DNA of 63,797 bases, filler included, from Lenisia limosa (taxonomy: Eukaryota > Protista > Breviatea): NCBI GenBank assembly GCA_001655205.1. It is 19 parts of 19 records of this genome, joined end to end, with 100 filler letters (N's around TTAATTAATTAA, not from the genome) between each part and the next. Parts side by side here need not be neighbours in the genome. Positions count along the whole stretch, not along the records: positions 7,738 to 19,708 come from LPNZ01006682.1; 18 more parts are not named here. One strand, written 5' to 3'. The notes beneath the pieces were generated by a model. The model saw only the letters and a program-made list of their open reading frames with translations. It was not told the DNA's origin and ran no database searches. Below are positions 1 to 63,797 of this stretch, in pieces. Every line of letters begins with the position of its first letter. Position 1 is the stretch's first letter. The position numbers were made by a program, and so were the translations under genes.

Positions 1-184
1 AAAGAAATTTAAAAAATAAAATAAAAAAAAAAGTGTCTGAAAAGGAGTACTTCAAATTTTAAATATTGCTGAATCAATTCCATAATTAACTCCTCAATTA
101 ACTTCCCAATTAATACCTCAACTAATATCTCAATATATTGATTTATTCATTTAATTGTACGAAGTCGTCACCCTACCCCCCAAC

Positions 185-3100
185 CTTGGAGGATTATCGA
201 TGCTCTGAGGGTGCTTCTTCTGGCTGGCCCAGGGTAGCAGTTTAAGAATACTTTTAGTCACATCGAATTTATGCGTGATGTGTGTAAGATTCGGGAGGTC
301 CTGCGCGGGGAAGGGGGTAAATTGGAAAATTTTAGAAACAAAAAAAAGCCCAAAATCAATCCAGTTTGTGTAAAAATGGAAATTTATGAATGGTCCTAAT
401 GTGGATTTGTTTTCATTGTCTACACTTTTGTAAAAAAAAAACAAGTACTCTTCCACCACCCAGAGCTTCACTTCGGTTCAAAAGACGGAATAAATCCTCA
501 AAAATTATCTATATTTTACCGGTATTTTTCGAACCGAAGTGACCATCATGATGTTCAACCTGTACCCCCACATTCATAATGTTAACCATGCTGCAAATTA
601 CGGCGTTGGAGATGATTGTGAACTGCTGAGGTGCCGAGCAAAGTTCATCGAGTAATCTGTCAACCTGGGAGGGGGGTAAAAATATTAACAATGTATCTCG
701 ATACACATAATTATTTCTCTGGTTTCAAAAATCGAAGGAAGAATATTGGCGTAAAGAACGGAATAATCAGAAACTCCCAACAAAAACAAAAACAAAACAA
801 CCAATAACAAACACGAGCAAACAAAGCTAAAACTAGACAAAAAACTGATGACAAAAACACAAAATTGAATGTACAATATTAAAAAAACAAAATCCCAAGG
901 AACCTTACGAAGTCTTAAAACATTTCTTACGTTTAAGTCCTTATAGCCATCATTAGAATCACCCGCACCTTCTCCACCATCAAACAAATCCACCCACCTG
1001 TCGAACAAGTGTGGCGTTGGTGGTGAACATGACATGAAAGAGCTCCACATCGCCCAGCTCTATTACAACTCGGAGGAGACCCTGGATGAATGAAAATAAT
1101 GAAACTGGACGCACTGTAAATGAACGAAAGTGATGAAAATCAGTCCCTGAAAATGAATAAAAAATATCACAATGAGACGCTCTGAGGCCTGAATATTGAT
1201 GACAATGAACAAGGGTGCCGTATAATTAATTAATTGATTGCCAATTAATTGCAATTAATTACTAACAAATGGCTTATTAAATTGCACCATCTTTCTCCAA
1301 ACCAATCAATTGGGATTTTCAACAGTTTTAAATTAAAAAACAACAGTATGATTGAAAAAACCGACTTTGGGTTGTTTGACGATATAGTATCTTCAAAAAA
1401 CAACCAAAAACAGCGTCACAAGGATCAATTTTAATAACAAAGATTACGCCTAGCGAAAAATACGGATTTATATAAATTAATTGCAATTAATTTCTGACAT
1501 TAATTGCAGAGATAAAAAAAAATCGTTGAAAAAAAATAATTGCACGGCACCCTACAATGAACACTGTCCCAGTAATACACTCACAAAGGCATATTACACT
1601 CACAACGGCTACTACAGTGCCACTCCATACCTGAGTTGATTTGGCTAAGGGCAGTATCAAATGCACCAGTTCAGGGTTATATCGAGCCAACTGCCGGGTC
1701 AAATAAATGGGCGGTTGTTTCAAAAGAGACCTTAATTCAAAAAACCAAGAAAATAGAGACTTTGAGGCAAAAAAACAAAGAAATAGACCGTTTTCAAAAG
1801 AGACTTGAAGGCAAATAATCAAGGAAGTAGACAGTTGTTTCTATAGAGACTTCTATGGGGAAAATACCCCCACCACTAAAAGCTGGATNNNNNNNNNNNN
1901 NNNNNNNNNNNNNNNNNNNNNNNNNNNNNNNNNNNNNNNNNNNNNNNNNNNNNNNNNNNNNNNNNNNNNNNNNNNNNNNNNNNNNNNNNNNNNNNNNNNN
2001 NNNNNNNNNNNNNNNNNNNNNNNNNNNNNNNNNNNNNNATCCTGGAGCGTGAGGGTGAATCAATCCCACATACACATATGAATAGCTGTATGGAATATTA
2101 TGCAAATATTGTCTGTCATACCCCCCCACAAATATAATTGTAAATATCCCCCAGACACACAGTGTACAGAATACCATTATCTAATATACTCCCTCAAACA
2201 ATCAAATCGCCATCCGAATCACATTGGTAGTCTATACCCCGGGTTGGGAGCCAGACGGTATCGGAATAGGCCTGGAAGAACTGACAGAGGTTGGCAACGC
2301 ATGTTTGACCACCTAGGAATGATTATTCGATGATGTTGGGAACTTGAAATGTTTGTAATTGACAAAGATTGAATTTATTTTAAAAAGCTCTCTATATCTA
2401 GAGCTTCACTTCGGTTCGGAAAAGGACTGAACTTCTCGATAAATCCTCGAAAACTATCGATATTCCACCAGGTTTTTTTAAACTGAAGTGAAGCCCAAAC
2501 TAGATCCCCACCCCCACATTCAGTTAAATCATGTTCTGCGAGGCCCAGTGCAAGATATGCAAGAAGCTTCTCGGGGAACGGAATCTGTAATTGATGTAAT
2601 TGATGTAATTGATGTAATTAATTGATAGGATTGATGTCATTGATGTAATTGATGTCATTGATGTAATTGATGTCATTGATGTAATTGATATGATTGATGC
2701 AATTGATATGATTGATGTCATTGATGTCATTGATGTGATTGATGTCATTGTAAGATTGAGATGATAAGTAATGTAATAAGAAAGAAATGATTGATGTTAA
2801 AAAAATTGTAATAGAGCAATCCCTCACGGTTGAAGTATGCTTAATGATAGAAGTGAAGATAACGGGGCTTTCGAGTAGGGATAACACCACTGTGATTATG
2901 TAGTCTCCGGGAAGCTTCGGATCATTCTAGGGGGGGANNNNNNNNNNNNNNNNNNNNNNNNNNNNNNNNNNNNNNNNNNNNNNNNNNNNNNNNNNNNNNN
3001 NNNNNNNNNNNNNNNNNNNNNNNNNNNNNNNNNNNNNNNNNNNNNNNNNNNAAATTTGTGATACGAAAAAAACAACCAAGAATCACTTGTTTTGGCTAGA

Positions 3101-5109
3101 ATACTTAACAATTATGTTTTCACACAGATTTCCAAGTGCCTTGACAGCAGGAATAAACATATTCCATTCTCTTATATAAAACTGGCATAAAAAAAAGTGA
3201 GAAATAAAAAAAAATGTATTTATTCCGAAGCCGTCCAATCATTTTTGATTTCCCATAATCCTCCTCCGCCCCCCATCCCACAATGATCATTACAATCAGT
3301 TCAAGAAGAAGATCGGACACCTTATCATGAGAAATACCTAAAAGGAGTCAATTCGAAGGCTCCACTTCCTGTTACAAAAGTAGTCAAATTGTATCAAAAG
3401 TTATCGAAGTTAATCAAAATTTATCAATGTTTATCGAGGATTAATCAAAATATATCGACGTTGAACGTGAACTTATCGAAACCTAACGCAATTTATCGAA
3501 ATATATCGAGAATGTATTGAAAATTAACGAAGATTATCAAAGTGTATGGCAAGTGTAATTTATTCTACATTTACCTTGTGCTACAACCCATCCACGTTCA
3601 CACAACCTTGATTACTAAAACAAAAACCCCAATGAGAATACAAATTACCCCTCGCTCTCTCACTAATCAGGCTCAGGATGATGGAGGACAAGATGAGGGG
3701 CGACGTGGCAATCAGACCTGATGCAGTGAGACAGTAATACAGTATCAAGAGTTGGGATTCTATCCTTGGTAGCAAGAAAAATACTCTAAAATCCAATCCT
3801 AGAAAAGAAATTAATACATCAGTTGAAGGGAGAAAAAGATACCCAGAGTACCGATTTAGTACGTTGAAAGGACACCAAGCTTTTAAGCAATATTATAGAT
3901 AATAAAGGCATGCAATCTTGCCTTTCTTTCTTTACAAAAAATGATAAATAAAAAACAAGGTTGTACCTGGCCGAAGCCTTGCTTTACATATCATGTCATA
4001 TTATACTAAACCACCACTTTCATAATTACACCNNNNNNNNNNNNNNNNNNNNNNNNNNNNNNNNNNNNNNNNNNNNNNNNNNNNNNNNNNNNNNNNNNNN
4101 NNNNNNNNNNNNNNNNNNNNNNNNNNNNNNNNNNNNNNNNNNNNNNNNNNNNNNNNNNNNNTATTGATGACAGTTTGACAGAACAGATCGCCTGCAATTA
4201 CTCCGGGCTAGAACGGGTGAAAACCGAGATTATAGATAGAGCTAACCACCGGCTCTTTGGTCCGTTTTAGAGACTTATTTTTATGATCATAGTTTCAATA
4301 GAGACTGTATCTGTCCACACCATCACGCGTATCAGAGATATTGCATATTACTTAACCTCTACCTTCAAATAAAATCACTCTTGCGTTGTTGCATGCCAAC
4401 AGAGATGATTCTGAGCTGTTTTTGTTTCATAAATCTCTCTCTCTCTCCCCCCCNNNNNNNNNNNNNNNNNNNNNNNNNNNNNNNNNNNNNNNNNNNNNNN
4501 NNNNNNNNNNNNNNNNNNNNNNNNNNNNNNNNNNNNNNAGCGCGAACCATTTTCTGGAGCGTAATGCAGTTTATCGGGTCTGTGGAGTCGTAGAAATCCC
4601 GAACCGTGGGATTGAGCAAATACTTCAGAATTGTGCCATCGTCATTTTGGGGAACACTCTGAGGAGGTGGTGTAAAATTGAAAAATTTATGAAACAAAAA
4701 AGCCCAAAATCAACTCTGTTGGCTGACAACACACGAGGGTTNNNNNNNNNNNNNNNNNNNNNNNNNNNNNNNNNNNNNNNNNNNNNNNNNNNNNNNNNNN
4801 NNNNNNNNNNNNNNNNNNNNNNNNNNNNNNNNNNNNNNNNNNNNNNAAACAAAAACCAGGCCAGTCGGAGGGTAAAATTGGTGATAACTAGGAAATTTCG
4901 ATGAAAAACAGGGGGAGGGGGAAACTGAAATAATATATAATAAGGTAAGCGGTACGGTGAAACACCCTCCCCCTCACCTGATGAGCAACAACAAGACATG
5001 CTTCATTTGGCGCCAAGAGAGGATTTAATTGGTGTCGGAAGAGACAGGCTGTCAGCCGCATGAATGGAAGGTTGTTGTGGTCAATGCCCGCCCAAAGAAA
5101 TGACATATC
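185..5109 (-). CDS. Multi-exon gene of unknown function, predicted mostly helical; incomplete at both ends
   Basis: Chain of GT-AG-bounded open exons on the minus strand: 5109-4978 (DMSFLWAGIDHNNLPFMRLTACLF...), ~4660-4540 (SVPQNDDGTILKYLLNPT...), ~2925-2825, ~1690-1630 (LARYNPELVHLILPLAKSTQ), ~1080-998 (GLLRVVIELGDVELFHVMF...), ~666-577 and 300-185. No family recognised. Confidence 0.6.
1213..1552. mobile_element. 340-bp MITE with GGGTGCCGT(G/A)(C/T)AATT terminal inverted repeats (family G)
   Basis: Left end GGGTGCCGTATAATT at 1213 and right end AATTGCACGGCACCC ending 1552, followed by TA. Internal AATTAATTGCAATTAATT motifs near both ends. Related solo ends (GGGCTCCGTGCAATT) at ~5236 and ~62898. 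Lies in an intron. Confidence 0.75.
2401..2496. mobile_element. MITE family A copy (TIR GGGCTTCACTTCGGTTCG)
   Basis: Inverted termini GAGCTTCACTTCGGTTC ... CTGAAGTGAAGCCC around a shared core (GACTGAA...CTCGATAAATCCTCGAAAACTATCGATAT). Further copies or partial copies at ~463, 6340, 7009, 33423, 34455, 35030, 37585, 38330, 41130, 42815, 43778, 47403, 47840, 48563, 48690, 48795, 49340, 56735 and 62367. Confidence 0.85.
2585..2750. repeat. 9-bp tandem repeat (ATTGATGT[A/C]) that runs into a minus-strand splice acceptor
   Basis: About 18 imperfect units; on the minus strand the last unit reads ...ATCAATTACAG and forms the acceptor of the exon IPFPEKLLAYLALG. Confidence 0.9.
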
Positions 5110-5315
5110 CTGGTGTGTTAGGAGTGGTTCTACCTCACGGTCCAAAAAGCGGTATAATATCGATATAAATCCAGTTTTTTTGGGACTGAGACCCAAGCTA
5201 AGAGGAGGGCAATATCTAGGGATGTATTTTTTTGAGGGCTCCGTGCAATTAATTCAAAATAAATTGCAATAATATTTGAAATGCGACACATGTTAATGTA
5301 AACTCAATTAGAGAC

Positions 5316-5415
5316 NNNNNNNNNNNNNNNNNNNNNNNNNNNNNNNNNNNNNNNNNNNNTTAATTAATTAANNNNNNNNNNNNNNNNNNNNNNNNNNNNN
5401 NNNNNNNNNNNNNNN
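5316..5415. other. Artificial contig-join spacer (44 N + TTAATTAATTAA + 44 N), first of 18
   Basis: Identical 100-nt structure with stops in all six frames recurs at 7638, 19709, 23302, 27681, 29698, 31444, 33312, 35658, 37417, 40667, 43981, 47303, 49926, 56428, 58512, 59945 and 61714. Recognisable genes are cut at these joins and do not resume on the other side. Confidence 0.97.
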
Positions 5416-5420
5416 TGTAG

Positions 5421-7277
5421 GTAAATTGGCAGCGAGTTCCGAACACCGCGCGTTCTTGGAATGGGGCCTTTTTCGAAACAGAATATTCTGGTACGGGGGG
5501 AGAGGGGGGTATTCTGTGGCTCATTTTGAAGAAGAGAAATATTGTACATTAGAAATCCAGGGAAATAAATAAATACGCAGGGATACTATAAACAAATTAC
5601 CATACTTCTTGTGGGATATGGTAATTTATATTCTGGTTTTTGATTTAATCAGGGGAGGGGTGGTGGTGGTGGTGATATGATTGAATCAATGATAGAGAGA
5701 CGACACTTTGGGGATATTCCTGCGGCGGGGGGNNNNNNNNNNNNNNNNNNNNNNNNNNNNNNNNNNNNNNNNNNNNNNNNNNNNNNNNNNNNNNNNNNNN
5801 NNNNNNNNNNNNNNNACCTACTAGGAACATAAATATCCAAGTAAGTTGACCTCCACAGAGGACGAGGGTGTTATCATTCGCAAGCTTCCTGAAAACCGTA
5901 ACATGTTGGGGGGGGGGGTAAACGGCCTTTTGCAAAACAAGTTTTCCTGACTTAAATTATTTAGAGGAGAGGAGAGGGGTTTGGATTGCTTGACTCTTTT
6001 TTTTCAATTTTTTTCATTTTTATTTTCTGATTTGCACCTTTAGATGAGTTAGTAGTTTCTACCTACATAGTATATTGTCTGACTTGCTTTATTTCAGAGA
6101 GTATTATATTTAATGCCTTGCTTTTTCGTAGTTTGTCTTTGGGAAATGATTCGCTAATTTTGAGATGATGGACAATGTCGTTTCATTGTCTAACTTGCCC
6201 TTCAGAGGCGACGTTCTTCTATCTGGCCTAGTGGAAACACTGGCAGCCGACTCCCATGAACAGTTTGATGGGAGATTGGGGAATCTTGGTTGGAAGGTTG
6301 TTATGTGATATTAAGCAGGTATGTCACTAGGGCTTACCTACTGTCCAATAAACCCCGGTAAAATATTGATATTTATCAAAGATTTTTCGAGAAATTCAGT
6401 TTTTTTTGGGACCATAGGGAAGCGTTTTGTGTCACTGAGGAACCTGGCTCGGATGTTATCAACTTTTACGCAATTTTAACCAAATTACAACACTAAAAAA
6501 TGCTGAAAAACTCTCTAGAGCTGATTAAACATTATTTATACGTAACAAAAGAAATGTTCATAATATTTCAACGATTTTTCTCAGTGGCATATCTGCTTTA
6601 ACAGAGTTGATTTGGTTATGTTTCATAAATTTTCCAATTTTTCTCCCTCATCCAGAGTATCGTGGACCGAAAATCGTCTTTTCCCCAACTGTGTGCTTCC
6701 CGAGGTCGTTATCAACCTCAAAGTACTAGTGCAGAAGGTGGGGGGAAGTAAACTTTATTGTATCTTTCGTTTTAATTCACATTTCTATGTCATTATCGTA
6801 TCTTTCGTTTACCTTGTATTTAGGGCTTCACTTTGGTTCAAAAAAAAAGACTGAATTTCTCGAAAAATTACGTATTTTTCGAACCAAAGTGAAGCCTTAT
6901 TTGTATTGTTAAAAGTTGTCACCCCCCTTTGCAGATTGAACCCGCCCCAAAGCCTAAAGTGTCTTTTAATGAGACTGAATTCCCACCAGGTTAGAGTTGA
7001 TACAGCTAGGGCTTCCCCACGTACTATTTCGATGTTTATCGAAGATTTATTGAGGAGTTATTAAGAATTTATCGAGGATTTAGAAAAACTCAAGTCTTTT
7101 TTAGGACCGTAGGGAATCCCTTAACATAAACATAATGAGTAGAGATAAGACTTAAATTGGTCGTATGGGAAAATAAAATAATGATAAACCAAAAAATATA
7201 TTAGTTGGAAACCCTCCATTTTTGACTGATTATTTCAGTGTCGCGCTTGCCAAGTCCAACAACTTCAATTGCCGAGG
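5421..7277 (+). CDS. Scattered small exons of an unidentified gene (contig 5416-7637)
   Basis: Candidate AG/GT-bounded exons at 5421-5490, ~6654-6722, 6935-6989 (IEPAPKPKVSFNETEFPP) and 7239-7277. Frames are not fully resolved and no family is recognised. Separated from the giant gene by an artificial join. Confidence 0.35.
6823..6897. mobile_element. MITE family A copy
   Basis: TA|GGGCTTCACTTTGGTTC...GAACCAAAGTGAAGCCT|TA: inverted termini with a TA duplication. Confidence 0.88.
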
Positions 7278-8018
7278 TGAGTGGGCGGATTGTGTTCCGC
7301 AAAATCCTATTTTCCTTGGGAAACCACATAGCAAATCAGCCAACGCTTTTCCCGGTCACTGTATATGATTTTGTTTGCGGTTTACTGACCGCGATAAGTC
7401 CTGACACGATTGACTGATGATAAAGCTCAATATCCGTGTCTGGACTTATCGCGGTCAGAGATAATATATGTATATATATATAGTAGCTATATGTTATATG
7501 GCATCCATTTCCAAATGACCATGTTAACAGTTACAGGGAGAGCCTGATTACGATGTAGTTGGTAGGAAGGGTGAGTTTTAATAGCCTTCCAATACCTCTT
7601 ATCACGTTACAGTTGTTTGTAAGCATCCCATTTATTANNNNNNNNNNNNNNNNNNNNNNNNNNNNNNNNNNNNNNNNNNNNTTAATTAATTAANNNNNNN
7701 NNNNNNNNNNNNNNNNNNNNNNNNNNNNNNNNNNNNNGGGGGGGGGGTAATTAATTATCGGGACCCGGGGTTTACAACATAGAAATTTTAAAATACCACA
7801 TAATCAAGCAATTCCTACTTTGTTTTTCAATCAAGTCTGTACTACCCGTGGTAAATGTGGAAGGGTTCGGCCAAATACTCCCTTAATTATTACTCATTTC
7901 AATGTGATCATATATGCATTATACATATGATATCTATTGATATTGACTTATATAGTGTAAAATTATATTGAGAAGATAATCATCTTTAAACATTCTGCGT
8001 TACTCTTGACTTCTTCAG

Positions 8019-11000
8019 GAAGACCCCATTTCCTGGGTTATTACCGCTTCGAGCTCGTTCGCAACAGTCAACGGACTTAAGCCGGCCACAACCTACTCCG
8101 TGGTGTACAGCTTGGACCTTGTTCCTTCCCCAGATTACATTCTCAACGTCGCCTCTTCGGCTCAAAATGTGTCGACCGGAGTTCCAACTATTCCGCCCGT
8201 GGCTTCTCTCAACGTACGCGTTTTCACTTGTTTAAATCCAAAAACAATGCTCTGTATTTTATTTTTCTCTTCTTTTTTTTTTTTTCATTTTGTTTATGTG
8301 TGCAGGTATACAGAATATACATATATTCAAAACCTGGGGAAACAAATACGTATACATTGGGATACCGTATAAAAAGTACCATACCGCTTCACAGCTATTT
8401 GCATGGTTTTCTAATCCATTTGTCTAGGCCATTCAAACCAGTAACGAGACCGCCTCTGTGACTTGGGAGTACCTTCCCGCCATCAAAATTGCCGCATACA
8501 TGCCCTTGCACGTACGCATTGCCGTTACTCCTGGCGACACCGTCACAATCCCGTATGAAAATACGAACACAACCATCACCGGTCTTGTACCTGACACGCT
8601 TTACTCGATTACTGTTGTCATGTGCGCCTCTGATTCGGTCTGTGATACCACTGAAACAACGACTTCCCTCCAAACCCCGGCCAACACGGTGGATCAACCA
8701 ACCAATTTCCGCTGGATGCCTGCTAAGCGCAAGGGTCGCTTTGGTACTTACTCCGCCCAACTTCTCTGGGATGCTCCTGCTGACTGCCCTGTTGAAAAGT
8801 ACATAGTCCGTGTTCGCAGCAGCGGTGCCACCTTTGAAACCGTTGTACCTACTATGGAGCTTCATGGCATTGCCGTTCTCAGAACATACGACATTTCTGT
8901 TGCTACAGTGAACTCCTATGGAATGTCGCGATTCAGGACTAGTACGCTTGTTTTTGTTCATTATTTCCCTATTTCATTTTGGGGGAGCTTTATGAGAGTA
9001 CTTTGCAATTGATATTCCTTTCTAGTTGCCTTATTTTTTTAAAATCCTAACTTTTTCAGTTGGAGTCGGTGCTGTCATCGATGAAATGGTTATCCACTAC
9101 TTCTCAGCCCAAAGTGCCCTGACGTCACCATCTTCATATGTCAAGGCTGGCTCCAACCTCATGCTTGTTTTCTCAAAGCCAATCAGGCCTCGAGACGACC
9201 TTAATATCGATTGTCCAGTCTTGGACTGTCAACTCGATGCGGTCCTGAACGTGACGGAAATCCGTACCGCAAGAACTGCTACTGAAAGCGATGCCAGTTT
9301 CGATTTCATCCGAATGAAATTCATCAGCGACCAACCCGAATTAGGCCTGGCCTTCACTCCGGGCACCATCTGTCAGCTCAACCCTGATTGCGAGTTTATC
9401 CCCGACGACGAAGACGTTGACGTTCCAGCTCTGACGCTTTCTACTCCACCAATGGTCAATGGCTTGACCGCTCTTCAAACCGATTTCTACCTCAAGGGCA
9501 CGAAAATGGAACTCGTTTCAGGCGAATTCTACAACATTGGCCCGGATGTGGTCTTTGACCGCAGAAGCACGCCGCCGGACGTTGAATACTTTATCCGCAT
9601 CGCTTCCGACGGCAATATTGTTCTCTACGACGGCGATGGTGCCGCAGCTCAGGCCATCCAGTTCAGGGCACAATACACCGACTTTGAGCGTCTGATCGAA
9701 AACGTCAACGCGACCGCAATCAATGATTTCGAAGGAACAGCCACTGTGACCTTCACCATCTCTGAAGCCGAGCAGAATCGTCTGAGAACAACCTCAAAGA
9801 GGTCCTTCAACGTGGTTCGTCCCAACCTCCCTCCCTGGTTCGAGGACTTCGATGTGGCCCCCGTTTTTGGTCACAACGCGGCAACTACGCTCTTCACCAC
9901 CGTTACGCTTGTTGATAACAACCCGGCGGACAAGATGACTGTTACAGTCTTCGCCCCGGGTGCCGATGTCATCCTTGCCGACTCGCTGGTCACCTCTTGC
10001 GAGCTTGACGTGTCAACAATCACCAGTGGAGCTGTTCTACTTGGCTCCCCCGAGGAAATCAACTGTGCGTTAAGTGGCCTGGAAGTCATTGCGCGAACTA
10101 TTGACACTGTTACTGGAGCTCTCGACATTCTGATCAGCGTTTCTGACGGTACCAATGACATGGTATTTGCTACCGCGTCAGCCCCCGTGGAACCTGTCTG
10201 CCACACTCCTCCTCGTCTCACCTCGGCAACAACAGCAAACGACTATGACGTTGTAATCACCTTCGATATGGACGTTATCGACCCCCCTAGTCTCCTTGTT
10301 TCCAAGGTGTTCGCCCCAACTACCGCCGCCCTCTTTGCTTCCGACGCGAGACTCAAACGCGCTTCCTCGAACTCTTTCGTTGTGATTAGTTTGACAGATT
10401 CGTCCTATGTTGTCGGCTCGGCTATTTCAGTTCGTTCCGTCTTCCGTGTGTGTGCCGACGGAGCTGCTTCGCCCAGTACGACTGCGCTCCAGGCGCCTGA
10501 ACACCCCAATGACCCAGTTATCCCGATCAGCGGACCGAAAACGGTGTCTCTCTGCGCCGGCGGCGGCGATCGAATTGTTCTCGAAAACTACTTTGCAACT
10601 GGATTTGCCGGTCGCGACGCCGAAATGATGTGGTCCGTCCCGGGATACTCCGAGTTCTTAGCGGACCAAGATTCATCCGCTTCCTCCATCTACCTTCTCA
10701 AGTCCGACTTGCTTACGGTCTCCGGCGACACGCTGAGTGTGCTGTTGACTGCAACTAATGCTTTTGATGTTCAATCTGTGGAAGAGCACGTGATCAGCCT
10801 TCGTTCTGGTGGGCATGAAGGCTTGGGCTTTTGGCCTGTTTTTGCATGATATTTGATAGCTTAATATATATGAAAACAAGAATAATATCGCGTAAACGCA
10901 TTATGTCTTATAAGCGTGATAGTGTGAACGGCTTCGGCCAGATACAACCTTGTTTTATTCTCATTTATCTTGGGTGGGGGTATCCACAATAATTATCATA

Positions 11001-14000
11001 CATATTATTATATTATTTCTTTGACTTCCTTCACCTTTCAGGGGCGGCTGTGGTTCCGATCCTGACTAGCACCAAGCTCAGTCAGAGCTACAAGGCCACT
11101 ATCCATCGCCTCTCAGTCACGGCTGATCTCACTGTCTGCGACTTCTCGAGTAGTGATCTTCGATTCGAATGGACCACAGATTACATTAGGAACCCTATTC
11201 GCCAAATCACTGCGAATTCTTCTACGTTGGGGAGGGGGGTCTGAAATATCGTGATATGCTGCCTTATGCCAATTATGTAGCCTTTGTGTTTTTTTTTTTT
11301 TGTTTTTTTTTTTNNNNNNNNNNNNNNNNNNNNNNNNNNNNNNNNNNNNNNNNNNNNNNNNNNTTTATGATTGTGTGAATTATATTGCACTATAATCCAA
11401 TATCTTATAAGCGTGGACGGCTTCGGTGCGATACTACCTTGTTTTTAGTTCTCATCTCAATTTTTTTTATATTTTTGTACCTTGAAGATATTTGGACTTA
11501 CCACTTCAGGGTAACTCTGGAAATGGACAAATTGGTCGCATCTGACCTGGTCCCTCTCACGGTCACGGCTTATATTGAGGGCGTGCCTTCCTCGAGAGCC
11601 TCGTTGACGGTACGTTTTATTTTTTTGGAGCAAGACATATTATACAAAAAAAAATTGCACAAGAAATATATACATTCTTGGGAAACAAATAAATACATTG
11701 GAGACCATTAAAACAAATATTATACACTGACCGCAATAAGTCCAGGGAGATTGAGTTTCATCTAGAGTCACTCGTGTCAGAGCTTATCACGGTCATTGTA
11801 CATTAAATACCTAGGTACAAAGTCTATATATCATTGGGCCAGTCTCTCATTTCCCAGTGCAAACTCACGTTTCAGGTCACATTCGAAAAATATGACTTCC
11901 GTTTCAACCCTGAACTTGAGGGAGGAAGTGAGCGTCGAGTCACAGTCGGAGAAGAATTTGAAATAATCCCCGTATACGGCTACAGAGGCGGCCGTCTTAG
12001 TACGACAACCCGTATTATCGGGACTATTGAGGACTACAAAATGACCGTTCTTTCACCGTCCGTCTTCACTTTGGTCCACGAAGTCACGCGACATGCCTAC
12101 ATCAGCAAGGGTGTTCGTCGTTACATCACGGAGCAGTTCGTTCAGAAAATCATCGCCGAGTACAACGGCTTCGCTATTAACTGTAATGTTGTTGATAACA
12201 GTCGCTGGAGCGGCAGTACGTTCGAACAGCGTTATAACGTTGAAGTTACAACCTATCCCGAAACCGCGGCGGAGCTCAATGTTACCCGTTCATTCACGGA
12301 CGACGACTATATCGTCACTGTCTCCAAATACGGAAACTACGTGCAATTACGTCAAAACTCAACCGCCGTTCCGGGCGTAAAACTCCTCAACATCGACGCA
12401 ACCTCCGCACTCGGCTACACTGCTTCCTGCAACCCGACCTTCGAACACGCCATAGTCGAGCCTAAGGTCCTTGTAGCCAAGGCCAACATGGCCTATTCGA
12501 ACCAGGATTGGACAGCTTCGACCTTCGCAAGAATCAGAAATGCCAAGCTCCAGCTCATTTTTAGAGGCTGCAGCAACCCTGCTACCGAGTTTCAGCTTTC
12601 GATGCCTCTTAAAGATGGCCGCATTATGCGAACTTCCGGCGCTCAACGGCGTGGCGCTGGCGTACTGTTTGCGTTCCCGAGACTAAAGCAGACGTTTAGA
12701 AGTTCGATTACCATCGTCGGCAAGGTTGACGGTCTAGTAACATGTCACTCGCAAATGACTGTTCTGTACGAACGCAATTCTAGAACTGGTTACAGTACTG
12801 ATGATGAAATTGCCGCATTCCTCCAACAATCCCCAACGGAGGCTGCAATGGGACTCTCAGAACTGAAGGAATACGACTCGATTTTCGCAAGACGTCGCGC
12901 TAGCGGCCCTTCGCCTAGCACCTTAGCCGTTAACAAACTTGCTGAATTGTCTCAGACCTACCCATCTCCGGAAGTTATGTATGCAGCAATGGAAATGGCT
13001 GCCGACCTTCATGACTACTCTCTTGACGACCAAGTCAGCATCTTCACATCGGTTCTCACCTGTGTTGAAGCCGTTGTCACTTCCGAGTTCATCGGAGACC
13101 GCGATAGTTCAATTGATGCACTCGGTGACGCCTTGACCGTGGCTCACGCATTCGCTTCAAACAGCACCACCATCCCTCCTAACGGCATCGTTTCGATGCT
13201 CACAGCCATCAACGAAGCCGCGGCTGTTCTTATCCCCTCTGCCGCTCTATACGACGACGAAAGCGCAATCATCTTGGCGCTGGCCAACCACTCAATCTCG
13301 GCCGGTTTAACATCGGAAGCTATCATGATCACTTCTGACATTTCCGCCTCCGTGAACTCCACTACCGAACTCGACGTTGCTCTGATGACCACCACAATCG
13401 AAGCCGCACCGAGCCTCCTGAGCCCAATCTTTGCTCTTGGTTCGTCAGCGTTCCCGGTCGCGACGGTAACTATCAACTCGATCGTCTCGGAGGAGCTCGC
13501 CGCCGCAGTATGTGACACTTGCCTTCCGCAGTGGCATCGTCTCGACAACAATACGTGGACGCCTCTTGGCGCGCCTTTCTCTTCGGAATATAACCTGGAC
13601 GGAATGGTGGACTTCGAGCTGGAAGCCGACGTAAACGTGGCGTACGCGCTCATTGGCGTTGACGTTGTGCGCGTTCCCACGTGCAATAATGGCGTAGTTG
13701 AAGGCGACGAGGAGTGTGACCCTTATAACACCGCTATGACCGGATGTGAGAATTGCGCCATTACGCCAGGTTACGTGTGCGCCGGTAAACCGTCCGTTTG
13801 CGTCCCGGAAGGCCCTGAAACGTGCCGGGCTCCAGAACTGGTTTCAGGCTGTATTGCCTGCATGCCATCATCAGGCGCCACTTGCAGCCTTTGCGCCGTT
13901 GACGGACACGTGCCTATCGGTGACAAATGTGTCCCCGCGACCGGACTTTCCAAAACCAGCCCGGTTGTCCCGGATGCCACGAACTCCTTCCAGTTCGGCG

Positions 14001-17000
14001 GAAGCTCTGGACTTCCGACGGTTACGCTTGACTTGCCAGCTGCGGTCGCGGCTCTGGTCAGTTCAGTTCAGTTCGGCGTGGCAAACCCCGTTACACCCGA
14101 GTACCAAAACCCCGACGATCTCACCGGATTCCTTGGAATCAGCTTTGAGCTGAGCCTTCTCGACGCCAACGGCTCCGTTTTGGACCTAGGCATCCTGGTA
14201 GAACCCGCGGTTTTGACAGTGACCACCGCCGAGCTCTCCACGCCTTCCGGCTACGGCGCCATGATCGGACTTGATTCTGGCTGGAGCACAGTGGAATCCA
14301 CATGCACGGCCGCGGAGGCGACAGCTGTTTCCGGCGGCGTATTGACGTTCAGCACTTGCCACTTCACGCAATTCGCGATTATTGAGGGTGGCGCCGTTGA
14401 GGAGTTCTGCCCCCTGGTTCCAGATTATGCTCTTGGAGCTTTCTCGAACTGTAATGGAACATTTGTTCCTGTTGGAACTCGTTGCAATGTCCTCTGTAAT
14501 AACCCTCTGTACAGCGCGGTGAATGGAGTGGTCGAATGTAACTCAACTTCGTTCACTTGGCCAACATCACTTTGCAAAATCGACTCGCTTGTTATCCCAG
14601 AAGACACCTCCGACGTCTCATTACCTTGCGATGAAACGAATCCCTTATTCCCGGGTTGCCAACCATGCGAAGAGGGCAGCACGCTGTACCCTGACTGCTT
14701 GCCCTGTACCTCTAATCATACCAACTGGCCCGATTGCATGGAATGCAGCCTTGAAACTGTTGACCATCCCAACTACCCAGATTGCGTCGTCTGTGATGAA
14801 AATTCGATCTTCCATCCCAACTATCCCGACTGTGTTGCCTGCACTATTGACACGCCTACACACCCTCTTTATCCCGGCTGCGTGCCATGCAATTCGTCCC
14901 ATCCGAACTATCCGAACAACGTCGGATGTGTCGACTGCACTTCCAACAACGAGAATTATCCCGACTGTCTTCCTTGCGATCTAGATCATCCGATCCACCC
15001 AATGTACCCGGGCTGTGTGGAGTGCACAGATAATCCCACTCACCCTAATTACCCCGATTGTGAGCCTTGTTCTTCTAACAGCACCAACTACCCCTCATGC
15101 CTTCCTTGCAGCTTGAGCACCCCGGAGCACCCCAGTTACCCCGGATGTGTGGAATGCACTTTAGATACTCCGAGCCACCCTAATTACCCCGATTGCGTGC
15201 CGTGTGATCTTGACTCTCCAACACATCCCAACTATCCCGATTGTGTTGAATGCACACTGCTCACCCCCACTCACCCCAATTATCCCGACTGCGTGGAATG
15301 CTCCGTTGGTACCCCGACCCATCCCGGGTACCCCGGATGTATGGCTTGCAATCTCACCACCCCATGGCACCCCGAATACCCGGGTTGCGTGAACTGCACT
15401 TTGGATACGCCGACGCATCCGAATTATCCTGATTGTGTCACGTGTACGCTCGAAACCACTACGCACCCGAACTATCCCGATTGTGTCACGTGCACTGCAC
15501 TGACGCCAACTCACCCCGAGTACCCGGGCTGCACCCCATGCACCCTCGATAACCCGGATCATCCAGACTTCCCGGGCTGTGTTAATTGCACTTTAGACAC
15601 ACCAGAGCATCCTAACTACCCCGGATGCGTGCCGTGTGACTTAACCACTCCGAGCCACCCAAGTTATCCCGATTGTGTCCCATGCAATTTGACCACTCTT
15701 ACCCATCCCAGTTACCCCGGATGTGTAGAATGTACCCTCAGTACCCCGGATCATCCCTGGTACCCTGACTGTGTCAATTGTACTCTTGATACTCCCACAC
15801 ATCCGAACTACCCGGGCTGTGTTAAATGTACTTTAGACACGCCCACGCACCCCCACTATCCCGACTGCGTACCGTGTAATTCCACGACAATTGACCATCC
15901 CAGCTATCCCGGCTGCTGGAACTGCACATTAGACACGACATCGCATCCCTATTATCCCGGATGTGTGGAATGCGTCGGAAATAGCAACCATCCGAACTTC
16001 CCGGCCTGTGGTGATTGCCTAGAATCAGACCCCGGGTATCCCGGGTGTTTGCCTTGCGACAAGGACCACCCTGAGCATCCGAACTACTCAAATTGCGTTA
16101 CGTGCACGTTGGATACGCCACTTCACGCCAACTACCCGGATTGCGCGCCGTGCAATTTGACCACTCTTACCCATCCCAGTTACCCCGGATGTGTAGAATG
16201 TACCCTCAGTACCCCGGACCACCCCTGGTACCCCGATTGTGTCAATTGTACTCTTGATACTCCCACGCACCCCCATTATCCTGGATGTGTTAACTGCACT
16301 TTAGACACGCCTACCCATCCTGATTACCCTGGCTGTGCAGAATGCACATTAGACACCCCTACTCATCCCAATTACCCCGATTGCGTGCCGTGTGACTTAA
16401 CTACTCCGAGCCACCCCAGTTATCCCGATTGTGCCCCATGCAATTTGACGACCGTTTTGCATCCCAACTACCCGGGCTGTGTTGAATGTACCCTTGATAC
16501 TCCCACACATCCAGACTTCCCGGGATGTGTTAACTGCACTTTAGACACGCCTACTCATCCTGATTACCCTGGCTGTGTGGAATGTACGTTAGATACTCCG
16601 TTGCATCCCCACTATCCGAATTGCGTGAATTGCACATTAGACACGCCAACTCATCCTAACTACCCCGGATGTGTAGAATGCACCCTCAGTACCCCAGACC
16701 ACCCCGGGTACCCTGACTGTGTCAATTGTACTCTTGATACTCCCACACATCCGAACTACCCGGGCTGTGTTGAATGTACTTTGAACACGACGACTCACCC
16801 CAATTATCCGGGATGTGTTAACTGCACTCTAGACACGCCTACCCATCCTGATTACCCTGGGTGTGTCGAATGCACTTTAGATACTCCGCTGCATCCCAAT
16901 TACCCCGATTGTGTCGAATGTAACCTCAACACCACCACTCATCCCAACTATCCTAATTGTGCGCCTTGCAATTTAAACACTACTGCCCATCCGAACTACC

Positions 17001-18438
17001 CCGGATGTGTAGAATGCACTGCCAGTACCCCGAGCCACCCCGGATACCCTGATTGTCTCCCCTGTGACAGCAACCACCCCAACTACCCGGCCTGTGAATC
17101 CTCTGCTGATGTCAATAATGCCGAGGAAGATCCTGTGATCGCTAACGCCGATGAGAGCACGCTGGAAACTGTCGCTCCTATTGCGGGAATTGGTCTTCTT
17201 GCTGTGGCTGCTGTGGCCGTTGTTGCTCTTGTTGTTGTCGGAGGCAAATCGGAAAAGGATCAGCCGACGGAGAAGGACCACTCGGTTAGGGGAGTAATAC
17301 TGTTTGCCACACTTTTTTTTTTTTTGTTTTGTTTTTCATTGTTTTATTCCCTGTGTCAACGATGACGAAAGATCATACTGATTGAGGGGACAGTAAAAGA
17401 TGACCAAAGATTGCATGAAGCTGAAATATTACTCACCTCAGTAAAGGCCAAATTGTGTTAAATCCACTCTAAATGTATATAAAAGTTAGAGAAGGCGAAT
17501 CGAGGAGGCAGTGTATTACGTTTTGCCTCGTTTTATTACCATTCTCTCTCTTTGTTCTATGCTTTTTATGCTCTATTTTCTCATATTTTTTAGCTGGCTC
17601 CTGTTGCTCCCATTTCAGGCAGCAGCGATACTGCCGCAACTCAGGATATTGCTGAAGATGTAATCACGTGAGAGAGGTGAAACAAGGTGAATATAAGGAT
17701 ATTCAGTGACCAGGATAGGTCGTGACCGATTTTCATTGGAAAATCACTGAGCAAATCGGTCAAGACTTATCCCGGTCACTGTATATCACAAAGCAAATCG
17801 GTCAAGCCTTATCCAAGTTTATAATTACGTGGGGTTGCTGCTAAAATTCCCTAGGGCGAGTGGAGGAGTTATAATCTGCTCTAGAACTCCATTTCAGACA
17901 AAATCAATTATTATCCCAGTGTCCTATTGATTTCCGTATAACAGTCCTAGTGTTGAACCCTTCGCCACAACCGATGGTGGGGAAGTGGCTACACTGCCCT
18001 CTTCAATTGACGCTGGAATGACCGCTCCTACCGCTGGTACCCCTGATTCTGAGNNNNNNNNNNNNNNNNNNNNNNNNNNNNNNNNNNNNNNNNNNNNNNN
18101 NNNNNNNNNNNNNNNNNNNNNNNNNNNNNNNNNNNNNNNNNNNNNNNNNNNNNNNNNNNNNNNNNNNNNNNNNNNTAGACTTCACATCAAAATAAAAAAA
18201 AAATCTTGATAAAATTGCGATTCAATAACAAAACTGATCCATCAGGGCTCCCCCTACGCCTGTCACCCCGACCACTCCCGCGGATAAACCCTCAGATACT
18301 CCTGTCACACCGTCGGAAGCGGATAAGCCTTCTGAAGCTTCCGACTCGACTCCGGAACCCCTGGAAGTCCCCTCCGAGCCTGAGGTGATCCAGATTAGTG
18401 ATGATGACTCATCTCCGATCCAAGATTCGTCGGTCTAA
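8019..18438 (+). CDS. Giant single-pass cell-surface protein: FN3 x3, REJ-like region, Cys-rich repeat, GPS motif, sushi-like module, ~52 CxxC repeats, TM helix, acidic tail (5' truncated)
   Basis: Phase-consistent exons 8019-8213, 8428-8941, 9060-10808, 11042-11225, 11510-11609, 11876-17284, 17594-17667, 17951-(gap) and ~18246-18438 (TAA). FN3-like motifs (VNGLKPATTYSV; ITGLVPDTLYSITV; LLWDAP...YIVRV...TYDISVATVNSYG). REJ-like PVIPISGPKTVSLC...ATGFAGR...WSV. Myxococcus/DUF4215-like CNNGVVEGDEECD...GCENCAITPGYVC. GPS-like WSTVESTC...TCHFTQFAII. Hydrophobic helix IAGIGLLAVAAVAVVALVVVGG. Domain names come from motif recognition only. Confidence 0.88.
11725..11798. mobile_element. MITE family B2 (TA|CACTGACCGC...GGTCATTG|TA)
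   Basis: Inverted termini with TA flanks. A related copy at ~7384-7460 and a partial at ~33519. TA target duplication is typical of Tc1/mariner-type elements. Confidence 0.75.
14624..17097 (+). repeat. Coding tandem repeat, 48-nt/16-aa unit, consensus CTLDTPTHPNYP[GD]CVE, ~52 CxxC pairs
   Basis: Counted directly from the translation of ORF 11834-17365. Shorter units of 12-14 aa occur at the start and end and around 15960-16060. Confidence 0.95.
17704..17781. mobile_element. MITE family B1 copy
   Basis: CAGTGACCAGGATAGGTCGTGACCGATTT ... AAATCGGTCAAGACTTATCCCGGTCACTG|TA. Confidence 0.85.
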
Positions 18439-18648
18439 GTACCCCCATGACTATATCCCTCTTTGGTTAGTTTTCTTCTTTGTTTGCTTGTTTGTTTTTT
18501 CTATTAATGTAGTACCTTCTTTTCCACGTGAGATGGTGACACCAACTTTTTTTTCATTTGCAACTTTGGAGGGGTGATTAGGGGGAAAGATGTTTTTTTG
18601 TTTTTTTAATCTGGACTTCCTATTAGAAAAAGACTCTTACCGCAATTA

Positions 18649-18736
18649 GGGCTTCACATCGGTTCGAAGAAGAAAACAGATAAAATATCGATATTTATTG
18701 AGAAATTCAGTTTTTTTTAAAACCGAATTGAAGCCC
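18649..18736. mobile_element. MITE family A copy
   Basis: TA|GGGCTTCACATCGGTTCG...AACCGAATTGAAGCCC|TA. Confidence 0.85.
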
Positions 18737-19193
18737 TATCAACAATAAAATACATCTTAATAATACGTTAGCTGTGTTTAGAGGAATTGCGACGACACCG
18801 TGAATCCCGAGTTAGTGAGAGGGCAGACTTCGTCGAAGATAAATTCATTCGATGCTTCCTACAAAGTCAACAGGACTTATCGGTTCCGAAAAGGGAAAAT
18901 ATCAATATACTACAATGGGTCTACCAAGTCTCCTGCAAAGTTTGTATACGCAGGTGTTTGAATAAGGTGAGAAATTCACAAACTGAGGTGTCCATTTCTA
19001 TTAGGGGAAATGTAACTAACTGTCCGGACACATGACCATTTTTTCGTTGAAACTATGAAAATATACGGGTTTTTTTGCACTAAACAACCGTAATGGGTCT
19101 AACAGTAACGGAACCACGCCAATAAGATATGGAATCATAGGTCCCCAATTGTATATTGTGAATAATTCTAATTCTTACAAAAAAACGCACTTA

Positions 19194-19625
19194 CCATATC
19201 CGTCCGAGGCGGAAAAACTTGGGACATTGTCAGGACTTCTGCTGACGTCTTTGCTGTAGCATACTGTCTCCACTATGTAGTGAAATGGAAGGACTTTGCT
19301 TTTTAGTCAATAGTGTCAGGACTTATCTCGGTCACTGTATATATTGTGTAGCTAGTTATCATAGTATCGTTTAATCTGTGTACCATATTTGCAAACCAAA
19401 TATAATAAATAATAATATTTTGCAAATCACACAAAATAAATACTATACAATACATGTATATTATACAACACAATACCAACATCATGTTTCATTCAACACA
19501 TAATCCCTCACCGCCTGCCTACAATAGCGGCCTCCCCCCCTACAATAGCGGCCTTACTCCCGACTGCGAGGTTTGGACTGCCAATAGCCAAAGTGTTCAG
19601 AACGTCACATCCGAAACAGAGGAGC
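19194..19625 (-). CDS. Two small exons of an unidentified gene
   Basis: CCTCCAG|LLCFGCDVLNTLAIGSPNLAVG|GTAAGG and ...KVLPFHYIVETVCYSKDVSRSPDNVPSFSASDGY|GTAAGT. Only splice signals and open frames support this. Confidence 0.35.
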
Positions 19626-20289
19626 TGGAGGTATTAGAGTGTTATTGGACAATTTAGGAAACAAAAAAGCCCAAAATCAACTCTGTTGGCTGACAACACT
19701 CAAGGGTTNNNNNNNNNNNNNNNNNNNNNNNNNNNNNNNNNNNNNNNNNNNNTTAATTAATTAANNNNNNNNNNNNNNNNNNNNNNNNNNNNNNNNNNNN
19801 NNNNNNNNAAAAAATGTTGTTTTGGGTTTTCTCAATTTGGCAACCCGTGGAGGGGGGGGGTGATGCTTTTAAAACAAAAAAGAAGAGAATCAGTTAAATA
19901 GGTGAAAGCTAACGTGCGTTGTAGGGAGCCAAAAACGTCGAAGAAGAGAGAGACATCCTCGGCTTTCAGGTTGTCAACTTTGGAAAGGTTTAAGTTCGTG
20001 AGCCTAGATGATCAAAACCAAAATACAGTAACTGACAATAATGATTGTCTTTCAATAATAACGCCAAAACAAAGAGAAACATTGAAGTTTAAAGATCCCC
20101 ATCCCTAAGTCAGCTTACGTTCCCTGCCTGTCAAGCTCCAAATCGAGGAGTACCAAGATGCGGGAGATAGGCTTCATCTGGTGAATCAAAAGGGTATTAC
20201 ATCATATTGGATAATCTCTAAATATATCCGCAATGAATCGAGACAGTTTTACACAACCACAAATAATAATTGACTCCACAGGGATGAAA

Positions 20290-23000
20290 TATTGCTAATA
20301 CACAGAGCATATGAGAGATCCCCCAAGGTACGTTAGCTTCCTTGAGTTTTATGAGGTAGTTATCTTTGATTTGAGCCAAAATGGAGAGGTTTGGAGGAGA
20401 CAGTGGTCTCGGAAGGGGCGGAAGGAAGTATGAACTACAGTGCCATCCACTAGGTGGTGAGATCAAAGAATATTTGGGTTCACAATCAACGCTCCCCTTT
20501 GTTTAACTGAATAACAACCAATTATCATAACAAGTAACTTGTGAAATATCCATCGATAATGAGGACGAAGCAAAAAGCCATCAAACTTCCGCTGCTCAGC
20601 CAGAGTTGTAGCAGCCCGCATGTGCACCGATTTGTACATATTAAATCGATCATCTGCGATATCAGAAGGTGGTCAATTATTCAAATTTGAGATGTCTTCG
20701 AGAAATCCTCCCCCCATCAACACAAACACCGCTACGGAAACAACGGGTTAGTCAGAAGCTCTTTTAACAACCCCTCTCACTTGCTTCAGCCACATGCAGT
20801 CTGAACAGTGTCACCTGAAATGTAACAACTACTTTCACGGAATGTTGCTGAAAAGATTTACAGGGTAGCTAAAATTGCATCCCCCCCCCCCCCANNNNNN
20901 NNNNNNNNNNNNNNNNNNNNNNNNNNNNNNNNNNNNNNNNNNNNNNNNNNNNNNNNNNNCCCATAGCTTCATCAGGTTCGAATCGTTCCACACTTTCAAA
21001 GGGTATAACATGCCAATGCTAAGGGGTAAGGCTTGCATCAAAATTCATGTAGATGTCGTAACTCTGATAATCAAGGATAGTTGAAGTAATATCAAGCAAA
21101 GTGTCAAACACCATAAAAGCGACATGAAAATTATATCAGAATATCCTCCCATACCTGTGGTTTGTTATTGATAGGTGCCTCCAATGAGAGAAAAACGCCT
21201 TCTTCCGCTATTCCTAAGGAACCCTGCACTGTAAGAAAATGGTTTTCCTGTAGATAAAATGTTGGAACGAATACTACTCTTATGAAACCACAACCAGACA
21301 CAAAAAAAAAGAGTTCCAAAGAGTTCCGTGTAATACCCACTTTGACACTATTGCCCCCTTTGGATTTTTTGTTGAGAATTTCTGCACGCCAGGTGTCCAT
21401 TCCTATCGCCGTGATTTCCTATATTAGTAAATTATAGCAATACAGAAAACTGGGCCAAAAAGGACAACTCAAAGATATCTCGATATAGCCGATTCCAATA
21501 TGCCCGCGTACGGCACGGGCTGTTTCCAGGTATTTCAACATGGCCTCGGTCACACTGAGGCCGACCAGCACCTTGTGGAAGTTGAAGATTCGTCTCTGCC
21601 AATAGCGATTCGAGAACCTGGAATTGATACAGTGAGGTATATACAAAGATGGAAGGAATCATGAATACAAATGACTACATAAACCGGCTCAACACGTAAA
21701 AAAAACGAATACATGTCTTCCTTATTGCACATTACCCTTAAAGCTGTCAAAGTCACTCACTTTTTGATAAACTGAACCGGGACTAACGAGTCCATGGAAT
21801 TGTCACTGAATGGTGAAATAAATATATATCGATATAGCAATGAGAGAAAAATAAGTAATATGTAGGTATGAATCTGGACGAAGCCGTCCACACCATTACG
21901 CTTATGAAAGGATGATTGTGCGGGAGAAGGGGTGCAATTAATCTAGACATAATAAAACTATTTGCTTACTCCATCATTCCAACAACGTGTATGGCTGAAT
22001 TGTGGTCACCAAGCTCGATCTGCACCGCAAGACCAGCCAACCTCATGGCGGTATATTCCGACAGATACACACTGGGTGATTAACATTGGTATGGTGATGG
22101 GGTGACACTAAACAAAAGCGTTTATCAGACATTCTCCCAAGCTAAATATATACTATATGTAATGTCTGACAACAGAAATGTTAGGGAGGTAGAACTGAGT
22201 ATAATGATTGGCGGTACTCACCTTCCGGAAATAATGAGTTTCCTGTACTGGAGAAAACACATCCTCAGAGTCTGAATATCCACACAATTTGGGTTGAAGG
22301 TCTTGAAGATCTTCAGCTGCCAGTGTGAGGGAAAACATAAGCCTAATTAGAACAAAGCCAAAAATAAAAGTAGCACCCCAACCTTTATATAAATCTTAGA
22401 GTCTGAGTCTTCCAAAACATCCAAAATAGGCGAATCCATTGGCACCCAGCGCTCTAATGGGGGAGGGGGGTGAGCGCTTATTTTGATAAAATACAATAAA
22501 AAGAAAAGTTTAACAACAAAGAAGCAGAAGAATCTCATGAGAGAACGAATACCAAAACAAAGTACCAAAACAAAGAACCAAAACAGANNNNNNNNNNNNN
22601 NNNNNNNNNNNNNNNNNNNNNNNNNNNNNNNNNNNNNNNNNNNNNNNNNNNNNNNNNNNNNNNTCATTAAGAAGATCCTGGGTGCAATAAAATGGGAATT
22701 GATTACTGCTGCCAGGATGAGCAGAAGCTCTGGTGATTTTTAAGATAAGAACACAAAGGAGTTACTTTGCTTCAGGTGAGAGATCAGTATCATTTCCTTT
22801 TAACTTTAAGGAATAATACCACCCCCGCCCTGCCCCCACTTCAGCAGTGGAACGTGAAGGAATGGCAAGCTTTTTATGCGTCCCGTCAGGAACATGCAGT
22901 GCCAGAATAACAAGTTCACTCTAAAATGTCATTGAAGGATGCTTGGTTCAATTCCACGACGTGAATGCCCTCACAACATTCCTTTGTAGCGCCATAATTG
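20290..23000 (-). CDS. Unidentified multi-exon gene(s) with mostly short introns
   Basis: Open exon-like segments with GT/AG borders, e.g. PSDIADDRFNMYKSVHMRAATTLAEQRKFDGFLLRPHYRWIFH, GWHCSSYFLPPLPRPL..., ENHFLTVQGSLGIAEEGVFLSLEAPINNKPQ and LALHVPDGTHKKLAIPSRSTAE. Full model not resolved. Confidence 0.45.
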
Positions 23001-23779
23001 TAATAGCATAACAGTGAGAACTTTATGATCCAAATTTGTTGATTTTATTCAATAATACATGAGAGAGACTTAGAAATGCGACAAAGTTGGAGCAATTGAA
23101 AGGGGAAGGTTTTTTAGATCCAAGCTAACGTTGAGCATCCTGTTGAATCCAGCGTTGGAAAGTCCTTTATTTCAAAAACTGATACCAATTAGGCTCAGAG
23201 GGCCTTTGGGGCGGTCTAGCAACTCTAGAAGCAACCGTTTTGGAACTAGAGATTATTACATCCGTGCTAGCAGCATGTACTGCTTCGCATTAATAATATA
23301 TNNNNNNNNNNNNNNNNNNNNNNNNNNNNNNNNNNNNNNNNNNNNTTAATTAATTAANNNNNNNNNNNNNNNNNNNNNNNNNNNNNNNNNNNNNNNNNNN
23401 NCATTTGGCTTGTTTTCACAGATAGAGGAAAATTCACAGATATATGGACGGTGTGATATCAAAAAACAATATCATAATCATATAATATATTAATGTACAC
23501 GTAGGAATATTATATTATATGATATATAATAAATATATAGTATATATTAACTCACTAGCAGTGCGATAAGAAACTGTCACCGATGCAATAGGAAACGACT
23601 AAATCAGTGAGGACAAGTAAGAATAAATACTTATCGATTGCTGCCATTTCAGAAGCAATTAACCAAGCATAAAACCTTTCCATTGGTTGGGGCAAAGGTT
23701 ACCGATGACATGACAACAAACAAAATTCTATATATCATATAGTAATAGTAAGATATCAAATGCATATCAATATTTTGCA

Positions 23780-26700
23780 ATCCACCAATATATACCTCTG
23801 GAAAGTAGAATATAATCCTACCAAGTCAGTAGAGAATCTAAGAGTGAAGCTCTTCATTTCCAATGGGGCAAGTTCGGTTAAATACTAACTCTGTTATAAA
23901 CACGTGTAAAACAACAAAAAGAGAACTGCTTGCATTAGAACGCCAATCTTACCATCAAATCAAAAAAAGTTATGCCATATGATACACCACTGGCCTCGAC
24001 AGAGTGCTCATCAGGTTCTCTGAATTGGTAAAGTGTATTCTATAAAAAAGGTTAAACATATACTATATATCATGATGTTCACTATTTACGAGCAATTTGA
24101 TATAATCCACAAACGAAGACTCATAGAATGGTAGTAGGTCAACTCCAGCTACAATGCCATCAGGTCCCTACTGCAATGAAAACGAAGCAATAAATATGAT
24201 ATCAAAGATAGATAATACACAAACTACAGTAAGGGTATAAACTGGTCTGTGGGGGTATAGTCAACACACCTCCAAGCTGAGTCCAGCAAAAGTCAAGTCG
24301 TCATTGACTATTACACACTCCTTGGGGATTCGAACCAACAACCATGAAGTGTCCCTGGTTGGAAGCGGGTTTATTGCAACTAAGACGCTTGACTTGGTGT
24401 CTTTGGTACAACTTAGCTTTGGCGGGCTATCCTGTCGTGTCAACGTGAAAATATTCAAATCTTTAACGGATTCCAATTTCGACGAATAACTAACTTTTGA
24501 GCCAAAGGAGAGTTCTAATGTGTCTTGAGAGTTTAAAAGAGTCTTTGAAACAGACTCACTCAACGAGTGCTCAGCGGCCATCTGTGGTATAATTTCTCAA
24601 GGTAAAATCCCATATTGGACAAAAACAGAGGTGATACAAATTTTGACCTGTAGTTTCTTAATTTTTTCACACCAATAACAAAAAAGAATCACAAACTCCT
24701 CCAACAATAATCTCTTGAGCCCTTTCTGATATATGCCCTTCGGCAACTTTGGATAAGGTACCAGTAATGGTATCGTGGTGACTATATGAGACTGATTCCC
24801 AAGTATCTGTAAATAGTAAATTAGTAAAGAGGTTACTGAAATCAAACAAACAGTTTAGCATTATATTGTACTAACCTTTCAGAGAAGGCCCATCTGTGCC
24901 TGAGAGAGCAGAAAAGGTTGAAGCAACTGTAACTGTTGTCCATGTTTTCCGTATTGTTGACTGGTGGGGATTAAATGATCAATCAATATGCAATATTCGC
25001 TATCATTTTCTCACTTTGAGCTGCGGAAGCGTTGTAAAAGTTCCACTCCAATTGGCATCGAACGAAGACACAAGGGGTACAAATGAATGACTGTACTGAG
25101 AGGCTGCTGGCTGGGACTCGTGAAAAGATGAATTAACGCTTCATGACTAGAATTGCAGCTATTTCGAACCTTGAAAGGGCCCTTAACACCAGTAGCAGTA
25201 GCTATGCTTCCAGGAGATGTGGATGGTGATTTGAGATCGTCTAAATGAAACAGAACAGAGCTCCTTACTTGGTAACATTTTGGCCAAATCACTTGCACTT
25301 CTCTCAACAGCTGCTTTTCGAAACTGAATTGCCTAAAACATGAAAAGACCAATAGAGAGCTTTCAGAACAAAACAAGATAAGCCAACCTCTTTCGAATTA
25401 TTTGCAGTTATTGCTGAAAAGGACCAGTCTGAAAGAGCTTCCAACAACCTATTGGGAAACATAAGATAAAATGTTAACTACTCTCAAATACTCATATAAC
25501 CACTTACGAAGCAAAATGTCCCCCTTTTGTTGATATCTTGGCATCAATCGGCCTTCAATAGTAAGTTGATCACAATCAGAAAGTTATCATCAATACTAGA
25601 GTGGTCATCCAATACTATATATAATAGGATATTATATTCTATATGGTTAAAACCGGGAACATGATTAAAGCCGAGAACAAAAACTGCCGTCTGCACAGTT
25701 TAGTTCATTTATCGGCCAATTTTGAGGAAAGTTCATCCGTATAAAAACGGAGGAGAAAATGATAGCGAATTATCTACCCCCTCATAAACTTGTTTATATT
25801 TATACGCCTAGTACCACCAACTTTGATGAAGCGTGACGTACCCCATTCAAATACGCATCTGGGGAGCTGAAGGCAAAGCAGACTGTAGACTTTGGGTCGT
25901 AAGATAACACCATAAGAAACTCCAAATTTCGGAGGGTTCTCAGCAACTGCCCCGCTTGAGAAGTGAAAACGGAATCCATTTAATCCATTTATGGCACTTA
26001 CAAGATTGGAACGACATGTCATCCCCAATAAATAGTGGAACATTACTTCCACCTTGCTGGTGTGCAAAACTGTCAAGCTACAGAAATCATCAGCATTTAT
26101 CAATAGCTCATTAAATGATCCATACAAACCATTTTCTCAAGTTTTTTTATATTGGCACTAAAGTCATTTTTGGGAGCAGCAAGGAAGTTGCTTAGCCATT
26201 TGGGAGTACTGGAAAAAGTAAGAACAATAACAAGTTTTAATCAGTTCCTAAACATCATACGCGTAGTGATCAGGTATCACGGATGCTCTGACGGTGCATT
26301 TCTCCTCTGTCAGCCTTAGCGCGTTCTTGACGGTGAAACATGTTTCACCAAACTGATAATTGCATTGTAATACTTGAAAGAAACCCCACTGTCCACTGAA
26401 TATCGCCTGAAGCTTTTCGGTTGTAGGAGACTCGATTTAAAATCTAACAGTGTCAATCATATTACTTTTTGGGTCATTTTCACTCGTGTGACAATAATTT
26501 TCAAAGAAGTGACATATTACTTCCTTTCACTCGTTTGATAATTAAGTGATATCTCTGGAAATTGGGAGAAGAACAGAAAAGCTTGATTGTGCTCTACTTA
26601 CCACATGAGAGATATTTAAGGAGGATGCTAGTGGACATCTAAAAGAATGAATTGATAGCATTGAAAAAAAATCCCAAAAACAGATACAGTTCCTCAAAAC

Positions 26701-27655
26701 TCCTACGTAATTTGAGCACCAAAAGTGTCTATTTGGTAGAGGTGATTCCTTGGTGACTTCGGTAAAAATTCATCAAGGTACTACAATTAATAAGTGGAAC
26801 AACCAAAAGAAATCACCAAGATAGAAAATTCTGTTCTTCAGCAAAGACCACCTTTTCCAAACCTGTTGGGCAAGTCTGTAGTTCAGAGCAGCAATATCAA
26901 TTGGAACAAGACCATCATCATTTTGAACCACAGTGGGGCTCCCAATAACAAGACGATCACTCATCTCTGGAAGTCTTTTAACTTCAGGGATACGAGCTCC
27001 TAAAACTGTAAGTTTGAGGAGGTCAGAGCAGCCACATTTAATGAGAGGCGCGCAAACCTGAATTCTCAAATTCGGCTTCTTGGAGAATATGTGGGAGGAA
27101 ATAGGCTTCTCCGAAAACGAAAGTAGCATCTAGAATAAGGAGAAATAGGTGACCAGTCAAAAAGGGGAGTTCGTAAGAACCAATAAAATCCCACCATCAT
27201 GAACTTGAAGAGATGATAGTGCAGAGTTTAAAATATTACGAGCTGCAACCACAGCTCTCTAAAAGTTTAGGATTTTTTTAAAAAAATCTCCAATTCTTTA
27301 ATTTTGCCATTCCCACATTTGGTGGCGCTTTCCAAGCAACATCAATGTGCGAATGCGGCAACACATGGACCTGAAGTGGTAACCAAAAAAGGTCTGTAGA
27401 CAAATAACTCATATCACAATGCAGTTAGATGCGAATTTCCCATACTTTAATCTTATACGGCTGATCCCAACATGGTGGAAGGGCTGTGATAAGACAGAGG
27501 ACCGAGAGTAGTATCACAAAGGGAGGGAACATGACAGATGATACATGCAGTGGCAGTCGTCAAGGGGTGAGGGGTGGGGCACCTTGGTGCAGCCTTGGAG
27601 CCTTGGTGACACCGGCAGGAGATGAAGCTCTCTAGTTTGCTGGGCTTGCGAGTTC
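23780..27655 (-). CDS. Unidentified gene(s) with ~20+ exons and 30-80 nt introns; possibly partly degraded
   Basis: Phase-compatible runs such as DATFVFGEAYFLPHILQEAEFENS / GARIPEVKRLPEMSDRLV...NYRLAQQ / YLDEFLPKSPRNHLYQIDTFGAQI, and LDSFAHQQGGSNVPLFIGDDMSFQS / SGQLLRTLRNLEFLMVLSYDP. Some junctions give stops in my hand splicing. Confidence 0.55.
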
Positions 27656-28295
27656 TGCGTTTTAAAAGGGGCTAGGAAGGNNNNNNNNNNNNNNNNNNNN
27701 NNNNNNNNNNNNNNNNNNNNNNNNTTAATTAATTAANNNNNNNNNNNNNNNNNNNNNNNNNNNNNNNNNNNNNNNNNNNNCAGTCCAAGACACTTCGATA
27801 TCCGAAGTATCCTCACTGCGCCGCCGCACCGCTTCAACGCGCAAACTGTGCGCGCTCTCGTCCACCATCATCACCACTCCTGGAAAATAAAATTTGGTGT
27901 GTGTTTGTGTGTTTTTTAGAGAACAAGAATATTGTGAAAGTGAAATCTGGGGTATGAAAGAGCACAATACAAGAAAAAGAATGAAATTGAAAGAAGCATT
28001 TTTCGCTGTACTTAAAAAAACATATTCAGCTTTTCGGACCAAATTGAAGACCAATTTAAGGCTTGCGTCTTGCTTTTTTTTTTTTTTTNNNNNNNNNNNN
28101 NNNNNNNNNNNNNNNNNNNNNNNNNNNNNNNNNNNNNNNNNNNNNNNNNNNNNNNNNNNNNNNNNNNNNNNNNNNNNNNNNNNNNNNNNNNNNNNNNNNN
28201 NNNNNNNNNNNNNNNNNNNNNNNNNNNNNNNNNNNNNNNNNNNNNNNNNNNNNNNNNNNNNNNNNNNNNNNNNNNNNNNNNNNNNNNNNNNNNNN

Positions 28296-28900
28296 CTTTT
28301 AGAAAGAATCGGCAGTATAACTCTCAGTATAAAGCCACCATTTATGCCGATGTTCTTTTGATCAAACCCTACCTGATGTTGTTGAATCAATTGAATTTGT
28401 TTACATTATTTTTTACTGAGAGGTTATGGCTTTACAATTCGTGGGCACTCATTGGCAACAAAACGGTAACCTTTCCTCCTGAGCTTGCAAGTTTTGAAGT
28501 TTTGAATTTTCTTCAGACGACCAATGCCCAAGCATCCCAGTCGTTCATGAACGAACCGTCTCAAAACCTGTCGTTCATAGTAGTGCAGGACGCTAATGAA
28601 ATCAAGAAACTGCCATGCCTCCCCGTACTTAGTCTTTGCTGGTGGCAAGTATGAGCTGATGAGGTTGGTCTGTATTTCTCCTCTAAACATACAGTGCTAT
28701 CTATCATTGTGGACCAAACGTATTGTCCGGGCATTATATTGCCATTTTTCAACGCAAGGCTCAAGTGCCAAATAACCATGTGGTCAACATTGTTAAATGG
28801 GCTGATATCTTGTTTTTTGCTTTGTTTGGAAGCGGGAATCCAGTGCATCCGCGCGCACTCAATCTTAGAATTTCGGACTAAAAAAGCTGAAGGAGATAAT
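28296..28900 (+). CDS. Ubiquitin-specific protease (peptidase C19) His-box-containing gene fragment
   Basis: Splicing 28633-28663 to 28695 onward (31-nt intron) gives GKYELMSAIYHCGPNVLSGHYIAIF, matching the USP YxLxxVxxHxG...GHY box. TVTFPPEL upstream resembles the V-x-FP motif. No Cys box is visible (N gap upstream). Confidence 0.7.
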
Positions 28901-29063
28901 AATAATAAAAAACTTAGATTGAATTGGGGCATTTTAGAAAGTTAGTATCAATCAATTAAACAATAACAATAAACAAATAATTCATTTTTAATGAAAGGTA
29001 CAAAAGCGAAAAAAACAAATAAGAGAGTTAACAAGGACTGAAGAAGAATTATTAAAAGCTATA

Positions 29064-29127
29064 TGTAATGGGTCAAAATGCGGATCAGTGGACAAAATGC
29101 GGATCAGTGGACAAAATGCGGATCACT
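29064..29127 (+). repeat. Possible transposon end (TGTAATGGGTC) with 19-bp subterminal tandem repeat x3
   Basis: AAAATGCGGATCAGTGGAC x~3. The same end (TGTGATGGGTCAAAATGCGGATCAC) recurs at ~29627 in the same orientation. Confidence 0.5.
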
Positions 29128-29797
29128 NNNNNNNNNNGTTCCCCAAAAAAAAGCCCCAGGTTCTATTGTCAGTGTTTTCAACTTGACACACTGAAAACAA
29201 CAAAAAGGTGACCCGCAGAAATATCACTTTTATGTTCTTAAGTTTCCGGTTCATTTTCCAGTGAGATAGATTTCCGGTGATTTCCGGTGGTCACTTGATC
29301 TCACCGATTGGTGAAACTCGCTGTAATTTCGCCGGAAGTAGGATGAATTTTAAATTAACTTTTTGTATTCCACCGGAAGTATGAAATCGGTGGGTATTAA
29401 TCTACTAGTGAAACAAATTACTACACAATTTTTTTTTTGGGGGGGGGGTAAAATTAGAAAATTTATAAAACAAAGAAGCCGGGTGAGTGAAACGAAGGAA
29501 ATTTCGATGAATAATAATGGCGTAAAGGTGCCAATCACGAACCAAATAATCTGAAACTCCAAACAAAAAAAAAACAAGCAATAACCAACACTATATGGGT
29601 AAGAGCATACAACATACATATATCATATGTGATGGGTCAAAATGCGGATCACTTTTTTTAGCGGTCACAAAATTGGAGATAACCTTCCAATAATGTTNNN
29701 NNNNNNNNNNNNNNNNNNNNNNNNNNNNNNNNNNNNNNNNNTTAATTAATTAANNNNNNNNNNNNNNNNNNNNNNNNNNNNNNNNNNNNNNNNNNNN

Positions 29798-31360
29798 GTC
29801 AGCGATTTCTCCGGTTCCCTTCATGCTGATGCTGATCTTCTGCGGCTTTCTCATTCCCAAGGTGGGCCAAACACCACAGTAATGCTGGCATTATATTCCT
29901 TTTCATCTCCATTGGCCCCACCCCCTTGCTTTTCATCTCCTTTGACCCCCCAGGCTTCCCTCCCGGATTACTATTTACCGTTGTACTGGATCACGCCTTT
30001 CAGAGCCATTTTCGACGGTTTGTTTGCCTTGAAATATGCAGCAAGATATATCTCGCAACGATTGACCAGCAAGATATCTTCTCATTATGGATAGTGTTGT
30101 TGCATGGGTCTGATACATCTTCATTCCCCATAATTTTCACACTTTTATAATTAACCGTATAATCGCTATCATTTTGCAATTTTGGTGAGCATGTCCATAT
30201 TGCACCAAGGATACTATCGGTCTTGAGCTTACAGTCAAGGTATTGCCATGTGCCAGTTGAGGGATGTTGCATACCATTGTGACGATAGTGAGCTTCTCCC
30301 TCCCTCATCCTCTCCAAATCTCAACCTGCCGTTCCCGCAGGGCTTCGAAGGTGGGTACATGGTAATCATAGACATTTAGAGTGGAATTTAGAAATCCTAG
30401 CTTGAGGGAATGGAATATCTTGCATCATATGTAGGGCTACCCTTCGTCCCAAAAAAGACGAATTTCTCTATATATCCCCGAAAAATGCCAAAACTGGATG
30501 GATTTGTGTAACCAGTTCAAGGTGTCCAAGTGTGCGCCTACACCGTGGGTGACGACCTCATGTCTCTGTAGGGGGGAGGTATGATTGTTAACCTAGGTGG
30601 TATAGGTTCCATTCGGCTGTGTTAGGTGAAATACTACAGATTTTATATGATATGATTTGATACTCTGCTGACTATGAAGAATTCTAGGGAGTTTTGTTGT
30701 TTTTTCCTTATATTTGTCTGCAGCGCCAAGACAATGGATCATTTTTTGTTTACTTACCCAATTTTACGATTAGTACCTTTACGCCAATATTTTTCATCGA
30801 AATTTCCTTCGTTTTACTCCCCCCTAGGAGAGGCATGAACAACACAGAGTTCTTCCTGTTCTACAACATCTTCTACGTCTATGTAGTTGCCATTCTTGCT
30901 TCAACTGTCGGCTTCGTCATCATCAACAAAACTAAGTCTATGGTGGGGGGATAAAGTCATTTGCAAGACTTGACACCAATCTAAAGTGACACATATCATA
31001 CGGCCATCATCAATATAATAAAAATGACCTACAACTGTTGGTTTTCTTATAGTATTGCTTTTCAATGTACCCTGCTGTAACCGCCTAGCCCCTTTTCTCC
31101 AAGCAATCTTTCGCTGATGACGACACTGTTGAATTGGTGCAAGGTTGGGAGAGGGGGTACTTGAGACTTTTCTCTGCTTGTTTTGTTATTTGGGTCACTA
31201 CTTTTGGGCTTTTTTCAAGGTAATATATGGAGGGGGCTTTAAGGCGTTCATAATGAGAAAAGGGCTAATGAACTCAGAAAATGACTCGGGCATTAAACCT
31301 GCCAAGGGAGTTGACGTGTCGTTCTGTAACATCAAATACTCCGTCCCTGTCAAGGGCAAG
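29798..31360 (+). CDS. Full-size ABCG/PDR-type ABC transporter, internal fragment (end of TMD1 to start of NBD2)
   Basis: Exons encode SAISPVPFMLMLIFCGFLIPK, ASLPDYYLPLYWITPFRAIFDG, LPFPQGFEG, VQVCAYTVGDDLM, a further TM helix, then GVDVSFCNIKYSVPVKGK. This is the ABC2-membrane to second-NBD order of PDR transporters. Cut by artificial joins on both sides. Confidence 0.85.
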
Positions 31361-31709
31361 GTGGGTGAAATAATGCCACTGTGACTGTTATGTTAATAAT
31401 GCCACTGTGTACTGTTATGTTAATAATGCCACTGTGTACTGTTNNNNNNNNNNNNNNNNNNNNNNNNNNNNNNNNNNNNNNNNNNNNTTAATTAATTAAN
31501 NNNNNNNNNNNNNNNNNNNNNNNNNNNNNNNNNNNNNNNNNNNTGAGAACAACAAAACAAACAAAGCCCAAACTAGTCGCTTCTGCAGCATCGAATCCCA
31601 TCGGGTGAAAATGAAAAATTATGAAAAAAAAAAAGGGGGGGGATTATGCTTGTGTTCAAATCAAAGATCTTCTCAAAGTCCTTGGAATAATTGAAGGAAA
31701 ATAACACGG

Positions 31710-32279
31710 TAATTCCAGGTTCCTCCCGCTCACGGCTATCTACAAAGAACTCCTTAGAAAGAGCCTTGCCGAAAAGTTGCGACACCATAGCCAGGCTTAT
31801 CACTATCGCGGAAGGGGGCGCTTTTTGAAGGAGGGCCTCGCAGACGTCCGCTACATCTCCGGTCTGGGGGAAGAAAGGTCAAATTACCAGGTTTGCTAGC
31901 TCGGATTTTACTCAAGACGTGTAAGTAAAGCGGGGAGTGGAGAGGGGAAATTCCTGAAATAATGGTATGATATGCATGTGAGAAAACGAAACACGATGTG
32001 TGTGTGGAGGGGATAGGACTGGATTCTAAAATTCTATTAATAAAATAATAATAAAAACCAAAAAGGGAAAAAGAAAACAAAAAGAAACAAGAAAAATACA
32101 GAATAATATAATAATAATAATAATAAAACTCACAATAATAATAAAAAATAATAAAAAAATAATAAAAAAATATCGTAAAACACCCAGCCCACCAGAGCAT
32201 ATCGCGGTTCTGGCGCGAAGACCACCATTGGCAGACCCAAGCCGGAGTGGCCGGCAACACGACAGCAAACACTAGGCAT
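31710..32279 (-). CDS. 5' exons of an unidentified gene
   Basis: ATG at 32279: MPSVCCRVAGHSGLGLPMVVFAPEPRYAL|TGDVADVCEALLQKAPPSAIVISLAMVSQLFGKAL...; phase-0 junction; T-rich intron on the minus strand. Confidence 0.45.
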
Positions 32280-32334
32280 GCCCTGGCTGTAATTTTGCTG
32301 CGGAGGTAGTGTTAGAATTCCCTAAATCTATTAC

Positions 32335-32482
32335 TCGCTGGAGTGATGGGATGCGGTGCTGTAAGCGACGGGCTTTGTGCTTTGTTTTGTTTTGTTGTTG
32401 TCAACCCTCGTGCAGCCAATAGAGTTGATTTGGGGTTTTTTTTTGTTTCATAAATTTTCCAATTTTACTTCCCCCCCCCCCC
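32335..32482 (+). repeat. Non-TIR dispersed intronic repeat family D/E (ends ...TTTTCCAATTTTACT + poly-C)
   Basis: Core GAGTTGATTTTGGGCTTTTTGTTTCATAAATTTTCCAATTTTACTC(n). About 20 full or partial copies: ~311, 735, 4670, 6602, 19650, 29445, 30750, 31545, 36615, 37270, 39435, 40618, 42025, 42590, 46795, 49715, 57640, 59545 and 63720. Confidence 0.85.
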
Positions 32483-33715
32483 CACAAGATTTACGAATTT
32501 AAACGCGATTTTGGCGGCGATGGCGAAAGCGGCTGCGCGTCGAGCGTGGACGTGGTGCCCAAATTTGGCAGAATTCGACTTTTGACNNNNNNNNNNNNNN
32601 NNNNNNNNNNNNNNNNNNNNNNNNNNNNNNNNNNNNNNNNNNNNNNNNNNTTATGAAGTAAAAAAGAACAAAAAGAATCTTAAATGCAGTAGTGTGTTTA
32701 ATGATAGTTTTATTTCAATAAAAGAGGAACGTAAATAAAAAAAAACAAAAAAAAACAAAGAGTTTTTAATTGTAATATCGTAATTATGTTAAGACTGTTC
32801 AGTTCATCAGATATTTGATTCACAAAATAAAATCACAATTCCTCTTTTTGAAAATTTTTTAGTTCGAAACTGTGAAATAAAACAAAAAAAACCCACGACC
32901 CCCCCCCCTCCCACCTGGATTTCATCCTTAGAAGTCAGGTCAATGAGGCTTTGCGTTTNNNNNNNNNNNNNNNNNNNNNNNNNNNNNNNNNNNNNNNNNN
33001 NNNNNNNNNNNNNNNNNNNNNNNNNNNNNNNNNNNNNNNNNNNNNNNNNNNNNNNNNNNNNNNNNNNNNNNNNNNNNNNNNNNNNNNNNNNNNNNNNNNN
33101 NNNNNNNNNNCCCAAAATCAACTCATTTCCAAATAGTCTGTAATTTCACCCTTATCCTCAAGCATATCATTATACTATTACACATGTTATACACTCTAGA
33201 TTTTTGAAACCGAGACCCCCGAAAACGAGATACAATGTACTACATGATATACATACATTGACCGGGATAAGTCTTGGCCAATTTTCCTTGGGAAAGCATA
33301 GCAAATCGGTCNNNNNNNNNNNNNNNNNNNNNNNNNNNNNNNNNNNNNNNNNNNNTTAATTAATTAANNNNNNNNNNNNNNNNNNNNNNNNNNNNNNNNN
33401 NNNNNNNNNNNGTTCTATCTATGGCTTCACTTCGGTTCGAAAAAAGGCTGAATTTCTCGATAAATCCTCGAAAACTAGCAATACTTTACCTGCGAAGTGA
33501 AGCCGTAGTTCTGTCATACACTGACCGCGAAAAGTCCGCTTTTATTTAGTTAATCGTGTCATGGTGTGGGCGGCTTCGGCCAGACAATACTACCTCTCAT
33601 TACAACATCAATAACACTCCAGGGTATCTGCTTCGAAATTGCACAATCAATAATAAAAATGATATTACCTTTCGATTTTGATGAAAAACATGAAGCTGGA
33701 TTTTAACCTCCTCAG

Positions 33716-35569
33716 CAACCTCCCACCCAGTCCAAACCGGCATCATCTTGGGACGCCCCCGCACCCAAGCCTGCCCATGCTCCTAAGCAGGTATAATGGG
33801 ATGATAGGGGGGCTTTGTTCCGGATCTCAGAAAAGCCAGCATAGCTGTCCTCTTCACACTCAATTACATGTCACCTTACCACAGTATCACATAAAAGGAA
33901 ATTAGAATATTTGTGTGCAATAACAAGAAGAATAAAACCAGGATTCTATCTATTGATCTTCAAGAAGTTCTCAAATATTTAACCCATTTTGTGATTTTAT
34001 AGCCATTCTTTGAATACAGTCATATATCACATCTGATATGATGAGGTTTAAGAGTAATTCTACCAATAAATGGTTAGATCCTTGATAAATAGCTATAATT
34101 TAGTAATATAGCGAATTTTTATCAATCCTCTGCTGGACTATTTTGTTATAATATTGATGTTAACTCTATCAGGCACCTGTTCAGGCCAAACCGGCATCAT
34201 CTTGCGACTCCCCTGCATCCAAGCCTGCCGAAGCTCCGAAACAGGTATGCTGTGGTTTAAAGCAGATTGCGGTTGGAGAGAATTGTCACGGATATCCGAA
34301 CATTAAATTTCGGTGCCGTCATATTTTTACACTTTTTACGAGAATTTAATTGAAATTTTGGTCGTTACTTTTAATACACTGAATCTAAATCATGCAAGTT
34401 ACGCTCGTTTACGGTTCTTTTTGTCCTTCGACTGAGCCAGGTTCTTCAATCGCAACCTGTGGTCCGAAAAAAGACCGGTAAAATATAGATATTTATCGAG
34501 GTTTTATCAAAAAAATTGTCTTTTTTGGGACCGTCGGGAAGCACTGGTTATAAGAGAAGAAGAGGGACGAACCGAATTGGAGTTAAGCGATGATGGCAAT
34601 ATAATTGTACACCCTCACGTTATGAAAATTGCAACATTTTGTTCTTCGAAATGCCCCCCCCCCCCCCNNNNNNNNNNNNNNNNNNNNNNNNNNNNNNNNC
34701 TGACTATCAACAATAACATTGCCAACCTCAACAACGTCACCATCATCATCATCACCAACATTATCATACTGGTAGTGTAAATTAATATATATGGATAATC
34801 ACAATGACTCTGATATAATTTATCGTGAATTGTCTTATTTTTTTTTTTGAGGATTTATCTTAAAGATTCAAGGGTTCAAGGATTNNNNNNNNNNNNNNNN
34901 NNNNNNNNNNNNNNNNNNNNNNNNNNNNNNNNNNNNNNNNNNNNNNNNNNNNNNNNNNNNNNNNNNNNNNNNNNNNNNNNNNNNNNNNNNNNNNNNNNNN
35001 NNNNNNNNNNNNNNNNNNNNNNNNNNCTGGATAAATCCTCGATATATATCAATATTTCACCGGTCTTTTTTGGACCGTAGGGAAGCCCTAATTAGCCATA
35101 ACTCTTGCAAGTCCCTTTATTTCCGCAATCATTATGTGGAGGTCTTCTCATTTTTCTAGTCAAATGACTGGGCCACACCCCAGGCCAATGTCACCCCTGC
35201 TAAGCCTCCCATGACAGGTTAGTTAGGGGAGGGGGGTTGCAAAATGGAATATTTTTGAGAACTACAGCATGTTTGGGAGGCACGTAGAAAGCTGTGAACA
35301 CAGAGTTTTAAGGCAAATGATTGGGTGAATTTTTTTTATTATTATTATCCAATTCCCTTTTGAGAGTGATTTTGAAGATGGCACTTCGGTCAGAATATTT
35401 AAATATTATCACAAAACATAATTGGATTCTTCAAAATATACCTTTTCATTACTTTTTTAATTTTTCTTTTTTTTGTTTTTAAGAGAAAATATCTTTGATA
35501 TTATTATTATTTTGTTTTTTGATCGTTTTAGCCGCAAAGCCAGCTGCTGATAACTGGTCTACCCCCCAG
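33716..35569 (+). CDS. Pro/Ala/Lys-rich low-complexity protein fragment built from repeated mini-exons with W-x-x-P motifs
   Basis: Exons 33716-33790 (QPPTQSKPASSWDAPAPKPAHAPKQ), 34173-34244 (APVQAKPASSCDSPASKPAEAPKQ), 35160-35217 (SNDWATPQ...) and 35532-35569 (AAKPAADNWSTPQ), all with AG/GT borders. Confidence 0.65.
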
Positions 35570-35757
35570 GTTTGAGAGAGTTAATGATTTATGCTTCTTT
35601 TCTTATGTTTCATTTCCCCCTTTAATTTTTTATAATTTCTCTCTTCTTTTCTCTCTTNNNNNNNNNNNNNNNNNNNNNNNNNNNNNNNNNNNNNNNNNNN
35701 NTTAATTAATTAANNNNNNNNNNNNNNNNNNNNNNNNNNNNNNNNNNNNNNNNNNNN

Positions 35758-37221
35758 AGCATCAGAGTCTTTCCAAATGCCTCCGATGAATATGGTGATA
35801 TAATGCATTATATCATATATATGCTCTTCTTATTCTTATAAACCACCCATAAATCCCTTTGAAAGAGGCAATAATTGGCACTTTTTGGAGTAAATTACAT
35901 TCAATTAGGGTGAAAGAGTTTTCGCATTCCACTCCATTATTCCACTTTGTTTCATTTCNNNNNNNNNNNNNNNNNNNNNNNNNNNNNNNNNNNNNNNNNN
36001 NNNNNNNNNNNNNNNNNNNNNNNNNNNNNNNNNNNNNNNNNNNNNNNNNNNNNNNNNNNNNNNNNNNNNNNNNNNNNNNNNNNNNNNNNNNNNNNNNNNN
36101 NNNNNNNNNNNNNNNNNNTATTTAGCTTACTCATTTGACTTACTCATTGACTTACTCATTTGACTTACCCGTTTGACCGTTTTAGAGGCAAAGCCGCAGT
36201 TCCGTGACGGCGGGGCTGAAGAGCTCTCAGGTCCGCGGATTGGGGGGCTTTCTTTATCATTTGATACAGCAATGCGATAATATATCAAACCATATCATTC
36301 GTTTTCTTCTCATCTCTATAATTATATCGATGAGTTATCATGAATAAATGGACGGTTACATGTATTGTAATTGCTACGTATTACCATTATCCTTATAACC
36401 CCTCGTAGATGACGAGGAGGAGTTTGAAGAGGATGGAGATAGTGAGCTAACCATGTGGACCCTCAGGAAATCGGGTTTGCTGGGTTGCTTTCTTGTTGAC
36501 CCCCCCCCCCCCCCNNNNNNNNNNNNNNNNNNNNNNNNNNNNNNNNNNNNNNNNNNNNNNNNNNNNNNNNNNNNNNNNNNNNNNNNNNNNNNNNNNNNNN
36601 NNNNNNNNNNNNNGAGTTGACCTTGGGCTTCTTTTTATTGAATAAATTTTTCAATTTACCCTCCCCCCTCCCCCTCAGCTGGAGCGAGTTTGGACTTCTA
36701 TAGTGAAACATTCCCTGCAATTGTGCTGCCAGTTCTTCTGGGACTCCTTGACGCTAAGCTCCAGAGCCAGGACTGGCTCGAGAGGGAAAGGTGCTAGGGT
36801 TGAGAGTAGGGCTTCACTTCGGTTCGAAAATGAACACTGAAATATCGATAGTTTTCGAGGATTTATCGAGAAATTCCGTCTTTTTTCAAATCGAAGTGAA
36901 GCTCTTGTTGGGAGGGCAAGGTGTGAGGGTTGGGAGGAAACACATATTCACTTATTTTCTCGCCAAGCCATGTAGTGGCACGTGTTATTGATGCGGTAAT
37001 TTAGTATCTCTTTTAACATAGTAGTACCCTTTCTCCCAATTGACTGTATAATCCATAATCGCCCCTTTTCTCTCTTCTCATCTCTCCATATTCCCACATT
37101 CTCCTAACCCTCTAGTGGTATCTTGGCTCTTGGCGCTATGGCGCAGGGCTGTCGCGAGGGTCTCACACCCTACCTCAACGGTCTTATCAAATACCTGTTC
37201 CAACTGCTCGATGACCCCCAG
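35758..37221 (+). CDS. TNPO1: Transportin-1 / importin beta-2, internal fragment (acidic loop and following HEAT repeats)
   Basis: Phase-consistent exons (...35794, 36186-36230, 36409-36474, 36679-36790, 37116-37221) give DEEEFEEDGDSELTMWTLRKSAGASLD...QDWLERESGILALGAMAQGCREGLTPYLNGLIKYL, matching the WNLRKCSAAALD...ESGILVLGAIAEGC signature. Confidence 0.9.
36809..36904. mobile_element. MITE family A copy in a transportin intron
   Basis: TA|GGGCTTCACTTCGGTTCG...ATCGAAGTGAAGCTC. Confidence 0.85.
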
Positions 37222-37740
37222 GTGAGGGGTGTCTCATGAATTCTGGATTTTCACCACTTTGTTTAACAGGTCTCCCCATTTTTTTTTTGTTTCATACCTT
37301 TTCCAATTATATTAGTACCTTTACGCCAATATTCTTCATCTAAATTTTCGTTTGGCCAAGAGAGTTGATTTTGGGCTTTTTTATTATTATTATTATTTCA
37401 TACCTTTTCCAATTTTNNNNNNNNNNNNNNNNNNNNNNNNNNNNNNNNNNNNNNNNNNNNTTAATTAATTAANNNNNNNNNNNNNNNNNNNNNNNNNNNN
37501 NNNNNNNNNNNNNNNNGGGGGGACTAATGGTCACAGATCATCATTTAATTACTGTACCAAAAAGTCTAAATTTCCTGATACATTCTCGAGAAAATCGAGA
37601 TTTTGACGGTCTTTTTCGGACCGTCGTTAAGCCCTAATTATAATATATTGAATATCATATGGAGTGTAACACAACAAAACAGAATCAATTATGGCACAAA
37701 CAAGAGAGCAAATAATCTCTTGATTACACTAACACAACAG

Positions 37741-38930
37741 AACGGAAGAGGTGGACGCTTCATTGGACGAGTAGCCTCGGCAGCCCTAATCAGTGGTGCC
37801 GTATGTACCCTCGTCACGAACCCGATATGGCTCGCTAGGGTGCGACTGCAGACACAGAACTTCGCGGGGTCTCCTCTGAAAATGGCCTCCCCCTACACGG
37901 GGATGTCTAACGTCATCTTTCGTGTTGCTAAGGTTCGGGAGGGGGCAGAAATATATTGGATGTTAAAGTGGGTGACCATGGCGATGATAATCCCGAGTAA
38001 AAGGGGATGCTGGTGAGGCACACAGCCTTCTGCGTGCCTCCCCAGCATACTAGTTTTGAAAAGGAGATATATTGCCTATATCCTTACTGTTTCAGGAGGA
38101 AGGAATTTTGTCTCTTTGGAATGGAACGCTTGTTTCTCTACTTGGTTGGGGGGGAGGGGGTGCGACGTTGGCAGATTTTTGTTTCCCAGCAACAGTCACA
38201 AATAGTAACATTATTATTCAGGCTTGACCCACGTGGTGATCTATTTTCCAATCTACGAATCTCTGAAGTCCTTAGCCCACTACGCACAGAAGAAGAAAGG
38301 TTTCTGGGCTCATGCACGAGGCACTATTATTCCCTACGGTCCGAAAAAGACAGTTTATACTATATCGATATTTATCAAGGATTTATCGAGATATTCGGTC
38401 TTTTTTGGGACTGTGGGAAGCCCTATTCACTGTTGGTGTCCCATGACGTAATCATATCAATGACCATAATTGACCGTTTCAGATAATCAAGCTCTTGGCC
38501 CGGTGACTTTGGCGGGCGTTTCGTCGAGTGCCAAGATCCTGGCAAGCCTGGTGACATACCCCCATGAAGTCGTGCGGTCAAGGTTCCAGAGTGAGCCAGT
38601 TTTACAAACTTTTTCCCAATCTTAAAAAAATTGTCTCTGAGGTCACGCCCGTTTAACTCCTTTAGTTCAAGTGGGGTCTCAGCAGTCCATATTATCGTCG
38701 ATCTCAGAGTGAGCGAAAAGTGGTGGTAACGTATCATACTATTTTGAACAAACCAGACGCGATGCTTTCTTTTTGTTTGTTTTTCACTCTTTAGGGTTCT
38801 ACGACTTGAAGGTCCCCGAGGGTTCTACAGGGGTCTCGCAGCCAATTTGATCAAAAGTGTTCCCGCCGCCGTGATTACGTTTGTCACGTTTGAGACCTTT
38901 GTTGCATGGGCCCAAAAGAAAAACAGGTGA
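37741..38930 (+). CDS. Mitochondrial carrier (SLC25), NAD+/folate/pyrimidine-nucleotide subgroup (NDT1/SLC25A32/33/36-like); 5' truncated
   Basis: TNPIWLARVRLQ, EEGILSLWNG, HVVIYFPIYESLK, TYPHEVVRSRFQ, EGPRGFYRGLAANLIKSVPAAVITFVTFE, with a stop at 38930. Px[DE]xx[KR]xR carrier motifs are present. Confidence 0.88.
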
Positions 38931-39189
38931 TGTTTTAAATGTATGTGGGGTTCTTGCTCTTGGGTACTCAGTATGTGAAGCTGTTCTCAAGAGAGAAATA
39001 CGGCCCTCCCCCTCCCTCGTATCCCTTCCTCTAATATTTCAGAATTCTGATCTGATGCTTCCGATTTCGATTTCGCTCAATTTTGATGGTGTAGTATTTA
39101 TTTGTAATAGTAATATGGATTTGGAAAGTGTTTCTGACAAATGGTACAAATCTCAATAAAAATACAAGAAAAAACACACATAGAAACCT

Positions 39190-40584
39190 AATTAAGAACT
39201 TGGTGCAGAGACCTTTATACGATAGTTGTCCAACTCCCTGAAATTGGTCACGAACAGCAAAACACCAAAAAACAAAACATAATCCCCAGTCAGTTGACAA
39301 GGTATGCCGTAGCCCGTATTACTTAACTTCATTTTTTTCTATGTACCTCCCCCTCACTTGCCCAAATGGCCTTCCTCCTCCATTGCCAAGTAGCCTTGCT
39401 GTTTCGAAAGCACCGTCTAAATGTATAAGAAACTGGGGAGTGGGGCGTAAAATTGGAAAATATGAAACAAAAAAGCCCGAATCTTCAAAAATGAAAGTAA
39501 TCGGAGGGGCAAAAGTAATCAAAAAGCAAAAAAGGAAGAAAAAATCGTCTGTGATCTCTAAGGAAAGAGATGATTGCCTACCGCAGCAATTTCTTTGCCC
39601 TGGGCAATCTTAGCTTCAAGATCAAGCAGATCCGGGGTGATTGGTCTGGTGCGTGAGGGAAGACAATTAGCTATATAAAAAAAAAACGTGGAGAAGCATG
39701 TTCAAATATCACAGTGTTGCATGGTGGTAACAAACAGTTTGGTGTAAACTCAGTCATAAGCTATCCTATTCCAACTCAATTTAACCCCGCTCATATTCGT
39801 CGTCAAAAAGCTCTTAGTCCCCCCCACCGTACACCCTCCTCTTCCAGTTCCTTGGCCATGTCATCCCAAACTTCAGCGTACGACAAGTCCACGTGATGCT
39901 CAACCTGAAGACAATAAGAACTGAAAAAGCACTATCTGAACAGTTCTTCACAAAAAAAACGTATTAAGTGTCACAATTATCATCTATTTAGATAACTTCA
40001 CCTAATAACAGCCACATTTAAACCTCTTCCCACCTCCACCTGCAGCCATAATTCCAACCCCTCACACCTCCAATAGCAGGGCCATTTCGCTCGGGCTAAG
40101 TCCGATATGAGTCTCGGGGTCGAATCCCATTTCCAGCAAAATGCTGTGGATCTTCAACTATGGACATGAGAAACGAGTTCACTGATAATGGTTTACTGAG
40201 AATGACGTTGTGATTGTTCTACCTTACCCCCCACTCTGATGTCCTCCTGTATGGCCTGTTCGACAATGGTGGATGAGGCAAAGTGGTCCGCTCCACTCAG
40301 CGATTCCGGCGAAATGTTGTTGGAGAGCTAAGGTGGTGATGGAGAGCTATGCGGTAAACATGCTGCGGTTATATGAGTGTTAGCTCATCCATCAGGTAAT
40401 GTTTCGATACAACGCTCGAATACTATCGAAAACTCAGGATAGCGAGAGAACCCGGAATCCTTTAGCACCCCACGAGCCTTCTTAAGCAACTTCAGCCCAC
40501 CTGGTCAGTCCATATTCGCAGAAGAACGTTAACGGTCCGACGGCCATCCTCGCGCGATACCCATTCTTGAAGCGCTTCGGTCGC
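39190..40584 (-). CDS. CFAP69-like (cilia/flagella-associated) protein, C-terminal fragment
   Basis: Spliced exons give LKIHSILLEMGFD...GLSPSEMALLLEVEHHVDLSYAEVWDDMAKELEEEGVRPITPDLLDLE, which resembles my recollection of the CFAP69 C-terminus (GFEDLPGLSAED...EIWNEI..E..LRPVTTD). Needs confirmation by search. Confidence 0.55.
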
Positions 40585-40802
40585 CTATAGGGGGGTAAGT
40601 TAGGGAAGGATGTTTGAGGGGGGGTAAAATTGGAAATTTTCTGAAACAAAAAAGCCCAAATCAACTNNNNNNNNNNNNNNNNNNNNNNNNNNNNNNNNNN
40701 NNNNNNNNNNTTAATTAATTAANNNNNNNNNNNNNNNNNNNNNNNNNNNNNNNNNNNNNNNNNNNNAACACACGTATTATGTATCCTTACCATATAATAT
40801 AG

Positions 40803-41103
40803 GCTATTTTCCGCCTTCTTGTGTTCGTACCCCTCATCTGCGGTGCGATTCAGTCCTTCTCATGGCTCCTGTTTGACCTCAGGTGGGAAGCAAAACTTTG
40901 GGAGAATGTCGATATTTGCAGTCACTTCTAAATTTAACACCTTGGGGTCTCTACGTATCGATATTTTTTTCATACTTGTTATATACTATATGATATGTAT
41001 ATCGATATAAATATAACAAGTATGAGAGAAAATATACCAATATCGATGTAGATACTAATGGATTTCTTTGAATTTGTTGGAGGCGCGGAAACTGTTTGTG
41101 ATA
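40803..41103 (+). CDS. C-terminal exon(s) of an MFSD13A/TMEM180-like membrane protein
   Basis: Exon 40803-40882 encodes AIFRLLVFVPLICGAIQSFSWLLFDL, similar to the VPxxCxxxQxxxW terminal helix motif. Only a single short exon supports this. Confidence 0.45.
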
Positions 41104-41930
41104 CCTGAAAGGAAGGTCAGGAATGAAATTCGGTTCGAAAAAATACTACTAAAATGTAGTTTTCGAGGATTCATCGAGAAATTCAATCTTTTTTTCGAAC
41201 CGAAGTGAAGCCCTTGACTGCTTGTTGGTGGCATTTTTTACAGGGTGTTAAATTTATTTATTATAGTTGACGTGACTGTATGAAGCATAAGATGATTTGT
41301 CTAAAAATGTGGTGGCTGTTTAAAAAACGTCTGCAGTTTCAAAATTAACCGTTTTTAATTATGTTCATAAAAATGCCACTTTTATCACTCTTCATAGATT
41401 AACTACAGACACTGCCACCCCCTTTTTTTTGAGCCCTTAAGGGTAGAATCCCGATCTAAACATGACTCTTTAGATGATCTTGACCCCCTTGCTTAAGATA
41501 GGTACCCTCTTAGATTTGTTTCCCTTTCGTCTATGTCTTTCTAATATAGTTTTCTTTCGTAGTACTGGGGAGGAGGGCGCCGAGGAGTGTGGGTGCGGAA
41601 GCTTGGTAATTTATAGAAAAAGTCATATCATATTATATAGTATACTAATACATATTGCAATATAATGTGTAATATAAAATATTTTTGGCCCGACCCCATA
41701 AACCTATCATCCCTTTGGCCTCAGCCAATGACCTGAAACTTGTTTCTTAGTGTTTTAGATATTTGTCCATAACCAATGAGAAATCAATATCACGAATTTC
41801 TGATTGAAAAATATCTTAGCCATTTTTTTATTCCGCGCAGAAACTCGCTTTTTGTTAGCCGAATCCCTCCTAATAATACCCCCCCCCCCAAGCTCAACGT
41901 AAAACAAAATCCATGCAAAAGCGAGACGAA

Positions 41931-43980
41931 TTACTCCTCCTTCTTCTTGAGTGCGTTCATGGCGCGAAGCCTCTCAACAACGGTGGGATGGGAATGCTCA
42001 AACTTGAAAATAAGAGGGAACACGGGGAGGGGGGAGTAAACTTGGAAAATTTATGAAACAAAAAAAGCCCAAATCAACTATGTTGGCTGACAACACACGA
42101 GGGTTGATAACAACANNNNNNNNNNNNNNNNNNNNNNNNNNNNNNNNNNNNNNNNNNNNNNNNNNNNNNNNNNNNNNNNNNTTTATTTATTTTAAAATCA
42201 CCTTTGTTGTGATTGACATTGTCTGCGATTTGACTGAATTTTCCGATAAATATCGAGAAAATTTTTTTGGGACCAAAGGCAGGGTTTCACTTCGGTTCGA
42301 AAAAAGACTGAATTTCTCGATAAATCCTTGAAACTTTCGATATTTTACCGGTATTTTTCGACCAAGTGAAGCCCTATTCAATAGGGCAGCCCTACATACG
42401 ACAGAGTAAAGAGGGTCGTCACACAGAGAGCCGAGATTATCGGTGTGCAGCTTGATCAGGGCAGCGCCTAATGGAAGATCGCGCTCGGCTGCATAACGGT
42501 CGGCCTGAAATATTAGCGGTATTTTAATTGGGGAAACTCATGGACGGTTCACAAACAATATTGTTGGGCCTCCCTCCAAAAACAAATTTTACTCCCCCAC
42601 CCTCTCGTTTTTTTACATTATACCTCCCCCCCTTCAGATTATTCGGTTTTTACGCTAATAGTCTTCATCGACATTTCCTTCGTTTTACTCCTCTCAAGAC
42701 ACCCCTATGGCACCCATGCTTGCTTATCATATGAGATACCCTTAAAATTGAGTTGACAGTCTTTCAAGCGAGCACTCACGCCAATCAAAGACCACTTGTA
42801 CGACTTTGGTCTCCCCAGTTCGAGGACTTATCGAGAAATTCAGTCTTTTTTCGACCCGAAGTGAAGCCCTAACACCCCACCCCTAGTCACCTGAAACTCA
42901 AATTTGCGAGAGACGAAGTTGAAGACCAGGCTGATGATGATGGAGAGGGGGGAGAAGAGGATCGAGAACAGCATGAGAGAGACCATTATCTAAACGACTC
43001 AATTAAGAGGGATGATGACGGAGAGGTGGGAGAATTCGACTCCCTAATTCCTAGCCCTCCAATACACGGAAAAATGCAGACATGGCACACCCCCCTCCAA
43101 CAGGACCCCCCTCCAACAGGTAATCTCGACTCAAAGAAGAAGTCGACTCCAAGGGACTTAGAGGACTGAAAATTAAGACGGCGAAAACTAAACACATGCA
43201 GATACATAACCATACATAACCATACATATTATGATATGACATACTGTATTAACCCTATATCATGCGATAATACCTCGCACCCCAACACTTTAGGTTTTAT
43301 TATATATTATTAGTACTCGCATAATAGCAAAACTCATGTGGATTGTAGCATAATGGCATAACACATGTGGATTGTAGCATAATGGCATACATAACACATG
43401 TGGATTGTAGCATAATGGCATAACACATGTGGATTGTAGCATAATGGCAAAACACCTCCCCCCCCCTCCTGCATTAAATAATAACCCTCAGCTACCTGAA
43501 GGGTCGAGAAGGTCATGAAGAAGACGAGGAGTTGCAGCGACGACAGCATGATGTTGAAGTATAAATGTCCGTGAGACCAATGGCCGATTTCGTGACCTGG
43601 GGGGGGGGNNNNNNNNNNNNNNNNNNNNNNNNNNNNNNNNNNNNNNNNNNNNNNNNNNNNNNNNNNNNNNNNNNNNNNNNNNNNNNNNNNNNNNNNNNGT
43701 GTAATAGTGATTCACCCAATTATTTGCCTTACAGCCTCTGTGTACACAGATTTCTGCTTGCCTCCCCAGCATATTAGAGCTTCACTGTCGATTCCAAATA
43801 TCGAGGATTTATCAGGACTAAGTCTTTTTTGGAACCCCAGTGAAGCTCTACAGGAAATTGTAACTGTCAGGGCACCCTACCATTTTTGCTAACTGTCGTA
43901 ACAAAAATAGGAATCCCCCATACCAACAACAGCTGTCAACTCGTCAACAGAGACGTTTTCGACGAGGGTGTCGTAAAGCA
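41931..43980 (-). CDS. STE24: CAAX prenyl protease 1 (peptidase M48), C-terminal half
   Basis: LYDTLVE...LTAVVGHEIGHW (HExxH zinc motif), VSRKFEFQADRYA, ALIKLHTDNLG...DPLYSVFEHSHPTVVERLRAM, with a stop at 41931-41933. Confidence 0.92.
42282..42374. mobile_element. MITE family A copy in a STE24 intron, with an adjacent partial copy at ~42225-42280
   Basis: GGGTTTCACTTCGGTTCG...CCAAGTGAAGCCC|TA. Confidence 0.85.
43345..43450. repeat. ~29-bp tandem repeat x3-4 in a STE24 intron
   Basis: ATGTGGATTGTAGCATAATGGCATAACAC units. Confidence 0.9.
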
Positions 43981-44395
43981 NNNNNNNNNNNNNNNNNNNN
44001 NNNNNNNNNNNNNNNNNNNNNNNNTTAATTAATTAANNNNNNNNNNNNNNNNNNNNNNNNNNNNNNNNNNNNNNNNNNNNTTGCTCGCTGTGGCTTGATA
44101 TCCGTGGTTGTTAGTGATGACTATGTAATAGTAATTGTGTTGAACTGATATCTTGATGTTGACTTTATCGTTTCCTTTTCCCTATGTGATCAGAGCTTAT
44201 TATGTTGAACCTGTAGCCTACTCGTGTTCACTATCATTTGTGAAGTAACACGAATATTCATGTTCACTGTCACTCCCATTTGTGAACTAACACGTGTGTA
44301 GTGCCAATACCTCCCATGACCTCGATATACCCACTCAAAACGCGGTCATTCAGGAGTCCATGTATAGTATGAGGGGGGTTACTTTGTTTTTAGTA

Positions 44396-44492
44396 GGGCT
44401 TCCCTTGGGTCCCCAAAAAAGACTGAATCTCTCGAGAAAACCTCGATAAATATCGATATTTGACTGGTCTTTTTCGGACCGTAGGGAAGCCC
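44396..44492. mobile_element. MITE family A, subfamily with GGGCTTCCCTACGGTCC-type TIR
   Basis: TA|GGGCTTCCCTTGGGTCC...GGACCGTAGGGAAGCCC|TA, with the same internal core as the CACTTCGG subfamily. Confidence 0.88.
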
Positions 44493-44610
44493 TAGTTTTT
44501 AGTAACTTGTATACATCTTACAATCTCATCATAGTTCATTGAATATAGCGTATAATGATCATCATAATACCCCTTGTCTTTGCTTCAGCATCATAACAAC
44601 GATATCCCTC

Positions 44611-46561
44611 TCACACCCCCAGGCGGCCTTGCATCTTTCGTGCCCCGTGCGTTGGCTAGTTTACGCCAGGCCCTCGTGTCGCCCCAGCCTGCTATGCGGT
44701 CCAAGGTTCGTTGACTTCAATAAGCATGGCTGTTTTTCATAGATATATTGCATGGCTGTTTTTCACGGATATATTGCGTAGATGATATGGCATGGATATG
44801 GAGATGGAGTATGGCTTCATAAATTAATTTCAAACGTTGACGTGAGACATATTGCAATGAGAACGCCATTTCAGACCCTTTAATTTTATTAATTACCTCA
44901 AATATTAACTGTACGGCGTCTTCAATGGGAGAAGGTTGTCTCCACCATCATGTTTATGGGAGAAGGTTGTCTCCACCATCATGTTTAGTTGAATGGGGAA
45001 GCAGTAAGAAGCTAACAACACAGGTTCTCCAAGCAATACTAAATCTTATAGTATATTATAATATATCTTACCTTGTAGTATATTATATGATACTATTATA
45101 TACTTGATATAATTATATCATATTCATCATCAATAACACAAGTTCTCCAAGAAGAAGGAAGAAGCTAACAACACAGGTTCTCAGAGCCTTTAAGGACATC
45201 ATCCTAGCTGACGAGACCTTTGCTAATACAGAAGTGATGGCATCTTTGAGGCAGCGGCTCAATGACAGTGCGGCATCGGTGAGGCTTGGCTATTCTCCTT
45301 ATCACTATTTCTACTTTGTTGTTTCCAATTTCTGTTGGGTTGTTTTCACACACCCCCTTACCCCCCNNNNNNNNNNNNNNNNNNNNNNNNNNNNNNNNNN
45401 NNNNNNNNNNNNNNNNNNNNNNNNNNNNNNNNNNNNNNNNNNNNNNNNNNNNNNNNNNNNNNNNNNNNNNNNNNNNNNNNNNNNNNNNNNNNNNNNNNNN
45501 NNNNNNNNNNNNNNNNNNNNNNNNNNNNNNNNNNNNNNNNNNNNNNNNNNNNNNNNNNNNNNNNNNNNNNNNNNNNNNNNNNNNNNNNNNNNNNNNNNNN
45601 NNNNNNNNNNNNNNNNNNNNNNNNNNNNNATGGCAGATGACCCCTTCAAGGACGCCGGTATCTCAACCGATTGGATCATCAAAGCCGTCATAGAGAAGTC
45701 TAGGGTTGGCTGGATCATAGAGAAGCCTAGGGTTGGCTGGACCATAGAGAAGTTTAGGGTGGCCTTACCACGGGGTTTTCTATCAGCCTGCCACTCCCAT
45801 CCCACCAGCGGTTTCTTTTTTCATTAACGTTTTTTTTTTCAGTCATGTGNNNNNNNNNNNNNNNNNNNNNNNNNNNNNNNNNNNNNNNNNNNNNNNNNNN
45901 NNNNNNNNNNNNNNNNNNNNNNNNNNNNNNNNNNNNNNNNNNNNNNNNNNNNNNNNNNNNNNNNNNNNNNNNNNNNNNNNNNNNNNNNNNNNNNNNNNNN
46001 NNNNNNNNNNNNNNNNNNNNNNNNNNNNNNNNNNNNNNNNNNNNNNNNNNNNNNNNNNNNNNNNNNNNNNNNNNNNNNNNNNNNNNNNNNNNNNNNNNNN
46101 NNNNNNNNNNNNNNNGAGATCCTCTTCCATGTCCCCTACTACCCCGGATGTGGGCTTGGGTGATAGCAGTGTTCCAATTGGACCTTTTCAACGCCTTTTC
46201 TTGACCAGTGGAGGGTGTTGACAGCTTTAGATCAGCACCAGCTAATTGAGAACCTTGTTGAGCGTGTATCTGACCCTGAGGAGTCTGTGCAGGAGCAATC
46301 TAAGAAGGTTGGTAATTAGGTCTTCACTTTGGTTCGAAGAAGACTGAATTTCTCGATAAAACCTCGAAACTATCGATTTTTAATGATCTTTTTGGGACTG
46401 AAGTGAAGCCCTATTGGTGTTTGATCAGAACGCTGTAGTAAAATGTATCTCTTGAGAGGACGGAGTTTTTCTTCCCCTTACTATCTAGATTATTGAGGAG
46501 CTTTGGTTTACTGGAGAACCAGCTGCAAATGTTGAGACGTTGAGTCTCAGCCATCCTCCTT
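44611..46561 (+). CDS. NIPBL: Cohesin loader NIPBL/Scc2, internal HEAT-repeat fragment
   Basis: LASLRQALVSPQPAMRSK|VLRAFKDIILAD...LRQRLNDSAASV, then EILFHVPTTPD / HQLIENLVERVSDPEESVQEQSKK / IIEELWF. The order and pattern match Scc2 (AVRTKAMKCL...RLMDNSTSVRE...RRVNDEEGIKKLV..TFQKLWF). Confidence 0.72.
46319..46411. mobile_element. MITE family A copy
   Basis: TA|GGTCTTCACTTTGGTTCG...GACTGAAGTGAAGCCC|TA. Confidence 0.85.
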
Positions 46562-46999
46562 GGTAAGGAGTCGATACTCCCTATTTATGTGTTTTTTATA
46601 ATCTTAATTATTTTTTTTGTTTCAATATTCCATTTTTGTTACCCACATAACTATTTCCATTTTCACCCCCTCCCCCAGCAACAAAGCTGCCGCAATTGCG
46701 GAGCGCCAATCATCCGAAGCCATAGGCGATGTCCCCAGGAGAACGCCGTCTACCGTCTCGGTTGTCAAACTGAAGGTGGGGAGAGGTGGGGAGTCAGACG
46801 AAGGAAATATTGATGATGAATATATGGGCATAAAGGTACTCATCACGAACCGAATAATCTGAAACTCCAAACAAACAACAAACAAGAAAAAAAATAAGCA
46901 ATAACAAACACGAGCGAGACGCTTATACCACAACAAAAGGGTGGTGAAAATAGTGTACTTAAACACTTCCAATGAACCTTTGAAACAGAAATAATGGGC

Positions 47000-47130
47000 G
47001 TGTCTAAAAATGTGGTGGCTCTTTAAAAAACGTCTTAGTTGCAAAAATTAACCTTTTGTTTTGTATTTTCATAAAAATACCACTTTTATCACCTGTTAAT
47101 GATGCCACCCCCTTTTTATATGAGCCAAAT
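47000..47130. repeat. Dispersed repeat family H
   Basis: GTCTAAAAATGTGGTGGCT...CCACTTTTATCAC...GCCACCCCCTTTTT..GAGCC shared with ~41300-41437, and in reverse at ~47758-47830. Confidence 0.75.
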
Positions 47131-47666
47131 AATGTGCTTACACTTCAGCTGAAACTCTTGGGTCTTTTGCGCTGTAATTTGAGTCTCACGTCCCAGGTAT
47201 CGGAGGTGTCGACACTGCACTGCCGCCAACGGCTCGTCCAACTTCTCGAGGCAATTTCGGCGTCCCCAAGAACGGATTGGCTTATAGCAATGCTGGAGAA
47301 TGNNNNNNNNNNNNNNNNNNNNNNNNNNNNNNNNNNNNNNNNNNNNTTAATTAATTAANNNNNNNNNNNNNNNNNNNNNNNNNNNNNNNNNNNNNNNNNN
47401 NNGGCTTCACAACGGTCCGAAAAAGACCGTTTAAGTATTGATGTTTATCGAGGATTTATCGAGAAATTTTGTCTTTTTTGGGATCGTAGGGAAGCCCTAC
47501 TCCCAACCAACAAGCACCTCATAACCTCCCCCATTCCCCCTCCAAACAAAGCAAAAAAAAAGACAGCCCTCCCCCAACCAAGCATGAAAGCTGAGCCCAT
47601 AACACAGGAGCTCCTTCGGGAATGTTCTGAAGGGTCAGGGTCTGGAATAGTGTTGTGCTTACTATA

Positions 47667-47744
47667 CAGTGACCGGGATAAGTCTTGACCGATTTACTAT
47701 GTGATTTCCCAAGAAAAATCGGTCAAGACTTATCCTGGTCACTG
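47667..47744. mobile_element. MITE family B1, best copy (29-bp TIR, TA duplication; Tc1/mariner-like)
   Basis: TA|CAGTGACCGGGATAAGTCTTGACCGATTT...AAATCGGTCAAGACTTATCCTGGTCACTG|TA. Other copies or partials at ~7330, 17704, 19310, 33258 and 49238. Confidence 0.9.
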
Positions 47745-48009
47745 TATAGGGGTGGGGATGTTGGCTAAAAAGAGGGTGGCAACATCTGTAGTTAAGTAAA
47801 AAAGGGGGATAAAAGTGGTATTATTGATAAACAAACTGTAAAAGACCGGAAAAATATAGATAGTTTTCAAAAACTTATCGAATAAATTCAGTCTGTTATT
47901 GGAACGAAGTGAAGATCGATCCAGATTCCAGAAATAAAGAAAAAAACAAAACAGAAAAAACAGAACAATTTGCCAAACAATGCCCAATTTTGATGGATTC
48001 AAGATTTTA

Positions 48010-49705
48010 GCATATTATTGTCACCTGCATTCCAAATTCCAGCTTACCTTGATAAAGGGAATAGCGAACAGAAAAGCCTCAGGCGTTACAGAGCCCGTAA
48101 CAGAGTGCACCCTTCGTCCAACCTGATTTATTAAGAAATGGTTTTAAAAATGAAATATATCAATATTATCAATTGGTATTGTCCTATAATCCAAGCTGAA
48201 GTTTACTTCTTGGTCTAATCTGAGTCAGAAATGGTTTTTTAAAATAATATTATAGAATGTGCGTGTCATATGTACGTATGGCATGTGTTAGAAAGAAACG
48301 AGCACCCTTCTTCGGGTCTAATTAAACAATAAACAATAAACGGTTTGATTAATTTTAATACATTACAATGATACTATTATTCAATAATTCAATATTTTTG
48401 ATTAGCGTGATAGAGTGCACCCTTCGTCCAGAAAGGAATGTAATAATAAATGAAATATATCAAAAGCATGATGGTGTACAACCTTCGACCTGATTTAGTA
48501 ATAAAGGGTTTTAATGATTACAAATGTCTGCTTACATCATTGTGTACAGTAAAAAAGAGTTGGGGCTTCACTACGGCTCGTAAAAGAGCAAAATATTCAT
48601 ATTTATTGAGGATTTATCGAGAAATTCTGTCTTTTTTCGAACTGAAGTGAAGCCTTGATATAGAATGTAGTTCATACTTAGTGCTTCTCTTACGCTTCCA
48701 AAAGACTGATAAAATATCGATATTAATAGAGGATTTATCCAGGATTCAGTCTTTTTTTAACCAAAAGTAAAGCTCTTTACATACTTCCCCATATATCGAT
48801 AATTTTCGAGGATCTACGAGAAATATGCAGTCTTTATTCGAACCGAAGTGAAGCCTTACGTATACCCCCCACTTTGGCCAGATTGGCACGTAGGCCAGTC
48901 TCACGGTGCTGTGGGCATGCCTTCACTAAAAGGGAAACTACCTGGGGGTNNNNNNNNNNNNNNNNNNNNNNNNNNNNNNNNNNNNNNNNNNNNNNNNNNN
49001 NNNNNNNNNNNNNNNNNNNNNNNNNNNNNNNNNNNNNNNNNNNNNNNNNNNNNNNNNNNNNNNNNNNNNNNNNNNNNNNNNNNNNNNNNNNNNNNNNNNN
49101 NNNNNNNNNNNNNNNNNNNNNNNNNNNNGGTTCAGTACGCAAACTCGGCCCCGACTTAAGCGCGTCCTCCAAGCCAAAAAAACTTACTAGAAAGTGAATA
49201 CAATATCGTTTGTATAACTGTATATGATATACATATACAGTGACGGAGACGGCTTGACCGATTTGCTGTGTAATTTCGAAAAATAGGTCAAGACTTATCT
49301 CGGTCGCTCATATGTCTGATGAAATTGTCTGGAGATATTGACTGGAAAAGTGTATATCAATATGCTGTCTTTTTTGGACCGAAGTGAAAATATAACACTG
49401 ACGCGATGAGTCACGATTGATAAAAAAATTAAGCTCATGACCCTCATACCGTAGTATAAAAATTTAACAGCTATTATCTATCATAAATACGAAATAACAC
49501 CTTCAAGCAAACTAAGACTGAAGATCTATTTTATTATTCCAAGATAAAGTATTCAAGGCGAAAATTGCCTGCTTTGAGCACTCTAATTTGAATTACCATA
49601 CCCGCCCACGCCACACAGACGGCCGCATAGCGTCAGGCAGAGGGCTTCCGGCAAGAAAACGGGCAAACTGTCGTGTGTCGGCACCGGACCGGACTGCTCT
49701 CGTGG
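48010..49705 (-). CDS. Possible TBC/RabGAP-domain gene fragment
   Basis: Exon ...FLAGSPLPDAMRPSVWRG resembles the TBC N-terminal GIPxxLRxxVW motif. Further small exons VVSLLVKACPQHRETGLRANLAK and VGRRVHSVTGSVTPEAFLFAIPFIK. Confidence 0.35.
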
Positions 49706-50030
49706 CTAGGGAGGGGGAGTAAAAGGAAGGAAATTTCGAAGAAGTTGGGGGAGGGGGGAGTAAAATTGGAAAAGACCCCAAATCTACTGCTGGCTGAAAT
49801 TATAAAACAATAAAACAACAAAAAAAGCCCAGAATCAACTGTTGGGGAGGGATCAAAACGAAGGAAATTTCAATGAAGTGGGCTGGGTGTGGGATGACGA
49901 CATAGCCCCATCCCCTCATGTTAGANNNNNNNNNNNNNNNNNNNNNNNNNNNNNNNNNNNNNNNNNNNNTTAATTAATTAANNNNNNNNNNNNNNNNNNN
50001 NNNNNNNNNNNNNNNNNNNNNNNNNCCCCC

Positions 50031-50570
50031 ATACCGGGCTGGATCTCAGAGTTGTAGACCTTGGCGAAGAGCGAGACGTTGGTCCCGGCCTCAACGACAA
50101 TGTCGGATGTGGCCTGATACGGTCCGTTACCGGTGAGCGTGCAAATCAGAGCTGGCTCACTGTCACCATGGCGGAGGAACACGTTGATCATGTCCTGAGG
50201 GGTGAAGACCAACCATTGCTGAATAACACAAAAAAATTGTCTTGTACATTCAAAAAAAAAATCCACATGGGTGCGTTGTGTTCATTTGGTAAATCCTTTC
50301 TCCATAAAAAGCATAGTTTTGAAGGTGAGACACTGAAAACAGTTCCTTTTCTCATGAAACTGCAATATCCACTAACCTTGTACTCAGGAGGGCAGAGGAG
50401 GGCCATGTTGGTAATCTGGCATGGGAAAGGGATGATACTGGTGTAGTTGTAGCCGACACGAAGCTGGAGAGGGAGTGAGACGAGATCTAAAGCAAGACCC
50501 ATTCAGAAAACTGAGACCCCCCGCAAAAAAACATGTTCCTCACCTTCAAGCTGAAGAAACAAGATTCCAT
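50031..50570 (-). CDS. Nucleoplasmin-like (NPL) domain protein, N-terminal part
   Basis: MESCFFSLK...CQITNMALL...|DMINVFLRHGDSEPALICTLTGNGPYQATSDIVVEAGTNVSLFA resembles the NPL LCTL...Q..DL.F..G..V pattern. Truncated by a join. Confidence 0.5.
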
Positions 50571-51809
50571 GGTGCTCTAAAAGGAAAGGAAAGTTAGATT
50601 GTGAAAGACCCCCAATTGTATATCTTACCATTTCTTCCATTTTGATAGAATATAAGTTGATACAACACTAGTAACCAAAAAGACCGTCATTTTTCAAAAA
50701 AATTCACAAAAAGGACGATTGCGTGAACGCTCGGATATTGCGTTCTGTTTGCTTAATGACCTCCAACCAGCCCAGCCAGCCCAGCCAGCCTTCCAGCCAC
50801 CTTTCCCCTCTCAAACTTCAAATAAACTATAATAGAATAAAATTTCAAAGGGCAGGGGTCTAATCCAGGAAAGGTTGTAAAAATGTCGTCCAGGATCTGA
50901 GATTTGAAGGAATGTCGTTTGTGAAAGTTTGTATGGAATCCAGTGCTTCATTATTTAAGTGATTAAAGTATTTGATAATTAATTTAATACTCCTGGAGGG
51001 TAATGATTCTGAGATGAGTCCTTCCCGTCCGATAACCTTTTCAGCAACAGCGGTGCGTGCTGTGCGATTGCACATGCTACGCTGCCTCAGAAGTTTGCTT
51101 TGAGTGTACATGTGGACATACACAGGAAGGTTGGTTGATTATGGGCCCACTTTTCCTCCTCAAAATGTCTTTACCATTTACCTTTTTGTTTTGGAGTCTA
51201 AATCCCCACTGGTGCTATTGACCTTTGTAATCCAATACTCTTATAAGCGTGATGGTGTGAACGGTTTCGGCCAGATACAACCTTGTTTTTATTGCTCATT
51301 TCTATATACTATATAGACCTTTGGCTTTTGTGTGATAGGTCTTTTTTAAGATGCTCTCTGTTATTCACAATAGTGTTTTTATATTGCTCATGAGACATTT
51401 AACTTTTTTGTTTTGCTTTATTGAACAACAATGACAATTTAGCCCACGAACGATGTACCGCTGGAGGCTTAACAAAGCTCAAGGTAGGGCATGGTGTTGA
51501 GAACTTGGTTCCGTTGATCTTTTGACAAAGAATCTCATTTTGTTCAGTCACAGCAAGAGAAATGTCAATTTATCACATGCAACTGTACCAAAGCTCCGGT
51601 TGGCTATTAGTTTATCCCTTTTGGTCTTTTTGTTGATACCGAGTAAAATTGATACATTACTTTTTGAGTATCATAATGCTTTGTCTTATTGTTTAGGGCT
51701 CAAAAGACTGCAAATGTGACCATCTGGTATGAGGTTTAATGTGACAAACCTTTATCAATTTTTATTAGCCCTAAAGGGTAACGTGCCGATTGATCAACTT
51801 TACTCAACA

Positions 51810-53026
51810 GGACTCGTGGCATCGACCGGCGACAACGCTTGACAGCCTGCTCAATTCGGCATCAAGAGTTCGCTGTAAATCCTCGGGGTGCAAGTGCAGA
51901 GGCTACACACGACCTATGGAAGGGTATGTGCAATTTGCTTCGGTGAAGAGTAAATTTTGTGGTTTATCAGCTCTGAGTTTCACTCCTTTTGCACCATTAT
52001 AGTTCTCAACGCTCCAGAACGGATGTGTCTGAGTGTGATGGGTGCAATCATTCAGCCCTTCTTCACGCAGACCTTCTCCAGGGGGCAAGACGGCTGGTGG
52101 AGAAAGCCTCAAGTCTGATGAGCAAGTTTGTTTTGGGATTATCGACATATCATCCAAAATAATATCTTCAACTCGTGACATGATCATATGGGAACTAAAA
52201 ATATGTGTGTATGTCGCTCCCCTCCGGCAGTCCATTAATCCCGGACATTTCTCCCTTGACTTTGTCCAGGTCAACAGCTTGCAGTGCTATGGAGCCTAAT
52301 TTGCCAAAAACTGCCCCGGTCCCCCAGCCTTCTGACTGTACCCAGGTACGTTCCTCTTCCTGGTGGATCAATCCCCAGTGCTTACGAAGTTCATTCGTCC
52401 ATTTTATTTCCACCCAGCCCCTCCTCGACTACCTTGAAGGGACGAAACTTGCCAAGCCCCCCGGATGGTCATGCGGACGCGGCCCTGGTAGTCGGGGTGC
52501 TTATTATTTTTTCTTGTCTGTGATATTGTTCTTCACGGAATTGGGGCCTGAAGTTACCCCCCCCCCAGGCCTGAATTCACCTATGGAGTTCATGCGGAGT
52601 TCAACGTTAGAAGACAGTTCCGATATTGAAGACGAACAGAATGCGCGAGACTTGGTAAGAGATATAATCAAAAAAAGTGGGGGAAGGAAAAAGTTTCTTT
52701 TTACGTTTCTTCTGATTATTGATGTTAGAATTATTGGCCCCCATGTTCTTTTCATGACTCAGGTTTCGGACGAAAATGCCACGTGCAAGTGCCCCGGATT
52801 TCATTACGGCTTTACAATGCCGTCGCTCAAAAACGTCGGCTGGTATTTAGATAATAAGAAAATCTGAGAGATATGAATTGAGGAGTGTAAACAAAGGTAC
52901 CATATACTGGGGCACCATATCGCGAATAACACCTTGTAGCTTTCGACGTTTTCCACAGCTGACTCTGAGGTGGTTGTCAACGACGTCAAATGCCTGAACT
53001 GTGGCCACTGGTGGGCCAAGTACTAA
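51810..53026 (+). CDS. Short-intron gene with two putative zinc-binding modules (CxC-x2-[YF]...CxxCxH)
   Basis: RCKSSGCKCRGY...SECDGCNHSALLH and ATCKCPGF...VKCLNCGHWWAKY*, with a stop at ~53024-53026. Splicing inferred by hand. Confidence 0.55.
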
Positions 53027-54547
53027 ATCATTGAAAGACAAACCGAATATACCGTCTTAAATAATGATTCAGTTTGGCCTCACATAAGGTTCTCAGCAAA
53101 GGAGAGTCCAGAAATGTAGGTTACTTAATCAGGGGAGTTTTGGATTATTATTTTTGGTCATTGAGTATCATATCACCCTTGGCTGTCTGACACATTAGAG
53201 GGACAGAGTTTCCGAGTCTTTAGTACTCAACGGTACAGCCATCAAACTACCGAAGTTCACCCTGGATTCTGTGGGCTCGGATATGGTTCTTTGAAGGTAC
53301 CTAGTGGCTGCTTTGCACTCTTAACAAAACCATGACCACAGCGTACTCATGCTGCAGTCGAAACAATACCTCAGAGCGAAGAACTACCTTGTGCCCATCA
53401 TCCCAAAGCCAAACACTTTGGACAATGTCAGTTCAAGGGTTGATTGCCTTTTGCTTCAGGAAATGCCATTCTCAGTCTTGTTGACAAGTTCTTTGAAACA
53501 AAATCCTTTTATTTGACGCATCTGTAGGGAGTCTTAGACCTTCCCACTGATGACGACTTCTTCTGTCTTCCAACACCCCCATCATCCTTCTCAGTACGAA
53601 CGCGGTGCAAATTGTTCAAAACTGACCACACAGGCTCAGAAGGTGTCGTCAGAAAGCAACCTGCCTTCCACTACCCCCTTAATGACGCTATTCATGGCGC
53701 CTATACAGTGAGGGGCAATTCCAAATGAACTAACATATTCACCAAATCAACTTTGCAATTGCTGTGTAAGTGGAATTTTTTGGGCTTTATACGTATAATA
53801 TTGAGATGTTCCCTTTGATCAAACACAATAATTGCCTCGACCCTCAGTGTCCCGTCAGAAGAAAAGGGAAAGAGCTTCATCCTGATAAGTTCATATGTCT
53901 TACAACCCCAGGGAAAACGAGATACCGTTTGGGGCCGCGGTGATAAGAAGTCCTGTTTCCTCTGAAAGGGTAGGAGGCTATGCTTTACCATTTTCGAAGA
54001 TATAAAGCCCTTGCCTGCTATCCTTTTAATCGTAGAGTAAACACATATTTGAGGTCAGCTTCACCCAACTGTATTTTACACATTGTAGACCCTCGTCCCT
54101 CAAGCAACCAAAGATAATCTTCACCTTTTTGCTTGGTTGCCAGCCCATGTCAAACGCAAACCAGTAGTTGTGACAAACCCGTACGTTTTTGCTGACTCAA
54201 CTTGTCTCACGTTTTTTTCACATTTCATTGTTCAGTTGATACCCTCATTTTACTTTCAGAGCGGAGTCATCTGAGTGTCTCAGTAGAGTACCAGTAACAT
54301 TCAAGCTTCCATCCTCCTGCGCCCATTCTGTTGATGGCAGCTCCAAGTGGGTAATTTGATACTCCAACTTACACAGATTTTCTTTTTTTTAATGTAACAG
54401 GCTTTCATTGGTGGGCCCTTGCTCCTCAGCAATTCTCTCCATCACTGGCAGGACTGTCACCTGTGAGAGGTTTTTTCTGAATATGAGATATTCAATTACT
54501 TTGCTATTACGGGGATCAATATCATCGTTGTACAAATAGTTTCATTC

Positions 54548-56380
54548 GTGACACCCACCATTCATTCTCAAGATTCCACTCACCCCCCAGGCACGCTAGT
54601 TGGACTGGGTGAGACAGGTCCGAAGATTACCGTTACCCCCCTACTCAATGAGCACCCTGCTATAAGAAGAGCTAAAATCAAAGAAGCCAAAACAAAGAAA
54701 GACGCCGCAATTCAAAAGGAGCGAGAGGCCACTGTCCGAGCCGCGACATTCACTTCTGCTTCCTCTTCCGCTTTTGACAATGCCAACGGTACCAGTTTAG
54801 TTCATATCTCGGAAGTTGCACCTGACCCATCCCAACGATCAGTTATGTCAATGTTCGGGGGTAAGGCTAAAAAACCAAAAGCTGCGAAACCGGTTGAAAA
54901 GCCCTCCCCAGTAAAAACACCCCAGAGAACTTACCCGCCAACCAAAAGAGTTCCCGTCACCCCGGACGATGATGATTTTGAATCACCCCCTCTGGGTGCT
55001 GCTCCTTCAGCCACCCCAGGTAAGAAAACCCTAAATGCTCGCACACGCACCCCTCAATCCAGCAAAGTAAAAAAAGACTCCGTGGAAGCGAAGAAAATCC
55101 CGATCCCAAGTGCCTCGAATGTGAATTTGAGCAAAGCCCAAGGCTTCAATTCTCTGTTTAAGCTAAGGGGAGGGAATAGAGTGAGTATTGAGGAGAGTAG
55201 CAGTGAGGATGAACAGGTGGATAATATGGAAGTAGAGGAGGGTAGTGGTGAAGAGGTTGGGGAAGAAGAAGAAGAGAGTGATGATGATGTTGATGATAGT
55301 GAAGAAGTTGTGGATAACGAAAGAGAACAAAGTGGAGATGAGAAGATCGAGCTGCATCCAAGTGCTCAAGAGCAAGTAGATGAGAAGCCAATTGCGGAAG
55401 GAAAGACTAAAAAAGAAGAAAGCAAACCGAAGGAGTCTCTTGCCAAAAGGGCTATGAAGAAAGCCACGGTGTTAGAGGTTGGAGGTATAGTATTTATTCT
55501 TACCTCATAGAGCAGATAGTTTGTTTAATTCCCCTCATAATGATTCCTCACACAATAAAGGAATCGCGGACAGGGCGACTAAGAAAGAGGGAACCTGTGA
55601 AGTACTTCAATGAGGAACCTCTCCCAATGCCAAGGCTCACCAAGTCTCCAAGTTTGTTGGGTGGAGGGTCATTATGATCATAAGTATGCTGAGGGCATCC
55701 CTTGGGGTTTAGCTCAATGTCATTGCTTCTTTTTGACATTGTTTAGGAAAGGCTAAACCGACTGCTCCTCCAAAAGTGAATAAGATCCAACAGATGTTCA
55801 AGGCACAGAGAAACATCAAAGTGACTGAAGGGATTAAGATCGAAAGTACAGAAACGGACAAAGTTGAAGAAGAAAACAAGAACAATTGCAAGCTTGAAAA
55901 GGAGGATGCTTCATGCAAGAAGAATGGAGGAAAGGCTGAAATTGAGGGAGACAACAAGCCGAAGAAAAAAAGAAAATCCCTGTAAGTGATTTCTTGTACT
56001 CTTCCCAAAGACAGCTCTGACCACACACAGGGTGCCACCAATCAGTCATCTTCCCGACCCGAAGAATCTCACATGGCTTGGTGGTCTGGGGTAGGAATTC
56101 AAATATGATAACTTCAAACCCCTTTTATATGATGCAAAATATTTACGCACCAGTTGGAATGTCAGCCAAGAAACGCTCAAAATTCCAGTGACACCCGGGT
56201 TCCCCCGGGCACCCATGTCCCCTATTTTCGTCGAAACAAACACTCGTGGATCGTGAGCCTTGGGTACACCTATATGGGAATTTCCCTGTTCTACCATTTC
56301 GCGCCTTCACCTTGTAGAGCCTCCGCTGTTGCCTTCTCCAATGGTTCCGTTATCATTGTTTCGCATGATATCTCTCCCAC
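54548..56380 (+). CDS. Low-complexity protein with Lys/Pro-rich and strongly acidic tracts (nuclear-like); continues through short introns
   Basis: 320-codon ORF 54548-55510 with KAKKPKAAKP and EEEEESDDDVDD tracts. Further open segments at ~55745-55981 (KPKKKRKS) and after a 33-nt intron 55983-56014. Confidence 0.6.
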
Positions 56381-58142
56381 AGTACGTCAAAGTATTAAAA
56401 TACATGCTCATTTACCCCCCCCCCCCCNNNNNNNNNNNNNNNNNNNNNNNNNNNNNNNNNNNNNNNNNNNNTTAATTAATTAANNNNNNNNNNNNNNNNN
56501 NNNNNNNNNNNNNNNNNNNNNNNNNNNATGACAATATATAATAATAACTAGATTCTATTCATAATGCAATTGATCTGTTGATCTGTCTCCCAATCCCCTG
56601 CTGAAGACCAGCTTGCAATCGGTCCAAGACAGACCGATAAAAAAATATTTATCGACGATTTTGTTTTTTAGAACAGGAATGTAAATGTGTCAATTAATTA
56701 AGGAAGAACAATACAAATAATGCACATTCTAATTTATCGAGAAATTCAGTCATTTTCGAACGAAAGTGAAGCCCGACTTCCAACCCACCTTGAAAGCTAG
56801 CGGCAGCGAGATGAAGTAAAGCGCCCACACAATCAAGACAATGATGAGGGTCAAGTAGTTCTGGGGGGGGTCAAGACAATGATGAGGGTCAAGTAGTTCT
56901 GGGGGGGTCAAGATATTCCATTTACGTCAAAATCATCCCTCTCACAACTCTATTAACGTCAAAATCATCAGTTGTCAGAAGAGTCACGGTGGGAACATCG
57001 TCCTTGGGGTTTGAAGAGGCAAGGGTAAAGATTGTCAGATGGTCGCACTGGGGGGTGTGAGATTATATATGATATATAATATCTGGGGCTTTCTTTTAAC
57101 AGAGATCTAAAGTCATAAATCCTCCAAATAAATACACAACACCTTTTTATATCACAAAGGAAGGGGAAAAAAAAAAGCACTTTTGGGCTTTTACCATACG
57201 AAAATTTAACAACATTTAGTCAGTATAAAAATCATATTTGTTGTTCTCTTATCTCAATAAATAGTACTTTGAATACACCGAATTTGTCAGTTTTACTCCC
57301 CCCGCCCGACATCGCATCGTGCTAGAATGTCATCGTGACCCTTGAACACGCAGCCGCTGGTGTCCCATTGCTTCGATACCGGGTTGTGGAAGACACACTC
57401 TGTCATGTTTTTATTGGGCAAGTCAATAGGNNNNNNNNNNNNNNNNNNNNNNNNNNNNNNNNNNNNNNNNNNNNNNNNNNNNNNNNNNNNNNNNNNNNNN
57501 NNNNNNNNNNNNNNNNNNNNNNNNNNNNNNNNNNNNNNNNNNNNNNNNNNNNNTAATCGATAATGAAATAATTTAAAACTAAGGAAAAAGGGAAAAATTA
57601 TGAACCAAAACTTAGAATCGACTCTTTAGGCTGCATTTAAACACGCGGTTAAAAACTACAAAACAAACAACTCCCAGGCCAGTCGCTCTACAGCACCGCA
57701 CCCCATCACTCCAGCGTTCGTGAAACGAAGGTAATTTTGATGAAGAGAATTGGGAAAGATACTAAATCACGAAACAGTACTGACAATCCCCCCAACTTAA
57801 TTGAAGACAGCTCGCTTCCAAGATTAGCCAACGGGGATTTTGAGGATTCTACCAAGTTAATTAACTACAAAAGCTACAACACAGTGTCTCCAGATATCAT
57901 AGAATATATCCATATCGATATGTAGAGATGAGAGAGAAAAAAAAAGGGGTTATCTGGCCGAAGTCGTCCACACCATCACGCTTTGAAGAGATATTGGATT
58001 ATAGTATCTGGCCGAAGCCAGCCAGGTACTCTTTGTTCCTTCTCGTTTCTACAAATGATATGATGCATATTCAAAAAATCAAAAATAAAGAAATAAAAAG
58101 TATGCCACACCCCCCTCCTCAGGTCCCACGTTTATTATTTTA

Positions 58143-58433
58143 TTATTTCAAATTCCAGGAGCACCAACTTAGGAGATTTGACGAGGCCTTCCAGCTGCTC
58201 ATATCGGCACATCCGTCGGAAGCTTGAAGTTCCGACACTGCCGCTTCCGACAACTCAATAAAGCCCGCGCTGGCAAGAGAAATGTTGAACCGCCCGGAGC
58301 CATCGACAGAAAGCCGGGACGTGATAAGGCTGAGGTCAGCGGCGGAGAGGACAGTGGCGTTCTCGCCACATACGCGGTTTGCGGAGAGGGCATTTGCCAG
58401 GATTGTCGAAGATTCGGAGAGAGGGACCCCCAA
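58143..58433 (-). CDS. Exon of a probable secreted or extracellular protein
   Basis: GC-rich open segment rich in Ser/Ala with N-x-S/T sites (GENATVLS, RFNISL). No family recognised. Confidence 0.45.
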   Translation of the reverse strand: MGVPLSESSTILANALSANRVCGENATVLSAADLSLITSRLSVDGSGRFNISLASAGFIELSEAAVSELQASDGCADMSSWKASSNLLSWCSWNLK

Positions 58434-58739
58434 GTTCTGTTTAATGTTATTATTATTAACTGAGATAAAAAAATACTTTATATCATCCCAAAAGTTTTAT
58501 TATGACTACATNNNNNNNNNNNNNNNNNNNNNNNNNNNNNNNNNNNNNNNNNNNNTTAATTAATTAANNNNNNNNNNNNNNNNNNNNNNNNNNNNNNNNN
58601 NNNNNNNNNNNAAGATTATGGGTGAGAATGGAGTATTTTTGTTGTATGAAAAAGTGATGCTACCATCATCATCATAATCACCATCATCACCACCATCCTA
58701 ATAACAATATCAACCATCATCATCTCATCATCATCATAC

Positions 58740-59380
58740 CCCTTAGTCGAGGGCACCAGCGACGCCTGGATGAAGATTTCACCAGCATTAGGTGGTACGG
58801 GCTTAGTGGTGGTGATGACGATGTTAGTGTCGTCCCATGTCATCTGGTTAGATTAGAGATAAGTGACAATCTGTTAATTTTATACGACAACCACCACCAC
58901 AAAATTTGTAAAAACACCTTCCCGAACCCCACGAACCCCTCACTAATTCAGATTTCATTAAAAACCAAGTTTTCAGAATTGTATATGTCACTTATGTCTG
59001 CCTTTTGCTCACAACCTTCCCTCTTCCACCAACCATTAAGGGCTCCATGCAATTAATATTTTGAAGAAAAGTGTTACATTACAATATGTCACATAATATA
59101 TAAAAAATAAATAAACCAAACAAGGTTGTATTTGGCCGAGTCCACACCATCACGCTTCTAATATTAATTCACCCAATCATTTGCCTATCTGCGTGCCTCC
59201 CCAGCATACAATTGCGGTGAAATACCCCCCCACTAATTCAGGTAGAGTAGTATTGGAGACCACAAGAGCGATGGTATCGAGAGGGTGCATGAGTTGAATA
59301 GTAACGTTGGCGTTGGGAGGACTTGCAAAAGTCCCATTGGCGCTCGACCGAACTAGGATGCTGGAATGCATGAGAATCGC
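58740..59380 (-). CDS. Exons of a probable extracellular beta-rich protein
   Basis: ILVRSSANGTFASPPNANVTIQLMHPLDTIALVVSNTTLPELV and MTWDDTNIVITTTKPVPPNAGEIFIQASLVPSTK, each with AG/GT borders. Confidence 0.45.
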
Positions 59381-60317
59381 GGTGTTTAAGTTTGGGAGCG
59401 CGGGATCGGAGGCAAAGTAATTTGTTTATGGTATCCCAATGTATTTGTTTCCCTAGATTTCTAATGTATATTGTTTCTCTTGTTTCAAAAAAAAGGAGGG
59501 TGTAAGGCAGGGGAAAGGGGGTAATTGTAATCAAAGGGAGTAGGGGGGGAAATTCATGAAACAAAAAGCAAGAATCTTCTCCACAGCACTGCATCCCATC
59601 GCTAAGTAAAACGAAGGAAATTTCGATGAAGAATATTGGCGTAAAGGTGATAATCAAGAAACAAATAATCTGAAACTCCAAACAAACAAAAAACAAAACA
59701 TAAAAAAAACCAGCAGTAACAAACACGACAAACACGAGGTGACAAAAACACAAAATCATAAACAAGGTAGAGTAAAGATGGTTTCTGAAAACAGAACCAG
59801 GCATACTCATAGTTGTTTTGGGGGGTTTCTTCCTTGAGCTGACAGAGGCATGCCTGGAGCAGTAAAGCGGGGGAGGGAAGAGTCTTAAATAGGAACAGAG
59901 AAACAAAAAAACAAAATTAAAAAAATAAATAGACTTACCTCCCCNNNNNNNNNNNNNNNNNNNNNNNNNNNNNNNNNNNNNNNNNNNNTTAATTAATTAA
60001 NNNNNNNNNNNNNNNNNNNNNNNNNNNNNNNNNNNNNNNNNNNNGATTTTATTCTTCTCAAACAGGGGGGATGGGTGTTGGCTAAATCAGAGATTGACTG
60101 TTCTTATTTGATTTTGGAGCAAACTAAAAGAGGGGATACACATATTTACATAAGGAAATGCCAGATCATATTCATCTTATACTCCCCGTCCGCAAGCAGG
60201 CCTCATTGCGGGGGGGGGAGTTCCCGTATTTACATGGATTCCATGGGATTATTTATAGGATTCCCTTATTGGATCTTCATATTGGAATCCAGATAATTGG
60301 GAATCATGTAATATGTA

Positions 60318-60730
60318 TTGTCAAAGCTCCGGACATCATTCAAAATTCCCGGACACATCAAAAGAAAGTAATCTCAATCTTAATCAAATAATGAAACCAC
60401 ATTCAAGGAAAGTTCACCCCTGTTGAAAGTGCTATTTTTAGCATTTTTTCTCAAAATTCACCATTACAGCCCCAACAAATGGGAACCCGGAACCAATTAC
60501 TCCGAGGAGTGCAAATTTATGTTTCTTAACACTAAAAGAGGGTAAGATTCAGAAAAAAATTCTGTGAAAATGCAAAAGGGGCACCCTTTTGACATTTGCT
60601 CAAAATTGAAAAAAAAAGTGTCGAAGCATTTTTTCAAAAAACACTAGCAATGGCCTTTACAAGGTGTCAACTTCAAGCTGTCCGGGAGTTTTGATGTGTC
60701 CGGGAATGTTGAATGATATCCGAGCTTTGA
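60318..60730. mobile_element. ~410-bp element with ~43-bp inverted termini
   Basis: TCAAAGCTCCGGACATCATTCAAAATTCCCGGACACATCAAAA at ~60318 and its near-perfect reverse complement at ~60688-60730. No ORF inside. Confidence 0.7.
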
Positions 60731-62090
60731 GGACCCACATATGCCTTTTATCAGAAGGCCAACTGTAATTGAAACTAAATTGAGAGACCAGCCACAGTTT
60801 TAAACAGCTGATATGACAAGGAACTTAAATTGCGTCGACGGAGGAAACCAGTTATTTTTGATTAGAGATGTGAAACATTAGAGCATTCAAGATTCTGCAA
60901 ATACCACGCGAAGTCATGACAACATAACATAATGGACAAATGGACAATAAAATGTCACCATGATACTCTAAGATAATCATTCCCAATCATTTGGGAGAGT
61001 ATCTGTAACTTTCTTTATCATCAGTTTCAAAACGAAGAACAAAATTTTTCTTTGGAAAGGTGTGATAACCCAGATTGAATGTATTAAAAAGCAAATTTAC
61101 AAGCAGAAGATATGAGACCACTCAGGCCACTACAAAAGACAGAAAATACGGTGATAATGATCTACAGCAAAGTTTCCACATAGGAGTCCGTGGCCTCGAC
61201 GTGGAGTTCCTGAGACAACTGGCGATGGTCATGCTTCTTAGAGTCTCCACCACGCACAACTGTTTGGGTCAGAATGCACAAAAAAAAGAAAAAAAAAAAA
61301 CCGGTTTGGGATAAAATTTGTAAAAAAACACACATTCATGCTCTCGTGGGTCAAAAATAAAAACGCACCACTATTTCCGTTATTATTTAGGTTAAGGAAA
61401 ACTTGCACGGCAACCCCTCTTCTACAGACAGCCCCCTACTGAAGGCCACAACGGCACCTCCAGTAACGAAGAGAACAGCGGCAGCCAATGTCTGAAACGG
61501 GTAAATTTGGGGTTATGGCAGGGAGTTTTAAATGGCTTAGTTTGGTCAAAAGGTATTTAATTTGGGGATATGGTAGGGGAGAGAGAGAGAGAGAGAGAGA
61601 GTCATAATTGATTAATTTGGTCAAATAGTATTTTTGATTATGAAACTGGTAATTTTGGGGATATAGTAGGGGAGGGGAGTCAAAATGGATTAATTTGGGG
61701 ATATGGCAGGGGGNNNNNNNNNNNNNNNNNNNNNNNNNNNNNNNNNNNNNNNNNNNNTTAATTAATTAANNNNNNNNNNNNNNNNNNNNNNNNNNNNNNN
61801 NNNNNNNNNNNNNCCTTCTTTTGGAAAGGGATCAGATAAGGATATTGCGATGACCCCCACCCTGATCTACGACAGCTCTGTGTACAAGTATTATATAATT
61901 AGAGCTTCCCTACCATCGAAGACTGGATTTCTTGATATCTATATATGATATCCTCGATGAATATCGTTTTATTCTTTCTCATGTTTTTTTGCGATAAATT
62001 GTCACCCCCCCCCCCCAGNNNNNNNNNNNNNNNNNNNNNNNNNNNNNNNNNNNNNNNNNNNNNNNNNNNNNNNNNNNNNNNNNNNNNNNN

Positions 62091-63365
62091 AAGCTCTACG
62101 CCACCGGGATCGGCATGCCACATGACTCGGCCCGGGCTATTATGTATCTCACGGCGGCGTCAAAGGCAGGCCATATTGAGGCCACTGCAACGCTCGCTAA
62201 CCGGTGGGGGGGGGGGTTAGAGTTGTAAGGTTAAGGAATATTATACTATAATCAAATATCTCTTATAAGCGTGATTGATGGTGTGGATGGCTTCGTCCAG
62301 ATAGAACCTTATATTGTTATTTCTCACCTCTATCATATTGATACACTTGTGCATGTAACATACCTAAGGCTTCACTTCAGTTTGCAAAAGACCGGTAAAA
62401 TATCGATAGTTTTCGAGGTTTTATCGAGAAATAGTCAGTGAAACCCTTAACACACTATATCGAATGTGACGTTGTTTTAGGGTTCACACTGGTCGCGACC
62501 TGAAGTCAAGCTGCAGCGAGGCTGGACAGCTCTACCTCTCCGTTGTTGTTGACAGTGGGGCTGGTGTAGATACACACACATTTTCATTCTTCCAATTTTT
62601 CAACTCCGCGTACACAGCAACAAAAACCTCAGATATCAATTTTTCTCGAGTCTTGACACTTAAATTGATTAGAATAACACCTTTAGTGATCAAGGAGCTT
62701 TCTATTGATGCGACCTTCGTTCCCTTCACCCCCTTATCTCTGTCAACCGGGATGGTTGGATGGGTACAGAGCAGCAAAGTCAAACCTTCTCTTTAGGACT
62801 TCACTTTGGTTCGGAAAATGGGAAAATATCGATAGTTTTCGAGGATATTCCGTCTTTTTTTGAACCGAAGTGAAGCCCTACTTCTATTGCTTCTGCAGGG
62901 GCTCCGTGCAATTGAATTTGATTTCGTAATTGAAAGGGAAAATATTTTTTTCATGTTGAATGAATTGCTTGGAGTCTTTGCCTTATGGAATTCGAGTTTT
63001 GATTTTGATGGTCATCATACATCCATACATACAGTACTTACCTCCAAAAAGAATCAAATGATCAATAGATCATTTCAGGGATGTAAAATTAACCCTCGCA
63101 GGGCTCATCTTCCAACGATCACATGATCGACGAAAGCGTTATTGGGTTCCATAAGGATCAGGCTCGAGTTGGCCAGGCGGACTCCCAGGTTGGAACGAAT
63201 ATTGTATTATATGTAATCAAATACCATAATCCTGCCACTGCCCGTTTACCACCACAATCCCAGATCACCGTTTCAGGTCGCAATGGGTGAGCTCCTCCTT
63301 CACGGAATCGGCGTGGAGCAAAACCCAGGCGAAGCTGCCAACTACCTCAACCAAGCAGCAAGACA
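62091..63365 (+). CDS. SEL1L/Hrd3-like Sel1-repeat protein, internal fragment
   Basis: KLYATGIGMPHDSARAIMYLTAASKAGHIEATATLANR, VHTGRDLKSSCSEAGQLY, GQADSQVAMGELLLHGIGVEQNPGEAANYLNQAA: Sel1 repeats in the SEL1L order. Confidence 0.75.
62796..62878. mobile_element. MITE family A copy
   Basis: TA|GGACTTCACTTTGGTTCG...GAACCGAAGTGAAGCCC|TA. Confidence 0.85.
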
Positions 63366-63394
63366 GTGGGACGGGGTGCGTATTAGAGATGAAC

Positions 63395-63515
63395 AAGGAT
63401 AAGGTTGTGGCTGGTCGAAGCCGTCCATATGATCAGGCTTCTAAGAGATATTGGATTATAGTAATCAATTCACCCAATCAGTTGCCTTACAACTCTGCAC
63501 ACGGCTTACTGCGTG
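63395..63515 (-). repeat. Non-TIR dispersed repeat family C/I with a GGC-TTCG-GCC hairpin
   Basis: Composite consensus TATGCTGGGGAGGCACGCAG...GGCAAATGATTGGGTGAAT...CTATAATCCAATATCTCTTATAAGCGTGATGGTGTGGACGGCTTCGGCCAGATACAACCTTGTTT. Copies or parts at ~3955, 10905, 11392, 21865, 33558, 35265, 38025, 43705, 51225, 57945, 59115 and 62250. Confidence 0.8.
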
Positions 63516-63797
63516 TTTTCCTATCATTTTACTGATTTCTTAGCTTATCATATACTATATCGACATCATTATACTATGCGTACTAAAGAGGCTTGGAAGG
63601 GAGGGGGGCCTTCCATTTCCCCGTTTTCGTTTCTGTGATTTGAGTTTTCGAAATCCGCTTGTAATTCGTACCCTCCCTCCCCACTCCCTCCATACAATGC
63701 AATTCCCCTTCGTCTCCACCATAACAGCCACATAGAGTTGATTTTGGGCTTTTTTTTTGTTTCATACATTTCCCCATTTTACTCCCCCCCCCCCCCC

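Follow-up and report, generated by a model that had tools for sequence, protein, structure and literature searches.

A family of single-pass REJ/GAIN-lineage surface proteins in the breviate Lenisia limosa with a candidate self-cleaving site in a second GAIN-B/ZU5-like domain

The locus described here is a real gene of ~2,800 residues for a single-pass surface glycoprotein of a breviate protist, either Lenisia limosa or something closely related to it, and it lies within a window (the whole stretch of DNA analysed, 63,797 nucleotides with filler). A Lenisia limosa transcript and this genome are 92-98% identical where they match. The best explanation of its product, with a probability of roughly 0.6, is that it represents a type I single-pass glycoprotein family of the REJ/GAIN (polycystin-1 / sea-urchin REJ) lineage in which a second beta-sandwich domain is self-cleaving. 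The gene probably belongs to a family of paralogs that is known to date from this breviate genome alone. [quoted passage not shown]

The gene model consists of nine exons joined at GT..AG junctions that were read by eye. All junction phases outside gap 2 are compatible and the summed coding length is ~2,830 aa, in agreement with an earlier note on this DNA that had proposed a phase-consistent gene of at least ~2,800 aa. The 5' end is absent because the contig begins at 7738. Protein searches were done exon by exon. The exons and assembly gaps are as follows.

8019..8213, + strand: exon 1 (acceptor ..ttcag at 8018, donor GTACGC at 8214)
8428..8941, + strand: exon 2, two FN3 domains, junction phases compatible
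9060..10808, + strand: exon 3, a 583-aa ectodomain region of no known family
11042..11225, + strand: exon 4, where the REJ-equivalent region begins, with an L-R-F-E-W-T-T motif
11314..11363: assembly gap 1, inside intron 4 (11226-11509), with T-rich flanks
11510..11609, + strand: exon 5, REJ-equivalent region (acceptor cag at 11509, donor GTACGT at 11610)
11876..17284, + strand: exon 6, from the REJ-equivalent region through the single TM helix
17619..17659, + strand: putative exon 7 (tail; least certain), from splice sites and phase only
17945..18053, + strand: putative exon 8 (hydrophilic tail), from an acceptor at 17944, open frame and exon-like GC content
18054..18175: assembly gap 2, hiding the exon 8 3' end and donor
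18246..18438, + strand: putative last exon, with an acceptor at 18245, a P/T/S/D/E-rich tail and stop TAA at 18436-18438

Exon 6 is one gap-free open frame of 1,852 codons (about 5.4-5.5 kb) that holds both the GPS-like motif and the TM helix, and both gaps are outside the motif-to-TM interval. Gap 1 is flanked by exons 4 and 5 in compatible phase (2+1 nt; exon 5 is read as 1 nt plus 33 codons), and no exon appears to have been lost there, because exons 4 and 5 with the start of exon 6 (369 aa) correspond to ~380 aa in the intronless paralog C8721. Gap 2 (~40 codons unseen) falls in the cytoplasmic tail, 3' of the TM helix. The tail exons are hydrophilic and have no Pfam match; the coding part of the last one (18246-18435, then TAA) is similar in composition to the tail of the transcript-derived paralog P0036, and it has no look-alike elsewhere in the genome. 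The draft assembly is fragmented (11,727 contigs); the locus itself contains two gaps, and its contig opens with a poly-G run. A word-based protein search with exon 6 residues 1-900 and exon 3 returned the gene's own protein alone and found no transcripts of it.

Pfam searches of all large frames and sub-pieces, at E up to 10, returned fn3 and a weak DUF4215 alone, with no match to GPS, GAIN, REJ, ZU5, Sushi or VSP. The fn3 match (PF00041, E=1.1e-11, 45.2 bits against a cut-off of 25) covers two stretches of exon 2. Three FN3 domains had been claimed earlier; two are these, and the third, in exon 1, is the C-terminal half of an FN3-like domain by sequence pattern only, with no Pfam match. Exon 3 has no Pfam match, and its last ~200 aa are colinear with the paralogs: residues 385-580 align with C8721 782-973 (BLASTP, 4e-11) and are also similar to C5267, C10849, C3687, and C9984. 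The REJ-like region proposed earlier gained no Pfam or profile support in the window gene and survives only as a positional equivalent of the paralog REJ domains. Pfam REJ (PF02010) was not found exon by exon, and hhalign and a six-paralog HMM were negative on the window exons except for one short motif in exon 4, where the signal is weak (hhalign, 12 columns, E 0.016; paralog REJ HMM, 6 bits). Exon 4 is also weakly similar to C8721 998-1030 (BLAST, E 0.03).

At least eight paralogous loci are present in the genome, and REJ was detected by Pfam in at least 11 loci (e.g., C3687 at 1.3e-30 and C9984 at 1.1e-14). The window gene is colinear with the intronless 2,028-aa C8721 ORF, and positions 12701-14398 are similar to C8721 (1.6e-21) and C9984 (3e-39). 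A profile search of representative proteins was dominated by bacterial DUF4215 multi-repeat proteins, and among the best 150 matches (E < 2e-22) the full-profile matches were own-genome-like ORFs and one Lenisia transcript only; the profile (A1) retained the Cys-rich columns, and more distant relatives may rank below these 150. A word-based protein search with residues 815-1040 of paralog P0002 likewise returned its own protein alone.

The domain order within exon 6 is as follows.

11876..12742, + strand: REJ-equivalent region, unrecognised as REJ, matching in position the REJ of C8721 (aa ~927-1405)
12743..13225, + strand: GAIN subdomain A-like helical bundle, with helices at residues 15-175 of the predicted model
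13226..13660, + strand: GAIN subdomain B equivalent with a degenerate GPS (C-x2-C-x-P-Q-W..W at 13511, without H-L-T)
13676..13900, + strand: Cys-rich DUF4215-type module (Pfam 19.4 bits, below cut-off)
13931..14386, + strand: second, stand-alone GAIN-B/ZU5-like autoproteolysis-type beta-sandwich
14357..14383, + strand: GPS-like motif C-H-F|T-Q-F-A-I-I, with the putative scissile bond between F (14363-14365) and T (14366-14368)
14399..14575, + strand: one CCP/sushi-like 6-Cys module, by profile similarity to CCP proteins
14657..17101, + strand: stalk of 52 tandem CxxC units, consensus C-V-x-C-T-L-D-T-P-T-H-P-N-Y-P-G/D, with many N-x-T sequons
17177..17251, + strand: single transmembrane helix (Kyte-Doolittle 19-residue windows up to 2.9)

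As placed by homology to a confident paralog model, a true GAIN domain is predicted upstream of the motif, made up of helical subdomain A and then beta-sandwich subdomain B, and without a catalytic triad at its own GPS position. The window helical region is homologous to helices 4-157 of the paralog, which can be aligned with the GAIN-A of adhesion GPCRs (aGPCRs). At the GAIN's own GPS, the His-Leu-Ser/Thr triad is absent from both the paralog and the aligned window segment; the paralog reads T-S-S-E-P there, and its residue ~303 (P1-equivalent) aligns with CL1 L837. Points against the best explanation include the lack of any Pfam GPS, GAIN, REJ or ZU5 match in the gene, lenient E-values included, and the failure to find a transcript of it; in addition, its structure model is poor overall (pLDDT 57), and the GAIN-B part was assigned solely by homology to the paralog. 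The Cys-rich module that follows had been noticed earlier and is probably of the DUF4215 type. Its own Pfam score is below the cut-off of 27 bits for PF13948, and a family profile (positions 325-370) retrieves hundreds of Pfam-verified DUF4215 repeat proteins, with E down to 7e-75. This profile also picks up Cys-rich stretches of ADAM17 and pappalysin-2 in the PDB.

The motif reported earlier (TCHF|TQFAII) is indeed present, with its Cys codon at 14357, and the GAIN-B-like fold around it is real, but it belongs to a second, additional domain with the true GAIN upstream. The triad, H554-F555-T556, lies in this downstream sandwich, and in alignments F555 coincides with the P1 residue that ends the cleaved chains of CL1, GPR56, Gpr126, and GPR97. 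In the paralog model the motif falls where the chain turns from the penultimate strand (548-556) into the last (558-566), with one non-strand residue, Ser557, separating the two. Among the eight paralogs, C-H is conserved in 7/8, F in at least 7/8, S/T at P1' in 7/8, and the partner Cys in all. The sandwich has the ZU5 beta-sandwich fold, with no Pfam ZU5 signature and a weak ZU5 lead only from ESM Atlas; it is N-terminal to the TM helix of a type I protein, carries a conserved Cys pair, and is followed by the CCP and CxxC modules. GAIN-B and the second sandwich of one paralog showed no similarity in BLASTP, which neither supports nor excludes an internal duplication.

Between this sandwich and the membrane lie 940 aa within a single uninterrupted exon, close to the ~900 aa estimated before, and the GAIN domain does not immediately precede the TM helix in this gene. 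The sushi-like module is supported by profile similarity to CCP proteins: a PDB search with the raw sequence was blank and Pfam Sushi gave no match, whereas a profile of the window module with six C9984 modules matched CCP proteins alone in the PDB (Crry, 2e-7; DAF, 4.5e-6; CR1, factor H, C4BP, and F13B). These modules have the ~60-aa length and Cys/Trp pattern of CCP, with six Cys versus four. The CxxC units, previously put at ~52, number exactly 52 by regex count and are spaced by 16 aa in 44 of 51 intervals; TRF gave periods of 48/96/144/240 nt with 65-74% matches. No other copy of this array was found in the genome, and it has no Pfam or ESM Atlas match. One TM helix follows, as the earlier note had it, and then K-S-E-K-D-Q-P-T, which is the same in paralogs. 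The motif-bearing domain is ~35 aa from the single TM helix in C8721, C3687, C8677, C10849, and C5678, and ~975 aa from it in C9984. In P0003, the closest paralog, the domain is likewise far from the TM helix; stalks of ~940 aa are inserted in the window gene (CxxC repeats) and in this paralog (~15 CCP modules).

The gene structure, the domain folds, the conservation and register of the motif and the make-up of the paralogs are observed; from them we infer cleavage at F|T, a heterodimer and a shedding function. The ectodomain runs from the FN3 domains through the unassigned ~580-aa region and the REJ-equivalent region to a complete GAIN without the His-Leu-Thr triad at its own GPS, and then through the DUF4215-type module to the free-standing second sandwich ending in C-H-F|T-Q-F-A-I-I; inserted between sandwich and membrane are the CCP-like module and 52 CxxC repeats that can form disulfides and be N-glycosylated (~940 aa). 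The second domain would most probably cleave itself in the ER at Phe|Thr, where His would serve as the general base and Thr as the nucleophile, the chemistry of GAIN and ZU5/FIIND domains, and the new N-terminal strand T-Q-F-A-I-I would remain clamped in the sandwich. On the cell the two chains would stay together as a non-covalent heterodimer, with a long rigid stalk bearing an adhesive FN3/REJ/GAIN head, and load on the head would extract the strand and shed the head, forming a force-limited adhesion or mechanosensing joint. Such shedding would be closer to the SEA domains of single-pass mucins than to tethered-agonist signalling to a 7TM region in cis. Many triad-bearing aGPCRs are nevertheless uncleaved, which counts against this explanation.

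The main alternative, somewhat improbable but the strongest competitor, is that H-F-T is only a structural remnant in an uncleaved giant adhesin, in which the conserved Cys-His..Phe merely stabilise the last beta-hairpin. P0036 is expressed and has lost H, L, and S of the triad, so the family can do without cleavage, and the upstream GAIN of the same proteins is already without its triad, a sign that this lineage tolerates the loss. Compared with a canonical GPS, the Cys-to-His spacing is short by one residue and one disulfide is possible rather than two, and the Pfam GPS profile (PF01825; Cys/Trp pattern with C-x-C-x-H-L-T) matched neither the window gene nor any family member at E<=1, the only loci to pass it in this genome being two unrelated ones (C1690 and C9740). 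However, a solvent-exposed His beside a hydroxyl residue is kept in 7/8 paralogs that are otherwise only 20-50% identical, the motif is exactly at the GAIN scissile position, and in CL1 cleavage is blocked by mutating H, L, or T (PMC3321182).

The version given in the earlier note, a canonical aGPCR/PKD1 GAIN/GPS displaced 900 aa from the membrane in a wholly new receptor class, is improbable. The motif, a GAIN-B-like fold and a distance of 940 aa do exist, and all GAIN domains analysed by Arac et al. immediately precede the first TM helix (PMC3321182), but the motif is in an extra domain that is parted from helical subdomain A by GAIN-B and the Cys-rich module, and the paralog model argues against subdomain A packing on the motif-bearing sandwich. 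Moreover, paralogs keep the motif domain beside the TM helix, and their REJ domains tie the family to the PKD1/REJ lineage, where REJ, GPS, and one TM helix already occur together in SpREJ1/8/9 (PMC1934368). Least probable of all is an artefact, either a mis-assembled tandem array as stalk or a contig chimera of two genes, which the fragmented draft, the two gaps and the poly-G start would favor, but the motif, stalk, and TM helix share one gap-free open frame, the repeats differ from copy to copy (65-74% DNA matches), unlike those of a collapsed or duplicated assembly, C9984, an independent paralog, shows this layout with another kind of stalk, and the exon order is colinear with intronless C8721.

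Under the preferred reading, a self-cleaving second sandwich in a REJ/GAIN-lineage family, this protist family keeps the GAIN fold, has apparently passed the catalytic-looking site to a second sandwich, and has one TM helix. On the tentative further proposal it would, if it cleaves, be the first GAIN-type self-cleaving joint away from the membrane without a multi-pass partner in cis, and a natural intermediate between extracellular GAIN domains and ZU5-type domains that stand alone, found in Breviatea (Obazoa), a lineage near the root of animals and fungi. Confirmed cleavage would show that GAIN-type autoproteolysis can act as a stand-alone mechanical joint, independent of tethered-agonist signalling, and would open the ancestral role of the GAIN/ZU5 autoproteolytic fold, before aGPCRs and polycystins, to study in a tractable natural system. 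If there is no cleavage, the gene is a large lineage-specific adhesin built from known modules.

Among known systems, the SEA domains of single-pass mucins (MUC1 etc.) are extracellular, juxtamembrane or stalk-associated, and cleave themselves, yielding a non-covalent heterodimer that is separable under force. The analogy is functional alone, as the fold and cleavage chemistry context (G|SVVV) are unrelated and there is no homology. The ZU5/FIIND domains (ankyrin ZU5, PIDD, UNC5CL, NLRP1, CARD8) are cytoplasmic and disulfide-free with a UPA or death domain next, whereas the domain in the window gene lies outside the cell, carries a conserved Cys pair and gives no Pfam ZU5 match. Unlike aGPCRs with a GAIN domain (CL1/latrophilin, BAI3, CELSR1, CD97, GPR56), the window gene has no 7TM in cis and no Pfam GPS/GAIN match, and its motif is in a separate sandwich lacking its own helical subdomain, remote from the membrane, with one possible disulfide versus two and a shorter C-H spacing. 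Polycystin-1 proper has PLAT/LH2, 11 TM helices and a channel-like C-terminus, which were not found here, exon 6 having one TM helix and gap 2 hiding ~40 codons; the transcript-derived paralog P0036 is likewise single-pass, with an acidic tail.

Published descriptions have GAIN domains always directly against the first TM helix, and limit them to adhesion GPCRs and PKD1-like proteins (PMC3321182; PMC11697300). The earlier rule that the GPS precedes a multi-pass region is incomplete, since sea-urchin SpREJ1, SpREJ8, and SpREJ9 are single-pass proteins with a REJ domain and a GPS upstream of the only TM helix (PMC1934368); the Lenisia genome itself also carries single-pass genes with a canonical GPS, along with the five paralogs whose motif is ~35 aa from one TM helix. 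These sea-urchin proteins are large type I glycoproteins that carry adhesive modules and lack a channel domain (PMC1934368), and the Lenisia paralogs resemble them in having a Pfam REJ, then GAIN and one TM helix. They differ in that the Lenisia GAIN GPS is without the triad, a second GAIN-B/ZU5-like domain carries H-[L/F]-[S/T], and a DUF4215-type module lies between the GAIN and the second sandwich; the window gene further differs in having no detectable REJ and a 940-aa CCP and CxxC stalk between motif and TM helix. Because single-pass REJ and GPS proteins are known, the undescribed class first proposed is better regarded as a divergent branch of the REJ/PKD1-like family.

The FN3/GPS-motif gene at 8019–18438, on contig C6682 of the eukaryotic assembly (49 Mb, 11,727 contigs), was modeled from stop-to-stop frames and the sequence at frame borders. 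Its nine exons lie on the + strand with mutually consistent phases and sum to ~2,830 codons, in agreement with the phase-consistent gene of at least ~2,800 aa proposed in the earlier note. The exon-like stretches have 50–59% GC and the T-rich spacers between them 30–44%. The 5′ end and signal peptide are missing because the contig begins at 7738; it starts with a poly-G run, and the ten G residues (7738–7747) are more likely an end artefact of sequencing or assembly than true genomic sequence.

Exons of the FN3/GPS-motif gene, each placed by its frame and border sequence.
8019–8213, + strand, exon 1
8428–8941, + strand, exon 2
9060–10808, + strand, exon 3
11042–11225, + strand, exon 4
11510–11609, + strand, exon 5
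11876–17284, + strand, exon 6
17619–17659, + strand, exon 7, the least certain exon
17945–18053, + strand, exon 8, open into the second assembly gap
18246–18435, + strand, exon 9, with the stop at 18436–18438

The GPS-like motif (C-H-F|T-Q-F-A-I-I, 14357–14383) and the TM helix (17177–17251) share one unbroken frame of 1,852 codons (11807–17362), and neither of the two assembly gaps falls between them. The first gap (11314–11363) is inside the T-rich intron between exons 4 and 5. An exon lost there appears unlikely because the phases across the gap agree (exon 4 leaves 2 nt, exon 5 supplies 1 nt) and exon 4, exon 5, and the first part of exon 6 together encode 369 aa, compared with ~380 aa for the same interval of an intronless paralogous ORF of 2,028 aa on contig C8721. 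The two genes are colinear, with 385–580 of exon 3 corresponding to 782–973, exon 4 to 998–1030, and window 12701–14398 to 1397–1932. The second gap (18054–18175) conceals the end of exon 8 and its donor site, which leaves the join to exon 9 putative; this gap falls within the hydrophilic tail that follows the TM helix. All searches of this gene were performed by single exons rather than a spliced protein, and the word-based protein searches found no transcript of it.

A 35-nt inverted repeat, 89% complementary, is located in the putative intron between exons 7 and 8; the positions recorded for the element are 17698–17787 and 19315–19342. Its arm, GTCARGACTTATCYCGGTCACTGTATAT, has 1,037 forward and 1,026 reverse copies in the genome with at most 3 mismatches (reversed-pattern control, 0), and the repeat is a palindromic, MITE-like element of very high copy number. 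A similar element of ~45 nt, recognized by eye as TCTTATAAGCGTG..ACGGCTTCGG..GATAC.ACCTTGTTTT, is found at ~10905–10955 (intron 3) and ~11405–11450 (intron 4, after the first gap) and may represent a second intronic repeat family.

Three FN3 domains had been proposed, of which two stretches were recovered in exon 2 (Pfam, 1.1e-11), whereas the half-domain in exon 1 had no Pfam match. The Cys-rich module scored under the Pfam cut-off for DUF4215 but appears to be of DUF4215 type by the family profile, which retrieves hundreds of DUF4215 repeat proteins at this position and also picks up ADAM17 and pappalysin-2 through their C-G-N-G..D-E-G-E-E-C-D stretch. The sushi-like module (14399–14575) was confirmed although Pfam was blank, as a profile combining it with six modules of the paralog C9984 gave PDB matches almost exclusively to CCP proteins (Crry, 2e-7; DAF, 4.5e-6; CR1, factor H, and C4BP). 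The CxxC array, previously counted as ~52 repeats, has exactly 52 units, spaced by 16 aa in 44 of 51 cases; since its DNA copies are only 65–74% alike, the array is real and diverged, and no further copy was found elsewhere in the genome. The single TM helix was also retained. A second hydrophobic stretch after 17285 was rejected as a translated poly-T intron, and the paralogs show the same D-Q-P-T..D-H followed by an intron-like run. On the other hand, the proposed REJ-like region was not supported, as Pfam, hhalign, and a paralog-built HMM detected no REJ in this gene beyond one brief trace, L-R-F-E-W-T-T, in exon 4.

The region at 12701–14398 was modeled with a 13-sequence alignment (a mediocre pLDDT of 57 overall, but ~80 over residues 440–566), and structure comparison points to the GAIN-B-type fold that the earlier note had anticipated around the motif. 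GAIN/ZU5 matches recur in a re-alignment of the Foldseek list and in a search of 48,161 chains carried out independently of Foldseek; in this wide search, every match listed with a model range starting at 401–416 was a GAIN or ZU5 chain, except for three chains from axonemal doublet microtubules. Four chains have their physical end at the cleaved P1 residue (CL1 ..837, GPR56 ..382, Gpr126 ..827, and GPR97 ..249), and with each of them the model aligns up to residue 555, which is the Phe in C553-H554-F555|T556. CL1 is cleaved at L837|T838 with H836 as the general base, where the last two strands meet in a sharp kink that neighboring disulfides hold in place (PMC3321182). Among eight paralogs (20–50% identical), only a few columns of the motif-bearing domain are kept in at least seven, among them those of the partner Cys, of the C-H pair, and of the Phe at P3′; at P1′, seven of the eight have Ser or Thr.

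The motif is real, conserved, and at the scissile position of a GAIN-B/ZU5-type fold, but in an additional domain (the "second sandwich") that lies downstream of a complete, catalytically degenerate GAIN. In the paralog GAIN, the P1-equivalent (~303) lies in W-T-C-A-M-T-S-S-E-P-V-R-V, which keeps the Cys/Trp flavor of a GPS while His-Leu-Thr is absent from its own GPS position; the GAIN-B of the window gene itself is assigned by homology only. The putative mechanism judged most likely is cis-autoproteolysis at H-F|T; this inferred step would leave a non-covalent head-on-stalk heterodimer that could come apart under force. The main rival reading, of an uncleaved protein whose motif survives as a structural remnant, is less likely but keeps a fair probability.

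Six-frame searches of the genome identified at least eight paralogous loci, and Pfam REJ is above cut-off at at least 11 loci (e.g., C3687, 1.3e-30; C10849, 5.5e-29; C8721, 2.7e-22; C9984, 1.1e-14). C8721, C3687, C8677, C10849, and C5678 carry the motif in the form V-C-H-L-S-T-F-A-V or V-C-H-F-T-Q-F, and ~35 acidic residues and then one TM helix come after it. In the closest paralog, C9984 (protein P0003), ~15 CCP-like modules (~940 aa) separate the motif from one TM helix, a far-from-membrane layout common to the window gene with differing stalk material. Because the closest paralog has the same layout with a different stalk, the comparison argues for stalks inserted into an ancestral juxtamembrane arrangement and disfavors an assembly artefact. 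The representative search with the family profile was dominated by DUF4215 proteins, which may hide more distant members, including any outside Lenisia.

P0036, a transcript-derived 532-aa protein from the Lenisia limosa EukProt transcriptome with one TM helix and a 110-aa acidic tail, matches C11722 (loci L037 and L038) exon by exon at 92–98% identity, which assigns the genome to Lenisia limosa, a breviate within Obazoa, or to a very close relative. This transcript-supported gene is divided into many short exons. With its degenerate motif A-C-T-T-G-Q-F-D-L-M, at least one expressed paralog lacks the His/Ser chemistry. C10474 (loci L023 and L026–L031) has a 1,606-aa frame with several tandem DUF4215-type modules downstream of a REJ match and a C-x2-C-x-P-x-C segment, and looks like another branch with a multiplied Cys-rich module.

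The sole Pfam GPS passes genome-wide are L051 (C9740:6000-15999) and L052 (C1690:9000-16903), at 26 and 30 bits, each with a GAIN-A-like stretch (helix-rich by eye) upstream in a long frame; only the C9740 frame shows, on visual inspection, a REJ/PKD-like repeat pattern. Both genes appear to be single-pass. C9740 combines a signal-peptide-like start with one TM exon before the next gene, and C1690 ends in an acidic tail exon with I-Y-Q-A-S-D-D-D, like V-I-Q-I-S-D-D-D in the last exon of the window gene. PKD_channel (PF08016) matches at at least five loci (e.g., C891, C8349, C9878, and C4005) indicate that polycystin-2-like channels are present, and 7tm_2 (PF00002) had no exon-wise match in this fragmented, intron-containing genome.

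Arac et al. place every GAIN domain that they analyzed immediately before the first TM helix (PMC3321182), and Seufert et al. describe GAIN domains as known only in aGPCRs and PKD1-like proteins, citing Liao et al. (2014) for the view that GAIN, ZU5, and Nup98 have an ancient autoproteolytic domain in common. A wholly undescribed receptor class, as previously suggested, is not supported, as single-pass REJ+GPS proteins are already described (SpREJ1, 8, and 9; PMC1934368). The same genome also encodes two apparently single-pass genes whose canonical GPS (C-x-W-S-H-L-T) passes Pfam, and on both counts the single-pass layout is not new. What is new is the predicted tandem of a GAIN without the triad and a second, triad-bearing sandwich, the 940-aa stalks in two family members, and the occurrence of such proteins in a breviate.
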